From Spirochaetia bacterium (GTDB lineage: Bacteria; Spirochaetota; Spirochaetia; CAKZLE01), in the NCBI GenBank assembly GCA_963677595.1, contig OY782041.1, positions 3,456,001 through 3,520,000 on the forward strand: a stretch of 64,000 nt of DNA, given 5' to 3'. The notes below the pieces were generated by a model that saw only the letters and a program-made list of their open reading frames with translations, did no database searches and had not been told where the DNA came from. Both the position numbers and the translations under genes were made by a program. Positions 1-64,000 of the stretch are shown here, piece after piece; the stretch's first letter is position 1; each line of letters opens with the position of its first letter.

Positions 1-466
1 GCGCATATGCATCATATCCTTCCCAGTACGACAAACTTGTATGATTATGATCATAATATGGAGAGTTGCAGTAATTGTGACTGCATTCCAAGACTTTCCA
101 ATAATCAAAACCAAAGCGCCTGGATTCTGGTATAACAGATTCCCGCCCCTGACCATTTATGTGCCATTTGCCGATGTAAGCTGTATCGTACCCTATGTTT
201 TTAAAGATATTCCCAATACCTGGACTGCTTAGCTTAATAGGAACATCATTGATAAATACCCCATGGGTTAGAGGCAGTTGTCCGGTTATAAGACTTGCAC
301 GATATGGTGAACATAGCGGGCAAGGACTAATTGCTTGTGAAAGGTTGGCACTTTCATGTGCAAACTGGTCTATATTCGGTGTCTGAACATCAGGATTGCC
401 AGTATACCCGAAGGCTTGTGCTCTCCACTGATCAGCGAAGATAAACAGAATATTTGGTTTCTTCAT
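1..466 (-). CDS. Sulfatase (Cys-type, formylglycine-dependent), 3' end runs off the window
   Basis: Not in the ORF track; read by hand on the minus strand from ATG 466: MKKPNILFIFADQWRAQAFGYTGNPDVQTPNIDQFA...CPLCSPYRASLITG. Has the PNILFIxxD start and the CxPxR signature. ATGA overlap with the permease stop at 463-465. Confidence 0.9.
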   Translation of the reverse strand, partial: MKKPNILFIFADQWRAQAFGYTGNPDVQTPNIDQFAHESANLSQAISPCPLCSPYRASLITGQLPLTHGVFINDVPIKLSSPGIGNIFKNIGYDTAYIGKWHINGQGRESVIPESRRFGFDYWKVLECSHNYCNSPYYDHNHTSLSYWEGYDAYA

Positions 467-1317
467 TTTATTGCTCCTGCCATCATCCCCTGAACAAAAT
501 ACCGTTGGGTAAATATCAAGATAATCAGAATAGGTAATCCAATAATGATTGATGCTGCAGCCATCTGATTCCAATACACATTGAATGCAGTAATGAAACG
601 TGCAAGACCGATGGAGATGTTCAAGTTTCGTTGATTCTCCAATAATGCAACAGAATATGGGTATTCACTCCAAGTCAATAATAGTGACATCAAACCGATG
701 GTTGCTACACTGATTTTACTGAGAGGAAATGTGATTTTCAGAAAAGCTCCAAGAGGCGAACACCCATCCAGGAACGCAGCCTGTTCCAGTTCGCGAGGAA
801 GATTCTGGAAATTGCTATAGGACATCCAAGCCGCAAACGGTGTCTGAAATATCAAATAGGTAATGATCAATCCCGTATGGGTATCATATAATCCAATTTT
901 CGCTATTACTACATATACAGGAATCATGAGAGCTGGACCAGAAAAAAGCTGAGCAATCAGCAGGAAATTGAGGATTAGTGAGGATCCTCTCAACCGATAT
1001 CTTGCTAATCCATATCCAATCATTGTGCCCAAACAGATCACTATTGATGTGGTAAATACGGCTATCTTCAACGTATTAAAGAAATATCTGAACCACATAG
1101 CCCCATTTCCGGTTTTGTCCAGCCATACATCCAAGAATGGTTGTATGGTAACAGTACTTGGCAGGATTTTTATAGGAATTCTCTGAATGTCAGCCTGGGT
1201 TTTAAATCCTGCTGAAATCAGCCATAATAAGGGTATTAAGACTATTAAAAGCATCAGAATCCCAAAAAGATTTCTTAGAGTTTTCAGTACAAGGTTCTTA
1301 GAAGTAACCACACTCAT
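463..1317 (-). CDS. Carbohydrate ABC transporter permease (MalG-like)
   Basis: Multiple TM segments, EAA loop ELEQAAFLDGCS, C-terminal QRYFVQGMMAGAIK. Confidence 0.93.
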   Translation of the reverse strand: MSVVTSKNLVLKTLRNLFGILMLLIVLIPLLWLISAGFKTQADIQRIPIKILPSTVTIQPFLDVWLDKTGNGAMWFRYFFNTLKIAVFTTSIVICLGTMIGYGLARYRLRGSSLILNFLLIAQLFSGPALMIPVYVVIAKIGLYDTHTGLIITYLIFQTPFAAWMSYSNFQNLPRELEQAAFLDGCSPLGAFLKITFPLSKISVATIGLMSLLLTWSEYPYSVALLENQRNLNISIGLARFITAFNVYWNQMAAASIIIGLPILIILIFTQRYFVQGMMAGAIK

Positions 1318-2240
1318 GCTGCACCTCCCTGATCTGCTTTTTGACTCTGTCTGTACAGAATAAAATAAATTACACAGAAGACACCGAGAATTAGTAGATT
1401 CAAGACGGTGACCACTCCGGCTTGGCTGAGTTTCCCATATTGGAATCCAAGTTTATACATATATACGGGTATCGTTTCGCTGTAATAAAGGGGCCCCCCT
1501 TTTGTCATGACATTCACAAAAACAAGATTATTCATGATCCAAATGAGATTAGTTATGCCCATGGTCATGATCTGGTATTTAATATGGGGAATGATGATAT
1601 ACTGAAATTCTTGTATGGTATTCATCCCATCGACTCTACCTGCTTCATATAGTGATGTATCTATTGACTGTATGCTTGCAGATATTACCAGTGCATACAT
1701 AGGAAATAATCTCCAGATAATTACAGCTGAACAGGCTAATAGTGCTGTTTCAGGGGTCCCGAGAAACGGGACCCCACTATCCAAAATCCCAATTTTAACA
1801 AATAGTGAATTGATTAAACCATTCTGGGTGTTATACATCCATTTCCATAATCCCGCAACTACAACTCCTGGCATTACCCAAGGTACGAGCATAAAAGCTC
1901 TACTTAACTTCGAGACCCTATTGGAGTTGTCAGAGAGTAAATATCCAAGAATAACACCAAGAGTTACTACAAAGGCAGTCCCAGTAACTACCCAGATTAT
2001 AGAATTGCGAATCGCTATAAATGTTTCATCTTTACTCAGCACCTCTTTAAATGTTTCGAAGCCAACAAATTGAGAACTGGATCTTCCGCTCAACAATTCC
2101 ACATTCCTGAAAGATAAATTAAAACTGTATAGAGCAACCCCCACCATTACAAAGGCAATAAGGAGAAATCCCGGCATAACAAACCATAGGGAAAGACGCT
2201 TCTGCTGCTGCTCATAGGTCATGATTTTTTGCTTTTTCAT
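1314..2240 (-). CDS. Carbohydrate ABC transporter permease (MalF-like)
   Basis: SLYEAGRVDG EAA motif, MTKGGP motif. Start moved to ATG 2240, which gives an ATGA overlap with the upstream stop. Confidence 0.92.
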   Translation of the reverse strand: MKKQKIMTYEQQQKRLSLWFVMPGFLLIAFVMVGVALYSFNLSFRNVELLSGRSSSQFVGFETFKEVLSKDETFIAIRNSIIWVVTGTAFVVTLGVILGYLLSDNSNRVSKLSRAFMLVPWVMPGVVVAGLWKWMYNTQNGLINSLFVKIGILDSGVPFLGTPETALLACSAVIIWRLFPMYALVISASIQSIDTSLYEAGRVDGMNTIQEFQYIIIPHIKYQIMTMGITNLIWIMNNLVFVNVMTKGGPLYYSETIPVYMYKLGFQYGKLSQAGVVTVLNLLILGVFCVIYFILYRQSQKADQGGAA

Positions 2241-3397
2241 ATCATCCCCATCTCTTCCCATACATCAATGAGTGTATGGATATTGTTTCCAAACTGCTCA
2301 GAAAAATCTGGTATATTTGTAGGTGCAGATATAGCTAAAACCATATTATCTTTTCGACCATCCAGGGCAATTGCCGCCGCTTCTCGAACCTGTTCAGGGG
2401 AACCCTGCTCAATCAATGATAATTCTATATTGCCACCGAGAGTAAGATTCTCTCCCGCAATTTCCTTTGCATGAATGAATTCTATATTACCATCTGGAGG
2501 GGGTTCTACTGGTTCAAAGTAATCAGCTTCTCTCTCCATGACATGATTAATAATTGGAGACCCAACATTCCCATGAGAATGCACATGAGCAAAGCCTTCG
2601 TGATCGTGGATTTTTCTAATTAACTCCCGTTCCGGTTCGACTACCAATTTTTTATACAGACTTGGGGAACTCATAGGAGGTGTCAGCCATTCACTGCCAC
2701 CAGTCCAGACTATATCTATACAGTTGTGCTTCATAACAGCCTCTGTAATCTGTAAAGCACGTTCTAGAGCGATTGAAACAAATTGCGTTATTGCCGGTAG
2801 ATCTACTGCGCAGTGGTACAGGAACTCTTCATAACTCATTGTTCCTCCCACACAAACAAATGGTGAAGATATATATGTATAGAGGAGGGACCGTCCATCT
2901 GCTGTGATACTCTCGGCTGTTGATCGATCGATCACTTCTAAATTATCAGGTAATTCAAATGGGATACTAGCCAGTTTTTCCAGATCATCAAAGGATTTCA
3001 CTGGATATTCAATTGTCCATATATTATCTACACTGCCAGCTCTTCGTTCCAATAGTGCTTGGAGGGTCCCCTTGGGGGTATCTATCGTTTGCTTGAATAC
3101 CACCTTGTCAGGACTCCTATGGATCACCTCTTCTTTGATTCGCTGATTAGGAGTAATCATATATCTGTTAACTCCTGCTGAGATGCCATGTTGTATAGTC
3201 GTCTTATCGACTAATCTAGTTGTAATACTTTCTCGAATTGGATCGTTATCTGAGGCGTATATCTCATCGAACGATTCAAATCCTTTCAAGCCCAAAGCAT
3301 TGGGGGTCCTATATCCATTAAAAGGGAATATATCTAAGGGTACCCGGTCGTGAGTTTTATGCGTAAATGTAGCTAACAGCCGTTCTCTCGGTGTCAT
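2237..3397 (-). CDS. Uroporphyrinogen decarboxylase (URO-D)/MtaA-like family protein
   Basis: MTPRERLLA...DRVP N-terminus, TPKGTL, HSHG, PVEPPPDGNI, LGGNI: the typical URO-D-like TIM barrel pattern. Confidence 0.8.
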   Translation of the reverse strand: MTPRERLLATFTHKTHDRVPLDIFPFNGYRTPNALGLKGFESFDEIYASDNDPIRESITTRLVDKTTIQHGISAGVNRYMITPNQRIKEEVIHRSPDKVVFKQTIDTPKGTLQALLERRAGSVDNIWTIEYPVKSFDDLEKLASIPFELPDNLEVIDRSTAESITADGRSLLYTYISSPFVCVGGTMSYEEFLYHCAVDLPAITQFVSIALERALQITEAVMKHNCIDIVWTGGSEWLTPPMSSPSLYKKLVVEPERELIRKIHDHEGFAHVHSHGNVGSPIINHVMEREADYFEPVEPPPDGNIEFIHAKEIAGENLTLGGNIELSLIEQGSPEQVREAAAIALDGRKDNMVLAISAPTNIPDFSEQFGNNIHTLIDVWEEMGMI

Positions 3398-3428
3398 TGT
3401 ATCCTCGTGTCAGTATTGCTAGTAAGGA

Positions 3429-3461
3429 CTCACACGATCACCTGAATAGGGATCGTGTGAG
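3429..3461 (-). terminator. Intercistronic stem-loop after the binding-protein gene (mRNA stabiliser or partial terminator)
   Basis: CTCACACGATC...GATCGTGTGAG, an 11-bp perfect inverted repeat just downstream of the SBP stop. Confidence 0.6.
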
Positions 3462-3471
3462 ATAAAGTCTA

Positions 3472-4803
3472 TTATTTTGCTTTGTTATAAATTGATTGAA
3501 TTTGTGGCTGGATTTCATCAAGCGCATCTTGTGCGTCAATCATTCCCATGAGAACTTTCTGATAGGCTTGGATAATTAACTGCTCGGATTCTGCAAGTCC
3601 CGGGAATCCTGGCATAGATAATGCGCCATCAAACAAAGTACCATTATTATATGAAGCTGCTAGGTCCGGATATACTCGTGCAAAATCTGGACTTTCAAGG
3701 TTTGATTTCATGATAGGGACTCTACCTTCGATCACAGATCCTGACCACCCGGATTGTGCTTCAGGAGACATCCAGAAATCAATAAACTTCATAGCTGCAT
3801 CAAGTTTTTCCCCTTCAACACTTTCTGGAACCATAAAACAGGTAGTAGGAGTCATGATAAAACTGGCTGAATCAAACTTACCGCTTGTTGATGAATTCTT
3901 TGGGAACGGTGCAATATTATAAGGATAATCTGCAGGAGCTCCCAGCGATTGCCTAAGAATCGGTGCATAAGACATAGTCATAGCCATAGCTGCCTGGTCC
4001 TGGAAAAAGAGTTCCATCGCCTGTCTGAAGTTCGTATCAGTAAAACCTGGCTGAGCATATGGTACCAAAGAGTGGTAGAATTTCATCGTATCAACAAAAC
4101 CTGGTCCATTGATTGTTACCGTATCACCGTCAATGATTCTGCCACCATTCCTGTATGCAATTCCTTCCATGATTAGTGTATCATTGGGGGCATTACTACC
4201 AGGAAGAGCAATTCCAGCTATTCCAGTGCTTTTAAAATACTTTGCTATCTCGACTACCTCAGCCCAATCTTTTGGCGGTCTGGCATTCCCTTTGGAATCC
4301 ACGAAACCAGCTTCCTTGAACATGTCAGTATTATAGGCTATCATTGCAGATGCGTCGACATAGGTTGAAACTCCGAAGAGCGTTCCTTCATATTTGCCTG
4401 TATCCCAAGCTTCAGGAACAAAACGTGATTCCCATTGGGAAACGAGGGTAGGGTCGATGGCTTTTAGATCTTTTATAATACCAAGTGTGGCAAATTCTGG
4501 AATGCTCTGTCCATCACTTAGAATTATTTCAGGGAGATTCCCGGCTGAATTTGCGGTTATGATTTTTGTCCTCCGTTCTTCGTAGTTCTGGTAGACCCAA
4601 TCAATCGTAATTCCCGGGTTTCTCTCTTCAAAATCTTTGATCTTTTCCAACATATACTCGCGTTCATGTTGGGGTCCCCCGAATTTCCATACTCGGAGTA
4701 CAACCGATCCTTCATCAACTGCTGAAGGTTCTTCTTGCTGCCCACCTGCTACTAGTGGGAACATACAAACAATCAGCAATACTACCAATGCAATCCTTCT
4801 CAT
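3472..4803 (-). CDS. Sugar ABC transporter substrate-binding protein (family 1)
   Basis: Signal peptide followed by AGGQQE; YNTDMFKEAG and PPKDWAE motifs. Confidence 0.9.
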   Translation of the reverse strand: MRRIALVVLLIVCMFPLVAGGQQEEPSAVDEGSVVLRVWKFGGPQHEREYMLEKIKDFEERNPGITIDWVYQNYEERRTKIITANSAGNLPEIILSDGQSIPEFATLGIIKDLKAIDPTLVSQWESRFVPEAWDTGKYEGTLFGVSTYVDASAMIAYNTDMFKEAGFVDSKGNARPPKDWAEVVEIAKYFKSTGIAGIALPGSNAPNDTLIMEGIAYRNGGRIIDGDTVTINGPGFVDTMKFYHSLVPYAQPGFTDTNFRQAMELFFQDQAAMAMTMSYAPILRQSLGAPADYPYNIAPFPKNSSTSGKFDSASFIMTPTTCFMVPESVEGEKLDAAMKFIDFWMSPEAQSGWSGSVIEGRVPIMKSNLESPDFARVYPDLAASYNNGTLFDGALSMPGFPGLAESEQLIIQAYQKVLMGMIDAQDALDEIQPQIQSIYNKAK

Positions 4804-4834
4804 ATGTATTCCTCCATTTTTTATTTATGCAGCC

Positions 4835-5284
4835 TTATACCAGGTCTGCAATGTTCTCACATATACGTTTTAAACATTTTTTCATGATGACCAGATCTTC
4901 TTTACTTATACCTTCAAGGGCTTCTGTAAGGTGTTCTTCAACAATTGGTGGTAAAACATCCCCCATTGCTCTGCCTTTCTCAGTAAGGCAAACGATATTG
5001 GATCTGCGATCAGTCTTACTAGATTCTCGAATGATTAATCCATGCTTTTCGAGCCCATCAACAACACGAGTCATTGATGGATAATCTTTGAATGTTTTTG
5101 AGGATAATTCTGCTTGAGTCTGGCGATCCTGTTGCCACAGCCGGTAGAGAACAACCCATTGAAAGGGTGTCACATTAATATTGTGGTTTTTGAATTTTTC
5201 AATTAACCGTTTTTTAAGTGATTGCTCAGCGAGCTCAATTAAATACCCACCAGCATTATCAATCGTAAATGGATCCATTATCAT
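4835..5284 (-). CDS. MarR family transcriptional regulator
   Basis: TQAELS...SMTRVVDGLEKHGLIIR...DRR...LTEKG winged helix. The start may be ATG 5278. Confidence 0.92.
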   Translation of the reverse strand: MIMDPFTIDNAGGYLIELAEQSLKKRLIEKFKNHNINVTPFQWVVLYRLWQQDRQTQAELSSKTFKDYPSMTRVVDGLEKHGLIIRESSKTDRRSNIVCLTEKGRAMGDVLPPIVEEHLTEALEGISKEDLVIMKKCLKRICENIADLV

Positions 5285-5309
5285 TCCTCATTCGTATTAA
5301 TAAGTACAA

Positions 5310-5342
5310 TAGTTGCAAATGAAATAATTACAAATGCAACTA
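5310..5342. promoter_or_regulatory. Probable MarR operator (two overlapping TAGTTGCA/TGCAACTA boxes)
   Basis: TAGTTGCA (5310) and TGCAACTA (ending 5342) form an inverted repeat directly upstream of marR. Confidence 0.55.
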
Positions 5343-5616
5343 AATAATAACATGAGATATAGGTGTTTGCAAGAAAAAAGTTTTTAGTATCAGCATTATT
5401 CACAGGAAACTAACGACAGTTAGACAGTGGGTCACCCCCCGAGACGGAGAGCCGGGTGAAAGCAGCCCTCACAGCTCTTTGAGCTGAATAATCAACAACG
5501 TCCGGAGAAATTCCTCTCCGGATGTGATCATCCTACCAGGCAAGCGTGCTATTTATCAGATCGATTCCGTTAGTCCAGTCCTTGTATAGTGTGTACTATC
5601 TGCTGGTATGTTCGAT

Positions 5617-5793
5617 TTATTGGCTGCTCCGTAGAGATACTCGATGGTTGTTCCTGGCCAATGTATTCTTTGCATCTGCCTGAGCTTTCGCTTTTTCTGC
5701 CACATGATCCTGCGGAGTCCACGCAACTTTCCCGATTGAGTCCATCAACTCCTTCTCTTCCTGATCTATTGGGTTATATGCTCGTTCTTTCAA
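5617..5793 (-). pseudogene. Truncated CopG/BrnA-like antitoxin (58 aa)
   Basis: GGAGG SD then TTG start: MKERAYNPIDQEEKELMDSIGKVAW...AKNTLARNNHRVSLRSSQ*. Resembles the 'DxEEKELLES..EW...ARNT.KK.RINIR' antitoxins; an out-of-frame TYQQIVHTI remnant follows. Confidence 0.55.
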
Positions 5794-5831
5794 CTTTCCT
5801 CTACCTCCACCTGAACTTCGAACAGGATGGA

Positions 5832-6218
5832 TCAGATAAAGAGGTTAGGTGAGGTCCCGTATTTCTCAGCCAGTTTCCTGATATGTCTCAGATTCAGAGA
5901 CCTCTTCCCATTAAGGATCTCATTGATCACCGAACGGGGTGCCACATCAGTAAGATCCCCCTGTGTATGGCCATGATTCTCCATAAGGTGTTTGAGAATC
6001 TCGACCGGGGAGACATCCTGGATGGGGTAGTGTGCATCCTCGAATGCTGAGATCAGAGAGGTGATGTAATCGATGACAGGTTCCAACTCATGTTCCCCTG
6101 TCTCAAACCTGTCAGTCAGACCCAGAAGATGTTCAACAGCTTTGTCATGCTCTTCTTCAGAATGGATCTGCAGGCTCAGCATATATTTCCCTAATTCATG
6201 TTCCATGGCATAGCTCAT
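5832..6218 (-). CDS. higA: HigA-like antitoxin / XRE helix-turn-helix protein
   Basis: IHSEEEHDKAV...LISAFEDAHYPI...PVEILKHLME...TQGDL...SVINEILNGKRSLNLRHIRKLAE..PNLFI. Start set at ATG 6218 after an AAGGAG SD. Confidence 0.85.
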   Translation of the reverse strand: MSYAMEHELGKYMLSLQIHSEEEHDKAVEHLLGLTDRFETGEHELEPVIDYITSLISAFEDAHYPIQDVSPVEILKHLMENHGHTQGDLTDVAPRSVINEILNGKRSLNLRHIRKLAEKYGTSPNLFI

Positions 6219-6404
6219 GTGATTTCTCCTTAGCAATACTTCTTTGTATATCCTTCAGGAGGGGGAAAATCAATAGTGAACCCCCACCTCCTTTGGGAAT
6301 GTTTGTTCTCTGCTATTCATTACCTGTGGGCTTGTTGAATAAAGTCTCAGAACCTGCTACTGTGCACGGACTAAAACATTTCTAAAAAGGTCATCTATAG
6401 TAAC

Positions 6405-8060
6405 ATGAAACAACACAACAATTTTCTCTTCTCCATACAGATTTCAAAACCAAGGAATCTGAAGAACGATATCCTCTCAGGGCTTACAGTAGCCCTGGCT
6501 TTGGTTCCTGAAGCCATCGCCTTTGCCTTCATTCTCGGGATCGATCCGATCATCGGGCTGTATGCTGCATTCATCATGGGACTTGTAACGTCCCTCATCG
6601 GTGGACGTCCAGGTATGATCTCCGGTGCGACCGGGGCTGTTGCCGTGATCCTTGCTCCACTGGTTAGAGAGCAGGTTGCCCTTGGAGGTATGGCATCTGC
6701 GTTAGGCTATCTGTTTGCCGCAGTCGTACTGATGGGTGTGTTCCAGATCCTTTTCGGCATTCTCAAACTGGGGAAATTCATCCGTCTGGTGCCGCATTCG
6801 GTTATGTTGGGATTTGTGAATGGATTGGCCATCGTCATATTCCGCTCGCAGTTCGAGATGTTCGAACTGAGCCATCACATCCCGGCACAGGAGAAAACAC
6901 TGATTTGGACCGTGATGGGTATCCTGATCCTGGTTACCATGGCGATCAGTTTCTTTATGCCCAAGATAACCAAGGCTGTGCCTGCAACCCTGACGGCTCT
7001 GGTGGTTGTAAGCCTGATAAGCCTCCTGCTGAACCATCTGGAGATCGTGGAAGTTGCTACCGTGCTGGACTTTGTCCAGAGTAAGGATCCCGCGAAGCTG
7101 ACTCTGGCTGCGACGCTCCCGCATTTCGCGATCCCGCAGATCCCCTTTACCTTTGAAGCCTTCAGGACCATCCTCCCATATTCGATCCTGGCAGCTTCTG
7201 TCGGGCTGATCGAGTCCCTGATGACGCTGACGCTGCTCGATGAGCTGACTGAGACACGTGGATTCGGCAATCAGGAATGTGTCGGCCAGGGAATCGCCAA
7301 TATCGTGAACGGCTTCTTCGGCGGCATGGGTGGCTGTGCTATGATTGGCCAGAGTGTCATCAACATCAGGGCTGGTGGGCGGGGGAGAACCTCAGGAATC
7401 GTCGCAGCAGTGGCACTGCTGGGATTCATCCTCTTCGGTGCGCCCATGATCGAACAGATCCCGCTAGCCGCCTTGGTAGGGGTGATGTTCATGGTCGTCA
7501 TCGGGACGTTCGAATGGTCCAGTTTTCGTGTGATGAAGAGCATCCCCCGTTCAGATGCCCTGGTCATCGTGGTCGTATCAATCATCACGGTGGTAACCAA
7601 CCTCGCCATCGCTGTGGCGGTAGGCGTGGTATTCTCTGCACTGGTCTTTGCCTGGGAAAAGGGCAAGAAGATGGAAGCCTCTCCGAATATCGATCAGTTT
7701 GGTTCCAGGATCTATCCATTGGAAGGAGCACTGTTCTTTGGGTCTGTCCAATCTTTCAAAGATCTCTTTGATTATGAGCACGACCCCCTCGATATTATCA
7801 TCGATTTTGATCAAGCCCATGTGCATGATCACTCAGGGCTGGAAGCTATCAACTTCGTCACTGAGAAATACGGACAGCAGGGGAAGAAGCTTCATCTTCT
7901 GAACCTGAGTGATGAATGTCGGAAGCTGTTGAGAAAGGCAGAGCATATCGTGGAGGTGACCATCATCGAAGGGGCACATTACCAATTAGCCGATGACCAG
8001 CTAGCCTGGCAGGGACTGCGTCTGAAAGAGAGACTGAAGAGGGCTAAGGCCGCCCTCTAG
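6405..8060 (+). CDS. SulP family inorganic anion transporter with STAS domain
   Basis: ILSGLTVALALVPEAIAFA, GGRPGMISGATGA, GGMGGCAMIGQS and a C-terminal STAS domain (GALFFGS, DHSGLEA). Confidence 0.95.
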   Translation: MKQHNNFLFSIQISKPRNLKNDILSGLTVALALVPEAIAFAFILGIDPIIGLYAAFIMGLVTSLIGGRPGMISGATGAVAVILAPLVREQVALGGMASALGYLFAAVVLMGVFQILFGILKLGKFIRLVPHSVMLGFVNGLAIVIFRSQFEMFELSHHIPAQEKTLIWTVMGILILVTMAISFFMPKITKAVPATLTALVVVSLISLLLNHLEIVEVATVLDFVQSKDPAKLTLAATLPHFAIPQIPFTFEAFRTILPYSILAASVGLIESLMTLTLLDELTETRGFGNQECVGQGIANIVNGFFGGMGGCAMIGQSVINIRAGGRGRTSGIVAAVALLGFILFGAPMIEQIPLAALVGVMFMVVIGTFEWSSFRVMKSIPRSDALVIVVVSIITVVTNLAIAVAVGVVFSALVFAWEKGKKMEASPNIDQFGSRIYPLEGALFFGSVQSFKDLFDYEHDPLDIIIDFDQAHVHDHSGLEAINFVTEKYGQQGKKLHLLNLSDECRKLLRKAEHIVEVTIIEGAHYQLADDQLAWQGLRLKERLKRAKAAL

Positions 8061-8105
8061 TCTTGGGACTGATCGGTTGATCGGTTCGATGTCTCAGAGC
8101 CAAAT

Positions 8106-8136
8106 AAAAAGCAACGGGTAAGACCGTTGCTTTTTT
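8106..8136. terminator. Bidirectional Rho-independent terminator; target of the IIC intron
   Basis: AAAAAGCAACGG-GTAAGA-CCGTTGCTTTTTT, with an A-tract and a T-tract on either side. Confidence 0.9.
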
Positions 8137-8140
8137 CATA

Positions 8141-10058
8141 GTGCGCTCGGTATGAACATTTTCTAAAGGGTGAAAGTCCCAAGTACGGGTGATAGCGCCA
8201 AGTACATAGCCAAGGGCAAGGGTGTCCTCCGTGAGGGGGAATCTGAAGAAAGCTGGAGGCAAACTTCTGGCCTGACGAACAGAAATCCCATAAGGCATTT
8301 CCCGGTGGATAAGGTTGCTGTACAAACCGAAGTCCAAAGGCTATACGGAACCGGGAGTGTAGATGGGGCAGGTGGATGGAAGGAAAGAGGATGTTCTTAC
8401 CCGAGGAGGTCTTGCAGATGAGCCTAGGCTATCAACGCCAAAGATGGCAAAAGCCCTGAATATACAAGAATAGGGGCCAGTCACTGCAAGAAGTCAGATG
8501 AAAGCATAGTAGGGGGAAACCCTGAAGGCCGGAACGTCAGGAGGGACGTAGTAAATGAAAGATACCTTGCCTGTCAAGGACGGCAGAACCTGTACACGTA
8601 GTGGTGGCAGACCCGGGACACTGGAAGCACGGAATGTGGAAGGTGGACAGGGGGAGCCGAGAGGGTGTGGGATGTCTGAAAACAACACGACCGACGCAAA
8701 ACGAACGGATTTGCTGGAAAGGATACTGGACAGCCGGAATCTCCAAAGGGCATACGACAGAGTATGCTCAAACAAGGGGAGCGCAGGGGTGGACGGTATC
8801 GGGACGGATGGGCTGCTCAGCCAGATAACGGCGATGGGGCTCGAAAATCTCAAGGGGCAGATCCGGGAGGGGAAGTACCGTCCCAAACCAGTCCTAAGGG
8901 TAGAGATACCTAAGGAAGGGGGCAAGACGAGAAACCTTGGAATCCCAAGGGTCATGGACAGGATGGTGCAACAAGCCATCGCCCAGGTGCTGTCCGAAAT
9001 CTATGAACCCGAATTCAGTGAACACAGCTATGGATTCCGACCCGCAAGGGGTGCCCATGATGCACTGAGGCAATGCCTCAAGCATGCGAACGAGGGGTAC
9101 TACTGGGTGGTAGACATGGACTTGGAGAGGTTCTTCGACACGGTAAACCATTCGAAGCTCATCCAAGTGCTCAGCGAGAAGGTGAAGGATGGAAGGGTGG
9201 TATCACTCATCCACCGGTTCCTGAGGGCTGGGGTTGTCGTGAACGGAATGTACCAGAAAACCGAGGAGGGTTGTCCACAAGGAGGCAATTTGAGCCCAAT
9301 CCTTGCGAACATCCTGCTGAGTGAATGCGACCATGAGCTTGAGCGGAGAGGGCACAAGTTTGTCCGTTACGCCGATGACATGGTCATCTCATGTACCAGC
9401 CGGAAGGGAGCGGAAAGGACACTCGAAAGCACTGCCAGATATCTTGAGAACAAGCTCAAGCTGAAAGTGAACCGCGATAAGACCTGCATCTCCAAAATCG
9501 GGGGCATCAAGTTCCTTGGCTATGGATTCTTCTTTGACTGCAAAGGCAAGAAGTGGGACTTTCGGCTCCATGAGAAGACGGAAGCAAAGCTAAAGGCCAA
9601 GGTGAAGGAGATTACACAGCGAAGCAATGGATGGTCGGTGGCATACCGGCAGACCAAGCTGAACCATCTTATCAGAGGATGGATAGGGTACTTCAAGCTA
9701 GCCAGATGCAAATCGAAGCTGGCAGAACTGGACCAATGGCTGAGGAAACGTGTGAGGATGCTGTACTGGAAGATGTGGAAGCGGGTTAGGACTCGGTATC
9801 GGAGACTTCTGAAACTTGGTGTCGACAAACAGAAAGCCTACGAATGGGCTAACTCCAGATTAGGATATTGGAGGGTGGCCGGCTCGTGGATACTTTCTAC
9901 GACGCTGAACAACAAGAAACTCTATTCCATGGGATGGCGATGGTTCTCTGGCATATATGCCCGAGAGTGCGTAAAATGACGAGGAGCCGTATACTGAACA
10001 GTACGTACGGTTCTGTGGGAGGTCGGATGAGCCATTAAGGCTCATCCTCCTACCCGAT
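8141..10058 (+). mobile_element. Group II intron, bacterial class C (IIC), complete
   Basis: 5' GTGCG 4 nt after the terminator T-tract. IIC domain I motifs (GGGTGAAAGTCCC, GCAAGGGTGTCC, GAATCTGAAG, TTCTTACCCGAGGAGGTCT). Short domain V GAGCCGTATACTGAACAGTACGTACGGTTC at 9984-10013. Domain VI ends CCTACCCGAT at 10058. Confidence 0.95.
8555..9979 (+). CDS. ltrA: Group II intron reverse transcriptase/maturase (no endonuclease domain)
   Basis: NKGSAGVDG, RNLGIP, SYGFRP, DLERFFD, GCPQGGNLSP, RYADD, and maturase X domain (RGWIGYF). An alternative start is ATG 8672. Confidence 0.97.
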   Translation: MKDTLPVKDGRTCTRSGGRPGTLEARNVEGGQGEPRGCGMSENNTTDAKRTDLLERILDSRNLQRAYDRVCSNKGSAGVDGIGTDGLLSQITAMGLENLKGQIREGKYRPKPVLRVEIPKEGGKTRNLGIPRVMDRMVQQAIAQVLSEIYEPEFSEHSYGFRPARGAHDALRQCLKHANEGYYWVVDMDLERFFDTVNHSKLIQVLSEKVKDGRVVSLIHRFLRAGVVVNGMYQKTEEGCPQGGNLSPILANILLSECDHELERRGHKFVRYADDMVISCTSRKGAERTLESTARYLENKLKLKVNRDKTCISKIGGIKFLGYGFFFDCKGKKWDFRLHEKTEAKLKAKVKEITQRSNGWSVAYRQTKLNHLIRGWIGYFKLARCKSKLAELDQWLRKRVRMLYWKMWKRVRTRYRRLLKLGVDKQKAYEWANSRLGYWRVAGSWILSTTLNNKKLYSMGWRWFSGIYARECVK

Positions 10059-10070
10059 CTATTGGCAATT

Positions 10071-10144
10071 TCGGGCTGGGCGGATTTGAACCGCCGACCC
10101 CATGTCCCCCAGACATGTACGCTAAACCCCTGCGCTACAGCCCG
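10071..10144 (-). tRNA. tRNA-Pro (GGG), CCA not encoded
   Basis: Minus strand CGGGCTGTAGCGCAGGGGTTTAGCGTACATGTCTGGGGGACATGGGGTCGGCGGTTCAAATCCGCCCAGCCCGA: acceptor stem CGGGCTG/CAGCCCG, anticodon loop CT-GGG-GG, T-loop TTCAAAT. Confidence 0.96.
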
Positions 10145-10187
10145 CTTTTTATCGCTTGGAAAACGTACCATGAATCAATGGTCTCTG

Positions 10188-11570
10188 TCAACGAGGTTGG
10201 CTGGAAAAACCAGCGGGGAAAACAAGCCGTTCGACCTCTTCGACCAGATAGAGGGGCAGCGTATACAGGGTATAGCGGTAATCCGATCCAGGCAGGGAAG
10301 ATGAGACCTGTTCTATGATGGGTGTATGGGTGGAGAACCTGACAGCTGTCTCGAGTCGTTTCTGTTCCATGAAGAGGTGCAGGGACCGCAGCCGCCCAGT
10401 CGGTCCAGATTTGACCTCGATGGGCAGGAGTGTGTTCCCTGACTGGATGATATAATCCAGTTCGGCACTCGATCGAGCCTTTTCCCGGGCCCAATAATAG
10501 AGCTGAGGCCGTATATACGGGGGCTGGAGCATGAGCAGATGCTGCCCGATGAACTGTTCTGCAAGAACTCCCTGGTTTGAAAACAGGAGATCCTCATTGA
10601 TTCGCAGCGCAGCAAGCGATAACCCGTTCAGGGCCTGCAGCAATCCTATATCAAGTAAGAGTCCCTTAGCCCGTTTACGGTTCATCTCGGCTGCCAGGGG
10701 TATCCCTTTCGCGCTGCTGTGATAGACTGGAGAGAACACCTGGGCCTGAGTCATCATAGTAAGGATCTTCTTAGTCCTCTCGATCTTCGCCCCAGGCAAG
10801 AGGGAAGTGTAGACGACCTTCTTCCCTACAGTCCCTCCCAGCCTGCCGAAAACCTCCTGTATCATCTTGATTGCAACTCTTCCATGGTACTTATGGAAAT
10901 CCTCCCTGAAGGTTTGAATGATGGAGTACTTGACTGCATCAGCTTCCTTCAGGGAGTTCTCGGCAAGGTATGTCTGGATGACTTGAGGCATGCCCCCAAG
11001 CAGCATATAGGTCCTTACGTACTCCATGGCTTTCAGGTGGACAGCTTCCGGTATCGGCCCATCTGAGAGCTTATACTGCTGCAGGAAGGCCAGTAGCTGG
11101 TGGCGTCCCATAGCTGATAGGAACTCCTCGAAGGACAACGGACCCATATAGCAGAACTCGATACGGCCGACCGGGACAGCATGGGTGAACTCCTCCAATG
11201 CGAATTCCAGCAGGGACCCCGCAGCAATGACCGGGATCTCAGGTAAGCGTTCAAAGAAGTATCTCAGAAGGGAGATCACCTGTGGGGCAGCCTGTATCTC
11301 ATCAAGGAACAGCAGGGTGTTTGCCGTGATCTTCAAGTCGTGTACCAGTTCAAGTGTCTGGATGACAGACTTGACATCAGGTGAAGAAAAGATTTCATGG
11401 ATGGCATGATCTTCCTCAAAGTTCAGTTCCAGGAGGTCAAGCCCCTGGTTTTCAGCGAACTGCCTGACAAGCGTCGTCTTCCCGACCTGTCTTGCCCCGC
11501 GAAGGATCAAGGGTTTCCTGTTTACGCGATTGTACCACTCTTCCAGATACGACTCATACGTTCTTTTCAT
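10188..11570 (-). CDS. AAA_14 family ATPase with DUF4143 C-terminal domain
   Basis: RKPLILRGARQVGKT Walker A, FLDEIQ Walker B, AAGSLL, GGMP, and C-terminal ELDY...PIEVKSG (PD-(D/E)xK-like). Confidence 0.93.
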   Translation of the reverse strand: MKRTYESYLEEWYNRVNRKPLILRGARQVGKTTLVRQFAENQGLDLLELNFEEDHAIHEIFSSPDVKSVIQTLELVHDLKITANTLLFLDEIQAAPQVISLLRYFFERLPEIPVIAAGSLLEFALEEFTHAVPVGRIEFCYMGPLSFEEFLSAMGRHQLLAFLQQYKLSDGPIPEAVHLKAMEYVRTYMLLGGMPQVIQTYLAENSLKEADAVKYSIIQTFREDFHKYHGRVAIKMIQEVFGRLGGTVGKKVVYTSLLPGAKIERTKKILTMMTQAQVFSPVYHSSAKGIPLAAEMNRKRAKGLLLDIGLLQALNGLSLAALRINEDLLFSNQGVLAEQFIGQHLLMLQPPYIRPQLYYWAREKARSSAELDYIIQSGNTLLPIEVKSGPTGRLRSLHLFMEQKRLETAVRFSTHTPIIEQVSSSLPGSDYRYTLYTLPLYLVEEVERLVFPAGFSSQPR

Positions 11571-11591
11571 AGAATCAGTATATCATAAAAA

Positions 11592-11698
11592 GGTATAAAA
11601 ATAAGGGTAACTTTCTTACTAGATGGTATAAAAGTATGGGTAACTTTTACCTGTAACAGGTGAAAAGTAGGGGTTATTACACTTCTGCGGTGAAAAGT
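11592..11698. repeat. Four degenerate direct repeats (GGTATAAAA/GGTGAAAAG...), spacing 33, 34 and 30 bp
   Basis: Units start at 11592, 11625, 11659 and 11689. Unit 2 contains the imperfect palindrome AAAAGT...ACTTTT. Confidence 0.65.
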
Positions 11699-11727
11699 GC
11701 AGGAGCCGGGAGTGTTCCGGCTCCTGC
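11699..11727 (-). terminator. Terminator of the hydrogenase operon
   Basis: GCAGGAGCCGG-GAGTGTT-CCGGCTCCTGC, an 11-bp stem followed by ACTTTT on the minus strand. Confidence 0.75.
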
Positions 11728-11742
11728 GGGAGAGAGATACTG

Positions 11743-13521
11743 TCAACCTGAGACTTTCTCGCGCTCCCTGTATTCTGTATGGAGCAGTTCGTGCGAGAGG
11801 TGGCTCAGGGGGGCTTTGAGGAACTCCTGGTAGATCGTCTCCACTGCCGGGTTCTCGTGGGACTGGCGCAGTGCCTTTCCCTCATCCTCGGCGTAGATCG
11901 CGGCGATCCTCGATTCCCGGATGCTGTTGTCAGTGAAGCGCGGCTGTCCGCCGCCCCCGATGCAGCCGCCTGGGCAGGTCATGACCTCGACGAAGAGGAA
12001 CTCGTCAGGGTTTTCCCTGATCCGATCCATGAGTTTCGAGGCATTCCCCAACCCATGGGAGACTGCCACCTTCACTTCAGCACCTTCTAAGAACTTCCAA
12101 TCCTCCACCAGGCCCTCAAGTACCACCGAAGCAGTCTTGATACCTTCGAGTCCTGCTAACGGCTGGATGTGAAGGTCTGCCATGGGGAGGTTTCGCCCCG
12201 TGGTGACGGCATAGACCGTCCTCAAGGCAGCTTCCATGACACCGCCGGTATTGGCGAAGATATCTGCCGCCCCGGTCGAGATGCCGAGCGGGTTGTCCAT
12301 CACGCCGTCTGTAAGGGTGAGGAAGTCGAGGCCAGACATCTTGATCAGCCTGCCGAGCTCCCGGGTCGTAAGGACGTAGTCCACGTCCCGGACCCCGCTT
12401 GCGTTCATCTCATCCCGCTGTGCCTCGAACTTCTTGGCTGTGCACGGCATGACCGAGACGACCGTCATGTCTTCCGGCCTAATGCCCATCTTCTGGGCAT
12501 AATAGGTCTTGGCTACCGCTCCGAACATCTGCTGCGGTGACTTGCAACTCGAGATGTTGGGCAGCATGTCCGGGTAGTTATATTCAGCGAACTTGATCCA
12601 GCCTGGTGAGCAGCTGGTGAACTGGGGCAGGGCGACCTCCTGACCATTCACGAACTTGTTCCGTAACCTGGTCAGCAGTTCTGTCCCCTCCTCCATGATC
12701 GTGAGGTCAGCGGTGAAGTTGGTGTCGAACACCCCGTCGAAGCCAAGCTCCCTCAAAGCCGTGACCATTTTCCCGGTCACGAGGGTGCCCGGGGGCATGC
12801 CGAAGCTCTCCCCGAGTGCTGCCCTGATCGCCGGGGCGGTCTGGACGACCACATGTTTACCCGGGTCATCAAGGGCTGTAAGGACATTGTCGATGTGTGA
12901 ACGTTCGACGATGGCGCCGACCGGGCAGACAGCGGCACACTGGCCGCACTGGACGCAGGCTACCGTGTCGAGCGGTGAGGTGAATGCCGGGCCTATGGTT
13001 GTTTCGTAGCCGCGGAATTGCGGGAAGAGCGCGCCTACGTTCTGTACCTCGTTGCAGATCTGCACGCACCTGCGGCACTTGATGCACTTCCCAGCATTCC
13101 GGTAGAGCGCCGGGGTGGAGTAGTCCATGTAATGGAGAGTCTTCTCACCCTCGTACCGTATGGTTGTGATCCCGAGTTCCTGGGCAAGTGCCCGAAGCTC
13201 GCAGTCATCGGAACGGTCGCAGGTGATGCAGTCCCCATCGTGCTCACTCAGCAGGAGCTCGACGACCGTCCTTCTCGCCTCACGGACCCTCCGGTTGTTC
13301 GTATGGATGACCATCCCGTCCCGGATCGGGGTCGAGCAGGAGGCGGCCAGGTTCGCCTGGCCCTCGATCTCCACCACACAGACCCTGCAGGCCCCTGTCG
13401 GTTTCAGGCTCTCGAGGAAGCAGAGGGTAGGTATATGGATGCCGAGTTCCTTGGCTGCAGTCAGGATCATCGTACCTGCCGGCAGGGTGGCTTGTTTTCC
13501 GTTGATGGTAACACTATGCAT
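11743..13521 (-). CDS. hydA: [FeFe]-hydrogenase group A catalytic subunit (HydA/HndD type)
   Basis: N-terminal 2Fe-2S, His-ligated 4Fe-4S and 2x4Fe-4S domains. H-cluster motifs FTSCSPGW, MPCTAKKFE and EVMTCPGGCIGGGGQP. Confidence 0.96.
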   Translation of the reverse strand: MHSVTINGKQATLPAGTMILTAAKELGIHIPTLCFLESLKPTGACRVCVVEIEGQANLAASCSTPIRDGMVIHTNNRRVREARRTVVELLLSEHDGDCITCDRSDDCELRALAQELGITTIRYEGEKTLHYMDYSTPALYRNAGKCIKCRRCVQICNEVQNVGALFPQFRGYETTIGPAFTSPLDTVACVQCGQCAAVCPVGAIVERSHIDNVLTALDDPGKHVVVQTAPAIRAALGESFGMPPGTLVTGKMVTALRELGFDGVFDTNFTADLTIMEEGTELLTRLRNKFVNGQEVALPQFTSCSPGWIKFAEYNYPDMLPNISSCKSPQQMFGAVAKTYYAQKMGIRPEDMTVVSVMPCTAKKFEAQRDEMNASGVRDVDYVLTTRELGRLIKMSGLDFLTLTDGVMDNPLGISTGAADIFANTGGVMEAALRTVYAVTTGRNLPMADLHIQPLAGLEGIKTASVVLEGLVEDWKFLEGAEVKVAVSHGLGNASKLMDRIRENPDEFLFVEVMTCPGGCIGGGGQPRFTDNSIRESRIAAIYAEDEGKALRQSHENPAVETIYQEFLKAPLSHLSHELLHTEYREREKVSG

Positions 13522-16500
13522 GAGCGTCCTCCTTCTTCTCTTCTCGAATGTGCTTCCCGTAGTCGCAGCGCAGGCAGCGATGTGCCTGCCTCCTGGCTAC
13601 CGGTTCGCTCCAGGGGAGTTCCACCTCCTCGAAGTTGTTCCTCCTCCTCTCTATGGAGATCTGGTTGACCTGCTCCCGCATCTCGGGGCTCGGGTCTGCA
13701 TCGGGGTCATAGGAGGTCTCAGTAGCCTTCTCATACCGCCAGAAGGCATGGTTCTCACCGGTTAGGTATGCATCGATCCCTGCTGCGCACCGTTCACCTG
13801 CGGCAACCGCATCGATGACGGAAGCGGGACCTGAGCTGCAGTCCCCGCCGCAGAAGACCTTGTCGATCGAGGTCGCCCCGGTCGCCAGGTCGGTATAGAT
13901 GAACCTGCGGTCATTCATGGTGAGCTCCACATTCCCAAGCTGTCCCGAGAGATCGAGTCGCTGCCCGATCGCCATGATCACCTGGTCCGCCTTGATGGTG
14001 AACCGTTCCTGCTTCTCAGCCTGGGGCCGTCTTCGTCCTGAGGCATCGAAACCACCAAGGTGCATCCTCAGGCACGTGACTCCTGAGACTGCCCCGTCCT
14101 CATCCTTCTCGATCGCTACCGGCTGGATGAGGCAGGAGATGGAGACACCCTCCTGGAGTGCCTCGGAGATCTCCTCCTCATAGGCGGGCATCTCCTCCCT
14201 GGTCCTCCGGTAGATGATCTCCACCTTCTCAGCACCGAGCCGCAGGGCGGTTCGTGCGGCGTCCACTGCGGCGTTCCCGCCGCCGATGACTGCCACATGC
14301 TTCCCCACCTGGACCGAACCGCGGATGTTGTACCGCTGGAGGAAGGGGACTGCCTGGATCACACCTTCAGCATCCTCTCCAGGCAGGCCGATGGAGAGTG
14401 AGTCAGGAGCACCGACTGCGATGCAGACTGCCTCGTTTCCCTCCTCAAGCAGGGACTCGAGGGTGAAGTCACGCCCCATACGCTTCTCGGTGATGATCTG
14501 CACGCCCATGTTCTCGATCATACGAATCTCACGGGCGATGGTCTCGCGCGGCAGTCGGTAAGCCGGGATAGTCTGTACGAGCATACCCCCGGGCCTTGAG
14601 GCGGCTTCGAGTACGGTCGGCCGGTAGCCGAGCCTGGCAAGGAAATAGGCGCAGGAGAGACCGGCAGGTCCTGCTCCGACGATGGTGACCTTCTTCTTGG
14701 CGTTGACCGCATTCTCCCTGACCTCAGGAATCTGGACGGTCACCTCCTGGTCTACCATGAACCTCTTGATCGAGCGGATAGCGACAGAATCATCCGTGCT
14801 GCAGCGCCTGCACATCTCCTCGCAGGTATGGAAGCAGACCCGTGCGCAGATGGCGGCAAAGGGGTTGCGTTCTCGATGGAGTTTGAGTGCTTCCGCATAC
14901 CGTCCCTCCCCGACGAGGGCCACAAATCCCGGGATGTCCACCGATGCGGGGCATGCGCTCTGGCAGGGGGCTCTGACCAGACCCGGGCAGACACCGGCCT
15001 CGCAGTGCTTGTCCCTGATGTGTGCCTCGTACTCGTGGCGGAAGTGGCGGATGGTCGAGAGCACCGGATTGGGAGCAGTCTGCCCGAGACCGCAGAGAGC
15101 GGTCTGCTTGATCTGGGTGCCGAGCTCGATGAGCTTCTCGATGTCACCGGGGACGCCTTCCCCGCCGCAGATGCGGGTGAGGATCTCGAGCATCCGCTTC
15201 GTCCCGACTCGACAGGGGACACACTTGCCGCATGACTCCTCCTGGACGAACTCCAGGAAGTAGCGTGCGACATCTACCATGCAGGAGGTATCATCGAGGA
15301 TGATCATCCCGCCAGATCCCATGATCGCGCCGAGCTCCTTGAGGTCGTCGTAATCGAGGGGGACTGACAGGTACTCCTTAGGGATGCAGCCGCCTGACGG
15401 GCCGCCGATCTGGGCGGCCTTGAAAGCCCTGTTCCCCTTGATGCCGCCCCCGATATCGAAGATGACGTCCCCGAGCGGGGTCCCGATGGGGATCTCGACA
15501 AGGCCGGTCGTGTTCACTGCGCCTGCAAGGGCGAAGACCTTCGTCCCCTTGCTCTTCTCGGAGCCGAACGAGCTGTACCAGTCAGCGGAATTGAGGATGA
15601 TCGCGGCGACATTGGCATAGGTCTCCACATTGTTGAGCAGGGTCGGCTTGCCCCAGAGCCCCTGGTGGGCGGGGAAGGGCGGCCGTGGTCTTGGTTCGCC
15701 CCGCTTCCCCTCGATGGAGTGGATCAGTGCTGTCTCCTCGCCGCAGACGAAGGCGCCTGAACCCATCCTGATCTCGAGGTCGAAGGAGAACTCCGTCCCC
15801 CCGATCGACTCCCCGAGCAGATTCATCTGTCGTGCCTCTTCTATGGCATGCTGGAGCCGTGCCACTGCCAACGGGTACTCGGCCCGTACGTAGACATAGC
15901 CCTGGTCTGCCCCGATGGTATAGGCGGCGATCGCCATCCCCTCGATGATGCTGTGGGGATCCCCCTCGAGGACGCTCCGGTCCATGAATGCACCCGGGTC
16001 ACCCTCATCGGCATTGCAGAGGACGTATTTATGATCGTCATGGACCTCCTGGGTGAACTTCCATTTCAGCCAGGTCGGGAAGCCGGCGCCGCCCCGTCCG
16101 CGGAGGCCGGAGAGCCTCATATCTTCGATGATCATCTGGCTGTCCATCTCGGTGAGTGCTTTTGCCAGGGCGCGGTAACCGCCCTTCGCTATATACGCCC
16201 TGATATCCATGGGGTCGATCTTCCCGCAGTTTCGCAGGACGATCCGCTGCTGCGGGGAGAGGAACTCAGAATCGGACTCATCAAGGAGGGGAAGGTCCGA
16301 CCCCTCATTGGTGATGAGCAGGGATAGTACCGGTTCATCGCCGATGAGGTGGCTCGAGACGATCCGCTCGACCTTGTCTGGGGTGATGTCCTGGTAGATC
16401 GTGCCTTCCGGCATGACCCGTACGACCGGCCCGAGGGAACAGGGACCCATGCATCCCGTGCCGATGACGGGGATGGCGAGGTTGTGCATGTCGATCGACT

Positions 16501-16657
16501 CCTCGAAAGCCTTTACGACATCGAGGGAGCCGGAAGCGATGCATCCGCCGCCGGTGCAGATGAGGACTGCACGCTCAGTTCTCGTCTCTTCATACTGATT
16601 TGTGATCTCACTGAATGATTCCAGCAGTGCTTCGGATATGCGTATCTTCGTCATCAC
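13514..16657 (-). CDS. hydB: HydB/NuoF-like FMN-NADH subunit fused to a GltD-like FAD/NADPH oxidoreductase
   Basis: Thioredoxin-like 2Fe-2S domain, then GRGGAGFPT, CNADEGDPGAFMDR, GEETAL and SCGKCVPCR. After that come APCQSACP, CARVCFHTCEEMC, VGAGPAGL, IPAYRLP, GGGNAAVD and YRRT. Confidence 0.9.
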   Translation of the reverse strand: MMTKIRISEALLESFSEITNQYEETRTERAVLICTGGGCIASGSLDVVKAFEESIDMHNLAIPVIGTGCMGPCSLGPVVRVMPEGTIYQDITPDKVERIVSSHLIGDEPVLSLLITNEGSDLPLLDESDSEFLSPQQRIVLRNCGKIDPMDIRAYIAKGGYRALAKALTEMDSQMIIEDMRLSGLRGRGGAGFPTWLKWKFTQEVHDDHKYVLCNADEGDPGAFMDRSVLEGDPHSIIEGMAIAAYTIGADQGYVYVRAEYPLAVARLQHAIEEARQMNLLGESIGGTEFSFDLEIRMGSGAFVCGEETALIHSIEGKRGEPRPRPPFPAHQGLWGKPTLLNNVETYANVAAIILNSADWYSSFGSEKSKGTKVFALAGAVNTTGLVEIPIGTPLGDVIFDIGGGIKGNRAFKAAQIGGPSGGCIPKEYLSVPLDYDDLKELGAIMGSGGMIILDDTSCMVDVARYFLEFVQEESCGKCVPCRVGTKRMLEILTRICGGEGVPGDIEKLIELGTQIKQTALCGLGQTAPNPVLSTIRHFRHEYEAHIRDKHCEAGVCPGLVRAPCQSACPASVDIPGFVALVGEGRYAEALKLHRERNPFAAICARVCFHTCEEMCRRCSTDDSVAIRSIKRFMVDQEVTVQIPEVRENAVNAKKKVTIVGAGPAGLSCAYFLARLGYRPTVLEAASRPGGMLVQTIPAYRLPRETIAREIRMIENMGVQIITEKRMGRDFTLESLLEEGNEAVCIAVGAPDSLSIGLPGEDAEGVIQAVPFLQRYNIRGSVQVGKHVAVIGGGNAAVDAARTALRLGAEKVEIIYRRTREEMPAYEEEISEALQEGVSISCLIQPVAIEKDEDGAVSGVTCLRMHLGGFDASGRRRPQAEKQERFTIKADQVIMAIGQRLDLSGQLGNVELTMNDRRFIYTDLATGATSIDKVFCGGDCSSGPASVIDAVAAGERCAAGIDAYLTGENHAFWRYEKATETSYDPDADPSPEMREQVNQISIERRRNNFEEVELPWSEPVARRQAHRCLRCDYGKHIREEKKEDAHA

Positions 16658-17160
16658 TTGGCCTCCTGTGCTGCATAGGGTGCGAGGAGTTCCTTGATCC
16701 TGCAGGGTTTCACCCGCTGGTGGACATCATCATCGATCATGACGACCGGAGCGAGGCCGCAGGCCCCGAAGCACCGTCCGATCTCGAGCGAGAAGTTCCG
16801 GTCCTCGGTAGTCTCGCCGACCTTGATCTTGAGTTCCCTCGTGAGAGTCTCGAGGACCTCCTTGCCGCCGCGGACATAGCAGGCAGTCCCGAGGCAGACG
16901 CGTATCACATGCTTCCCGCGCGGGACGGTGGAGAAGAAGGAGTAGAAGGTGACGACCCCCGTGACTTCACTGTAGGGGATCTTGAGCTTCTCGCTGATAT
17001 ACTGCAGGGATTCCTTCGGGAGGTAGCCCAAGAGGTTCTGCGTGGACTGCAGGACCGGGATGAGGGCGCCCCCGGTATCGCGGTACTGCTCGACGATCGT
17101 ATCGATCATCGGGAAGGTATCCTCAGGTCTCAGTTCGTGGATTTCTGCCGTGACTGCCAT
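16654..17160 (-). CDS. hydC: HydC/NuoE-like 2Fe-2S subunit
   Basis: GVVTFYSFF, VCLGTACYVRG, RCFGACGLAP. Start set at ATG 17160 after an AGGAG SD. Confidence 0.93.
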   Translation of the reverse strand: MAVTAEIHELRPEDTFPMIDTIVEQYRDTGGALIPVLQSTQNLLGYLPKESLQYISEKLKIPYSEVTGVVTFYSFFSTVPRGKHVIRVCLGTACYVRGGKEVLETLTRELKIKVGETTEDRNFSLEIGRCFGACGLAPVVMIDDDVHQRVKPCRIKELLAPYAAQEAK

Positions 17161-17369
17161 ATGTACTCCTTCGTGTAGTTTGACAATCTGCAGGAGGATG
17201 CGGGGTGGAGACTCGTCTGTAGGTACCATATAGCAACTGCATCTGCAGGTTGTCTATTGTTCTAACGAGTTCGGCGGCTTGTTTGCAAGAAGTACCAATA
17301 TGTGCGAATAACATGAAGTACGACTGACTCTATAGAGAAGTATAGCATGTATAATGCACAAATCAACGG

Positions 17370-17396
17370 TTTAATGTGAAATTGAATAACATTAAA
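17370..17396. promoter_or_regulatory. Inverted repeat upstream of the hyd operon (possible operator)
   Basis: TTTAATGT-N11-ACATTAAA; a second TTTAATGT half-site lies at 17412. Confidence 0.35.
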
Positions 17397-17479
17397 GCCA
17401 TAAAAAGGAAGTTTAATGTTCTTATTGGAATATAAATAGCATATGTCGAATAATCGCAGGGCATCATGCCCAAAGACAG

Positions 17480-17506
17480 AAAAAGCGGCATCTGCATGCC
17501 GCTTTC
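17480..17506 (-). terminator. Terminator of the amino-acid ABC operon
   Basis: On the minus strand AAAGCGGCAT-GCAG-ATGCCGCTTTTT. Confidence 0.85.
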
Positions 17507-17516
17507 TCATCGTCTG

Positions 17517-18254
17517 TTAGAGGATATGCTTGAGGAACTTCTTCGTCCTCTCCTCTTTCGGGTGCTCGAAGAGCTCTTCCGGGGTCCCAACCTCGATGAC
17601 CTCACCGCTGTCCATGAAGACGACCTTGTCAGCTGCCTTGCGGGCGAAGCCCATCTCATGGGAGACGACGAGCATCGTCATCCCTTCCTTGGCAAGGTCG
17701 AGCATGACGTCGAGGACCTCCTTGATCATCTCGGGGTCCAGGGCGCTCGTTGGTTCATCGAAGAGCATGACCTTCGGGGACATGGCAAGGGCGCGGGCGA
17801 TCGCGACCCGCTGCTGCTGCCCGCCCGAAAGCTGTTCGGGATAGGCTGTCTCCTTGTCTGCGAGGCCGACCTTCTTCAGCAACTGCCGTGCAAGCGCCTG
17901 GGCTTCCTTCTTGGGCATCTTCTTCACCGTGCAGGGTGCCACCGTGATGTTGTCGATGACCCTCAGGTGGGGGAAGAGGTTGAAGCTCTGGAAGACCATG
18001 CCTGCCTCCTCCCTGATGAGCCTGATGTCGCTGTCAGGTGAGGTGACCTCATCGTCATCGATCCAGATCCTGCCTGAGGTCGCGACCTCGAGCCGGTTGA
18101 CCGACCGCAGCAGGGTACTCTTTCCTGACCCTGACGGGCCGATGATCAGCACGACCTCTCCCTTCTTCACGTTGAGGGAGGCATTGTTGACCGCCTGGAT
18201 CGTATGCTTGAACGTCTTGCTCAGGTTCTCTATGCGGATTCTATACTCACTCAT
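17517..18254 (-). CDS. Polar amino acid ABC transporter ATP-binding protein (GlnQ-like)
   Basis: [35 protein letters not shown]. Confidence 0.96.
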
Positions 18255-19056
18255 TACGCAGTTTCTCCTCCATCAAGGCTACAAGCTTGGAGAGAATGAG
18301 CGTGATCACAAGATAGACCAGAGCCACGATCATCATCGTCTCTAATGACAGGAACGTACGTGAGATATACTCACGCCCGCGCCTGAGGATATCGCGGAGG
18401 GCGAGGACCGACACGAGGGAAGAGTCCTTGAGCATCGCGATGAACTCATTGCCGATAGCCGGCAGGATGATCTTCATCGTCTGCGGGAGGATGATCTTGC
18501 GCATCGCCTGCCCGCGGGACATCCCGAGGGCGATGGCTGCCTCCATCTGTCCCTTGGGGACAGCCTGGAGCCCGGCGCGGAAGATCTCGCCCATGTAGGC
18601 GCCGTAACAGATGGACAGCGCGATGATCGCGGCGATCACCCCCTCGATCTTCAGGAACTTGCCCAGGGCGAAGTAGATGAAGATCAGCTGTACGAGCAGC
18701 GGGATCCCCCTGATCAGCTCGACGTAGACGCCTGCGATCGTGTTGATGACCCGCGACCTCGACACCTGCCCGAGCCCGCAGAAGAGCCCGAAGAAGAGGG
18801 AACCGAGGATGGCGAAGACCGTCACCTGGAAGGTGACCGGGATCCCCTTGATCGAGATCATGAAGATGGTCCGGTAGGGGGTCGGCGCGGCGATCACCAG
18901 GACCGCGAGCAGGATGACTGCCAGCGCGAAGGTGATCCGCCACGAGCTGAAGATCAGGGAATTATCCCGTGAAGGGATCAGGGCGCCGTCCGACACATCG
19001 ATATGGGTCTGGACGGCTATGTCCTTTTTGTTCTTGTCGTTATTTACTGCAGCCAT
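18247..19056 (-). CDS. Polar amino acid ABC transporter permease
   Basis: [31 protein letters not shown]. Confidence 0.95.
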
Positions 19057-19808
19057 TTTTTATACAGGTCATCCAGGGTCCCGTTCTCCTTGAGAATGGC
19101 CAGTGCTGCATTGATCTTCTCGACCAGTTCGGTGTTGCCTTTCTGTATGGCAATCCCGTAGGGATCCTCGTTGAAGTAGTCACCTACTCGTTTCAGCTTG
19201 CCGCTGTAGGCATCATTGTCGATGATGAAGTCATTCGCGACGATGGCGTCACAGACGACTGCATCGAGGTTCCCGTTCATCATGTCAGCGACGGCATAGG
19301 GAGTGGTGTCGAACTCCTTGATCTGGCTCTCGTCGAAGTCATAGTCGTCAAGCGCGAGGGCTCCGGTGGTACCGATCTGGACACCGACCTTCAGGTTCTG
19401 GTCGACGAGGTCCTGGAGCGTAGTGACGCTGGTGGTCTCGGTCTTCACGATCAGTGCCTGTGCGGTGTTGAAGTAGACATCGGAGAAGTCCATGGTCTTC
19501 TTCCTCTCATCGGTGATCGAAACGGCTGAACAGATCGCGTCATACTGACCGTTCAGGAGACCGGCGAAGATGCCGTCCCAAGCGGTGTTCCTGATCTCGA
19601 TCTCGAGATCGCTTACAGCCTCGATGGCTCTCAGCATGTCGATGTCGAACCCGACCTCGTCCCCGTTCTCATCGATGAACTCCATCGGCGGGTAGGCGAT
19701 ATCACTGGCGACAACGATCTTGTTCGTGTTCTCTTCTGCTGCGCCCTGTGCAAAACAGGGGGTAAAGACAACAGCCAGAAGCATTAGGGCTACTAGGATT
19801 TTTTTCAT
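19044..19808 (-). CDS. Basic amino acid ABC transporter substrate-binding protein
   Basis: YPPMEF, GFDID, WDGIFAGL, ITDERKK, VQIGTTG; ARG-box-like operators lie upstream. Confidence 0.92.
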   Translation of the reverse strand: MKKILVALMLLAVVFTPCFAQGAAEENTNKIVVASDIAYPPMEFIDENGDEVGFDIDMLRAIEAVSDLEIEIRNTAWDGIFAGLLNGQYDAICSAVSITDERKKTMDFSDVYFNTAQALIVKTETTSVTTLQDLVDQNLKVGVQIGTTGALALDDYDFDESQIKEFDTTPYAVADMMNGNLDAVVCDAIVANDFIIDNDAYSGKLKRVGDYFNEDPYGIAIQKGNTELVEKINAALAILKENGTLDDLYKKWLQ

Positions 19809-19833
19809 GCACTCACTCCTCTACGTAAAATAA

Positions 19834-19890
19834 TGTATAATCATACATAAATATGCAAAGTGTAGTCAATAGAGCTGTATAATTATACAG
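19834..19890. promoter_or_regulatory. ARG-box-like operators upstream of the amino-acid ABC operon
   Basis: TGTATAATCATACA (19834), TACATAAATATGCA (19844) and the perfect palindrome CTGTATAATTATACAG (19875-19890). Confidence 0.65.
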
Positions 19891-19949
19891 CTAACTGAAT
19901 GAGAAAATTGAGACATGCTGTAAAGACTGGTTCGTCTGTTGTCTCACTG

Positions 19950-20399
19950 CTACAGGAGGTTCGTCACGAGGAAGCCGATGAGGATGCCGAGCCCCGATCC
20001 TGCGAGGACCTGGGGGTAGTTGTGGCCGAGCAGGGTCTTCAGGTTCGCGGGCTGGATCCCGTGCTCGTAGATCTCGGAGAGGATCTTGCTCCACTCGTTG
20101 AGCATCTCGGCATGCTTGCCCGCTGCCTGGCGTATCCCCACTGCATCGTAGATGACGATGACCGAGAAGACGAGGGCTATGGCGAAGTAGGGCGAGCCTA
20201 CTCCCTGGCCGATCCCGATGCTCGTCGAGAGGGCGGCTACGGTAGCCGCGTGGGAAGAGGGCATGCCCCCGGTACTGGCGGCTCGCCGGAGGTTGAACTC
20301 ACCATCGAGGATGAGGTTGAATATCGTCTTCAGCAGCTGTGCGGTAACAACCGCGATGAGTGCAGAGAGGAATGCTTTGTTCGCAAGAAGATTTTCCAT
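19950..20399 (-). CDS. Divergent PAP2 family protein (DUF212)
   Basis: TGGMPSSHAA, YDAVGIRQAAGKHA, LLGH. Confidence 0.92.
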   Translation of the reverse strand: MENLLANKAFLSALIAVVTAQLLKTIFNLILDGEFNLRRAASTGGMPSSHAATVAALSTSIGIGQGVGSPYFAIALVFSVIVIYDAVGIRQAAGKHAEMLNEWSKILSEIYEHGIQPANLKTLLGHNYPQVLAGSGLGILIGFLVTNLL

Positions 20400-20453
20400 A
20401 AAAGCAATTATATATTATTGTCAATTACCATGTAAACGACTATAACAAGAATC

Positions 20454-21647
20454 ATGAATGCAAAGAACCGAATACAGACGTTTATGCTCCTCTCGATCTC
20501 CGTTCTGGGGCAGTTTTCCATTGCCGTGATGAATTTCGGGATCATCTTCTTCCTCAGGGAGCACTTCAGCCTCTCCGCAGGCATGATCGGCACCTTCGCT
20601 GCAGTCATGACCTTCTGCTACTTCTTCGGCTGTCTCGTCCTCAAGCGGGTCACCTCGCACCTGAGGCCCCGTCACTCAGTCGAGATCGCCGCCGGGGGCA
20701 TGATGCTATTCGGTCTGCTCATCCTCTATGTACCCCATTCATGGATGGCACTCGTCTCTTTCGCCTGCTACGGGGTTGCCATGTCCTTCTTCTGGCCGCC
20801 CATCATGGGGTGGCTCACCCGGGGCGTGGAAGGCCGTGAACTCTCGCGAACAGTATCGATGTTCAACCTCTCCTGGTCGAGCGGACTCATCCTCGCCCCC
20901 TATATAGCAGGCCTCATGACCGAGGTGCAGGTGACCGTGCCCCTCTATGCTGCAGCCGTGACGATGTTCATCATCCTCACGATCGTCTTCGCGGCGACTG
21001 CCGCGGCTCCCTCCCTGAGGGCGGTCTCCTCGAGCACTGCTCATATGAAGGAAGAGCAGGCACAAGACAACAGCACCCCCCTCCGCTATGTTACCTGGGC
21101 AGGGATCCTTGCTGGTTACTTCCTCTTCGGGATCACGATGAACATCTTCCCCATCTATGCGAAGGAGGTGCTGCTCTACAGCGAGTCCTCCATCGGGCTC
21201 CTGCTGCTGATCAGGGCCCTGGTCACTACCATAAGCTTCGTCCTGCTGGGCAGGATGGTCTTCTGGCACTTCAACACGAAGGTCATGCTCGGGATCCAGG
21301 TCTTCCTCGCTGGGGTGTGCCTCTTCGGTATCATCGCGAAGAGCACGGGGATGCTCGTCATCTTCTTCATCCTCTACGGGATCGCCTTCGCGGTGATCTA
21401 CACCAACAGCATCTTCCACGGGGTGGCAGGTGCTCCCGACCGGGAATCACGGATGGCGATACATGAGGCGACCCTTACCATGGGGACGATCCTCGGCTCC
21501 ATCTTCGGCGGGACCATCTACCAGTATGGGGGGTATCCCCTGGTACTGGGTGTCGGTATCGGCGTGTCTCTTGCCGTATTCCTCGTGCAGGCGGTGATCA
21601 TCCGGAAATACCGGCCAGTTCTCCGGGAGAATCCTGCACAGACTTGA
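20454..21647 (+). CDS. MFS transporter
   Basis: About 12 hydrophobic segments over 397 aa; FFWPPIMGW...FNLSWSSG. Confidence 0.85.
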   Translation: MNAKNRIQTFMLLSISVLGQFSIAVMNFGIIFFLREHFSLSAGMIGTFAAVMTFCYFFGCLVLKRVTSHLRPRHSVEIAAGGMMLFGLLILYVPHSWMALVSFACYGVAMSFFWPPIMGWLTRGVEGRELSRTVSMFNLSWSSGLILAPYIAGLMTEVQVTVPLYAAAVTMFIILTIVFAATAAAPSLRAVSSSTAHMKEEQAQDNSTPLRYVTWAGILAGYFLFGITMNIFPIYAKEVLLYSESSIGLLLLIRALVTTISFVLLGRMVFWHFNTKVMLGIQVFLAGVCLFGIIAKSTGMLVIFFILYGIAFAVIYTNSIFHGVAGAPDRESRMAIHEATLTMGTILGSIFGGTIYQYGGYPLVLGVGIGVSLAVFLVQAVIIRKYRPVLRENPAQT

Positions 21648-21699
21648 TAATTATGCATAAAATAGGCTAAAATCTGCATAAATCATGTATAAATATCTA
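21644..21699. promoter_or_regulatory. ARG-box-like operators upstream of aconitase-icd
   Basis: TTGATAATTATGCA (21644), GGCTAAAATCTGCA (21665) and TGTATAAATATCTA (21686), at 21-bp spacing. Confidence 0.5.
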
Positions 21700-21829
21700 A
21701 CTTCGATAGATACGGATGAACGAAGTTGGATCGGGTAGTCTTTGATTCGGATTCAATACCCTAAAATTGGCTTGAAACCACTCACCTCAAAGACTTCTTC
21801 AAACAATACCAATGAATAAGGAAATGACT

Positions 21830-23794
21830 ATGGGACAGAACATACCAGAGAAGATCCTGTCGGCACACCTGGTAGAGGGTGAGCTGAAAGCAGGGAACGA
21901 GATCGCGGTGAAGATCGACCAGACACTGACGCAGGACGCGACGGGAACGATGGCGTACCTGCAGTTCGAGGCGATGGGGATCGACCATATACAGAACGAG
22001 TTGGCGGTGAGCTACGTGGACCACAACACAGTGCAGGTGGGGTTCGAGAACGCGGACGACCACCGGTACCTGCAGTCAGTGGCGCAGAAGTACGGGATCG
22101 TGTTCTCCCGGCCGGGGAACGGGATCTGCCACCAGGTACACCTGGAGCGGTTCGGTATCCCGGGGAAGACACTCTTGGGATCTGACTCGCACACGCCGAC
22201 CGGCGGCGGGATCGGGATGCTGGCGATGGGCGCCGGCGGGATTGACGTGGCCGTGGCCATGGGCGGGGGAGCCTTCTACATGAGCGCACCAAAGGTCGTG
22301 CGCATCGAGCTGGAAGGGAAGCTCCGGCCATGGGTCTCGGCGAAAGACGTGATCCTGAAGGTCTTGAGCATCTTCTCGACGAAAGGGAACGTGGGGACCG
22401 TGCTGGAGTACGGCGGACCCGGGGTCGATACGCTCGACGTACCGGACCGTGCGACGATCACGAACATGGGAGCCGAACTCGGGGTGACGACCTCGATCTT
22501 CCCGAGTGACGAGAAGACGAAGGCGTTCATGGAAGCCCAGGGGCGGGGAGCCGACTGGGTAGAGCTGAAAGCGGATGCCGATGCGTCCTATGCCCGGACC
22601 GTGACGATCGACCTGAGTGAGCTGGAGCCGCTGACAGCGGCACCGCACTCACCGGGGAACATCGAGACGGTGAAGGGACTTGCAGGGAAGCGTGTAGACC
22701 AGGTGCTCATCGGGTCATGCACGAACTCCTCCTACCGGGATCTGGTGACCGTCGCGGAGATCCTCGACGGGAAGCGGGTGGCCCCGGGCGTGAGCCTGGG
22801 TATCGCGCCGGGTTCAAGGGAAGTACTCACGATGCTCGCGCGGGACGGATACCTGACGAAGCTGATCGAGTCGGGGGCACGGATCCTGGAGAGTGCGTGC
22901 GGGTTCTGTATCGGCAACCACATGTCACCGAACAGCGAAGCGGTCTCCTTGCGGACGTCGAACCGGAACTTCGAGGGGCGATCAGGGACGAAGTCGGCCC
23001 AGGTCTACCTGGTGAGCCCGGAAGTGGCAGCCTTGGCAGCGATCACGGGAGCGTTCACCGACCCGCTGGCAGACAACGGGATAGCCTATCCTGCGGTGGG
23101 GATGCCGAAGGAGTTCATCATCGATGACAGCATGTTCATCTTCCCGACGGAAGACGGGGGCGATACCGAGATCCTGCGGGGACCGAACATCGGGGCACCG
23201 CCGGTGAACACCGGACTGCCGGAAGCACTGAAGGGCGTGGCGACACTGAAGGTAGGGGAGAAGATCACGACCGACCACATCATGCCGGCAGGGGCTCGGC
23301 TGAAGTACCGGTCGAACGTGCCGACCTACTCACAGTATGTGTTCGAGCCGGTAGATCCGCAGTTCGCCACGCGAGCGGCAGCGAACCGGGATGCGGGGAT
23401 CGACAACATCATCATCGCCGCAGACTCCTACGGGCAGGGCTCGAGCCGGGAACATGCGGCATTATGCCCGATGTACCTGGGGGTGAAGGCGGTGGTGGCG
23501 ACCTCGATCGAGCGGATCCACATGGCGAACCTGTTCAACTTCGGGATCGTGCCGTTCATCTTCGCAGACCGGGATGATTACGACCGGATCGACGAGGGTG
23601 ATGAGCTGGAGATCGCGGGACTGTCCGAGGCGATCAGGAGTGCTGGTGAGCATGGGGGCATCGTGACGATGGCCAACAAGACGAAAGGGACCGAGATCCC
23701 GCTGAGAGCGGAGTTCACGGCCCGGCAGATCGGGCTGCTGGAAGCAGGCGGACTGCTGAACTACACGAGCGCACAGCAGGGGGAACAGGCATGA
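21830..23794 (+). CDS. Aconitate hydratase (short, about 650 aa type)
   Basis: TQDATGT, DHN, GICHQ, GSDSHT, IGSCTN, CGFCIG, NRNFEGR, TTDHI, GSSREHA. Start set at ATG 21830 after an AAGGA SD. Confidence 0.93.
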
Positions 23795-26013
23795 CGATAG
23801 CGCAGACAGAACCGAAGATCATCTACACGATCACCGATGAGGCGCCGGCACTGGCGACGGCATCACTGCTGCCGATCATCCGGGCCTACACGGCAGCGGC
23901 AGGGGTGACGGTGGAGACACGTGACATCTCGCTCTCGGGGCGGATCCTGGCGCACTTTCCGGAGTACGCAGGCACTCCCAATGACCTGGCAGAGCTCGGG
24001 GAGCTGGTGAAGGCGCCTGAGGCGAACATCATCAAGCTGCCGAACATCAGCGCATCGGTACCGCAGTTGAAGGCTGCGATCGCCGAACTGCAGGGGAGGG
24101 GGTACGCGGTACCCGACTACCCGGAGAGTCCTGCGAGTGAGGACGAGCAGGAGGTGCGGAAGCGGTATGATGCGGTGAAGGGGTCAGCGGTGAACCCGGT
24201 GCTGCGGGAAGGGAACTCGGACCGGCGGGCACCGCAGGCAGTGAAGGCCTATGCGCAGAAGCACCCGCACAGCATGGGGGCCTGGGAAGCAGGCTCGAAG
24301 AGCCATGTGGCAAGCATGGAGGACGGGGACTTCTACGGGAGCGAGCAGTCGGTGGTGACCGACGGCCCGACGAGCGTGGACGTGGTACTCAAAGGCGCAG
24401 ACGGCACGCAGACAGTCCTGAAGGCGGGACTGAAGCTGCAGGCAGGGGAGATCCTCGACTCAGCGGTGATGAGCGCAGGGAAGCTGCGGAGCTTCCTGAA
24501 GAGAGAGATCGCCGATGCGAAGCAGAACGATGTACTCTTCTCAGTACACCTGAAGGCGACGATGATGAAGGTATCGGACCCGATCATCTTCGGGCATGTG
24601 GTCTCGGTCTACTATGAGGAGCTGTTCGACACCTACGGTGAGCAGCTCGCATCGGTGGGTGCAGACCCGCGGATGGGGATGGCAGACCTGGAGAAGCGGA
24701 TCGAGGGCCTCGATCCTAAAGAGCGGGAAGCGATCGAGGAAAAGATCGCAGCGATCTACCGTAGCCAGCCGGAGCTTGCGATGGTGAACTCCGAGCGGGG
24801 GATCACGAACCTGCACGTATCGAGCGACATCATCATCGATGCGTCGATGCCGGCAGCGATCCGGAACTCCGGGAAGATGTGGGGAGCCGACGGGAAGCTG
24901 AAGGACATGAAGGCCGTGATCCCTGACCGGAGCTATGCGGGGGTGTATGCCGAGACGATCGCGTACTGCAAGGCGAACGGGGCGTTCGACCCGAGAACGA
25001 TGGGCGACGTGTCGAACGTGGGGCTGATGGCGCAGAAGGCCGAGGAGTACGGGTCGCATGACAAGACCTTCGAGATGCCGGGAAGCGGCGTGGTGGAAGT
25101 AGTCGATGCAGCAGGCACCGTACTGATGGCGCAGGCCGTGGAAGGCGGGGACATCTTCCGGATGTGCCAGGTGAAGGATGCTCCGGTACGTGACTGGGTG
25201 AAGCTTGCCGTGAGGCGTGCGAAGGCGACGGGGAACCCGGCGGTCTTCTGGCTGGATGAGGCGAGAGCCCATGATGCGCAGCTGATCAGGAAGGTGCGAA
25301 CCTACCTGGCCGAGGAGGAGACAGAGGGGCTGGAGCTGACGATCGCCTCCCCTGAGGAGGCGACGAAGTGGACGCTCGAGCGGCTGAAGCGGGGAGAGGA
25401 TACGATCTCGGTGACGGGGAACGTGCTGCGAGACTACCTGACTGACCTGTTCCCGATCCTGGAACTGGGGACGAGTGCGAAGATGCTGTCGATCGTGCCG
25501 CTGATGGGCGGGGGCGGACTCTTCGAGACGGGAGCCGGCGGGTCTGCGCCGAAGCATGTGCAGCAGCTGCAGGAGGAGGGCCACCTGAGGTGGGACTCGC
25601 TCGGCGAGTTCCTTGCTCTGGCGGCCTCGCTCGAGCACCTGGGGACGGTGTACGGGAACCCGAAGGCGCTGGTACTGGCGAAGGCGCTGGACCGGGGGAC
25701 GGAAGTATTGCTGGAGGAAGGCAAGTCGCCGTCACGTAAGGTCGGGGAGATCGACACGCGGGGCAGCCACTACTACCTGGCGCGATACTGGGCGCAGGCG
25801 CTCAGTGAGCAGGATGAGGATGAGGAGCTCTCTGAGCTCTTCCGGCCGCTGGCGAAGGAGTTCACGGTGAAGGAAGAAGCCATCACCTCCGAACTGCTGG
25901 CAGTCCAGGGGAACCCGACGGACATCGGGGGGTACTACTGCCCCGATGAGGCGGTCAAGGCACAGGCTATGCGCCCGAGCAAGACGCTCAATGCCGTAAT
26001 AAGTAAGCTCTAA
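23791..26013 (+). CDS. icd: Monomeric NADP-dependent isocitrate dehydrogenase
   Basis: [53 protein letters not shown]. Confidence 0.97.
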
Positions 26014-26045
26014 CACAGCCATACCACTACCCGTTCTGCGGGATA

Positions 26046-26073
26046 TGGAGCTCACGGTTCACCGTGGGCTCCA
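26046..26073 (+). terminator. Stem-loop after icd
   Basis: TGGAGCTCACGG-TTCA-CCGTGGGCTCCA; no T-tract. Confidence 0.5.
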
Positions 26074-26168
26074 CGTGCATTCGGGTACCGCTCATGCACT
26101 TTATGGTGGACAGTATGCGTTCCAGTCGCTATGATGGAGAAAAGAGTTGAATGAGGGAGTTCCTTAGC

Positions 26169-27350
26169 ATGAACCAGCCGATATCGTATGTACTGATCTC
26201 ACCATATACCGTGGCGAAGAGCCGGACCGGGGGGGTGCTTTCACGGCTCTTCTCCCGCCTTGACCTCGAACTCGTAGGGGCACAGATGATCGCCCCTGAC
26301 GAGGAGCTCACCAATGCCTATGCCGATTCCCTGCTCAAGCAGCAGGACCATACCAACCCATGGGCTGCGAAGCTGCTCTCCGATTACATCAGGAAGAACT
26401 TAGGGCCTTCTGGCGGCAGACCGCATAGGTCCCTGCTGCTGCTGTTCCAGGGGGATGACCCCTGCCGCAAGCTCTCCGACATCTGCGGGGCACTCTATGC
26501 GAAGAACCGGAGCGACGAGTCGGTCACCGGCGAGACCATCCGGGACACCTATGCCGATATGATCCTTGACCCGGATGACCCGTTTCGGGTCATCTATTTC
26601 GAGCCGGCAGTCCTCACGCCGAGGATCCAGGAGGTCGCTGATGAGGACCTGCGACTCTTCGCTGCCTGGCTCAAGCCCCAGAAGAACATCGTCGAGAACA
26701 TGGTCTACCCCCATCCTGACAAGATCGAGCGGACGCTCGTGATCATCAAGCCTGATATATGGGCCCATGCCTCCTCGAAGCCGGGGACCATCATCGACAT
26801 CTTCGCCCGTACCGGGTCGAGGATCATCGGGATCAAGGTACACCGGATGTCCGTTGCGGAAGCGAAGGAGTTCTACAAGTCCCTGAGGGGTAACCTGAAG
26901 GCGAAGTATGCCCAAGCGATCGGGGAACAGGCGAAGGATATCCTGGAGAAGGAGTTCGGTGTGCCTCTGAGCCCTGCCGTACCGGCAGCCCTGGCAGAGT
27001 CCTTCGGGAACGTCTACGCGGAGGACCAGTTCCAGCAGGTGATCGAGTTCATGACCGGCATAAACGCGAAAGACTGTCCAGTCGATGAACTGCAGAGCCC
27101 GGGGAAGGTGAAGTGCATGATCCTGATCTACGAGGGTGAGCATGCCGTGGAGAACATCAGGAAGGTCCTTGGACCGACGAACCCCGAGGAGGCCCCGGGA
27201 GGGACCGTCAGGTGCGAGTTCGGCTCGAACATCATGATCAACTCTGCCCATGCCTCGCATGACCTCGAGAACGCGGTACGGGAGATGGAGATCGTTCAGA
27301 TCGAGAAGAACAACTGCACCGACCTGCTCGAAATCTATCTGAACAGCTAA
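26169..27350 (+). CDS. ndk: Nucleoside-diphosphate kinase, long two-domain form
   Basis: ERTLVIIKPD, LGPTNPEEAPGGTVR, NSAHAS, plus a degenerate N-terminal NDK-like repeat (GETIRDTY). Confidence 0.85.
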   Translation: MNQPISYVLISPYTVAKSRTGGVLSRLFSRLDLELVGAQMIAPDEELTNAYADSLLKQQDHTNPWAAKLLSDYIRKNLGPSGGRPHRSLLLLFQGDDPCRKLSDICGALYAKNRSDESVTGETIRDTYADMILDPDDPFRVIYFEPAVLTPRIQEVADEDLRLFAAWLKPQKNIVENMVYPHPDKIERTLVIIKPDIWAHASSKPGTIIDIFARTGSRIIGIKVHRMSVAEAKEFYKSLRGNLKAKYAQAIGEQAKDILEKEFGVPLSPAVPAALAESFGNVYAEDQFQQVIEFMTGINAKDCPVDELQSPGKVKCMILIYEGEHAVENIRKVLGPTNPEEAPGGTVRCEFGSNIMINSAHASHDLENAVREMEIVQIEKNNCTDLLEIYLNS

Positions 27351-27370
27351 GTATTCCGTGCTGTGAGACG

Positions 27371-27407
27371 AAAAAAAGAGGGGAGCATCAGCTCCCCTTC
27401 GTTGTTT
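27371..27407. terminator. Bidirectional terminator between ndk and gltA
   Basis: AAAAAAAGAGGGGAGC-ATCA-GCTCCCCTTCGTTGTTT. Confidence 0.8.
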
Positions 27408-28697
27408 CTAGCGCTCCTCGATGGGAACGACGACCTTCTGCTCCGGCCCGATATAGTGCTGTCTCGGTCTCCCGATCCGCTCGTAGGGGTCATGGTGCCA
27501 CTCGAGGAAGTGGGCGATCCAGCCCGGCAGCCGGCCGAGGGCGAACATGACGGTGTACATGTTCAGGGGGATCCCCATGGCCCGGAAGATGATCCCGGTA
27601 TAGAAGTCTACATTGGGGTAGAGGTTCCGCTCGATGAAGTAGTCATTGTTCAATGCCTCATGCTCCAGTTCCTTGGCGATGTCAAGCAGCGGGTCGCTCT
27701 TGCCGAGGTCATCGAGGACCTCCTCGCAGAGTTTCCGGGCTATCTTCGCCCTCGGGTCGTAGGTCTTGTAGACCCGGTGGCCGAAGCCCATGAGCCTGAA
27801 GGGGTCATTCTTGTCCTGGGCCTTCGCGACGACCTGTTTGACGGTGAGTCCCTCGTCCCTGATCTGCTCGAGCATCTCGATGACTGCCTGGTTAGCACCG
27901 CCGTGCCTCGGTCCCCACAGCGCGCAGATACCTGCTGAGACTGCGGCATAGAGGTTGGCCTCGGATGAGCCGATGAGCCGTACGGCTGTGGTGGAGCAGT
28001 TCTGCTCATGGTCCGCGTGGATGATCAGGAGCTTGTTCAGCGCCCTGATATGGACCGGGTTCGGGACATACTCCCGCACCGGTGTGTTGAACATCATGTT
28101 GAGGAAGTTCGCACAGTAGGAGTACTTATAGCTCGGGTTGACGAAATCAAGCCCGTGCAGCTTCCGGTAGGTGAAGGCGGCGATCGTCCTCATCTTGGAG
28201 AGGAGCCTCGTCACGGTCAGGTCCATCATGGTCTCAGGATCCGCATCGAGGTCTATCTCAGGATAGAAGGAGGAGAGCGAGACGACCATGGCGGCAAGGA
28301 CCGACATGGGGTGGGCATGGTCAGGGTAGCCCTTGAAGAAGTCGACCATGTCGACATGCAGCAGGGAGTGGTGGTTGAGCAGTTCCTGGTATTTGTGCCG
28401 CTCCTTCAGGTTCGGGAGTGTCCCGTGGACGAGGAGGTAGGCGACTTCTACGAAGTCGCACTTCTCGACCAGGTCTTCGATCGGGTACCCGCGGTACTGC
28501 AGGATCCCCTTCTCCCCGTCGAGGTAGGTGATCGCACTCTGGCAGGAGCCGGTGTTGCCGAAACCGGGATCGTAGGTGATCATGCCGGTATCCTTGCGAA
28601 GACTCCTGATATCGAGGGAAGATCCGTTCCTGTTATCCTTCAGGACCGGGAACTCATAGACCTGCTTGTCGTCAATGAAGAGTTTTGCTTTATCCAT
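27408..28697 (-). CDS. gltA: Citrate synthase (type II)
   Basis: YDPGFGNT, YRGYPI, HADHEQNCST, GPRHGGAN, LMGFGHRVYK, YPNVDFY. Start set at ATG 28697 after an AAGGAGG SD. Confidence 0.97.
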   Translation of the reverse strand: MDKAKLFIDDKQVYEFPVLKDNRNGSSLDIRSLRKDTGMITYDPGFGNTGSCQSAITYLDGEKGILQYRGYPIEDLVEKCDFVEVAYLLVHGTLPNLKERHKYQELLNHHSLLHVDMVDFFKGYPDHAHPMSVLAAMVVSLSSFYPEIDLDADPETMMDLTVTRLLSKMRTIAAFTYRKLHGLDFVNPSYKYSYCANFLNMMFNTPVREYVPNPVHIRALNKLLIIHADHEQNCSTTAVRLIGSSEANLYAAVSAGICALWGPRHGGANQAVIEMLEQIRDEGLTVKQVVAKAQDKNDPFRLMGFGHRVYKTYDPRAKIARKLCEEVLDDLGKSDPLLDIAKELEHEALNNDYFIERNLYPNVDFYTGIIFRAMGIPLNMYTVMFALGRLPGWIAHFLEWHHDPYERIGRPRQHYIGPEQKVVVPIEER

Positions 28698-28980
28698 TGG
28701 CTGGTGTTCCTCCTTAAGCAGTATTGCCAGTGAGATACAGTTCACCCGGAATCCCGGATGAGGTCTAACATATCATATCCTGTACCGGCGTATCGCCGTG
28801 ACAGGAGCTGTTTTGTAACGTTCTTGGAAGCTGCTCCTCAGGAATATCCTCTTTCAGAATCTTCCTGGAGATGGTATTCTATCATTCGCCTTATCAGTAT
28901 AATCCAGCAGTAGTGACTTTACTACATCTTTTGTTGTATTGTATAAAAATTTAAGAGTTTTGGCAAGATGGGGTGTTTTC

Positions 28981-28994
28981 TGTATATTTATGCA
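28981..28994. promoter_or_regulatory. ARG-box-like site in the divergent gltA/SDR promoter region
   Basis: TGTATATTTATGCA; a weaker TGTATAAAAATTTA lies at 28940. Confidence 0.45.
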
Positions 28995-29019
28995 AAAAAC
29001 ATACTCTTAAGGAGGGTGT

Positions 29020-29841
29020 ATGGGGAAGATTCACTGGGGAACGGTCTACATCACGGGTGGATCGAGCGGGATCGGGTTCGCTATCGCCCGACGGGTCATC
29101 TCAGAGGGCGGGAACGTCGTGCTCTTCGCCCGGAACCAGGCAAGGCTGGAGCAAGCCCGTAGTGAACTCGGTGAGCAGTGCAGTATTCTTCCCCTCGATA
29201 TTTCCTCCACCGATGAGATCACGAAGGTGATCGATGATGCCGTGACTCAGATAGGTCCCCCTGATACCCTCATCAACTGTGCCGGGATGTCATACCCGGA
29301 CCACTTCCACCAGATGGACCTTTCAGTCATGCTCAAGACGATCCAAACGAACCTCGTCGGGACTATCGCAGTCACGAGGTCGGTCCTCCCATCCATGCAA
29401 GAGGGAGGCTGCATCGTGAATGTCTCTTCTATCGCCGGATTCGTCGGTACCTACGGGTATACAGCCTACAGCGCCTCGAAGTTCGGCATCATCGGGTTCT
29501 CACAGGCTCTGCGGAATGAACTGCGGCCTGAGGGGATACGGGTCTCCGTGCTCTGTCCTCCGGACACGGATACCCCGCAGCTCACGCAGGAGAACAAGAC
29601 GAAACCCCCAGAGACCTTTGCGATCTCCGGGAATGCCAAGCTGATGAGTGCTGATGCGGTCGCTGCCGCGATGGTGCATGGGGTGAAGAGGAATCGGTTC
29701 CTGATCATACCGGGGATATCAGGGAAGCTGATCTACCTGGTGAACCAGCTGGCTCCCGGGATCGTCCGCATGGTGATGGACTCGACCGTGCGGGCGACTC
29801 GGAAGAAAGAAGGGATTACGCGAAGATTCCTGAAGCGCTGA
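29020..29841 (+). CDS. SDR family oxidoreductase, KDSR (3-ketodihydrosphingosine reductase)-like
   Basis: TGGSSGIG, NCAG, YSASK catalytic motif, PPDTDTP. Confidence 0.85.
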   Translation: MGKIHWGTVYITGGSSGIGFAIARRVISEGGNVVLFARNQARLEQARSELGEQCSILPLDISSTDEITKVIDDAVTQIGPPDTLINCAGMSYPDHFHQMDLSVMLKTIQTNLVGTIAVTRSVLPSMQEGGCIVNVSSIAGFVGTYGYTAYSASKFGIIGFSQALRNELRPEGIRVSVLCPPDTDTPQLTQENKTKPPETFAISGNAKLMSADAVAAAMVHGVKRNRFLIIPGISGKLIYLVNQLAPGIVRMVMDSTVRATRKKEGITRRFLKR

Positions 29842-30715
29842 GACGGTCGATCGCCTGGATCAACGCCTGTGTCCCGTCAGTCCCATGCCCGGAAGCCTGG
29901 ACTGCCAGGTAGAGCTGGTGCACCAGGGCAAGGCCGGGAAGGGATAGTCCCATGTTCTGGGCCTCTTCGAGTGCGATCCCCATATCCTTGATGAAGTGGT
30001 CTACGAAGAATCCCGGTGCGAAATCCTTTTTGATGACCCTTGGGGCCAGGTTATCAAGGGTCCAGCAGCCTGCAGCACCCTTGCTGATCGTGGAGACCAT
30101 GGTCGCCACGTCAAGGCCTGCCTTGTAGCCGTAGAGCAGCGCCTCGCTGACCCCGATCATGGTGCCCGCGATGGTGATCTGGTTGCACATCTTGGTGTGC
30201 TGTCCGGCTCCGGCTTTCCCTTCGAAGACGATGTTCTTTCCCATGAGCTCGAAGAGCGGGAGCACATCATCGAAGATCTCCTTCTCCCCGCCGGCCATGA
30301 TCGCAAGCCGGGCTTCCCGTGCACCGACATCCCCCCCTGATACCGGGGCATCGATGAAGTGCGCGCCTGCCTCAGCAGCCTTCACGGCGATGCTCTCGGC
30401 GAGGGACGGTTTGGTCGTGGTCATGTCGATCAGGATAGTTCCTGCCTTCACGGCAGAGGTGAGCTCGTTATAGACGTCCTCGACATCTTTCGGGTACCCG
30501 ATGATGGTGAAGATGACATCAGCCTGCTCGGCTACTGCCGCAGGGGAGTCTGCCCAGACGGCTCCCGCATCAAGCAGGGGCTGCGCCTTGGCCGCAGTCC
30601 GGTTGTGGACGACAGCCTTGTAGCCTGCATCCATAAGGTGCTGGCACATCCATCGTCCCATGACTCCGGTACCGATCCAGCCGATCGTATGTGTTGAAGG
30701 GGTGATTGTTCCCAT
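29816..30715 (-). CDS. NAD(P)-dependent beta-hydroxyacid dehydrogenase (3-hydroxyisobutyrate dehydrogenase family)
   Basis: IGWIGTGVMG, DAPVSGG, GQHTKMCNQI, HFIKDM. Confidence 0.92.
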   Translation of the reverse strand: MGTITPSTHTIGWIGTGVMGRWMCQHLMDAGYKAVVHNRTAAKAQPLLDAGAVWADSPAAVAEQADVIFTIIGYPKDVEDVYNELTSAVKAGTILIDMTTTKPSLAESIAVKAAEAGAHFIDAPVSGGDVGAREARLAIMAGGEKEIFDDVLPLFELMGKNIVFEGKAGAGQHTKMCNQITIAGTMIGVSEALLYGYKAGLDVATMVSTISKGAAGCWTLDNLAPRVIKKDFAPGFFVDHFIKDMGIALEEAQNMGLSLPGLALVHQLYLAVQASGHGTDGTQALIQAIDRLSASGIFA

Positions 30716-30825
30716 TGGTTCCTCCATGTTCAATATGAATCTTTATATATGATATATAATATACAAAAACCAAGGTTGTGGCAAAAGGCAGAAAGCCGTT
30801 TGGTGTGAATCTTTGGTAAAAACAA

Positions 30826-30875
30826 GGGGATTGCCTTTTGGCAATCCCCCGGGGACTGCCTACCAAGCAGTCCCC
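30826..30875 (-). terminator. Tandem hairpins terminating argG
   Basis: GGGGATTGCC-TTTT-GGCAATCCCC and GGGGACTGC-CTACCAA-GCAGTCCCC; TTGTTTTT follows on the minus strand. Confidence 0.75.
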
Positions 30876-30910
30876 TCACATCAAATGCTACGCATGTAAG
30901 CTTTCTTGAA

Positions 30911-32161
30911 TTATGCCTTTCTCCAGTTGTAGGGACCGGTCTTCCTCAGGACCACGTTGTGGGCCTGGAGTCTCATACCGTTGATGTTGATGAATCCCTT
31001 GCAGTCGATCGGGTTGTATCCGCCCTCGACCTCCATGCTGGAGAGGTCCTGGTTGTAGAGGGAGGTAGGGGAGGTCCTTCCGATAGTCATGATGTTCCCC
31101 TTGTAGAGGGCGAGCTTCACTTCACCGGTGATGTCCTCCTGGCTCTTGTAGATCGCGCTGAGGATGAAGTCCATCTCAGGGGAGAACCACAGGCCGTTGT
31201 AGATGAGCTCAGCGAACTTCGGGATGAACATGTCCCTGAGGTGCATGACCTCCTTGTCCATGGCAACGCCTTCCAAGTCCCTGTGAGCTTCCCAGAGGAT
31301 CGTACCTCCCGGAGTCTCGTATACACCCCTCGACTTCAGGCCGACGTACCGGTTCTCAACCATGTCGATCCTACCGATGGCGTTCTCGCCGCCTACCTTG
31401 TTGAGGTAGAGGAAGAGCTCGAGGGGATCGGTCATGACCGTACCGTCATTCTCGTTGACGAGCTTGACCGGGAGTCCGTCCTTGAAGGTGATGCTTAAGA
31501 TCGTCTCCTCATCAGGGGCGTCCTTGGGGGACTTCGTCAGGGAGAACACGTCCTCAGGACACCTCATGGCGGGGTCTTCCAGGATACCGGCCTCGTGGCT
31601 GATATGCAGGAGGTTCTCATCCTCGCTGTAGGGTTTTGACTTGGAAGCCTTGATCGGGATGTTGTACTTGTCGGCATAGGCGATCAGGTCGGTCCTTCCC
31701 TTGAACTGCTCGAGGAACTCCTCGTCCTTCCAGGGTGCGATGATCTGCACGTCCGGCATCAGGGCATAGAACCCGAACTCGAACCGTACCTGGTCGTTAC
31801 CCTTTCCGGTAGCACCGTGTGAGACGTATTTCGTTCCCTCTTTCTTAGCGATTTCTATATGGCGTTTGGCGATGAGCGGCCGTGCGATAGAGGTCCCGAG
31901 CAGGTACCTGCCTTCGTAGATCGCATTTCCCTGCATTGCCGGGAAGATGTAATCGGTAACCAGTTCCTCTTTGAGGTCTTCGACATATACCTTGGATGCA
32001 CCAGTCGCGTATGCCTTCTCCTCGATGGCCTTGAAATCTTCGTTCTGACCAACGTCAGCAACATACGCGATCACGTCGAACCCCTTGTTGTCCAGCCATT
32101 TCAGGATAACAGAGGTATCAAGACCGCCGCTGTATGCCAGGATAATCTTCTCTTTCTTCAT
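30911..32161 (-). CDS. argG: Argininosuccinate synthase
   Basis: [41 protein letters not shown]. Confidence 0.98.
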
Positions 32162-32190
32162 CTCACTCACCTTCGCCTTGTTTGAGTTAT

Positions 32191-32286
32191 TCAATATTTA
32201 TGCATAAATACCTTGTATTCTGCATATAACTGTATAAATATGCAAAAACGGTAAAAATGTCAATGATATTTTTCAATATTTATACA
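32191..32286. promoter_or_regulatory. ARG boxes upstream of argG
   Basis: TCAATATTTATGCA (32191), TGTATAAATATGCA (32231), TCAATATTTATACA (32273). Confidence 0.7.
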
Positions 32287-32392
32287 AAAAAAGAGAATTA
32301 TCATGGATGAGGGACCTCCTGCGATTTTCCTTGACAGGAACGAGTATTTAGATGATTATCTAAATATAGAGCATAAGCTGTGTGGAGTGTAT

Positions 32393-33130
32393 ATGATAGC
32401 GTTGGATCATGTCTATAAGAGCTACAATAACGGGGCCGTCCAGGCCGTGAGCGATCTCTCCCTGACCGTGCCTGAAGGCGAGATCTTCGGGTTCCTCGGG
32501 CCGAACGGTGCCGGGAAGTCCACGACCATCAACATGATGATCGGGCTGCTCAGGCCTGATAGGGGCAGCATCGTCATGGACGGGCTGCAGGCGGGGAAGG
32601 ACCTGCTGCAGATCAAGCGGAAGATCGGCTACGTGGCTGACGAACCGGTCTTCTACGAGAAGATGACCGGGCTGCAGTTCATCCGGTTCATCTCCGATAT
32701 CTTCGAAGTTGCCCCGGAAGACCAGGGACAGCGGACTGCCGAACTGGCCGAACGGTTCGAGATCACCGATGCCCTCGGGGATGTGAGCTCCTCCTATTCC
32801 CATGGAATGAAGCAGAAGCTCGCGATCATCTCCGCCCTCGTGCATGACCCGGACATCTTCATCCTCGATGAACCGATGGTAGGCCTCGACCCGAGGGCTG
32901 CCTTCACCCTCAAGGAGATCATGCGTGAGTTGTGCGATGCCGGGAAGACTGTCTTCTTCTCCACCCATGTGATGGATGTGGCAGAGAGGCTGTGCGACCG
33001 GGTAGGGATCATCCGAAAGGGCAGGCTCGTAGCCTGCGATACCTTCGAGAACCTGCGGGGTGCCAGTGAGGCGACCCTCGAAGAGGTATTCCTGGAGTTG
33101 ACTGATGAAGCTGCTGATACTGCTCATTAA
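32393..33130 (+). CDS. ABC-2 type transporter ATP-binding protein
   Basis: GPNGAGKST, YSHGMKQK, ILDEPMVGLDP. Confidence 0.94.
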   Translation: MIALDHVYKSYNNGAVQAVSDLSLTVPEGEIFGFLGPNGAGKSTTINMMIGLLRPDRGSIVMDGLQAGKDLLQIKRKIGYVADEPVFYEKMTGLQFIRFISDIFEVAPEDQGQRTAELAERFEITDALGDVSSSYSHGMKQKLAIISALVHDPDIFILDEPMVGLDPRAAFTLKEIMRELCDAGKTVFFSTHVMDVAERLCDRVGIIRKGRLVACDTFENLRGASEATLEEVFLELTDEAADTAH

Positions 33131-34757
33131 GGCCCACCTGACCGGGAGTTCAGCGCTCTCACGCGGGAGGAGGGCAGAACTGAAGACCCAGAGGCAGCGG
33201 TGGCTCATCCCCGTCGCGGTCATCGGTATCGGGATGGCCATGGTCTCGCTGGGCTCGATGGAGGTCTCGATCTACCGGTCGCTCTATACCGTCGGGGAGA
33301 TGTTCGGCTACGGGGAGATCACGATACTCTTTGCCCTTGCCGCAAGCTGGGTCTTCATGTTCATCTTCTCCTTCATCTATGGGATCTCGATCCTCTTCCA
33401 GGCGAATGACCTGAGGCTGCTCATACCGCTGCCGGTAGGCAGCACCCTGCTGGTCTCCTCCCGGCTCGCTGTCGTCTATCTCTACATGATGGTCTGGAAC
33501 CTGCTCATCCTGCTGCCGGCCCTCATCGTGCAGGGCTTCATGGCAGGGGTGACCATCTGGTACGTGATCTATGCCATACTCCTCCTGCTCGTATCACCGG
33601 TCGTCCCCGTCCTCCTCTCCGCACTGCTGGGGACCCTGCTCGTCAGGACGACGGGTACTTTCCGCCATAAGACGCTCTACGAGGTCGCCGTCATGCTCAC
33701 CTCTCTCGCCGCGATCATCGGTCTGCAGTCGGTGCTCACCAGGATGAGCGTGGACCCGGATGCTTCCCTCCAGGTGATCTACACCTTCATAGACGGGCGC
33801 CTGGAATCGATCTATCACCGGCTGCCGCTCTTCGCGATCACTGCAGAGGGTGCCTTCACCACAGGCTGGCTGAAGGGACTGCTCGGCATGCTCATCATGG
33901 CTGCCTCAGGGGCAGTGCTGCTCCTGGTGATCTCCTTCCGGTACCGGGCCATCCTCTCGAACCAGGCCTCTACTGCCGCCTACAGCAGGAAACGGGGGAG
34001 ATCCCCGGCGCACGGCACGCCCGGCAGGCATCGCGGGATCTATCGGTCGCTTATGAGGAAGGAGTTCGATGTCATCGCATCCAACTCGACCTTCCTCATG
34101 GAGACGGTGATGCAGGTCTTCATCCTGCCGTTCCTGCTGATCATCTTCTATGTGACCGGTCAGCTCGGGGAAGTGTCGCAGTTCCTCGAGATGATCAGGG
34201 ACCTTCCGTACCTGGAACTGGCTGTCTTCGGGATACTGCTCCTCTTCGAGGCGCTGACCTCGGTCTCGTCCACGAGCATTTCACGGGAGGGGAAGCGGTT
34301 CGTGATCTCACGGCTGCTGCCGGTAGGGGTGAGGACCCATGTCTATGCCAAGATACTCTTCCAGTATGCGGTCTTCTTCCCGGTCTACCTGCTTTATATC
34401 ATAGGGATCTACCTGATCCTGCCGCTCGACGGGTCTGCCTTGGTATTCATCATTCCCGGAGGCCTGGTATCGGTCGCGCCCTGCGTCATGCTCGGGCTCT
34501 ACATCGACCTGAGGAGGCCGCTGCTGCAGTGGTCACATCCCCAGCAGGCGATGAAGCAGAACCTCAACGTGCTCTTCTCGATGGGGGTGAATATCGCGTA
34601 CCTGGCGCTGCTGGCAGGGATCGCAGCTGTAGGGCTCCTGGCAGGACTCCCGGTCGTGATCATAGGGCTCTCTCTCCTGGTGGTATCAGGGGGAGTAGTG
34701 ATCCTGCTGAGGGGAAGACTGCTGGAGGCGGCTGAGACCTGCTACAATCCGGCCTAA
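33105..34757 (+). CDS. Putative ABC-2 exporter permease
   Basis: Many TM segments, SISREG and P.L.W..PQQAMKQN motifs; overlaps the ATPase gene. Confidence 0.85.
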   Translation: MKLLILLIKAHLTGSSALSRGRRAELKTQRQRWLIPVAVIGIGMAMVSLGSMEVSIYRSLYTVGEMFGYGEITILFALAASWVFMFIFSFIYGISILFQANDLRLLIPLPVGSTLLVSSRLAVVYLYMMVWNLLILLPALIVQGFMAGVTIWYVIYAILLLLVSPVVPVLLSALLGTLLVRTTGTFRHKTLYEVAVMLTSLAAIIGLQSVLTRMSVDPDASLQVIYTFIDGRLESIYHRLPLFAITAEGAFTTGWLKGLLGMLIMAASGAVLLLVISFRYRAILSNQASTAAYSRKRGRSPAHGTPGRHRGIYRSLMRKEFDVIASNSTFLMETVMQVFILPFLLIIFYVTGQLGEVSQFLEMIRDLPYLELAVFGILLLFEALTSVSSTSISREGKRFVISRLLPVGVRTHVYAKILFQYAVFFPVYLLYIIGIYLILPLDGSALVFIIPGGLVSVAPCVMLGLYIDLRRPLLQWSHPQQAMKQNLNVLFSMGVNIAYLALLAGIAAVGLLAGLPVVIIGLSLLVVSGGVVILLRGRLLEAAETCYNPA

Positions 34758-35179
34758 AACACCGGGACGAGGGTCTCTGAGATGGTATCGGGATTCCCCC
34801 GGGTGAGCACATCGGTATCCCCGGCACTCTGGTAGATGGCTGTCTCGCCCTCGTAGACGGCGATCCGCACGACATACCGGCCGAACGGCTGGATATCAGC
34901 CTGATCGAACCTGAGGAGGAAGTTGATCCGGCTCTTGTTCGGGTTCTTGATGATCTGCTTCGAGAGCTGGATCTCCTCGTCCCCGGCCACCGTCACATCC
35001 AGTAACCGGATCTCAAGGGCGATCCCGGTCTTCAGGACGACGGACTCGTCCATAATGATCGAACCGGTGATCGGCTTGTAGGAGAGCTGCTCGAGCTCTT
35101 CCGGCGAGGAGGTGCAGCCGGCGGCGAGTACTGCGGCGAGAATGATGAGAATGTAGAAATACGATCTCCTGGTACTCAT
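34754..35179 (-). CDS. YbaY family lipoprotein
   Basis: Lipobox LAAGC; ITGSI...LEIRLLDVTVA...DVLTRGNP. Confidence 0.75.
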   Translation of the reverse strand: MSTRRSYFYILIILAAVLAAGCTSSPEELEQLSYKPITGSIIMDESVVLKTGIALEIRLLDVTVAGDEEIQLSKQIIKNPNKSRINFLLRFDQADIQPFGRYVVRIAVYEGETAIYQSAGDTDVLTRGNPDTISETLVPVF

Positions 35180-35310
35180 GCTACTAGCATAGTACCCTAT
35201 ATCAGATCTTTTTCCTATATCTATCTTTTTGAATCAGTGGTATTGACTTTCAATGGCTAATGGTATAAAAACATAATTGTAACTATAACAACTTAATGAG
35301 GGAGAATCCA

Positions 35311-35859
35311 ATGAAGCAGTTTATTTGTACCGTCTGCGGGTATATCCATGAAGGGGATACACCGCCTGAGTTCTGTCCGCAGTGCAAGGCACCGGCAGAG
35401 AAGTTCATCGAGAAGGTCGCTGACCAGAAGCTGGTATGGGCCGATGAGCATCGGGTAGGGATCGCCAAGGACCTGGACATCGAAGTGGTGAAAGGCCTCC
35501 AGGAGAACTTCATGGGCGAATGTACCGAAGTCGGTATGTACCTTGCCATGAGCCGCCAGGCAGACCGGGAAGGGTATCCAGAGGTTGCTGAAGCGTATAA
35601 GAGGATCGCGTTCGAAGAGGCTGAGCATGCTTCGAAGTTCGCTGAGCTCCTCGGAGAGGTCGTCACAGCCAGCACCGAGAAGAACCTGCAGATGCGTGTC
35701 GATGCTGAGTTCGGTGCCTGCGAAGGCAAGCTCGCACTGGCAAAGCTCGCAAAGAAGCTCGACTATGATGCTGTCCATGACACCGTACACGAGATGTGCA
35801 AGGACGAGGCTCGTCATGGTGCTGCGTTCAAGGGACTCCTTGACAGATACTTCGGTTAA
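35311..35859 (+). CDS. rbr: Reverse rubrerythrin / NADH peroxidase
   Basis: N-terminal rubredoxin CTVCG...CPQC, then di-iron EEAEH and DEARH motifs. Confidence 0.95.
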
Positions 35860-35971
35860 TAGTATTACGTACTGAGTCGAAACAAACGGGGCTGTGTTCT
35901 CTAGCGGGACACAGTCTCTACTCGTTTCCCGCTCAATGTGCGGGAACATCGTCAATGTGAAGGAGTCTACC

Positions 35972-36397
35972 ATGTCGAACGAACAGGTGATCGGTATCCT
36001 GCAGGAACACGGTATCAAGCCGTCCTACCAGCGGATCAAGATCTATGAATATCTGATCTCGAAGAAGAACCACCCCACAGCCGATATGATCTACAGAGAC
36101 CTCGCTCCCGGGATCCCGACACTCTCGAAGACCACGGTCTACAACACCCTGAAGCTCTTCGACAGCGTGAATGTGGTCCAGAAGATCATGATCGAGGACA
36201 ATGAGGTGCGGTTCGATGCCGATATCCTCACCCACGGCCACTTCAAGTGCCTCGCCTGCGGAGAGATCTTCGATTTCCCTGTCAGGAAGGGGTCGATCGA
36301 CTATGCCCTCTCAGAAGGGTTCGAGATCGAGCATGAACACATCTACTGCACCGGCTATTGCCCGGAGTGTGCGGAACCGGTCTCAAAGAGTTCCTGA
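35972..36397 (+). CDS. perR: Fur family regulator, PerR-like
   Basis: HPTAD, TTVYNTL, HGHFKCLAC, CPEC; lies next to rubrerythrin. Confidence 0.85.
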   Translation: MSNEQVIGILQEHGIKPSYQRIKIYEYLISKKNHPTADMIYRDLAPGIPTLSKTTVYNTLKLFDSVNVVQKIMIEDNEVRFDADILTHGHFKCLACGEIFDFPVRKGSIDYALSEGFEIEHEHIYCTGYCPECAEPVSKSS

Positions 36398-36441
36398 TAC
36401 CAGCGGTATGGTCCCTGCATACCGCTGAATCTTCCCCCCCC

Positions 36442-37851
36442 CTAGAATACCAGCGACCCGCTGAAGGTGATCGAAGGTCCTGCAATATCCCCGAGTCCCT
36501 CGAGTGCTGTCTCGACCTGTCCGGATCCAGGGTCTGACATCTCCCCGAGTATCGCTTCCGCCAGGAGTGCCGGCATCGAGCAGGCAAGGTCGAACCTGGC
36601 GACGAGCAGCCGTGCCCCTGCCCCGAAAGAGAGCGTTCCCGTACTGAAGTCAATCATCTCACTGACTGAGAGGTCCTCGAGCTTACCCGCCAGATCCTGG
36701 CTGTACCCGGCCCGTACGGCAGCTGTGAGCCAGTCTGCCAGCTGCAGTCCCAATTCAGCTCCAAGATGGAGCGACCGCCCTTCATCATCGCCGAAGCGGT
36801 GTATATCGGCAGCGACGAGGAGGTTGAGCAGGTCCTCATCGAAGTCCTGCTTCCGCCTGTTCGACTCATAGGCGATACCAAGGTCGAGCTGTTTCATGGC
36901 TGTCTCGACCGGTGTCTCCCCATCCGCAATGATCGTGCCCAAGTCGCTGAGTGAAGCACCTACGGTGAGTGAGCCCAGGCTGATCATGGTCCCGGCACCG
37001 AAGGTGAGGGAGGTATGGGTATCAGCCCCATCGAAGAGCGCACCGGTGAGTGCCTCGATGGTGATCTCTTCAGGGTCGCTCATGCCGAAGGTCTCGGCGA
37101 TCAGTTGATTGTAGGACGTGAAATCTGCGAACTCGGGTGTCTCGATGCCTACCGTTGCCGTGCGGGTGTAGTCAGCATTGATGCCGAGCGAGATCGGCCC
37201 GAACCGTCTGGCCAGTGCCGCGGCTGCAGATCGTTCACTCGAGATGCTGATCTCGTCAGCTCTCTCCGGAGTGCCGAGGATGCTGATGCCCTGCTCGAAG
37301 GAGAAGCCGACCCCATGGTTGACGTAGGTGACGTTGGGTGCTGCCTGCAGGGAGAGCAGTGCGGTATCGAGCAGGTCAAGGACTGAGACGAGGTCATACC
37401 AGCTGGTGACCTCTCCAAGATCCTCACACGAGATCGTCGACCCGTCGGAGGAGAAGCCCAGGTCCGTGAGGACCGAGGTGAAGCTCAAGCCTGCGTTCTC
37501 GCCTTCCTGGATGAGGAACTTACCCTCGCCATCGACCAGGTCGTCAAAGATGCCGCCGGTAGACGGGTCATACCTGAGCTGGAAGGGAATGATACCGCCG
37601 AGTTCTGCTACTTCAGGCAGGGTGTAATCGAGGAGGGCAGCTGACGGCTGGATGCCGGCAGAAGAGGAGATGACGAGTTCCATATCCTCGATGAAGCCGA
37701 GGCCTGCCGGGTTGGCAAGGATCGTGTTCGCATCATCGCCGATGGCGGTAAAGGCCCCGCCCATTGCCGCATACCTGGCATCTTTGGCATGAAGGGCCTG
37801 CATCGAGATGATTAACGAGATGCACAGGAGCAGGGACAGCTGCTTTCTCAT
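36442..37851 (-). CDS. Outer-membrane beta-barrel protein (FadL/TraF-like N-terminus)
   Basis: Signal peptide, ARYAAMGGAFTAIGDDANTILANPAGL, amphipathic strands and a terminal Phe. Confidence 0.6.
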   Translation of the reverse strand: MRKQLSLLLCISLIISMQALHAKDARYAAMGGAFTAIGDDANTILANPAGLGFIEDMELVISSSAGIQPSAALLDYTLPEVAELGGIIPFQLRYDPSTGGIFDDLVDGEGKFLIQEGENAGLSFTSVLTDLGFSSDGSTISCEDLGEVTSWYDLVSVLDLLDTALLSLQAAPNVTYVNHGVGFSFEQGISILGTPERADEISISSERSAAAALARRFGPISLGINADYTRTATVGIETPEFADFTSYNQLIAETFGMSDPEEITIEALTGALFDGADTHTSLTFGAGTMISLGSLTVGASLSDLGTIIADGETPVETAMKQLDLGIAYESNRRKQDFDEDLLNLLVAADIHRFGDDEGRSLHLGAELGLQLADWLTAAVRAGYSQDLAGKLEDLSVSEMIDFSTGTLSFGAGARLLVARFDLACSMPALLAEAILGEMSDPGSGQVETALEGLGDIAGPSITFSGSLVF

Positions 37852-37969
37852 ACAAGACTCCGGTAACTATCTACTTACTACTCAACCTGTTACAAACGGT
37901 ATAGGAGAAATGGCCACTTGTAAAGGGTTTTTTAGTGACGAAGTACCGATTTCCCGGTACTATGAGACC

Positions 37970-38836
37970 ATGAGAATGAAGAAAGGATCCGTGAACCAGC
38001 TCTCAGACATCCCCGGGATAGGGGACTTCCTCGATATAGCCGTACCGGGGATGGATAGGAATGCCTACCTCCAGTGCGACAGCCGTATGGATTTCCATGA
38101 CGGGATCGCCAACTACTTCGCCTGGTACCAGGGACGAAAGCTCATCAGCCTCCTCACCATGTTCACCCCCTGGGAGAAGACGGCGGAGGTCTCGGCAATG
38201 ACCCTGCCGGACCATAGGCGGGAAGGTCTGTTCGGCAGGCTGTACGAGACGGCAAAAGAGGAACTGCTCCGTTTCGGCTATGAGTCGCTCCTGCTGGTGG
38301 AGTCGAGCCTCATCACCACGGGGTTCTCCCTGCCGGGCAGCCTCGGTCTGAAGAAGGAGCACTCTGAATACCAGCTGGTCTATGAGAAGGGTGCCTCTGC
38401 CGTCTCTGCCGACCCTGGAACACTGACGGTCAGGAGGGGGGAGCCTGCTGACAGGGAGCTGCTGCTGGATCTGAATCAGAAGATATTCCCCGGGGATGCC
38501 GCGACCTCGGCTCATATCATAGACACGACCCTTGCCGATGAGACCCGGGAGTTCTACCTCTGCTTCGCCAACGGGACGCCGGTAGGCATCTGTGCGGCGG
38601 CTTTCGCCGACAAGGTCTACCTCTACAGCATCGGGATCAGCCCCGAACGTCAGGGCCAGGGCTATGGGAAGGGGTTCCTCCATCTGGTCTTGGACCTGCT
38701 GTCCCCACGGGGGTTTGTCATATCGCTCGAGGCGGACAGTGATAATGAACGGGCTCTTCGCCTCTACCGGGGCGCGGGGTTCGTCGATGCCCTGGAATAC
38801 CGGTTCTACCGGGTACCCTTGAAGGAGGAACAGTGA
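37970..38836 (+). CDS. Tandem GNAT N-acetyltransferase
   Basis: Two acetyl-CoA motifs (PDHRREGLF, PERQGQGYG) and NERALRLYRGAGF. Start placed at ATG 37970. Confidence 0.88.
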   Translation: MRMKKGSVNQLSDIPGIGDFLDIAVPGMDRNAYLQCDSRMDFHDGIANYFAWYQGRKLISLLTMFTPWEKTAEVSAMTLPDHRREGLFGRLYETAKEELLRFGYESLLLVESSLITTGFSLPGSLGLKKEHSEYQLVYEKGASAVSADPGTLTVRRGEPADRELLLDLNQKIFPGDAATSAHIIDTTLADETREFYLCFANGTPVGICAAAFADKVYLYSIGISPERQGQGYGKGFLHLVLDLLSPRGFVISLEADSDNERALRLYRGAGFVDALEYRFYRVPLKEEQ

Positions 38837-39123
38837 TGTATACCGCAACCATGAGATACCGTATCAAACCCGGGAAGCAGGAGGAGTTCGTCAGGCTCTG
38901 GAGTGAGCAGGTCCTCTCGAAAGCGAAAAGCCAGCCCGGTCTCCATCGCATGATGCTCCTGGAGTCAGCAGGTACCGTCATGGCACTCGGCTCCTGGGAG
39001 GATAAGTCCTATGCTGAGGCGTTCATGCAGACCGGTGTCTTCAAACTCCTCATGGACCAGGTGGAGAGCTGGCTGGAAGAACCGCCGCAACCTGAGCTCT
39101 GGGAGATGGAACACTACCTATGA
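38833..39123 (+). CDS. Antibiotic biosynthesis monooxygenase (ABM) domain protein
   Basis: IKPGKQEEF...QPG...WEDKSYAEAF pattern, 96 aa. Confidence 0.8.
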   Translation: MMYTATMRYRIKPGKQEEFVRLWSEQVLSKAKSQPGLHRMMLLESAGTVMALGSWEDKSYAEAFMQTGVFKLLMDQVESWLEEPPQPELWEMEHYL

Positions 39124-40152
39124 TTCGTCAATGGCATGCAGTGCCATGTCTCCGAACCTGATCCAGCCCTTCTTCCGCATGAACTCACTGACGAGGAGGG
39201 TCAGGACTGCAGGGCCGATGATATGGAGCAGGAGGACCGGCACCAGTGCCGAGGAACCCATGACTTCCAGGGTGGCGAACTGGCCGACCAGCCCGCTCGT
39301 GCCCATACCGGCCCCAATCCGGTTGTTCTCCATCTTGAATACCATCGTGGAGACCGGTCCGAGGATCGCCGAGGCGATGATCGGCGGGATCCAGATCTTC
39401 GGGTTCTTGATGATGTTCGGGATCTGGATCATGGAGGTGCCAAGCCCCTGGCTCACCAGCCCTCCGATCCTGTTCTCCCGATAGCTCGCTGCCGCGAACC
39501 CGACCATCTGGCAGGCACAGCCAACCGTTGAGGCCCCTGCGGCTAGCCCGCTTAATCCCAGTGAGATCGCGATGGCCGCGCTGCTGATCGGCAGCGTGAG
39601 GATCATGCCCATCGATACGGCGATGAGGATGCCCATGGGAAGCGGGTAGAGGGTCGTCAGGTAGTTGATGAACGACCCGATTGCTGCCATCATCGCAGCT
39701 ACAGCCGGTCCCACGAGGACACCTGCAAGCCCGCCGAGGATGATGGTGGATGCCGGCACGAGAATGATGTCGACCTTGGTCTTTCCCGCGATGAGTTTCG
39801 AGAGCTCGGCGCCGACGAGGGAGGCGATGAGTGCCCCTACCGGTTCACCGATCGCCAGGGTCGCTGCCCCTGCCTCGGGGAAGACGACTGTACCGGCCCC
39901 GATGGCTCCCGTGATGATGGAAGCGAAGATCCCCAGCGGGGATGCATGGACAGCGAACGCGACGCCTGCCCCGATGGCTGGACCCATCATGTACTGGGCG
40001 ACCTGACCGAAGTCCGAGAGGACATCCAGCCCTGAGTAGGTGCCGATCTGCTTGAGGATCAGCCCGATGATCAGCGATGCGAAGAGCCCCTGGGCCATGC
40101 CGTTGAGTACCCGAATGATGTATTCCCTGATCCTGCCTCTTTGCCCTTCCAT
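39118..40152 (-). CDS. PTS EIIC_2-like membrane protein (PfoR/PfoS family)
   Basis: LNGMAQGLFASLIIG, LTLPISSAA, QGLGTSMIQ, GMGTSGLVG. Confidence 0.88.
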   Translation of the reverse strand: MEGQRGRIREYIIRVLNGMAQGLFASLIIGLILKQIGTYSGLDVLSDFGQVAQYMMGPAIGAGVAFAVHASPLGIFASIITGAIGAGTVVFPEAGAATLAIGEPVGALIASLVGAELSKLIAGKTKVDIILVPASTIILGGLAGVLVGPAVAAMMAAIGSFINYLTTLYPLPMGILIAVSMGMILTLPISSAAIAISLGLSGLAAGASTVGCACQMVGFAAASYRENRIGGLVSQGLGTSMIQIPNIIKNPKIWIPPIIASAILGPVSTMVFKMENNRIGAGMGTSGLVGQFATLEVMGSSALVPVLLLHIIGPAVLTLLVSEFMRKKGWIRFGDMALHAIDES

Positions 40153-40317
40153 GCGCTGGCACCTCCTTGAGTCTATTTTTCCATGATACCGATACTGCCG
40201 GTTTTTACAATGCCGGTGCAAGGAATTTCTCCTGAAATCCCATACATTACTTATTTTTTCAACCATTTCGGTATATACTTACCAGATAACACGTAAAAAA
40301 AGCAAAAAGGAGATTCT

Positions 40318-41535
40318 ATGGGCCTGAATCATGTGATCTGTTTCAATGGGGGAAGCTCTTCGATCAAGGTAGCGGTAAAGGAAGTGTCTGAGAATGGGGT
40401 CAGCTCGGTCGTCGATTTCAACTGTCAGGGGCTCGGTACCCCGCACGGCTATGTCGATGTCGCAAGTGAAGAACGCAAGGAACGGTGGGAGATGGTCCTC
40501 GACGACCACAGCTCAGCCCTCCACGCGATCACCGAGATCATCGGGAAGGAGTTCCCGGACCTGAACATCGTGGCAGTGGGACATCGTGTGGTACATGGCG
40601 GTACCGACTTCACCGAATCAGCCCTCATCGACGGGATCGACGGGGAGGTCCAGGCGAAGGTTCTCGAGTGCTCGGCACTCGCCCCGCTCCATAACCCGGC
40701 GAACCACCAGATCATCATCGCATCATTGAAGGATCCGGTCTTCGGGGCTGTCCCCAACGTGGCAGTCTTCGATACACAGTTCCATTCACAGATGCCCGAC
40801 CATGTGAAGTATTACGGGGTCCCGAAGGAGTGGGTCTCCAAGTACGGGATCCAGCGCTACGGATTCCACGGGACCTCCTATGCCTATATAACCGGCAGGT
40901 TCTGTGAGCTGACCGGCACCCCTGCTGACGAGTGTTCGATCGTGATCGCCCATCTCGGTAATGGCTGCTCCATGGCGAAGGTGGAGAAGGGTGTCGGGGT
41001 GGACACCTCCATGGGAGTCACTCCCCTCGAGGGGCTGATCATGGGCACCCGCTCGGGTGACGTGGATCCCGGTATGCTCGAACTCATGGCTGATAACCTC
41101 AAGGTGGATGTCAAGGAGATCGTGAGAATCCTCAACCGGGAATCCGGGGCATGGGGGCTCTACGGCAAGGGTACGAAGGAGATCTACAAGATCAGGGAAG
41201 CGGCTCAGGCAGGGGACGAGGACGCAGCCCTCACCCTCGATGTCATCTCCTACCGGATCGCCAAATACTTCAGCGAGTACCTCGGTACGCTCGAGGACCC
41301 GCAGGGGATCGTCTTCACCGGCGGGGTCGGGGAGAACGAGGGGTATGTCCGCAGGAAGGTGCTCTCGTTCATGAAGATGTTCGCCTGGAAGGTAGATGAG
41401 GAGGCGATCATGACCCGGAACGAGGAGGTCGTGATCGCTGAGAGCGGTATCCTCAAAGGTCTTAAAGCCTGGGTCATCCCGACCAACGAGGAGAAGGTCT
41501 TCGCCCTGGAAGCCCTGAAACACGCAGGGCTCTAA
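40318..41535 (+). CDS. ackA: Acetate/propionate kinase
   Basis: NGGSSSIK, GHRVVHGG, LAPLHNP, FDTQFH, YGFHGTS, HLGNG, MGTRSGD, FTGGVGEN, PTNEE. Confidence 0.93.
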   Translation: MGLNHVICFNGGSSSIKVAVKEVSENGVSSVVDFNCQGLGTPHGYVDVASEERKERWEMVLDDHSSALHAITEIIGKEFPDLNIVAVGHRVVHGGTDFTESALIDGIDGEVQAKVLECSALAPLHNPANHQIIIASLKDPVFGAVPNVAVFDTQFHSQMPDHVKYYGVPKEWVSKYGIQRYGFHGTSYAYITGRFCELTGTPADECSIVIAHLGNGCSMAKVEKGVGVDTSMGVTPLEGLIMGTRSGDVDPGMLELMADNLKVDVKEIVRILNRESGAWGLYGKGTKEIYKIREAAQAGDEDAALTLDVISYRIAKYFSEYLGTLEDPQGIVFTGGVGENEGYVRRKVLSFMKMFAWKVDEEAIMTRNEEVVIAESGILKGLKAWVIPTNEEKVFALEALKHAGL

Positions 41536-41550
41536 CCAATCAACACGCCC

Positions 41551-41931
41551 TCAGGGATTCCTGGGGGCGTCTGTGCCTTCTGTCGGGAAGCCTGCTTTCA
41601 CCCAGCCGGAGAAGCCGCCGCTCAAGTTGAAGCACTTCCCGTACCCGACTGACCTGAGGAAGACGAGGGCCATGGCGGACTGCACCGAGCCGTTGCAGAC
41701 GCAGATGACCGTACGTTCTGTATCGGGGAGCTGCTCCCCATACCGGTCCGGGAGTTCCTGGATGGGAAGCTGCACAGAGCCCGGGATACGGGCCTGTTCC
41801 CAGGCATTCCTCCCCCTGAGGTCTATGATATCGAGCACCTCACCCGAATCGAGCATCTCCCTGAGCTTGTCACGGTTGAGCATACCCATCCCGGGTTCCA
41901 TCTCTCTCAGCACATCAGCAGCGGTTCTCAT
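41551..41931 (-). CDS. Rhodanese-like domain protein
   Basis: IIDLR...RIPGS, active-site loop CNGSVQS, LSGGFSGW. Confidence 0.88.
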   Translation of the reverse strand: MRTAADVLREMEPGMGMLNRDKLREMLDSGEVLDIIDLRGRNAWEQARIPGSVQLPIQELPDRYGEQLPDTERTVICVCNGSVQSAMALVFLRSVGYGKCFNLSGGFSGWVKAGFPTEGTDAPRNP

Positions 41932-41944
41932 TGATACGATCTCC

Positions 41945-42295
41945 TTATAATGATATATGGAAATGACGAAGGACTAAGACCAGCAGCAGGTAGAGTGCCA
42001 CGGTCATGCCTGAGGCGATCCCCAGGCTGCCCCAGAAGCCGGTGCCCCGGTCCAGGAGGTAGGGGAAGAGGAGGAAGAAGCTCAAGGACGGCAGTACGAG
42101 CCAGAAGATGGATCGCGACAGACCGGCAACCGCTGAGTTTTCCACCTTCTCTACGTGCATCCAGAGGATAGCCAGGAGGGAGGTGAGCGGCAGGGAGGCG
42201 ATGAGGGCCCCGATGAGCGAACTGTGTTTCGCCGTCTCGCTGACGGCAACGATGATCACCGCCGAAATAAGTACCTTGATGATGTAATAGAGCAT
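41945..42295 (-). CDS. DUF3147 family membrane protein
   Basis: KVLISAVII...GALIASLPLTS...FWLVLPSL. Confidence 0.8.
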   Translation of the reverse strand: MLYYIIKVLISAVIIVAVSETAKHSSLIGALIASLPLTSLLAILWMHVEKVENSAVAGLSRSIFWLVLPSLSFFLLFPYLLDRGTGFWGSLGIASGMTVALYLLLVLVLRHFHISL

Positions 42296-42313
42296 ATGAA
42301 ACCTCCTGTGACG

Positions 42314-43216
42314 CTATTCTACTTCCACCGTGATATGGCTGCAGCTGCAGCGCGAGCGAATCTGGTCAGTGAATACCTGCTTGTCGAAGGACTCGCCGGG
42401 GTGTACCTGCAGGATGACCGCTTTCCCCGACTCCGAGGTCTTCCAGATGTGCAGGTCCTGTATGACCGTACCGGTCGATCCGGCGATCTCGGAGATCATC
42501 TTCTCATCCTCTGCTGCCGGGTGGTAGTCGACTAAGAGCTTTCCCGAAGAGAGGAGCAGGGAATATGCCCACTTGAGGATCACGACAGCCCCGAGGATGG
42601 CGACGGCGGCATCAGGCCAGGTATGTCCGAGGAAACGACCGGTGAGCAGTGCCCCGATCGCCAGCACCGAGGTCAGGGCATCGGTGATGACATGGACATA
42701 GGCGGCCCGAAGGTTGTGGTCCTGGTGGTCATGATCATGAGAATGACCATGATCATGATGGTGATGTTCATGGCCCCCTGCTGAGAGCAGGGCGGCACTG
42801 ACGAGGTTGACGGCCAGCCCGAGCACCGCGACCAGGAGGGCCTGGTCGAAGCGTATCGTCTCAGGGTGGATCAGCCTGCCGATCGCCTCATAGCCCATGT
42901 AGAGGGCCGTGATGCCGAGCAGGATGGCGTTGGTATAACCTCCGAGGATCCCCACCTTGCCGGTGGAGAAGGCGAAGTTGGGGTTATGTGCATGCCTGCC
43001 GGCAAGCACATAGGCGATGAGGGTGATGACCAGTGCGAAGGTATGTGTCCCCATATGGATCCCGTCTGCAAGCAGGGCCATGGACCCGGTAATCAGCCCG
43101 TAGGTGATCTCCGCGACCATCGTCAGGAGGGTGATGACCACGACGATTGCTGTCCTCCTCATGGGGGAGCGGCTGTGTGCATGGTCTATATGCTGGCTGC
43201 AGGTTCGTTCGTTCAT
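42314..43216 (-). CDS. dmeF: CDF family Co(II)/Ni(II) efflux transporter
   Basis: GSMALLADGIHMGTH, a His-rich loop, DHNLRAAYVHVITDALTS, DLHIW, HITVEV. Confidence 0.92.
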   Translation of the reverse strand: MNERTCSQHIDHAHSRSPMRRTAIVVVITLLTMVAEITYGLITGSMALLADGIHMGTHTFALVITLIAYVLAGRHAHNPNFAFSTGKVGILGGYTNAILLGITALYMGYEAIGRLIHPETIRFDQALLVAVLGLAVNLVSAALLSAGGHEHHHHDHGHSHDHDHQDHNLRAAYVHVITDALTSVLAIGALLTGRFLGHTWPDAAVAILGAVVILKWAYSLLLSSGKLLVDYHPAAEDEKMISEIAGSTGTVIQDLHIWKTSESGKAVILQVHPGESFDKQVFTDQIRSRCSCSHITVEVE

Positions 43217-43228
43217 TCGCTGGTTCTC

Positions 43229-43639
43229 CTATAGGATCGTGATGAGGGACTCGAGGTCCCGGAAGAAGCTGCTGCTCTCCTCCTCCCCGAGGGTTTCCGT
43301 GATCTCGTCGATCAGGTGCCCGTGCATATGGTGGTGGTTGTCGTACTCCTGCCTGCCGGACTCCGTTAGCTTGATGAAGAAAGAGCGTCCATCCTCCGGG
43401 TCCTTCTCACGTACCAGATACCCCTTCGAGACGAGCCGGTGGACCATCACCGTCAGGGTCCCGGTGGTGACGCCGAGCCTCTCGGAGAGCTCCTTCATGC
43501 GAAGCGTCCCATGGTTCCCGACGACCTCGAGCAGGTGCATCTGGGCAAGGGAGATCTCCCGCCCCTCCACGATACCGTTTTCCCAGGAGGTCATCCTCTC
43601 GAAGAACTCGACTAAGATATTCGAATATGTTTCATTCAT
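43229..43639 (-). CDS. MarR family regulator with AdcR/ZitR-like His/Glu residues
   Basis: MKELSERLGVTTGTLT...DGRS...LTESG, plus WE, QMHL and HHHMH. Start set at ATG 43639. Confidence 0.88.
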   Translation of the reverse strand: MNETYSNILVEFFERMTSWENGIVEGREISLAQMHLLEVVGNHGTLRMKELSERLGVTTGTLTVMVHRLVSKGYLVREKDPEDGRSFFIKLTESGRQEYDNHHHMHGHLIDEITETLGEEESSSFFRDLESLITIL

Positions 43640-43648
43640 AGTATTTAC

Positions 43649-43688
43649 CTTGATAATCAAGATACATCTAGATAGTTTGAATGTCAAG
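43649..43688. promoter_or_regulatory. Probable MarR operators overlapping the marR-dmeF promoter
   Basis: Palindrome CTTGATAATCAAG (43649-43661) and TTTGAATGTCAAG (43676-43688); minus-strand TTGACA-N17-TATCTT. Confidence 0.55.
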
Positions 43689-43753
43689 ATAGTTTAGGGA
43701 GAATGTTCTTCTATCGTATGTACGAAAAGGGGGAGGAGGACCGTCCTTGTTTG

Positions 43754-44542
43754 TTAGGGGGTATACCGCAGCTTGCGTGAGATCTCCTTGCCGTACCGTA
43801 TCACCTCATTGAGCATGAAGTTGAACTTGTTCCTATTATGGTAGTCCTGGATATGGCCGACGATGCCTATGGCACAGACGACCTGTTTCGTGTAGTCATA
43901 GACCGGGACTGCAAGGCTCCCTATGCCAAGGGAGTACTCTTCGAGATCGGTTGCGTACTTCCGCTCCTTAGCGAGGAAGATCTCCTGCTTATAGGTCTCG
44001 AGGTTGGTAATGGTCTTTTCCGTGTTCGTTGGGACGAACCGCCAGGCACGCCGCAGGAAGTTCTCCTGTTCCTGCTTCGGCATAAATGCGGTGAGGATCT
44101 TCCCGCTGGCAGTCAGGTTGATCGGGATCTTCTCCCTGATCGTCGACATGATCCCCACGGGTTTTGAGGGGAGCACCTGGTCGATGACCATGACCCCGTC
44201 ATCATGGACGACTGCCAGGGTGCAGGCCTGAACCGTCCGCTCCGCTATGGTTCGCATGAACGGTCGTGACTGGGTCGCTAAGTCATTCGCGTTCTGGACG
44301 TGTTGGGAGATCTCGAGGATCCGGGGGCCTGCGATGTATTTCCCGCTCGAGCGATAGTCACCGAGAAGGTAGTTCTTGTCCAGCAGAAGTCTCACGATCC
44401 GGTAGACCGAGGCTATCGGCAGGTCGAGTTCCTGAGCTATCTCCTGTGCGGATAATGATATGCTTGAAGCAGCGATGAGCTCTATGATCTGCAGGGTTCG
44501 CAGTGCTGAAGGAGGGTAGCTGCTGTCCGATGAATTCTGCAT
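43754..44542 (-). CDS. IclR family transcriptional regulator
   Basis: RTLQIIE...IASVYRIV helix-turn-helix; TASGK, YATDLEE, SLAVPV. Confidence 0.93.
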   Translation of the reverse strand: MQNSSDSSYPPSALRTLQIIELIAASSISLSAQEIAQELDLPIASVYRIVRLLLDKNYLLGDYRSSGKYIAGPRILEISQHVQNANDLATQSRPFMRTIAERTVQACTLAVVHDDGVMVIDQVLPSKPVGIMSTIREKIPINLTASGKILTAFMPKQEQENFLRRAWRFVPTNTEKTITNLETYKQEIFLAKERKYATDLEEYSLGIGSLAVPVYDYTKQVVCAIGIVGHIQDYHNRNKFNFMLNEVIRYGKEISRKLRYTP

Positions 44543-44605
44543 CCTGAAGGTCCTCCATGGAGTGGTTGTTGAGAACTATATCATAATTCTTCATTCTCAG
44601 CAATA

Positions 44606-44759
44606 TATCAAATAAGATTATTAAAGTATCAAATATGATAATACAAATAAATATAGAAAAAAATTCTCGAGAAAAACCACTCATAAATGTATATATTATC
44701 ATATATGATATATATAAAATCATATAGAATTTGACAGCTGGAATTTTCGGTGCTAGTAT
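44606..44759 (+). promoter_or_regulatory. IclR-type operators and sigma70 promoter of the GRE operon
   Basis: TATCAwATATGATA-like boxes at 44606, 44627, 44697 and 44718; TTGACA (44731) - 17 nt - TAGTAT (44754) with an extended -10 TG. Confidence 0.7.
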
Positions 44760-44781
44760 TCCATCACAAGTGAGGTTTGAA

Positions 44782-45729
44782 ATGGGTCATGAAATTATCT
44801 CCATAGGCGGGCTGCTCGTTGAGATCATCAGGAAGGAACATGGAAGGACGCTGAGTGAGTCAGCAGACTTTGCCGGTCCCTATCCCAGTGGTGATACACC
44901 TATTTTCATCCATGCGGCTGCGAAGCTGGGAAAGGACTGCGGGTTCATCGGTTCCTGCGGGAATGATGCCTTCGGAGACTGTGTCTATGACCGGCTTGCT
45001 GCAAGCGGGGTCGATATGACGCATGTCAAGAAGATCCCCGGCTTGATGACCGGTACCACCTTCGTCATGTATGAGGAAGACGGCACGAGGAAGTTCATGT
45101 ACCACCTGCAGAACTCCGGTTCAGCGGTGGTCACGATCGACGATGTGAGTTCAGAGTACTTCAAGGGCTGTAAGTGGGTGCATTATACCGCATTCAACCT
45201 TGAGATCAGTGACTCGGTCAGGAGTGCTATCTACCGTTCCATGCAGCTGCTGGATGATGACACGATCGTGAGTTTCGACCCTAACGTCCGATTCGAGCTC
45301 TATTCACCGGAACAGCTCAAGAAGATGTGTGAACCGATCCTGAAGCGGGCAAACGTGATCCTGCCGAGCCAGTACGAGTTCTCCAGGATGTACGGCAAGA
45401 CTGATGATGAGGTCTGTACTGAATGGATGGACAAGGGCAAGCTCGTGATCCTCAAGCTTGCAGACCAGGGCTGCCGCATCTACGAGAAGGGAAAGATCGT
45501 GGATGTTGCACCGTTCAGGACTGTTGAGATCGATGCTACCGGGGCAGGAGATATCTTCTGTGCAGCATTTGCCGTTGCCAGGCTGGATGGTAAGTCGATC
45601 CATGATGCAGCGGTCTACGCGAATGCAGCCGGCGCCTTCTCGGTCACCAGGATGGGGCCGATGGAGGGAACCGTCTCCAAGGAAGAGCTTGAGGAGTTCC
45701 TCAGGACCGAACAGGCTGAGATCTTTTAA
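44782..45729 (+). CDS. PfkB family sugar kinase (1)
   Basis: GNDAFG, FDPNVR, DATGAGD. The ORF track's TTG 44731 is the -35 box, so the start is set at ATG 44782. Confidence 0.93.
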   Translation: MGHEIISIGGLLVEIIRKEHGRTLSESADFAGPYPSGDTPIFIHAAAKLGKDCGFIGSCGNDAFGDCVYDRLAASGVDMTHVKKIPGLMTGTTFVMYEEDGTRKFMYHLQNSGSAVVTIDDVSSEYFKGCKWVHYTAFNLEISDSVRSAIYRSMQLLDDDTIVSFDPNVRFELYSPEQLKKMCEPILKRANVILPSQYEFSRMYGKTDDEVCTEWMDKGKLVILKLADQGCRIYEKGKIVDVAPFRTVEIDATGAGDIFCAAFAVARLDGKSIHDAAVYANAAGAFSVTRMGPMEGTVSKEELEEFLRTEQAEIF

Positions 45730-45782
45730 TTATTTGGGAATCGATCTTCGTATGGAAGATTTGAATAAACAGGAGGACTGAT

Positions 45783-46784
45783 ATGAAACGAGTATTGATG
45801 ATTATGCTGGTCATGATCTCTCTGACAGGGATGCTGTTCGCAGCAGGAGCTCAGGAAGCTTCAGACAAGGGCGATTATGAGATCGTTGTGGTACCGAAGG
45901 ATGCAACCATCCCATGGTTCGTACGAATGGATGTTGGTGTGAAGGAGTTCGCTGCGGACTCAGGACTCAATGTCTACATGAAGGGACCTTCAGCTACTGA
46001 CGTGACCCAGCAGGCAGAAGTGATCGAGGACCTGATCGCACAGGGTGTTGATGCACTTTGTGTCGTACCTGTAGACCCTTCAGCTCTTGAGCCGGTACTG
46101 AAGAAGGCAATGGACAGGGGTATCGTCGTCGTTACCCATGAGGGATCGACCCAGAAGAACACCATGTACAATGTCGAGGCGTTTGACAACGCAGGATACG
46201 GTGCGTTCATCATGGACAACCTCGCTGCAGCGATGGGAGAGACTGGTGTTTACACTACCATGGTAGGACATGTCACCAACGCTTCCCACAACGAATGGGC
46301 AGATGGTGCCGTGAATCGACAGCTCGAGGCTTACCCGAACATGACACTCCTTGCTGCTGACCCCCGTGTCGAGATCATGGACGATGCAAGTGTCACCTAT
46401 GAGAAGGCAAAAGAGCTCTTCAAGAAGTATGCTGAACTCGAAGGTATCGTCGGGACTTCAGCACACGTCGTTGCGAATGTCCCGAGGGCGATCGAGGAAC
46501 TCGGTCTTGTTGACAAGGCATTCGTCAGTGGTACAGGCCTCCCGTCACAGGCTGGGCAGTACATCAAGAGCGGGTCAGTGAAGTCGATGACCCTCTGGGA
46601 CCCGGCAGATGCAGGCTATGTCATGGCTGCCCTTGCTGAGAAGATCCTCGATGGGGAAGAGATCACCAACGGTGTAGACCTTGGCAAGCCGGGGTATGAG
46701 AACATGATTCTCAAAGGCAACCAGCTGCAGGGTGCAGGGTGGATCACGATCGATGCATCCAACATCGACCAGTTCAACTTCTAA
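45783..46784 (+). CDS. Monosaccharide ABC substrate-binding protein (LsrB/RhaS-like)
   Basis: VVPK..IPWFVRM, IEDLIAQGVDAL, VTHE, GTGLPS, LWDPADAG. Confidence 0.9.
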   Translation: MKRVLMIMLVMISLTGMLFAAGAQEASDKGDYEIVVVPKDATIPWFVRMDVGVKEFAADSGLNVYMKGPSATDVTQQAEVIEDLIAQGVDALCVVPVDPSALEPVLKKAMDRGIVVVTHEGSTQKNTMYNVEAFDNAGYGAFIMDNLAAAMGETGVYTTMVGHVTNASHNEWADGAVNRQLEAYPNMTLLAADPRVEIMDDASVTYEKAKELFKKYAELEGIVGTSAHVVANVPRAIEELGLVDKAFVSGTGLPSQAGQYIKSGSVKSMTLWDPADAGYVMAALAEKILDGEEITNGVDLGKPGYENMILKGNQLQGAGWITIDASNIDQFNF

Positions 46785-46797
46785 TCTAGAATAAGAT

Positions 46798-46827
46798 GGG
46801 GCAGAGTTTAGCTCTGCCCCTGTTTTT
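46798..46827 (+). terminator. Stem-loop after the binding-protein gene
   Basis: GGGGCAGAG-TTTAG-CTCTGCCCC followed by TGTTTTT. Confidence 0.7.
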
Positions 46828-46854
46828 CCTACAGAGAAAGCGGGTTTAATAATT

Positions 46855-48351
46855 ATGGATGAATACATACTGCGTGCGAAGGCGATCACCAAGAATTTCG
46901 CCGGAGTGCAGGCACTGCGGGGAGTCTCCCTGGACATCGGGAAGGGTGAGATCCACTGCCTCGCAGGAGAGAATGGAAGCGGGAAGTCGACATTGATCAA
47001 GATCATCTCCGGTGTAGAGGAGATGAACTCCGGTGAATTGGAGATCAAAGGCAAGTCCTATACGAAGATCACACCGATCGAGTCGATCAGGAACGGGATC
47101 CAGGTCATCTACCAGGACCTCTCAGTCTTCCCGAACCTCACGGTAAAAGAGAATCTAGCATATAATACGATCGTAGCTGACCGGAAGAAGATAATAAACT
47201 GGAAAGAGATCGAATCACTGGCCAAAGAGGCTTTGGGCAGGATCAACGTCAATATAGATCTGAATGCGATAGTGGGCGATCTCTCGATCGCTGACAAGCA
47301 GCTAATCGCTATATCGCGGGCGCTGCTGAATAATGCTGAGCTGATCATCATGGATGAGCCGACGACAGCCCTCACGAGGAGGGAGATCAACAACCTTTTC
47401 AAGATCATCAAGCAGCTGCAGGAACGGGGAATATCGATTCTCTTCGTCAGCCACAAGCTTGATGAGGTCTTCGAGATCTCGGACAGGTTCACCATCTTCC
47501 GGAATGGGGAGAATATCAAGAGCGGTGCTACCTCGGAACTCGATGACAAGAAGTTCACCTATTACATGACCGGTAGGGAATTCGAGGAGAAGAGGTTCTC
47601 CTACACCAGGCCGGATGATACGCCGCTTCTCTCGGTGAAGGACCTCACACTCAACCATGGGTTCTCTGATGTCTCGTTCGACCTCTATAAGGGTGAGATC
47701 CTCGGCATCACCGGACTGCTCGGTTCAGGAAGGGCAGAGTTGGCACTTGCCCTCAGCGGCTACTACAAGCCCGACAGCGGTACGTTCCGGCTCAAGGGTG
47801 AGGAGAAGAGATTCTCCAGCATCACCGATGCCATAGCATCGAATATCGGGTATGTGCCTGAAGACCGGCTCACTGAAGGGCTCTTCATGCCGAAGGCAAT
47901 TGGGCGGAACATCATCCTGCCGAAGATCCAGAAGTTCGCGAGTCGGTTCGGATTCCTCAACAAGCAGGCGATCCAGGACGAAATCGACTCCTGGGTATCC
48001 AGGCTGGCGATCAAGACACCGGATGCCGCGAATCCCGTACGGACATTATCAGGGGGGAATCAGCAGCGGGTCGTGCTGGCAAAGTGGCTGGCGATCAATC
48101 CCGAGGTGCTGATCCTCAACGGGCCGACGGTCGGAGTAGACATCGGTTCTAAATATGATATCCACGAAGTCATCAAGGAACTCTCATCCAAGGGGATCGG
48201 CGTGATCGTCATCTCCGATGACCTGCCGGAGATCCTGTCTGTCTGCAGCAGGGTCCTCATCATGAAGGCCGGCAGGGTGACCTCAGAATATGAGACGGCT
48301 GACATGCAGGTCCATGAACTGACGGTTGAGATGACCGAAGATATCGAGTAG
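46855..48351 (+). CDS. Monosaccharide ABC transporter ATP-binding protein (RbsA-like)
   Basis: GENGSGKST, MDEPT, VPEDR, LSGGNQQ. Confidence 0.95.
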   Translation: MDEYILRAKAITKNFAGVQALRGVSLDIGKGEIHCLAGENGSGKSTLIKIISGVEEMNSGELEIKGKSYTKITPIESIRNGIQVIYQDLSVFPNLTVKENLAYNTIVADRKKIINWKEIESLAKEALGRINVNIDLNAIVGDLSIADKQLIAISRALLNNAELIIMDEPTTALTRREINNLFKIIKQLQERGISILFVSHKLDEVFEISDRFTIFRNGENIKSGATSELDDKKFTYYMTGREFEEKRFSYTRPDDTPLLSVKDLTLNHGFSDVSFDLYKGEILGITGLLGSGRAELALALSGYYKPDSGTFRLKGEEKRFSSITDAIASNIGYVPEDRLTEGLFMPKAIGRNIILPKIQKFASRFGFLNKQAIQDEIDSWVSRLAIKTPDAANPVRTLSGGNQQRVVLAKWLAINPEVLILNGPTVGVDIGSKYDIHEVIKELSSKGIGVIVISDDLPEILSVCSRVLIMKAGRVTSEYETADMQVHELTVEMTEDIE

Positions 48352-48369
48352 ATAGGTGAGGTAAGAACA

Positions 48370-49365
48370 TTGAACAAGCTACTGAAAAAGAATGAATTCT
48401 ATGTCTTTCTGACAATCATATTACTCAGCCTGATCATACAGATGCGAAGCGGCCAGTTCTTCACGCCGAACAACATCGTGGATCTCGTGGTATCGATGAT
48501 CGTACCTGCGATGCTGAGTCTCAGTGCCTTCCTGGTGATCATATCAGGCGGCATTGATGTATCGTTCCCGGCAATTGCATCGTTGAGCATGTATGTGACG
48601 ACAGAGTTGATGGTGAAGTTAAACTTCGCAGGCCCGATCTGGGTGGTGTACCTCATTGCTGCCGGCATCGGGATCCTGCTGGGTTCCTTCAACGGCCTGC
48701 TGGTCGTGCTGCTGAAGCTGCCGACCCTGATCATCACGCTGGGTACCTCGAGCGTATTCATAGGCATCATGCTCGGAGCCCTGAAAGCCCGGGAGATCGC
48801 TGACCTGCCCGTAACCATGCAGTCCTTCGGCAATGCGTCGCTGTTGGTGGCAAGGAACGCCGAGAGCGGCCTTACTTCGAACTTGCCGCCGACGGTCCTG
48901 CTGCTTGGAGGGATCGTGCTGATCCTCTTCCTGCTGCTGAAGTTCACCGTACTCGGGCGCTCGATCTACGCAGTAGGTGGTGATGAGATCGCCGCAAGGC
49001 GGTCCGGTTTCCCGGTAGACAAGACCAAGATCTTCGTCTACATGCTCTCAGGCTGTATCGCCGGGATCGCAGGGATCTCACGTGTCTGCATGCTGCAGAA
49101 CTGCTATCCGACCAACCTGCTCGGAACTGAGTTGAACGCTATCGCAGCGGTAGTCCTCGGTGGTGCGAGCATCACAGCCGGGGGGATCGGCACACTGACC
49201 GGGGCCCTCCTGGGAACTGCGCTGATCACGATCATGGCCAACAGTATGATCCTTCTGGGAATACCGACCTACTGGCAGAGTTTCTCTACCGGTATGCTCA
49301 TCCTGGTAGGAATCGGGGTGTCGGCATATCAGACGATGAGAGCCCAGACTCGAATCAAAGATTAA
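48370..49365 (+). CDS. Monosaccharide ABC permease
   Basis: GGIDVS, GRSIYAVGG, IAAVVLGGAS. Confidence 0.93.
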   Translation: MNKLLKKNEFYVFLTIILLSLIIQMRSGQFFTPNNIVDLVVSMIVPAMLSLSAFLVIISGGIDVSFPAIASLSMYVTTELMVKLNFAGPIWVVYLIAAGIGILLGSFNGLLVVLLKLPTLIITLGTSSVFIGIMLGALKAREIADLPVTMQSFGNASLLVARNAESGLTSNLPPTVLLLGGIVLILFLLLKFTVLGRSIYAVGGDEIAARRSGFPVDKTKIFVYMLSGCIAGIAGISRVCMLQNCYPTNLLGTELNAIAAVVLGGASITAGGIGTLTGALLGTALITIMANSMILLGIPTYWQSFSTGMLILVGIGVSAYQTMRAQTRIKD

Positions 49366-49380
49366 TGACAGGAGAATCAG

Positions 49381-50400
49381 GTGAATACTAAGCATAATAA
49401 CGGCTTCTTAACAACGTTAGACAGATTGTATAAGAAGGACACGAACTACGGAAGATTACTGATCATCCTGATCATATCGGTGGTGTTCCTCGGGATACTG
49501 AAACCCTCGAAGTTCCTGACCTTCTACTCCTTCCAGTCGATGGCATACCAGTTCCCGCAGTTCGGGCTGCTTTCCCTCGGTGTCATGATTGCTATGATCA
49601 GCGGCGGTATCGACCTCTCTGTGGTCGGGATTGCCAACCTCTCTGCAGTCATGGCGGCTAAGACCCTGCTCGTCCTCATCCAGGAGGATTCCACGGGTAT
49701 TTCCCTCGGGTTTGGGATCATCATCGTCATCCTCGTTGGACTGGTGGTCGGCATGATCGCCGGCCTGCTCAACGGGCTGTTGATCTCGAGGATCGGTATA
49801 CCTCCTATCCTGGCGACGTTGGCGACCATGCAGCTCTTCAGGGGTGTCACAGTCGTCCTCACGGAAGGCAGGGCGGTGAGCCATCTGCCTATCCAGTTCT
49901 CGAATATGGGGAATGCGACGATCTTCGGGATCATACCTGTACCGACCCTCATATTCATCCTTGCAGCCCTCGGGGTCAGCATCCTGCTCTCGAAGACCGT
50001 CTACGGTGAGAGGCTCTTCATGCTGGGGACGAACCCTGTTGCCGCCCTCTACAGTGGGCTGAAGATCAAGAACCTCTTGGTCAGGGCTTATATGCTCTCC
50101 GGAGTGATGGCAGCCCTCGCAGGGATGGTCATGATGGCCAGGATGAACTCGGCACGAGCCGACTACGGCACGCAGTATACCCTGCAGAGTATCCTGGTGG
50201 TCGTTCTCGGGGGAGTCGATCCGAACGGGGGTACCGGCCGCGTCGGGACGGTAGTGCTGGCGATCATCGTGCTGCAGATGCTCTCCACCGGGCTGAACAT
50301 GTTCCCCTCGATAAGTAACTTCTACCGGTCGTTCATCTGGGGGATGGTCCTGCTGGTCATCCTCGGCTGGAACGCTCTCCACAAGCGGAAGAACTCGTAG
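49381..50400 (+). CDS. Monosaccharide ABC permease
   Basis: SGGIDLSV, LGTNPVAA, VVLGGVDPNGG. Confidence 0.93.
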   Translation: MNTKHNNGFLTTLDRLYKKDTNYGRLLIILIISVVFLGILKPSKFLTFYSFQSMAYQFPQFGLLSLGVMIAMISGGIDLSVVGIANLSAVMAAKTLLVLIQEDSTGISLGFGIIIVILVGLVVGMIAGLLNGLLISRIGIPPILATLATMQLFRGVTVVLTEGRAVSHLPIQFSNMGNATIFGIIPVPTLIFILAALGVSILLSKTVYGERLFMLGTNPVAALYSGLKIKNLLVRAYMLSGVMAALAGMVMMARMNSARADYGTQYTLQSILVVVLGGVDPNGGTGRVGTVVLAIIVLQMLSTGLNMFPSISNFYRSFIWGMVLLVILGWNALHKRKNS

Positions 50401-50448
50401 GGTGGGCAGTTGCGTAAGTGTAAAAATCATTTCATAGAGGAGTCAAAT

Positions 50449-51399
50449 ATGAGATTCGATATAGTCTCGATCGGTGCACTTCTGGTTGAGATCATGAGAA
50501 AGGACAAGAACCAGGATTTTAATGTACCGGCTGAGTTCATGGGGCCGTTTCCCAGCGGGGATACCCCGATATTCATCAATGCCGCCTCGAAACTGGGCTT
50601 CAAGTGCGGGTTCATCGGGACCGTCGGCAATGACGGGTTTGGGCAGTGCGTGATCGAGCGTCTCCAAGAGAATCATGTGGACACCGAGTGCATCAGGGTG
50701 ATCGACAGCCTCTCCACGGCAGTGACCTTCATTGCCTATTTTACCGGCGGGAACAGGAAGTTCCTCTACCACCTGCACAATGCAGCTGCCGGAGATCTGA
50801 GGCCATCTGATGTGAAGAAAGAGTATGTCAGTGATACCAAATGGGTTCATCTTACCGGATTCGGCCTCTCAGGGAGCGTGAGTTCCCGTGAAGCTGCCCT
50901 GAAGATCCTCGACTATATTCCCGATTCGGTACAGGTGAGTTTCGATCCCAATATCAGGACGGAAGCCCTGAGCCTTGAAGAACTCAGGGAGATCTCGATG
51001 CCGGTGATCGAGCGCTGCAGCGTCTTCCTTCCCAGCGAAGGCGAAGCAAAGGAGATCATGGGGATGGACAGTGATGAGGAAGCCTGCAGGTACCTTGCAT
51101 CCCAGGGAAAGATCGTTGCCCAAAAACTTGGGCCTGCGGGGAGCAGGATCTATGCAGGGGACCAGGTGATCGCCGTACCGTCATTCCCTGCAGTTGAAGT
51201 GGATCCGACCGGTGCAGGCGACACCTTCAGTGCCGCGTTCATCGGGGCGCTGATCGAAGGTAAGGATCTCTATGATGCGGGGCTATTCGCGAACACTGCG
51301 GCAATGCTCTCCATCGGCAAGAAGGGCCCTATGGAAGGAGCTCCTTCCAGGGCTGAGGTGGATGACTTCCTCAAAGAGAAAACTGAAGCAGTAATCTAA
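50449..51399 (+). CDS. PfkB family sugar kinase (2)
   Basis: GNDGFG, FDPNIR, DPTGAGD; paralog of the kinase at 44782. Confidence 0.93.
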   Translation: MRFDIVSIGALLVEIMRKDKNQDFNVPAEFMGPFPSGDTPIFINAASKLGFKCGFIGTVGNDGFGQCVIERLQENHVDTECIRVIDSLSTAVTFIAYFTGGNRKFLYHLHNAAAGDLRPSDVKKEYVSDTKWVHLTGFGLSGSVSSREAALKILDYIPDSVQVSFDPNIRTEALSLEELREISMPVIERCSVFLPSEGEAKEIMGMDSDEEACRYLASQGKIVAQKLGPAGSRIYAGDQVIAVPSFPAVEVDPTGAGDTFSAAFIGALIEGKDLYDAGLFANTAAMLSIGKKGPMEGAPSRAEVDDFLKEKTEAVI

Positions 51400-51436
51400 C
51401 CGTCTGCGTACGGATTTGAATGAATTGGAGTTGAAC

Positions 51437-52285
51437 ATGGTAATAGACATACATGCCCATCCGGGCTTCATCAAGGAGATCAGTGAGGACTCAGAGCGGG
51501 TAGCGTTCAGGAGGGAGAGCTTCTTCCTCTACAAGCAGCACGTATGGCCGATAGAGCTGGTCATCAAGCAGCTCGATGCGGCTGGGATCGACAAGTCGGT
51601 CCTGCTGCCGGAAGATGTCACGACACGGTGGGGTGACACGATCGTCTCGAACGAGGAGGTCGCGAAGCTCGTTGAGCTCGTCCCGGACCGGTTCATCGGG
51701 TTCGCGAGCGTCGACCCGAACCGGGAGGATGCCGTCGAGGTGCTCGAGCAGGCCTTCACCGACTACAAGCTCTCAGGGTTGAAGCTCAACCCGTCGAACC
51801 AGCGGTTCTACCCGCAGGATGAGAAGCTCGCACCGATCTATGAACTGTGCGTGAAGCACAACAAGCCGATCCTCTTCCATGCAGGGATGACCTGGCTCAA
51901 GGAGTCGCCGGCAAAATACTCACAGCCGCTGAACTTCGAGGACGTGGCGATCGGGTACCCGGAACTGCGGATCAGCCTCGGCCACTTCGGGTGGCCGTGG
52001 GTGATGGACACGGCGATGCTGCTGCTGAAGTACCCGAACGTCTATGCGGACACAGCACTGCTCTACTTCGACTCCCCGAAGCAGTTCTTCGATACGACCT
52101 TCAACAACCAGCTCGGTCCCTACTGGATCGACCGGATGCTCGCTGACAAGGTCATGTTCGGGTCGAACTACCCGAGGATCGAGCAGAAGCGGATGAAGGA
52201 TGCCCTCGACGTGCTGAAGCTGCGGGATGTGAACCGGAAGAAGGTACTCGGCGGGAACGCAATGAGATTCCTCAGTATAGAATAG
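51437..52285 (+). CDS. Amidohydrolase_2 family protein
   Basis: IDIHAH, GLKL, ILFHAG, GHFGWPW, NVYADT, FGSNYP. Confidence 0.9.
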   Translation: MVIDIHAHPGFIKEISEDSERVAFRRESFFLYKQHVWPIELVIKQLDAAGIDKSVLLPEDVTTRWGDTIVSNEEVAKLVELVPDRFIGFASVDPNREDAVEVLEQAFTDYKLSGLKLNPSNQRFYPQDEKLAPIYELCVKHNKPILFHAGMTWLKESPAKYSQPLNFEDVAIGYPELRISLGHFGWPWVMDTAMLLLKYPNVYADTALLYFDSPKQFFDTTFNNQLGPYWIDRMLADKVMFGSNYPRIEQKRMKDALDVLKLRDVNRKKVLGGNAMRFLSIE

Positions 52286-52294
52286 GAGAGAAAG

Positions 52295-52723
52295 ATGACA
52301 GAACATCATGAGATATATGTCCTGACGGACGATGACTACGACGTGAAGTATATCGGGGAGCAGGTCAAGGCGACGGTAGCGAACTCGAAGATCCAGAACG
52401 GGATCGTGACGATCGTCACCTCCCATACGAGTACGGGGATCAGCGTAACCGAGCCGCTCGACTGCATCCTGAGCGACCTGGAAGTGCTGATGCGCAAGCT
52501 CGTGAATGACGATGAGGAGTACTCGCATGCCCACTTCCTGCCGACCTACGGGAGGACCTCGGCCAATGCGCCTGGGCACCTGCGGTCGATCCTGACCGGG
52601 AACAGCTGCATCTTCCCGATCCAGGGGAAGAAGATGATGATGGGAGCAGCCCAGGAGATCCTGCTGATGGAGTTCGACGGACCCCAGAATCGCAAGATCT
52701 ATATCGATATCATAGGAGACTAG
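52295..52723 (+). CDS. yjbQ: YjbQ/UPF0047 family protein
   Basis: HTSTG, NAPGHLRS, EFDGPQNR. Confidence 0.88.
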   Translation: MTEHHEIYVLTDDDYDVKYIGEQVKATVANSKIQNGIVTIVTSHTSTGISVTEPLDCILSDLEVLMRKLVNDDEEYSHAHFLPTYGRTSANAPGHLRSILTGNSCIFPIQGKKMMMGAAQEILLMEFDGPQNRKIYIDIIGD

Positions 52724-52731
52724 CTAGGTAT

Positions 52732-55143
52732 ATGAGTAGAGTAACCCCCTCGAGCTCACACGATTACACAGGATACCTCAAGGACTTGAAGGCTCTCGGA
52801 CCGACCGACCGGATTACGACTGCAAGAGAGAGGATCTTTACCGAGAAGCGGTACCTGACGATCGAGCAGGCCCTGATCATCACCGAGACATACAAGCAGC
52901 ATGAAGGTGAGTCAAGGATCCTTCAGCGGGCGTATGCGCTCGCTGAGGCGCTGGAACGTCTCGAGATCAGGATCGACCCGGAAGAGTTGATCGTCGGGAA
53001 CCGGACTGCGGGTATCCGCTACGGGGTGGTCTCTCCTGAGGCCGGGATCGAATGGGTTGACCAGGAGCTTGAGACCTTCCCGACGCGGGAGCAGGACCAG
53101 TTCAATGTCCGGGAAGAGGACAAGGAAATCTTCCGGAACGAGATCCTTCCCTACTGGAAGGGCAAGGGGTTGCGGGACGAGATCGAGCGTGCCGACGGGA
53201 AGCAGATCAAGCTTCTTGAGAAGGTCGCGAAGATCAACCAGAAAGACCATGCCCAGGGACACATCTGCCCGGATGTGGAGAAGTGGCTTGAAGTCGGTCC
53301 TTCAGGCTTGAAGGAAGCGTGCCGGCAGAAACTGCTTACGGAGACAGATCGGGCAAAGAAGGATTTCTATATCGCCCTGATCCTGGTCCTTGACGGGACG
53401 ATAACCTTCATCGAACGCTACGAGAAGTTAGCCTTGGACATGGCTGGGAAGTCTGAATACAGCGACGTCGCTGAAGACCTCAAGCTGGTCGCGGCGAACT
53501 GCCGCAGGCTCAAAGACACTCCCCCGGAGACGTACCATGAAGCCCTGCAGTCGGTCTGGTTCCTCTTCGTCGTCATGCACATGGAATCCAACGCGAACTC
53601 TTTCTCCCCTGGACGTATGGACCAGTACCTTTACCCTTATTTCGAGAAGGAGTTCTCAGGCGGTACGCTCTCCCTGGAGCGTGCCCTTGAACTCACGGAT
53701 GCGTTCTACATCAAGCTGAACCATATCGTCTATATGCGGAACAAGTATAGTGCCCAGTACTTCGCTGGGTTCACGACCGGGTTCAACGTAGCCCTCGGGG
53801 GCCTGCTGCCAGACGGCAGTGACGGTACGAACCTGCTATCGTTCATCTTCCTCAAGGCCCAGGAGCATGTGCAGCTTGCACAGCCGAACCTCTCGGTACG
53901 GCTCCATGACGGGGCACCGGATGACTTTGTGAACGAGAGCAGCAGGATCATCAGTCTCGGCACCGGCATGCCGCAGGTGTTCAATGATGAGAGCATCATC
54001 CCGGCCTTGCAGCGGCAGGGTGTGGCTGATGAGCATGCGAAGGATTATGCGATTGTAGGCTGTGTCGAGCTCACTACGCCGGGCAACAACCTCGGTTGGA
54101 GCGATGCAGCCATGTTCAACATCCTCAAGGTACTCGAACTGACGATGAACAACGGGTACTGCCTGCTCACCGGCGACCTGCTGGGGCTGCAGACGGGCTA
54201 CCTCTATGACTATGGGACCTATGCTGAGTTGGAGGAGGCGTTCCGGAAACAGCTGGACTACTTCATCGCCAGGATGCATGAGAGCTCGATGGTCGTTGAT
54301 CGGATGCATGCAGAGGTGCTGCCTTCCCCATTCCTCTCCTCCGTGATCTCTGACTGTATCGAGAAGGGGATGGATGTAACTGCAGGGGGTGCCCACTACA
54401 ACTACAGCGGTATCCAGGTCATACAGGTCGCGAACATCGCAGACTGCCTCGCAGCGCTGAAGGTCGGGGTCTATGAAGACAGGCTCGTGGATGCGAACGA
54501 ACTCCTTAAGGCCTTGAAGGATAACTATGAGCATGATGAACCGCTTCGGCAGATGCTCATCAACAAGATCAGGAAGTTCGGCAATGACCACAGCGAGATC
54601 GATGAGCTTGCAAACCACTGGATCACCTATATCGAGCAGAAGATCGGTGCCCTGAAGAATGTCAGGGGCGGTAAGTACCAGGTTGGACTCTATACCGTCT
54701 CTGCCCATGTCCCCATGGGATTGAACGTCGGGGCTACACCCGACGGGAGGAAGGCCCGGGAACCCCTGGCAGACGGCGGTATGTCCCCTGTCTACGGGAG
54801 GGACCTGCTCGGCCCGACAGCCGTACTGAAATCGGTCTCGAGGGTGAACTCGCTCCTCGGGAGCAATGGTACGCTGCTGAACATGAAGTTCACCCCTGAT
54901 TTCTTCAAGACAGATGAGGATATAGCGAAGTTCTCGAGTTTCCTGCGGACCTTCGTGAAGCTCCATATCAACCATATCCAGTTCAATGTCATCACCGAGA
55001 AGGATCTGCTCAATGCGCAGAAACACCCGGAGAAATACCAGAACCTGCTCGTGAGGGTAGCGGGGTATACTGCCTACTTCACAGAACTTGCGAAAGACTT
55101 GCAGAATGAGATCATCCAGCGGACGACCCACGGGGAGCTATGA
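52732..55143 (+). CDS. Glycyl radical enzyme, PflD-like (not pyruvate formate-lyase)
   Basis: Single-Cys loop VGCVEL (PFL has CC) and glycyl loop VRVAGY. Also YFAGF, YTVSAHVP and LADGG...SNGTLLN motifs, recalled from E. coli PflD. Confidence 0.92.
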   Translation: MSRVTPSSSHDYTGYLKDLKALGPTDRITTARERIFTEKRYLTIEQALIITETYKQHEGESRILQRAYALAEALERLEIRIDPEELIVGNRTAGIRYGVVSPEAGIEWVDQELETFPTREQDQFNVREEDKEIFRNEILPYWKGKGLRDEIERADGKQIKLLEKVAKINQKDHAQGHICPDVEKWLEVGPSGLKEACRQKLLTETDRAKKDFYIALILVLDGTITFIERYEKLALDMAGKSEYSDVAEDLKLVAANCRRLKDTPPETYHEALQSVWFLFVVMHMESNANSFSPGRMDQYLYPYFEKEFSGGTLSLERALELTDAFYIKLNHIVYMRNKYSAQYFAGFTTGFNVALGGLLPDGSDGTNLLSFIFLKAQEHVQLAQPNLSVRLHDGAPDDFVNESSRIISLGTGMPQVFNDESIIPALQRQGVADEHAKDYAIVGCVELTTPGNNLGWSDAAMFNILKVLELTMNNGYCLLTGDLLGLQTGYLYDYGTYAELEEAFRKQLDYFIARMHESSMVVDRMHAEVLPSPFLSSVISDCIEKGMDVTAGGAHYNYSGIQVIQVANIADCLAALKVGVYEDRLVDANELLKALKDNYEHDEPLRQMLINKIRKFGNDHSEIDELANHWITYIEQKIGALKNVRGGKYQVGLYTVSAHVPMGLNVGATPDGRKAREPLADGGMSPVYGRDLLGPTAVLKSVSRVNSLLGSNGTLLNMKFTPDFFKTDEDIAKFSSFLRTFVKLHINHIQFNVITEKDLLNAQKHPEKYQNLLVRVAGYTAYFTELAKDLQNEIIQRTTHGEL

Positions 55144-56045
55144 TGCTGGGAACTATCTTCGATATCAAGCGTTTCTCCGTCCATGACGGCCCGGGACTGC
55201 GGACTACCGTCTTCCTCAAGGGCTGCCCGCTCACCTGTCTCTGGTGCCAGAATCCGGAAGGTCTCTCCCGTGAGATCGCCCTCTGGTACTTCCCGAACAA
55301 GTGTATCAGCTGCGGCAGGTGCATAGAGGCCTGCCCGAATGATGCCCTGCGAATGGAAGACGGGAAGATCATCATCGACCGGGACCTCTGCAGGAAGTGC
55401 GGCAGTTGCACGAAGGCCTGCCCGACGAATGCCCTGGCCTTTGACGGGAGGGTCGTTAGCGTGGATGAGGTCATGGAGGAAGTTCTGAAAGACCGGCAGT
55501 TCTATGAGACCTCAGGAGGCGGTATCACCCTCTCCGGGGGGGATGCCCTCGGCCAGCACCGGTTCGCCGGGGAGATCATGAAGCGGTGCAAGGAAGAGGG
55601 AATCCATACGGCCATGGAGAGCTGCATGTTCGCCACTGAGGAACAGATAGCTAGCGTCCTGCCGTATCTCGACTACTTGATCATGGATGTCAAGCACCAT
55701 GACAGCAGCCTGCACAGCAGGTATACCGGTGTCTCCAATGAGCGTATCCTCAAGAACCTCAAGGACATCGCAGCGGTATTCCCGATAGAGCAGATGCTTG
55801 TACGTATCCCCCTCATACCCGGTTATACCGCTGATCCAGCAAATGTGAAAGCCATCGCGGCGAAGGTTTTCGCCATCGATCCTGGCCTGCAGATCGAGCT
55901 GATCAACTACAATCCGCTTGCACCGAACAAATACCGGATCCTGCAGAAGGACTATGTGCCGGGAACTGATCTGAAGCCTCTTTCGGAGCAGGAGATCAGT
56001 GATCTGTATGCTATAATCGAGGAAGAGAGAAGGAGTACCCAATGA
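55140..56045 (+). CDS. Glycyl radical enzyme activating protein (radical SAM with ferredoxin insert)
   Basis: HDGPGLRTTVFLKGCPLTCLWCQNPE, two CxxCxxCxxxCP motifs, GGITLSGG. Confidence 0.96.
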   Translation: MMLGTIFDIKRFSVHDGPGLRTTVFLKGCPLTCLWCQNPEGLSREIALWYFPNKCISCGRCIEACPNDALRMEDGKIIIDRDLCRKCGSCTKACPTNALAFDGRVVSVDEVMEEVLKDRQFYETSGGGITLSGGDALGQHRFAGEIMKRCKEEGIHTAMESCMFATEEQIASVLPYLDYLIMDVKHHDSSLHSRYTGVSNERILKNLKDIAAVFPIEQMLVRIPLIPGYTADPANVKAIAAKVFAIDPGLQIELINYNPLAPNKYRILQKDYVPGTDLKPLSEQEISDLYAIIEEERRSTQ

Positions 56046-56722
56046 AGCGTTCAGAGATAAATGATATCATGAAAGAGGCCACGGAATTCATACACGAACA
56101 CGGGTTCGTGCTCCCTCCCTTTGGGTACTGGACCCCGGCCGACTGGGCATCCAAGGGGACAGAATGCATCGAGATCGTGGATAATATGCTCGGCTGGGAT
56201 ATCACGGACTTCGGTTTCGGGAACTACGAGAAGATCGGGCTGCTCATGTTCACCCTGCGAAACGGCAACTTCAACAAAGAGGCCTATCCCAAGGCCTATG
56301 CAGAGAAGCTCCTCATCTCAAAGGAGGGGCAGGTGACCCCCTTCCACTTCCACTGGTCGAAGATGGAGGATATCATCAACCGCGGCGGCGGCAACCTGGT
56401 CATCGAGTGCTGGAACAGCGACCCGGACGGAAAGAGGCTCGATACTGACGTCCAGCTCCATGTGGACGGGACGGTCATCACGGGTAAGGCCGGGATGAGA
56501 CTGACGCTGCACCCGGGAGAGAGCATCACGCTGCTTCCCTACCAGTACCATGCGTTCTGGGGTGAGAAGAGATCAGGGACGGTGCTCATCGGGGAGGTCT
56601 CCTCGGTGAACGACGACCGGGTCGATAACCGGTTCCTTGAGAAGACAGGACGGTTCCCCGAGATCACCGAGGATGAGGCCCCGCTCCACTACCTGTGTAA
56701 CGAGTACCCGAAACTGGGTTAA
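56042..56722 (+). CDS. D-lyxose/D-mannose family sugar isomerase (cupin)
   Basis: MKRSEIN, GWDITDFG, YAEK, PFHFHWSKMEDIINRGGG, GEVSSVNDD. Confidence 0.92.
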   Translation: MKRSEINDIMKEATEFIHEHGFVLPPFGYWTPADWASKGTECIEIVDNMLGWDITDFGFGNYEKIGLLMFTLRNGNFNKEAYPKAYAEKLLISKEGQVTPFHFHWSKMEDIINRGGGNLVIECWNSDPDGKRLDTDVQLHVDGTVITGKAGMRLTLHPGESITLLPYQYHAFWGEKRSGTVLIGEVSSVNDDRVDNRFLEKTGRFPEITEDEAPLHYLCNEYPKLG

Positions 56723-56925
56723 GAGAACAACTCCTCCCCGGTGATGAACTCTGGTGCTTCCTTCTTAGCAATATGGTCCTCGATGAACCTGATGTCCTGG
56801 ATATCTTCATAAAGTTCAAAGAGGGATTTCTTGAACAAAGATGATGCATCGGTAGCATAGTACTCCGTGAGAAATGCGAGGATCTCCTCTTCACGCTCGC
56901 TAAGTTCGAGACTGAGGACAGTCAT
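56719..56925 (-). CDS. DUF6290 / RelB-like ribbon-helix-helix antitoxin
   Basis: MTVLSLELSEREEEI...SSLFKKSLFELYEDIQD; AGGAGG SD upstream. Confidence 0.6.
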   Translation of the reverse strand: MTVLSLELSEREEEILAFLTEYYATDASSLFKKSLFELYEDIQDIRFIEDHIAKKEAPEFITGEELFS

Positions 56926-57095
56926 CTGGTTACCCCTCCTTATCTGGTATGATCATAGTGTACCGTACCCGCAGGATGGAATCAATCCTGGGCTTATCGC
57001 TCAGGTGTCGAGCCTTTGGTTCTTACCGTAAGGAACTGGATATTCCCCGCCTTTTCCGATAGAATGAGACAACCAAATCTATTGGAGCTGACACC

Positions 57096-57671
57096 ATGAA
57101 ACGAGTACTTGCCGTCAACGGCAGCCCGAGGGCAGCCGGCAACACCGCTGCCATGATAGAGACGATGTTCTCAGTCCTCTCAGAACGTGAAGATACCGTC
57201 TGTGAGATGGTCCATATCGGGGGGAAACCCTTCCGGGGCTGTACCGGCTGCGGGAGTTGCGTGCGCAACCAGGACCGGAAGTGCATCTTCGACGATGACC
57301 CTGTGAACGGGTGCATCGCGAAGATGATCGAGGCCGATGTCATCATCCTCGCATCCCCGACCTACTTCTCGACCCTCACACCGGAGCTGAAGGCCCTTAT
57401 CGACCGGGCCGGCAGGGTGACTAGAGGGAACGGGAACCTCCTGAAACGAAAGATCGGGGCGGCAGTCGCCCCGGCCCGCAGGGCAGGGAGCCTCAACACG
57501 CTCCAGACGATACAGAACTTCTTCTTCATCACCGAGATGATCGTTCCCGGGTCCTCCTACTGGAACATGGCCCAGGTGAGGAATATCGGGGATCTCGAGC
57601 AGGATGCTGAAGGTATAGCTACCATGAAGAACCTGGCGGAGAACATCAGCTGGCTCATGGACAGGACCTGA
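57096..57671 (+). CDS. Iron-sulfur flavoprotein (flavodoxin family)
   Basis: NGSPRAAGNT, CTGCGSC...C, SPTYF, LIDR, SSYWN. Confidence 0.92.
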   Translation: MKRVLAVNGSPRAAGNTAAMIETMFSVLSEREDTVCEMVHIGGKPFRGCTGCGSCVRNQDRKCIFDDDPVNGCIAKMIEADVIILASPTYFSTLTPELKALIDRAGRVTRGNGNLLKRKIGAAVAPARRAGSLNTLQTIQNFFFITEMIVPGSSYWNMAQVRNIGDLEQDAEGIATMKNLAENISWLMDRT

Positions 57672-57672
57672 G

Positions 57673-58821
57673 GTGAGTACGGAGCTTATCCGGTTCTCCG
57701 AACCGGAGACCGCCGGGAACCCGCAGGTAAGCCTGCAGAGGATCACCTCGATCGAGTCGGGCGGTGAGTACTATCGGGAGGCCTGCAGCCTCCTGCAGGG
57801 GATCGTACCGACGGATGGGATCTTCCTGACTGCATCAGGCTCACAGGCCCTCGAGTTCGCCGTGATGCTCGCCCAGGTGGGGCAGGGTGATGAGGTGGTC
57901 ATGCCCTCCTATACCTACTACTCAACGGCGAACGCCTTCCTGGCTGCCGGGGCATCCGTGGTCTTCGTCGATATAGACCCCGATACCATGACGATGGATG
58001 CATCACTGGTGGATGCTGCCGTCACGGCGGCAACGAAGGCCGTCGTCGCGGTCCATTACGGCGGCGCCTCCCCCGATATGGATAGGCTCCTCGAGATCTG
58101 CGACCGGTATGGCCTCATACTCATCGAGGATGCTGCCCAGAGCATCGGGGCATCATACAAGGGACGGCCGCTGGGTACGATCGGTGCGCTCGGGATCCTG
58201 AGCTTCCATGCCACGAAGAATGTCACCTCAGGCGGGGAGGGCGGAGCCCTCCTGGTGAATGACTCCTCCCTCATCGACCAGGCTCGTATGATCTCCCAGC
58301 ACGGGACGGACCGCTTGAAATTCCTCGCAGGGGAGAGTGATCACTATACCTGGCATACCGTCGGCTCCTCCTACATGCTCGGGGAGCTCTCCTGCGCATG
58401 GCTTGCCGCACAGCTTGGGGAATTCAGTACCATACAGTCCAGGAGGAGAAAACTCTGGGAGTTGTACCGGGAACTGCTTAAGCCCCTGGTTGAGAAGGGG
58501 GTCCTATCCATCCAGAGGGTACCGGCCTGGAACGACCATAACAGCCACCTCTACTATATCCTCTGCCGAGATGCCGGTGAACGCTCTCGACTGCAGCGAT
58601 ACCTCTCCGAGCTCGGCATACAGACGGCGACCCACTACATCCCGCTTCATACCACCCCCTACGGGAAGGATCATACCCGGTTCTCCGGGTCAGACCGCCA
58701 TACCAGCGATGCGGCAAGCCGCCTGCTTCGGCTCCCGCTCCATACGAACCTGACCGATGAGCAGGTAGGTGCCGTATGCCATGGTATCCATGAGTTCTAT
58801 GGGGACAGCAGTGATGACTGA
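57673..58821 (+). CDS. wecE: dTDP-4-amino-4,6-dideoxygalactose transaminase-like (DegT/DnrJ family)
   Basis: EVVMPSYT..STANAF, EDAAQ, SFHATKNVTSGGEGG, YTW..VGSSY, HYIPLH, LLRLP. Confidence 0.85.
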   Translation: MSTELIRFSEPETAGNPQVSLQRITSIESGGEYYREACSLLQGIVPTDGIFLTASGSQALEFAVMLAQVGQGDEVVMPSYTYYSTANAFLAAGASVVFVDIDPDTMTMDASLVDAAVTAATKAVVAVHYGGASPDMDRLLEICDRYGLILIEDAAQSIGASYKGRPLGTIGALGILSFHATKNVTSGGEGGALLVNDSSLIDQARMISQHGTDRLKFLAGESDHYTWHTVGSSYMLGELSCAWLAAQLGEFSTIQSRRRKLWELYRELLKPLVEKGVLSIQRVPAWNDHNSHLYYILCRDAGERSRLQRYLSELGIQTATHYIPLHTTPYGKDHTRFSGSDRHTSDAASRLLRLPLHTNLTDEQVGAVCHGIHEFYGDSSDD

Positions 58822-59548
58822 ATCTTCTGTCAGCGTCGTCATCCCCGTCTTTAATGCGGAAGCTTATATCGAAGAACTCTATCGGGAGTTGAAGACGGTA
58901 CTCTCCGAACATTTTAACCGGTTTGAGATCATCTTCGTCGATGATGCCAGCAGTGACAGGAGCGGAGATGCAGTCCATGCGATCGCGGAAGCTGATCCCT
59001 CCTGCACGGCAGTCTCCCTCTCTGAGAACGTCGGCCAGCAGAAGGCTACCTTCTGCGGGCTGCAGTATACATCAGGGGAGTATGTCGTCACCATCGATGA
59101 TGACGGGCAGTACGCCCCGGATGATATCATCAGGCTCCATGCTGCGATCTTAGAGGGGAAGTACGACTGTGTCTACGGGATCCCCTTGATCAGGAGCAGG
59201 AGGCTCATCAGGAGGCTGGGAACTTGGCTTACCGACCGTTCACTCTCACGGCTTACCGGGAAGGAGCCTGCCGTGAAGGTCAGCAGCTTCAGGATCATGA
59301 GCCGCGAGCTCGCCAGCCAGGTCCTTGCCTGTCCCTCCTGTGCGATCTACCTCTCTGTGGAGATCCTGAAGCTGACGAAGCGGATCGGGAACCTCCCGAT
59401 CGAACTCCGGCATGAGGAACGCGCGACGAGGTATACCCTTCGACGGCTCCTGAAGGCTTTCACGGCGGTCCACACCCATGGAGTCGGGGCTGCAGATGCA
59501 GGTGAACGCTTCATGATCGGGAAACTGACAGGAAGGGGATCAAGATGA
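58814..59548 (+). CDS. Glycosyltransferase family 2, ArnC/DPM1-like polyprenyl-phosphate sugar transferase
   Basis: SVVIPVFN, VDDASSD, NVGQQKA, TIDDDGQY, SSFR. Confidence 0.88.
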   Translation: MTESSVSVVIPVFNAEAYIEELYRELKTVLSEHFNRFEIIFVDDASSDRSGDAVHAIAEADPSCTAVSLSENVGQQKATFCGLQYTSGEYVVTIDDDGQYAPDDIIRLHAAILEGKYDCVYGIPLIRSRRLIRRLGTWLTDRSLSRLTGKEPAVKVSSFRIMSRELASQVLACPSCAIYLSVEILKLTKRIGNLPIELRHEERATRYTLRRLLKAFTAVHTHGVGAADAGERFMIGKLTGRGSR

Positions 59549-60771
59549 GGGTGCATGTGCTTGGCGGAGGCTATGCCCAGCTGAACATGATCAGGAGGCT
59601 TAAGGAACTTGGCCATACCGTGATCGTCTCTGACTACCTACCCGATGCCCCGGGGAAAGCCGATGCCCATTACAGCAGCATGGTGAGCACCTTCGATGCA
59701 GAAGGCATCCAGAGGATAACCTCCTCCTACCATGCTGACGGGATCATCACGCTCGGGACTGACCAGCCGGTACTCACGGCTGCGATTGTCGCAGGCCAGC
59801 TCGGGCTGCCTTCCTGTGTCACGGTCGACCAGGCCATGGCAGTCACCCATAAGCGGGTCATGAAGCAGGCCCTTGAGGCGTCCGGTGTTCCGGTCGTACC
59901 CTGGGCATGCGTACCCGAAGGCTTTGAGGATGAAGTACTCAAGGAGCTTATTCCTCCCTATGTCATGAAGCCCTTAGACAGCCAGGGACAGCGCGGTATC
60001 TTCAAGCTCGATACCATAGAGGAGATCAGAGCCCATATACTTCAGACCCTCTCCTTCTCGCGCGACTCGGAAGTGCTCGTAGAGCAGTACTATCCCCATG
60101 AGGAACTCACCGTGAGCGGCTGGGTCCATGGGGGACGATTGACAGTCCTCACGATCACCGATCGGATCACCCGTGACACCCCTCCGTCGATCGGGGTCTG
60201 CTTCGCCCACCGATTTTCCACGAAGCATATCGCGGAGGAAGCAGAGATCTGCGTGCTGTCGCATCGGGTCGTCGAGGCGGTTGGGATCAGCGAAGGGCCG
60301 GTCTACATCCAGCTGCTCAAGGGGGAGCGGGGATACCTTGTCAATGAGGTCGCCGCCCGGATCGGCGGGGCTTTCGAGGAGTATGTGATCCCGGCAGTGA
60401 CCGGCCTCCCGGTCGATGACCTCCTCATCAATGCCGTGCTCGGGGAATTCCCCGACCCTGCGGATACCTATAACCCGAACGGGGACCATGCATGGGTACT
60501 CTTCTTCTTCTCCCGGCCGGGGACAGTCGGGAAGACCGGGACGGTTGGAGAATTGATGGAGATCGAGGGGGTACTCACCGCTAGATATCTTGTCGGTGCA
60601 GGAGATACGCTCACCCCCGTGACCAATGCCACGCAGCGGGCTGGTTATGTGGTATGTGCTGCCCCTCCGGAGAGGATCGATGCGCTGAAGGAACAGCTCA
60701 TCTCGCTGTTCACTGTACAGGATGAGAACGGCTGTGATATGATACTGCCCATCGAGGAAGCCGGCAGATGA
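59545..60771 (+). CDS. ATP-grasp domain ligase
   Basis: VLGGGYAQ, GTDQPV, KPLDSQGQRGI, VEQY, NEVAARIGG. Confidence 0.88.
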   Translation: MRVHVLGGGYAQLNMIRRLKELGHTVIVSDYLPDAPGKADAHYSSMVSTFDAEGIQRITSSYHADGIITLGTDQPVLTAAIVAGQLGLPSCVTVDQAMAVTHKRVMKQALEASGVPVVPWACVPEGFEDEVLKELIPPYVMKPLDSQGQRGIFKLDTIEEIRAHILQTLSFSRDSEVLVEQYYPHEELTVSGWVHGGRLTVLTITDRITRDTPPSIGVCFAHRFSTKHIAEEAEICVLSHRVVEAVGISEGPVYIQLLKGERGYLVNEVAARIGGAFEEYVIPAVTGLPVDDLLINAVLGEFPDPADTYNPNGDHAWVLFFFSRPGTVGKTGTVGELMEIEGVLTARYLVGAGDTLTPVTNATQRAGYVVCAAPPERIDALKEQLISLFTVQDENGCDMILPIEEAGR

Positions 60772-61703
60772 GAAGAATCGCACTACTCTTCCTGCTCCTG
60801 CTCGTCATGCTGACGGGCTGCAGGAAGGCAGCAGAAGACAGGATAGTGATCGCGGAACAGTTTGGGCTTGCCTATGCCCCGGTACAGATCATGCGGCTGC
60901 AGGGACTGATCGAGAAGCGCGTCCCATCAGCTGAGGTCGTCTATGAGCAGCTGGGAAATACGGCAGCGATTAGGGAGGCCATGATCTCCGGGCACCTCGA
61001 CATCGGGTTCGGGGCGATACCGCCCTTCCTCATCGGGGTAGAGAACGGGATGGACTGGAGGCTCGCCTCCGGCGTGTCCCAGGTGCCGGTTGGGCTGGTC
61101 ACCCTCGATCAAGAGAAACGTTCGATCTCTGACCTCCGGGAACATGACAAGGTCGCGCTACCCCAGCCGGGAAGCATCCAGCATATGCTGCTCTCCATGG
61201 CGGCAGAGCGGGATTTGGGCTCGGCAGGCCTGCTTGATGACCGGATGGTGACCATGAGCCACCCTGACGGGTTCCAGGCACTCGCCGCAGGGGCTGTCAC
61301 AGCCCACTTCACCACGCCTCCCTACATCTTCAATGAGCTCGATCTTGAAGGGGCGCATCTACTGCTCTCGGGAACCGATGCCTTCGGCGGGGATTTCACC
61401 TTCATCGTAGGCTATGCGACTGAAGCCTTCCATGATGAGAACGGTGAACTCTATGCAGCCTTTATCGAGGCCTTGGAAGAGGCGATCGATTTCATGAGCG
61501 AACAGCCGAAAGAAGCAGCACGGCTGCTCTCCGGGGTCTATGAGATCCCCGATGAGACCATCTATGAGTATATAACCGCAGATGGGATGGTCTATACTCC
61601 CGGGATCACCGGGCTCGAACGCTTCGGGGCTTTCATGCATGAGCAGGGGTATCTCGAGGAGCCGGTCCCTGTTGCTTCATCCCTGGTATGGGAGCATCCA
61701 TGA
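60768..61703 (+). CDS. Nitrate/sulfonate/taurine-type ABC substrate-binding lipoprotein
   Basis: Lipobox LTGC; EQFGLAYAP, PQPGSIQH, MSHPDG, AHFTTPPY. Confidence 0.88.
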   Translation: MRRIALLFLLLLVMLTGCRKAAEDRIVIAEQFGLAYAPVQIMRLQGLIEKRVPSAEVVYEQLGNTAAIREAMISGHLDIGFGAIPPFLIGVENGMDWRLASGVSQVPVGLVTLDQEKRSISDLREHDKVALPQPGSIQHMLLSMAAERDLGSAGLLDDRMVTMSHPDGFQALAAGAVTAHFTTPPYIFNELDLEGAHLLLSGTDAFGGDFTFIVGYATEAFHDENGELYAAFIEALEEAIDFMSEQPKEAARLLSGVYEIPDETIYEYITADGMVYTPGITGLERFGAFMHEQGYLEEPVPVASSLVWEHP

Positions 61704-62479
61704 GGACTCACGTCCGCAAGCGGATCCAGCGGATCGGGTGGATACTCTTCTTCCTGGCCATCTGGGAGGTCATCGCCAAGACGGGAATGGTCTCCGAGCT
61801 GATCCTCCCGCCCCTGGAAGATATCATCGGGGCATTCTTCGGCGACCTCATCCACGGGACTCTACTCCTGCGCATAGGAGTGTCACTAGCCGTCGTCGCC
61901 GCAGGACTGGTCATCGGGACCCTCATCGCAGCTCTCCTCTCGATCCTCTCCTACAGCTCACCGCTCGTTGCCAGCGGCGTGGAGGCCCTGACCTCGATCG
62001 CCCATCCGCTGCCCGGGATCGCGCTGCTCCCGCTGGTGATCCTCTTCTTCGGGACCGGGACCGCCTCGATCCTCATGATCGTCATCCATGCCGTGCTCTG
62101 GCCGATGGTGATCAACTTCAATGCCGGGTTCTCCTCGGTGAAGCAGACCTATATCGACCTGGGAAGGAACTATGAGTACGGGCGGATGGGGATCATCCGC
62201 CACATCCTGATCCCGAGTTCCTGGATCTATGTGGTAGCCGGCCTGCGGATCGCCTGGGCCCGTTCTTGGAGGGCTGTGATCAGTGCAGAGATGGTCTTCG
62301 GGGTCATCGGTGCCTACGGGGGGCTCGGCTGGTATATCTTCAACAAGCGTGTCTTCATGGATACTCCGGGCATGTATGCCGGTCTCCTCGTGCTCATCAT
62401 CATAGGGCTCGTCATTGAGGATACGGCCTTCGATTCACTCGAGAAGCGCGTACGCCATAACGCCGGGGGTCCCAGATGA
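61700..62479 (+). CDS. SsuC/TauC-type ABC permease
   Basis: HPLPGIALLP, GLRIAWARSWRAVISAEM, GGLGW. Confidence 0.92.
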   Translation: MRTHVRKRIQRIGWILFFLAIWEVIAKTGMVSELILPPLEDIIGAFFGDLIHGTLLLRIGVSLAVVAAGLVIGTLIAALLSILSYSSPLVASGVEALTSIAHPLPGIALLPLVILFFGTGTASILMIVIHAVLWPMVINFNAGFSSVKQTYIDLGRNYEYGRMGIIRHILIPSSWIYVVAGLRIAWARSWRAVISAEMVFGVIGAYGGLGWYIFNKRVFMDTPGMYAGLLVLIIIGLVIEDTAFDSLEKRVRHNAGGPR

Positions 62480-63228
62480 GTACGATGGTCTGCTTCGAGG
62501 GGGTTTCCTTCAGTTACTGTACGGAAGGTAACAAAAACCAGGTCTTCTCGGGTCTGGACCTCTCCATCCCTGCGGGTGAGTTCACCTGCATCCTCGGGAA
62601 TTCCGGCTGTGGGAAGAGCACCCTGCTGCGGCTTGCCGCGGGTTTCGAGGTACAGGATCTCGGGACCATTCTCATCGACGGGAAAGCGGTCACCTCCCCG
62701 GGTATGGACCGTGCCATGGTTTTCCAGGAGTTCGACCAGCTCCTCCCGTGGAAGACGGTATATGAGAATATTGCATTCCCGCTTCACAAACGGTTCCCTG
62801 CTATGGGCAAAGGAGCTATGAAGGAGTATATCATGGACTCCCTGGCTATGACCTCGATGGAGGGGTACTCCGGCCTCTATCCCCATGAACTCTCAGGGGG
62901 CATGAAGCAGCGGGTAGCCCTGTCCAGGGCGCTTGCCGTGAAGCCGAAGGTGCTTCTGATGGATGAACCCTTCGCCAGCCTGGACCCGAAGGGCCGTGCT
63001 GCCCAGCAGCAGCTGGTCCTGAAGCTCTGGAAAGAGACAGGACTCACAGTCCTCTTCGTCACCCATGATGTCACCGAGGCGGTGCTCCTCTCCGATGTGG
63101 TGTACCTCATGGAAGGGGAGAGGGCAGGGAAGCTCTCACGGTATGAGAACCTGCTCCCACGGCCGAGGGACCGGGAACAGGAAGGGTTCAGGGAGTTCTG
63201 CGAGACGGTCCATACCGCTTACAGTTAA
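62476..63228 (+). CDS. SsuB/TauB-type ABC ATP-binding protein
   Basis: GNSGCGKST, LLPWKTV, LSGGMKQR, MDEPFASLD, LPRPR. Confidence 0.94.
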   Translation: MSTMVCFEGVSFSYCTEGNKNQVFSGLDLSIPAGEFTCILGNSGCGKSTLLRLAAGFEVQDLGTILIDGKAVTSPGMDRAMVFQEFDQLLPWKTVYENIAFPLHKRFPAMGKGAMKEYIMDSLAMTSMEGYSGLYPHELSGGMKQRVALSRALAVKPKVLLMDEPFASLDPKGRAAQQQLVLKLWKETGLTVLFVTHDVTEAVLLSDVVYLMEGERAGKLSRYENLLPRPRDREQEGFREFCETVHTAYS

Positions 63229-64000
63229 TCGCGGATCTGGTAGATCCTGACGGACCACGGCTCATCAGCCTGGAAGCGCACGATCCTCATCGCGTAGGTT
63301 GGGCTCGTGAACTCCAAGACCAGGTCGCAGGATTGTTCCAGGAACTCCTGCATTTCTTCATACTGCAGTGAAATATTCCCGTAGACGACATTCCATACAG
63401 GCCGATGCTCATAGATGAAATCGATCTCATCAGGGTAGATGATATAGCTGATCCCCCGATCGGTGACATACTCTGAGAAGGAGATCCCCTCCCGGTAGGC
63501 AGGTTCCAGGTTCCTCCAGTCATAGAGCTCCCCGACCTCGAAGGCATACTCCGTGTTGAGGTTCCCCAGCACGACCGACCCGTCGGGGATGGCGGAGGAG
63601 ATCTCTTCCAGGTAGGCTTCATATTTTGAGTCTGTTTTGGTCACCTGCCGTATCTCGAGAAAGGAGTTCACTGCTGAGAGTAGGATGAGCGCCATCATCA
63701 ACAGGAGGTCAAACCGCACTGATCGTTTCAGTCGCTGTATGAGGAGCATGAGCAGCAGGAGGCTGAACGGCAGAAAGAGGATCACTGAGGGCTGCCCGTA
63801 CCTGCCGATGAGGATGAATCCTCCATGCATGGCCAGCAGTGCGGATAGGATCGGCAGGGTTTCCCTGCGGAAGCCCCTGCTGAAGATGGCCATGAGCACA
63901 GCAGCCAGGGAAGCCGTCCCATAGATGATGAGCTGTCCCTTGACCGGCGGGGTGTAGTAGGTCCCGCTGATCTGGTCAAACAGTTTTCTGTAGAAGTCAG
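63225..64000 (-). CDS. Membrane protein, probable ArnT/GT39-like (GT-C) glycosyltransferase; 5' end outside the window
   Basis: The frame stays open to the window edge (DFYRKLFDQISGTYYTPP...). Several TM helices are followed by a soluble C-terminal domain. The family call rests on architecture and context only. Confidence 0.5.
   Translation of the reverse strand, partial: DFYRKLFDQISGTYYTPPVKGQLIIYGTASLAAVLMAIFSRGFRRETLPILSALLAMHGGFILIGRYGQPSVILFLPFSLLLLMLLIQRLKRSVRFDLLLMMALILLSAVNSFLEIRQVTKTDSKYEAYLEEISSAIPDGSVVLGNLNTEYAFEVGELYDWRNLEPAYREGISFSEYVTDRGISYIIYPDEIDFIYEHRPVWNVVYGNISLQYEEMQEFLEQSCDLVLEFTSPTYAMRIVRFQADEPWSVRIYQIRD

What the first reader, a model, noticed from the sequence alone, without database searches (positions are those of the whole stretch)
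43754..56722. Candidate undescribed radical sugar-catabolic pathway: PflD-like GRE fed by an ABC importer and kinases, with no PTS or aldolase
Seen: a divergent iclR, then one promoter driving pfkB1, a four-gene ABC importer, pfkB2, amidohydrolase, yjbQ, GRE, activase and a lyxose/mannose-type isomerase, with tight spacing or overlaps. Established: E. coli PflD and YbiW are single-Cys GREs reported to ring-open 1,5-anhydrohexitol-6-phosphates to 1-deoxyfructose-6-phosphate, and they sit with PTS and Fsa aldolase genes. Inference: here ABC plus PfkB replaces the PTS, no aldolase is encoded, and three enzymes foreign to that pathway are embedded. The substrate or the downstream route therefore probably differs.
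Basis: partly seen in the sequence, partly recalled or inferred. Interest (0 to 1): 0.8.

Follow-up and report, generated by a model that had tools for sequence, protein, structure and literature searches.

The report
Variant radical sugar-ring-opening operon with YjbQ
This intact, conserved operon carries a rare relative of the oxygen-sensitive enzyme that opens anhydro-sugar rings, with two otherwise fixed residues changed, and likely breaks down a different anhydro-sugar with help from an uncharacterised enzyme pair that elsewhere sits in operons for sugar-amino-acid (Amadori) compounds.

Summary
The 12 genes are as described. The GRE is 44% identical to E. coli PflD and keeps Cys-x-Glu and the radical Gly. 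'ABC instead of PTS, no aldolase' is not special: the genome has no PTS EIIC, and 39 of 79 relatives sit by ABC ATPases, 4 by FSA; the scan noted that sister clade before on other DNA. What is new: this GRE belongs to a small monophyletic clade (support 0.999) with Asn289 and Thr348 where 169 of 169 relatives have Ser and Pro. The same gene order recurs in another lineage, with an AGE epimerase replacing the lyxose isomerase. Its binding proteins carry their own pocket changes, and the genome keeps a standard paralogue beside a YbiW-like GRE. The amidohydrolase-fold + YjbQ pair is adjacent in 21 of 21 loci, 13 beside fructoselysine-type genes and 6 beside GREs. Likely a new-substrate branch of anhydroglycolysis; the substrate is not identified.

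The parts
43754..44542 (-). IclR-family regulator, divergent; replaced by a downstream DeoR in the other lineage
   Evidence: PF09339+PF01614; DeoR in L088
44731..44759 (+). sigma-70-like promoter match in a 28% GC intergenic stretch
   Evidence: consensus scan 10 of 12 with TG; GC; function untested
44782..45729 (+). PfkB kinase 1, nearest model tagatose kinase (239 bits, cut-off 420); absent from L088/L118/L129
45783..46784 (+). ABC sugar-binding protein of the family that includes D-ribulose-binding AauA (PDB 9I1M); keeps K39, W45, E120, H169; GRE-linked copies have I43 and G/A227
46798..46820 (+). GC-rich hairpin with T run after the binding-protein gene
   Evidence: role inferred (mRNA stabiliser or partial terminator)
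46855..50400 (+). ABC ATPase (46855-48351) and two permeases (48370-49365, 49381-50400) of the monosaccharide type
   Evidence: 47-57% identical in L088
50449..51399 (+). PfkB kinase 2, tagatose-kinase-like (224 bits, cut-off 420); the kinase conserved with the operon
51437..52285 (+). Amidohydro_2-fold protein lacking the usual strand-8 Asp (Asn here); metal ligands vary among close relatives
52295..52723 (+). YjbQ/UPF0047 protein of a distinct subfamily (invariant H44, C57, D61, H78, H95; HxxxLxxYG insert)
52732..55143 (+). PflD-related glycyl radical enzyme, variant clade: C444, E446, G778, H177, R336 kept; N289 and T348 changed
55140..56045 (+). Radical-SAM GRE activase with ferredoxin insert
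   Evidence: TIGR02494 324 bits, cut-off 174
56042..56722 (+). D-lyxose/D-mannose isomerase family cupin; replaced by an AGE-family epimerase in the other lineage

Best explanation
The operon likely imports a small anhydro-sugar other than 1,5-anhydromannitol, likely phosphorylates it with PfkB2, and the variant glycyl radical enzyme would open its ring to a 1-deoxy-ketose phosphate, which the amidohydrolase-fold/YjbQ pair is predicted to process further. Shown: genes, order, motifs, clade, co-occurrence. From established GRE chemistry: Cys444 abstracts H at C2, Glu446 deprotonates the C2 hydroxyl, the C1-O ring bond breaks. Inferred: a changed substrate; first candidates are C4 epimers (1,5-anhydrotalitol/galactitol giving 1-deoxytagatose-6-P), second the five-membered anhydro-alditols (1,4-anhydropentitols, 2,5-anhydrohexitols). 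Inferred: the lyxose isomerase (or AGE epimerase) and PfkB1 form a side branch for a co-imported free aldose of the mannose/lyxose type.
For: GRE nearest solved structures are PflD, 8YJO 654 bits and 8ID0 638 bits, ahead of glycerol dehydratase at 572; it nests in the sister clade of E. coli PflD and keeps H177, R336, F347, C444, E446, D458, Y654, H659, all identical in PflD. PflD reaction and mechanism: PMC13450708 passages. Changed pocket: N289 and T348 in 7 of 7 variants against S and P in 169 of 169 relatives; N289 aligns to PflD S265 and YbiW H282, a position that differs between the two characterised enzymes and to the His of glycerol dehydratase ESNGHS (its substrate contact is recalled). 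Variants are monophyletic, 9 of 9 tips, support 0.999. Binding proteins linked to variants group in one 12-tip clade (0.897) with I43 in 8 of 8 against N in 110 of 114, and G/A227 in 8 of 8 against S in 108 of 114. 5 of 6 other variant GREs share a contig length with a listed homologue of this operon's binding protein or amidohydrolase, against 0 of 112 non-variants; the sixth lineage was read directly. Two genomes keep both a variant operon and a standard PflD-like + YbiW-like cluster (own; G1184). Both kinases are nearest to tagatose kinase. Amidohydrolase and YjbQ are adjacent in 21 of 21 loci; the other main context is catabolism of 1-amino-1-deoxy-ketose phosphates (13 of 21). Complex prediction for the pair: weak support, 0.48 against best control 0.00; runs agree in at least 72% of contacts, partner pLDDT at least 91; the mark was reached by 116 of 157 solved and 2 of 215 mismatched pairs, but at 0.60 or under by only 18 solved and both mismatches.
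Against: No activity data and no substrate-bound model; I could not read the PflD paper or its contact list, so that N289/T348 touch the substrate is inferred from alignment. The whole clade already differs from E. coli PflD at K152/H173, L431/W456 and H432/S457, so even the standard paralogue's substrate is unproven. The pair also occurs beside a standard Ser/Pro GRE plus a second GRE type (L092) and beside that second type with an FSA (L098), so it is not tied to the variant and need not replace an aldolase. In L093 the kinase + pair + isomerase occur with no GRE within about 10 kb. Kinase scores are far below the tagatose-kinase cut-off. An aldose-ketose isomerase has no substrate in a pure 1-deoxy-ketose route. 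Only two independent lineages were read gene by gene; contig-length matching is a proxy.
Confidence: 0.45

Rival explanations
1. It is a second copy of ordinary PflD-type anhydroglycolysis: 1,5-anhydromannitol-6-P is opened to 1-deoxyfructose-6-P and cleaved by an enzyme encoded elsewhere; the accessory pair is a repair or side module.
For: 44% identity and most aligned pocket positions equal to PflD; mannose-type isomerases in both lineages; the genome has 3 divergent transaldolase-family, 6 class II FBP-aldolase-family and 6 Aldolase_II proteins, a 29% GldA-like protein and a PDH/acetoin-dehydrogenase-like complex whose homologues lie near 4 of 79 relatives.
Against: Two 169-of-169 positions switched together; binding-protein pocket changed in step; a standard paralogue is retained in two genomes; no FsaA/FsaB orthologue by BLAST (only a 66-residue match).
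Confidence: 0.25
2. The GRE would open the ring of a C1-substituted sugar phosphate (a stable N-glycoside, amino- or imino-sugar) to an Amadori-type 1-substituted ketose phosphate, and the amidohydrolase/YjbQ pair would act as a new deglycase that frees an aldose for the isomerase and second kinase.
For: 13 of 21 loci with the pair are fructosamine-type clusters; GRE-linked YjbQs form one clade (0.967) nested among the fructosamine-linked ones; in L100 a fructoselysine kinase above cut-off sits with the pair and no SIS deglycase within about 10 kb; it would give the aldose isomerase/epimerase a substrate and explain the lack of an aldolase; a C-N cleaving GRE isomerase exists (HplG).
Against: 12 of the 13 fructosamine-type loci already have an FrlB-like deglycase; the importer is a monosaccharide ABC, whereas those clusters use amino-acid or peptide transporters; Ser to Asn fills rather than opens space; the isomerase also sits beside standard GREs without the pair.
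Confidence: 0.15
3. The GRE is a dehydratase acting on an open-chain polyol or sugar phosphate made by the isomerase and kinases from an imported ketose, not a ring-opening isomerase.
For: Binding-protein family includes a ketose binder; kinases resemble ketose kinases; Cys-x-Glu eliminases share the same machinery.
Against: No dehydrogenase to make a polyol is in the operon; the GRE is nested among PflD-like proteins and far from the dehydratase models (HpfG 615 and HypD 581 bits against cut-offs 1000 and 1100).
Confidence: 0.1

Closest known systems
E. coli PflD/PflC with FrwCBD-PtsA, FsaB and GldA (1,5-anhydromannitol-6-phosphate isomerase branch of anhydroglycolysis; Ma et al. 2024 as summarised in PMC13450708 and PMC12441222)
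   Same: GRE fold, Cys-x-Glu, radical Gly, long-type activase; 43.9% identity; H177, R336, F347, D458, Y654, H659 shared.
   Different: S265 to N, P323 to T, K152 to H, H432 to S; ABC + PfkB uptake; no FSA or GldA in the operon; amidohydrolase-fold + YjbQ pair and an aldose isomerase/epimerase instead.
Uncharacterised PTS-free PflD-like sister clade (ABC + 600-residue kinase-like protein + ROK, often with a YbiW-like GRE); own paralogue G000:C1:1109482-1111839
   Same: 55-61% identity for most, same KDHAQGH/GWSD-type motifs, ABC uptake, usually no aldolase nearby.
   Different: Ser/Pro kept in 169 of 169; kinase is K600 (46 of 79) or ROK (32 of 79), not PfkB; amidohydrolase and YjbQ in 0 of 79 loci found with the GRE. 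L092, found via the amidohydrolase, is an exception.
Fructoselysine/psicoselysine operons (FrlB deglycase, FrlC epimerase, FrlD kinase)
   Same: A PfkB kinase next to the same amidohydrolase-fold + YjbQ pair, 36-55% identical to the window's.
   Different: No GRE; amino-acid or peptide transporters; the window operon has no FrlB, FrlC or FrlD.
YjbQ/UPF0047 family (TIGR00149; PDB 1VE0, 1VPH)
   Same: Family match above cut-off (93.5 bits, cut-off 67.75).
   Different: Distinct subfamily with a HxxxLxxYG insert (18 of the best 150 profile hits); the family's physiological function is listed as unknown in PMC3010111 and PMC7954711.

Membership tests
Glycyl radical enzyme, eliminase/isomerase type | PFL-like + Gly_radical domains, single Cys in Cys-x-Glu, RVAG Gly loop, adjacent activase | tested here: met
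   C444, E446, G778; TIGR01774 784 bits over cut-off 678
PflD (1,5-anhydromannitol-6-P isomerase) | NCBIfam PRK09983 equivalog cut-off | tested here: not met
   775.6 bits against 1109
PflD (1,5-anhydromannitol-6-P isomerase) | Identity of residues at aligned pocket positions | tested here: inconclusive
   H156, R311, F322, C419, E421, D433, Y617, H622 kept; S265, P323, K152, H432 differ; the published contact list was not available
PflD (1,5-anhydromannitol-6-P isomerase) | PTS uptake and FSA aldolase in the locus | tested here: not met
   none in the operon; no PTS EIIC in the genome; no FsaB BLAST hit
PflD (1,5-anhydromannitol-6-P isomerase) | Converts AM6P to 1-deoxyfructose-6-P | not testable with these tools
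   needs anaerobic assay
YbiW (1,5-anhydroglucitol-6-P isomerase) | YbiW-type motifs and clade | tested here: not met
   33.9% identity; separate clade; the genome's YbiW-like GRE is at C1:1121275 (56%)
Metal-dependent amidohydrolase (Amidohydro_2) | Conserved HxH, strand-5/6 His and strand-8 Asp metal site | tested here: not met
   strand-8 Asp replaced by N/T/G in 12 of 12 aligned; second His is F/Y in 3 and L in 4; strand-5 His is E/Q in 3; only H183 invariant; one further homologue (L131) keeps Asp. Fold met.
YjbQ/UPF0047 | TIGR00149/PF01894 over cut-off with conserved His residues | tested here: met
Tagatose kinase (NF049991) | Equivalog cut-off 420 bits | tested here: not met
   239 and 224 bits
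D-lyxose/D-mannose isomerase (NF051472, PF07385) | Family score | tested here: inconclusive
   Pfam 334 bits over cut-off; NCBIfam 284 against 350; full-length match to 3KMH

The most novel reading that the evidence does not exclude
The variant GRE performs a radical Amadori-type ring opening of a C1-substituted or amino/imino sugar phosphate, and the metal-poor amidohydrolase barrel plus YjbQ form a two-subunit deglycase or lyase of a new class, shared with fructosamine catabolism: a new GRE reaction and the first physiological function for the YjbQ family in one operon.
Probability: 0.15. Interest if true: 0.88.

Novelty: new variant of a known kind. Interest (0 to 1): 0.62.

Why it matters
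The 2026 review read here lists only three GRE isomerases. A clade with a cleanly switched pocket, a matched binding protein and a conserved kinase is a compact route to a fourth substrate and to an overlooked anhydro-sugar in anaerobic habitats. The operon also puts a YjbQ protein, a family still without a physiological function in the papers read, between a kinase and a GRE, and ties it to fructosamine catabolism, so its substrate range can be tested with a short list of ketose phosphates. If the GRE proves to be a plain PflD copy, the value falls to a range extension plus the YjbQ lead.

Tried and rejected
Rejected 'no PTS' and 'no aldolase' as signs of novelty. Motif scan of 401 same-phylum genomes found only the own genome; the JGI metagenome scan gave 1 locus; none of the 79 GRE loci carried the variant. 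The YjbQ subfamily was not found in 5 same-family genomes, 86-97% complete. Binding-protein search in 251 genomes of an actinobacterial class found nothing at 1e-100, so the ligand of the wider family could not be read from aerobes. Five weak amidohydrolase hits (32-39%) were not examined for neighbours and are not in the 21-locus count. ESM Atlas gave only family names. PDB and fold searches gave no characterised close relative for the amidohydrolase (nearest 3IRS, then LigJ hydratase at about 20% identity). No amidohydrolase-YjbQ fusion was seen among 7 long proteins checked from the best 150 profile hits, so the Asgard fusion in earlier notes is unconfirmed here. No structural model of the GRE and no expression data were obtained. 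Paper searches listed no paper that describes this clade or pairs a GRE with YjbQ; one search found no paper holding both terms; subscription journals, including the PflD paper and its supplements, are not held and may already chart this clade in a similarity network. YjbQ as the aldolase substitute was considered and down-weighted because L098 has the pair together with an FSA.
Full report
Observation. Gaps run from -4 to 70 bp. PfkB1 most likely starts at 44782, since the TTG at 44731 is the first hexamer of a sigma-70-like site. The genome is one 4.33 Mb contig, 54.6% GC; named close relatives of its proteins are mostly Spirochaetia, so a spirochaete is inferred, not tested.

The GRE and its kin. 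It is 43.9% identical to E. coli PflD and 33.9% to YbiW; the nearest solved structures are the two PflD entries; it misses the PflD equivalog cut-off (776 against 1109 bits). A 2026 review (PMC13450708: outline, passages and section 5.6 read) states that PflD and YbiW open 1,5-anhydromannitol-6-P and 1,5-anhydroglucitol-6-P to 1-deoxyfructose-6-P by H abstraction at C2 and Glu-assisted C-O cleavage; PMC12441222 (passages) adds PTS uptake. The primary paper is not held. A scan of GTDB gave 79 loci at 47-61% identity (the best 80 of 211 confirmed stretches). Within 10 kb, 39 have an ABC ATPase, 46 a 600-residue kinase-like protein, 32 a ROK kinase, 18 a YbiW-like GRE, 5 the lyxose isomerase, 4 an FSA, 1 a FrwC-like PTS gene, none the amidohydrolase or YjbQ; many loci are short, and among the 36 of 20 kb or more the counts are 27, 27, 19, 12, 5 and 2. 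The own genome has no PTS EIIC. So ABC uptake and a missing aldolase are the rule in this clade, and earlier scan notes had described that clade on other DNA.

What sets this copy apart. Among 176 clade members aligned, positions 289 and 348 are the only ones that flip from fully invariant to a different fixed residue: Asn and Thr in 7 of 7 variants, Ser and Pro in 169 of 169 others. Position 289 aligns to PflD Ser265 and YbiW His282, and 348 follows the aromatic residue at 347. That these line the substrate pocket is inferred from the alignment to glycerol dehydratase and recalled contacts. In a tree of a subsample (all variants, 35 locus proteins drawn at random, about 25 database proteins, references) the 9 variant tips form one clade, support 0.999, nested in the sister group of E. 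coli PflD. The variant is rare: best relatives 61-68%, 1 of 401 same-phylum genomes, the own one, one metagenome locus.

The operon travels with the variant. L088, and the near-identical L118 and L129, carry binding protein (64%), ATPase, permeases, PfkB2 (59%), amidohydrolase (48%), YjbQ (51%), variant GRE (61%) and activase in the same order, then an AGE-family epimerase in place of the lyxose isomerase and a DeoR gene; they have one kinase only. For the variants whose contigs I could not read, 5 of 6 share a longest-contig length with a listed homologue of the binding protein (4) or amidohydrolase (1), against 0 of 112 non-variants; this is a proxy, limited to the best 119 hits of each search, and kin are not independent. 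The binding protein belongs to the family of AauA, which binds D-ribulose through Lys37, Trp43, Glu118, His167, Glu196 and Ser223 (PMC12307932, passages); the first four align to conserved residues here. GRE-linked copies fall in one 12-tip clade and have Ile43 and Gly/Ala227 where 110 and 108 of 114 others have Asn and Ser. Both the own genome and G1184 keep a standard PflD-like plus YbiW-like cluster as well, which argues for a different job.

The amidohydrolase-fold + YjbQ pair. In 21 loci the two genes touch or overlap in every case: 12 were found through the amidohydrolase, 6 through YjbQ, the rest through the GRE motif, the binding protein or the window. Seven have a tagatose-kinase-like PfkB, six of these with a GRE (four are the window and one other lineage); 13 have fructoselysine-type genes, several with FrlD above the NCBIfam cut-off; one has neither. 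The GRE/PfkB-linked YjbQs form a clade (0.967) nested among the fructosamine-linked ones; the amidohydrolase tree is similar but places the L088 lineage apart; patristic distances correlate at 0.70 over 19 loci. The barrel folds well (pLDDT 94) but lacks the strand-8 Asp and has variable His ligands, while YjbQ keeps His44, Cys57, Asp61, His78 and His95, so the metal site of a joint enzyme may lie in YjbQ (inference). A complex prediction gave weak support: 0.48 against 0.00 for the best control, with the calibration caveat that scores of 0.60 or under were reached by 18 of 157 solved pairs and by both of 2 passing mismatches out of 215. YjbQ has no assigned function in the papers read (PMC3010111, PMC6883840, PMC7954711: passages). 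Earlier scan notes describe the pair in an extended fructosamine operon and as a fusion in Asgard archaea; I did not find the fusion among 7 long hits checked.

Mechanism. Most likely (0.45) the importer and PfkB2 supply an anhydro-sugar phosphate other than AM6P, the GRE opens it by the PflD mechanism to a 1-deoxy-ketose phosphate, the pair processes that product, and the isomerase or epimerase with PfkB1 salvages a co-imported mannose/lyxose-type aldose. The shared feature of the pair's two contexts would be a ketose phosphate without a C1 hydroxyl. Genes, motifs, clade and co-occurrence are shown; the chemistry follows from PflD; substrate and downstream steps are inferred. Against it: the pair also accompanies a standard Ser/Pro GRE and a second GRE type, once with an FSA, and the genome has many aldolase-family genes elsewhere, though no FsaA/B orthologue. 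Rivals: plain AM6P pathway (0.25); radical formation of an Amadori-type product with a new deglycase (0.15); open-chain dehydratase (0.10).

Verdict. It works like the PflD branch of anhydroglycolysis but is not shown to be PflD. Nine paper searches listed nothing on this clade or on a GRE-YjbQ link; subscription papers and their supplements were out of reach and may bear on that. New variant of a known kind; interest 0.62.

Noticed in passing
G000:C1:1109482-1128159: Standard paralogue cluster: PflD-like GRE (60.5%), activase, 603-residue protein with no NCBIfam match, ABC importer, ROK kinase, YbiW-like GRE (56% to E. coli), GMC-type and Gfo/Idh/MocA-type oxidoreductases, lactonase-like gene; no aldolase seen. 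The two oxidoreductases recur near 24 and 23 of 79 relatives; their names are my reading of the sequence.
   Followed up: partly
L092:6992-9412 and L098:5754-8156: A second uncharacterised GRE type (about 30% to the window GRE, 71% to each other over 553 residues; GCSE, GGNQLFQ, KVAG motifs) sits with the same kinase + amidohydrolase + YjbQ module, once with an FSA.
   Followed up: partly
L110:5405-9908; L011, L050, L071, L078; G000:C1:2064163-2069386: A PDH/acetoin-dehydrogenase-like complex with fused E1 alpha-beta lies near several PflD-like GREs. It could cleave a methyl-ketol such as 1-deoxyfructose-6-P to acetyl-CoA and a shorter aldose phosphate where FSA is missing; inference only.
   Followed up: partly
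G000:C1:2213882-2214928, 1679829-1680881, 3001410-3003149: Three divergent transaldolase-family proteins, all far below NCBIfam cut-offs, two within TRAP-type sugar-acid-like clusters.
   Followed up: partly
G000:C1:4056995-4060411: A fourth GRE (812 aa, GCSE motif, about 32% to the others) with activase, behind a sigma-54-type activator; unassigned.
   Followed up: no
L116:7079-17775 (Enterococcus faecium DO plasmid 2): Shortened amidohydrolase, YjbQ, amino-acid permease, frlD, SIS protein and beta-galactosidase form an extended fructosamine cluster next to an IS1216 element.
   Followed up: partly
window:57096-63899: Downstream and separate: flavodoxin-like FMN reductase, then by sequence reading a DegT-type aminotransferase, glycosyltransferase, ATP-grasp protein and an ABC set.
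   Followed up: no
window:1-6000: Low-GC stretch (40-42% against 54.6% for the genome) carrying another sugar ABC cluster.
   Followed up: no
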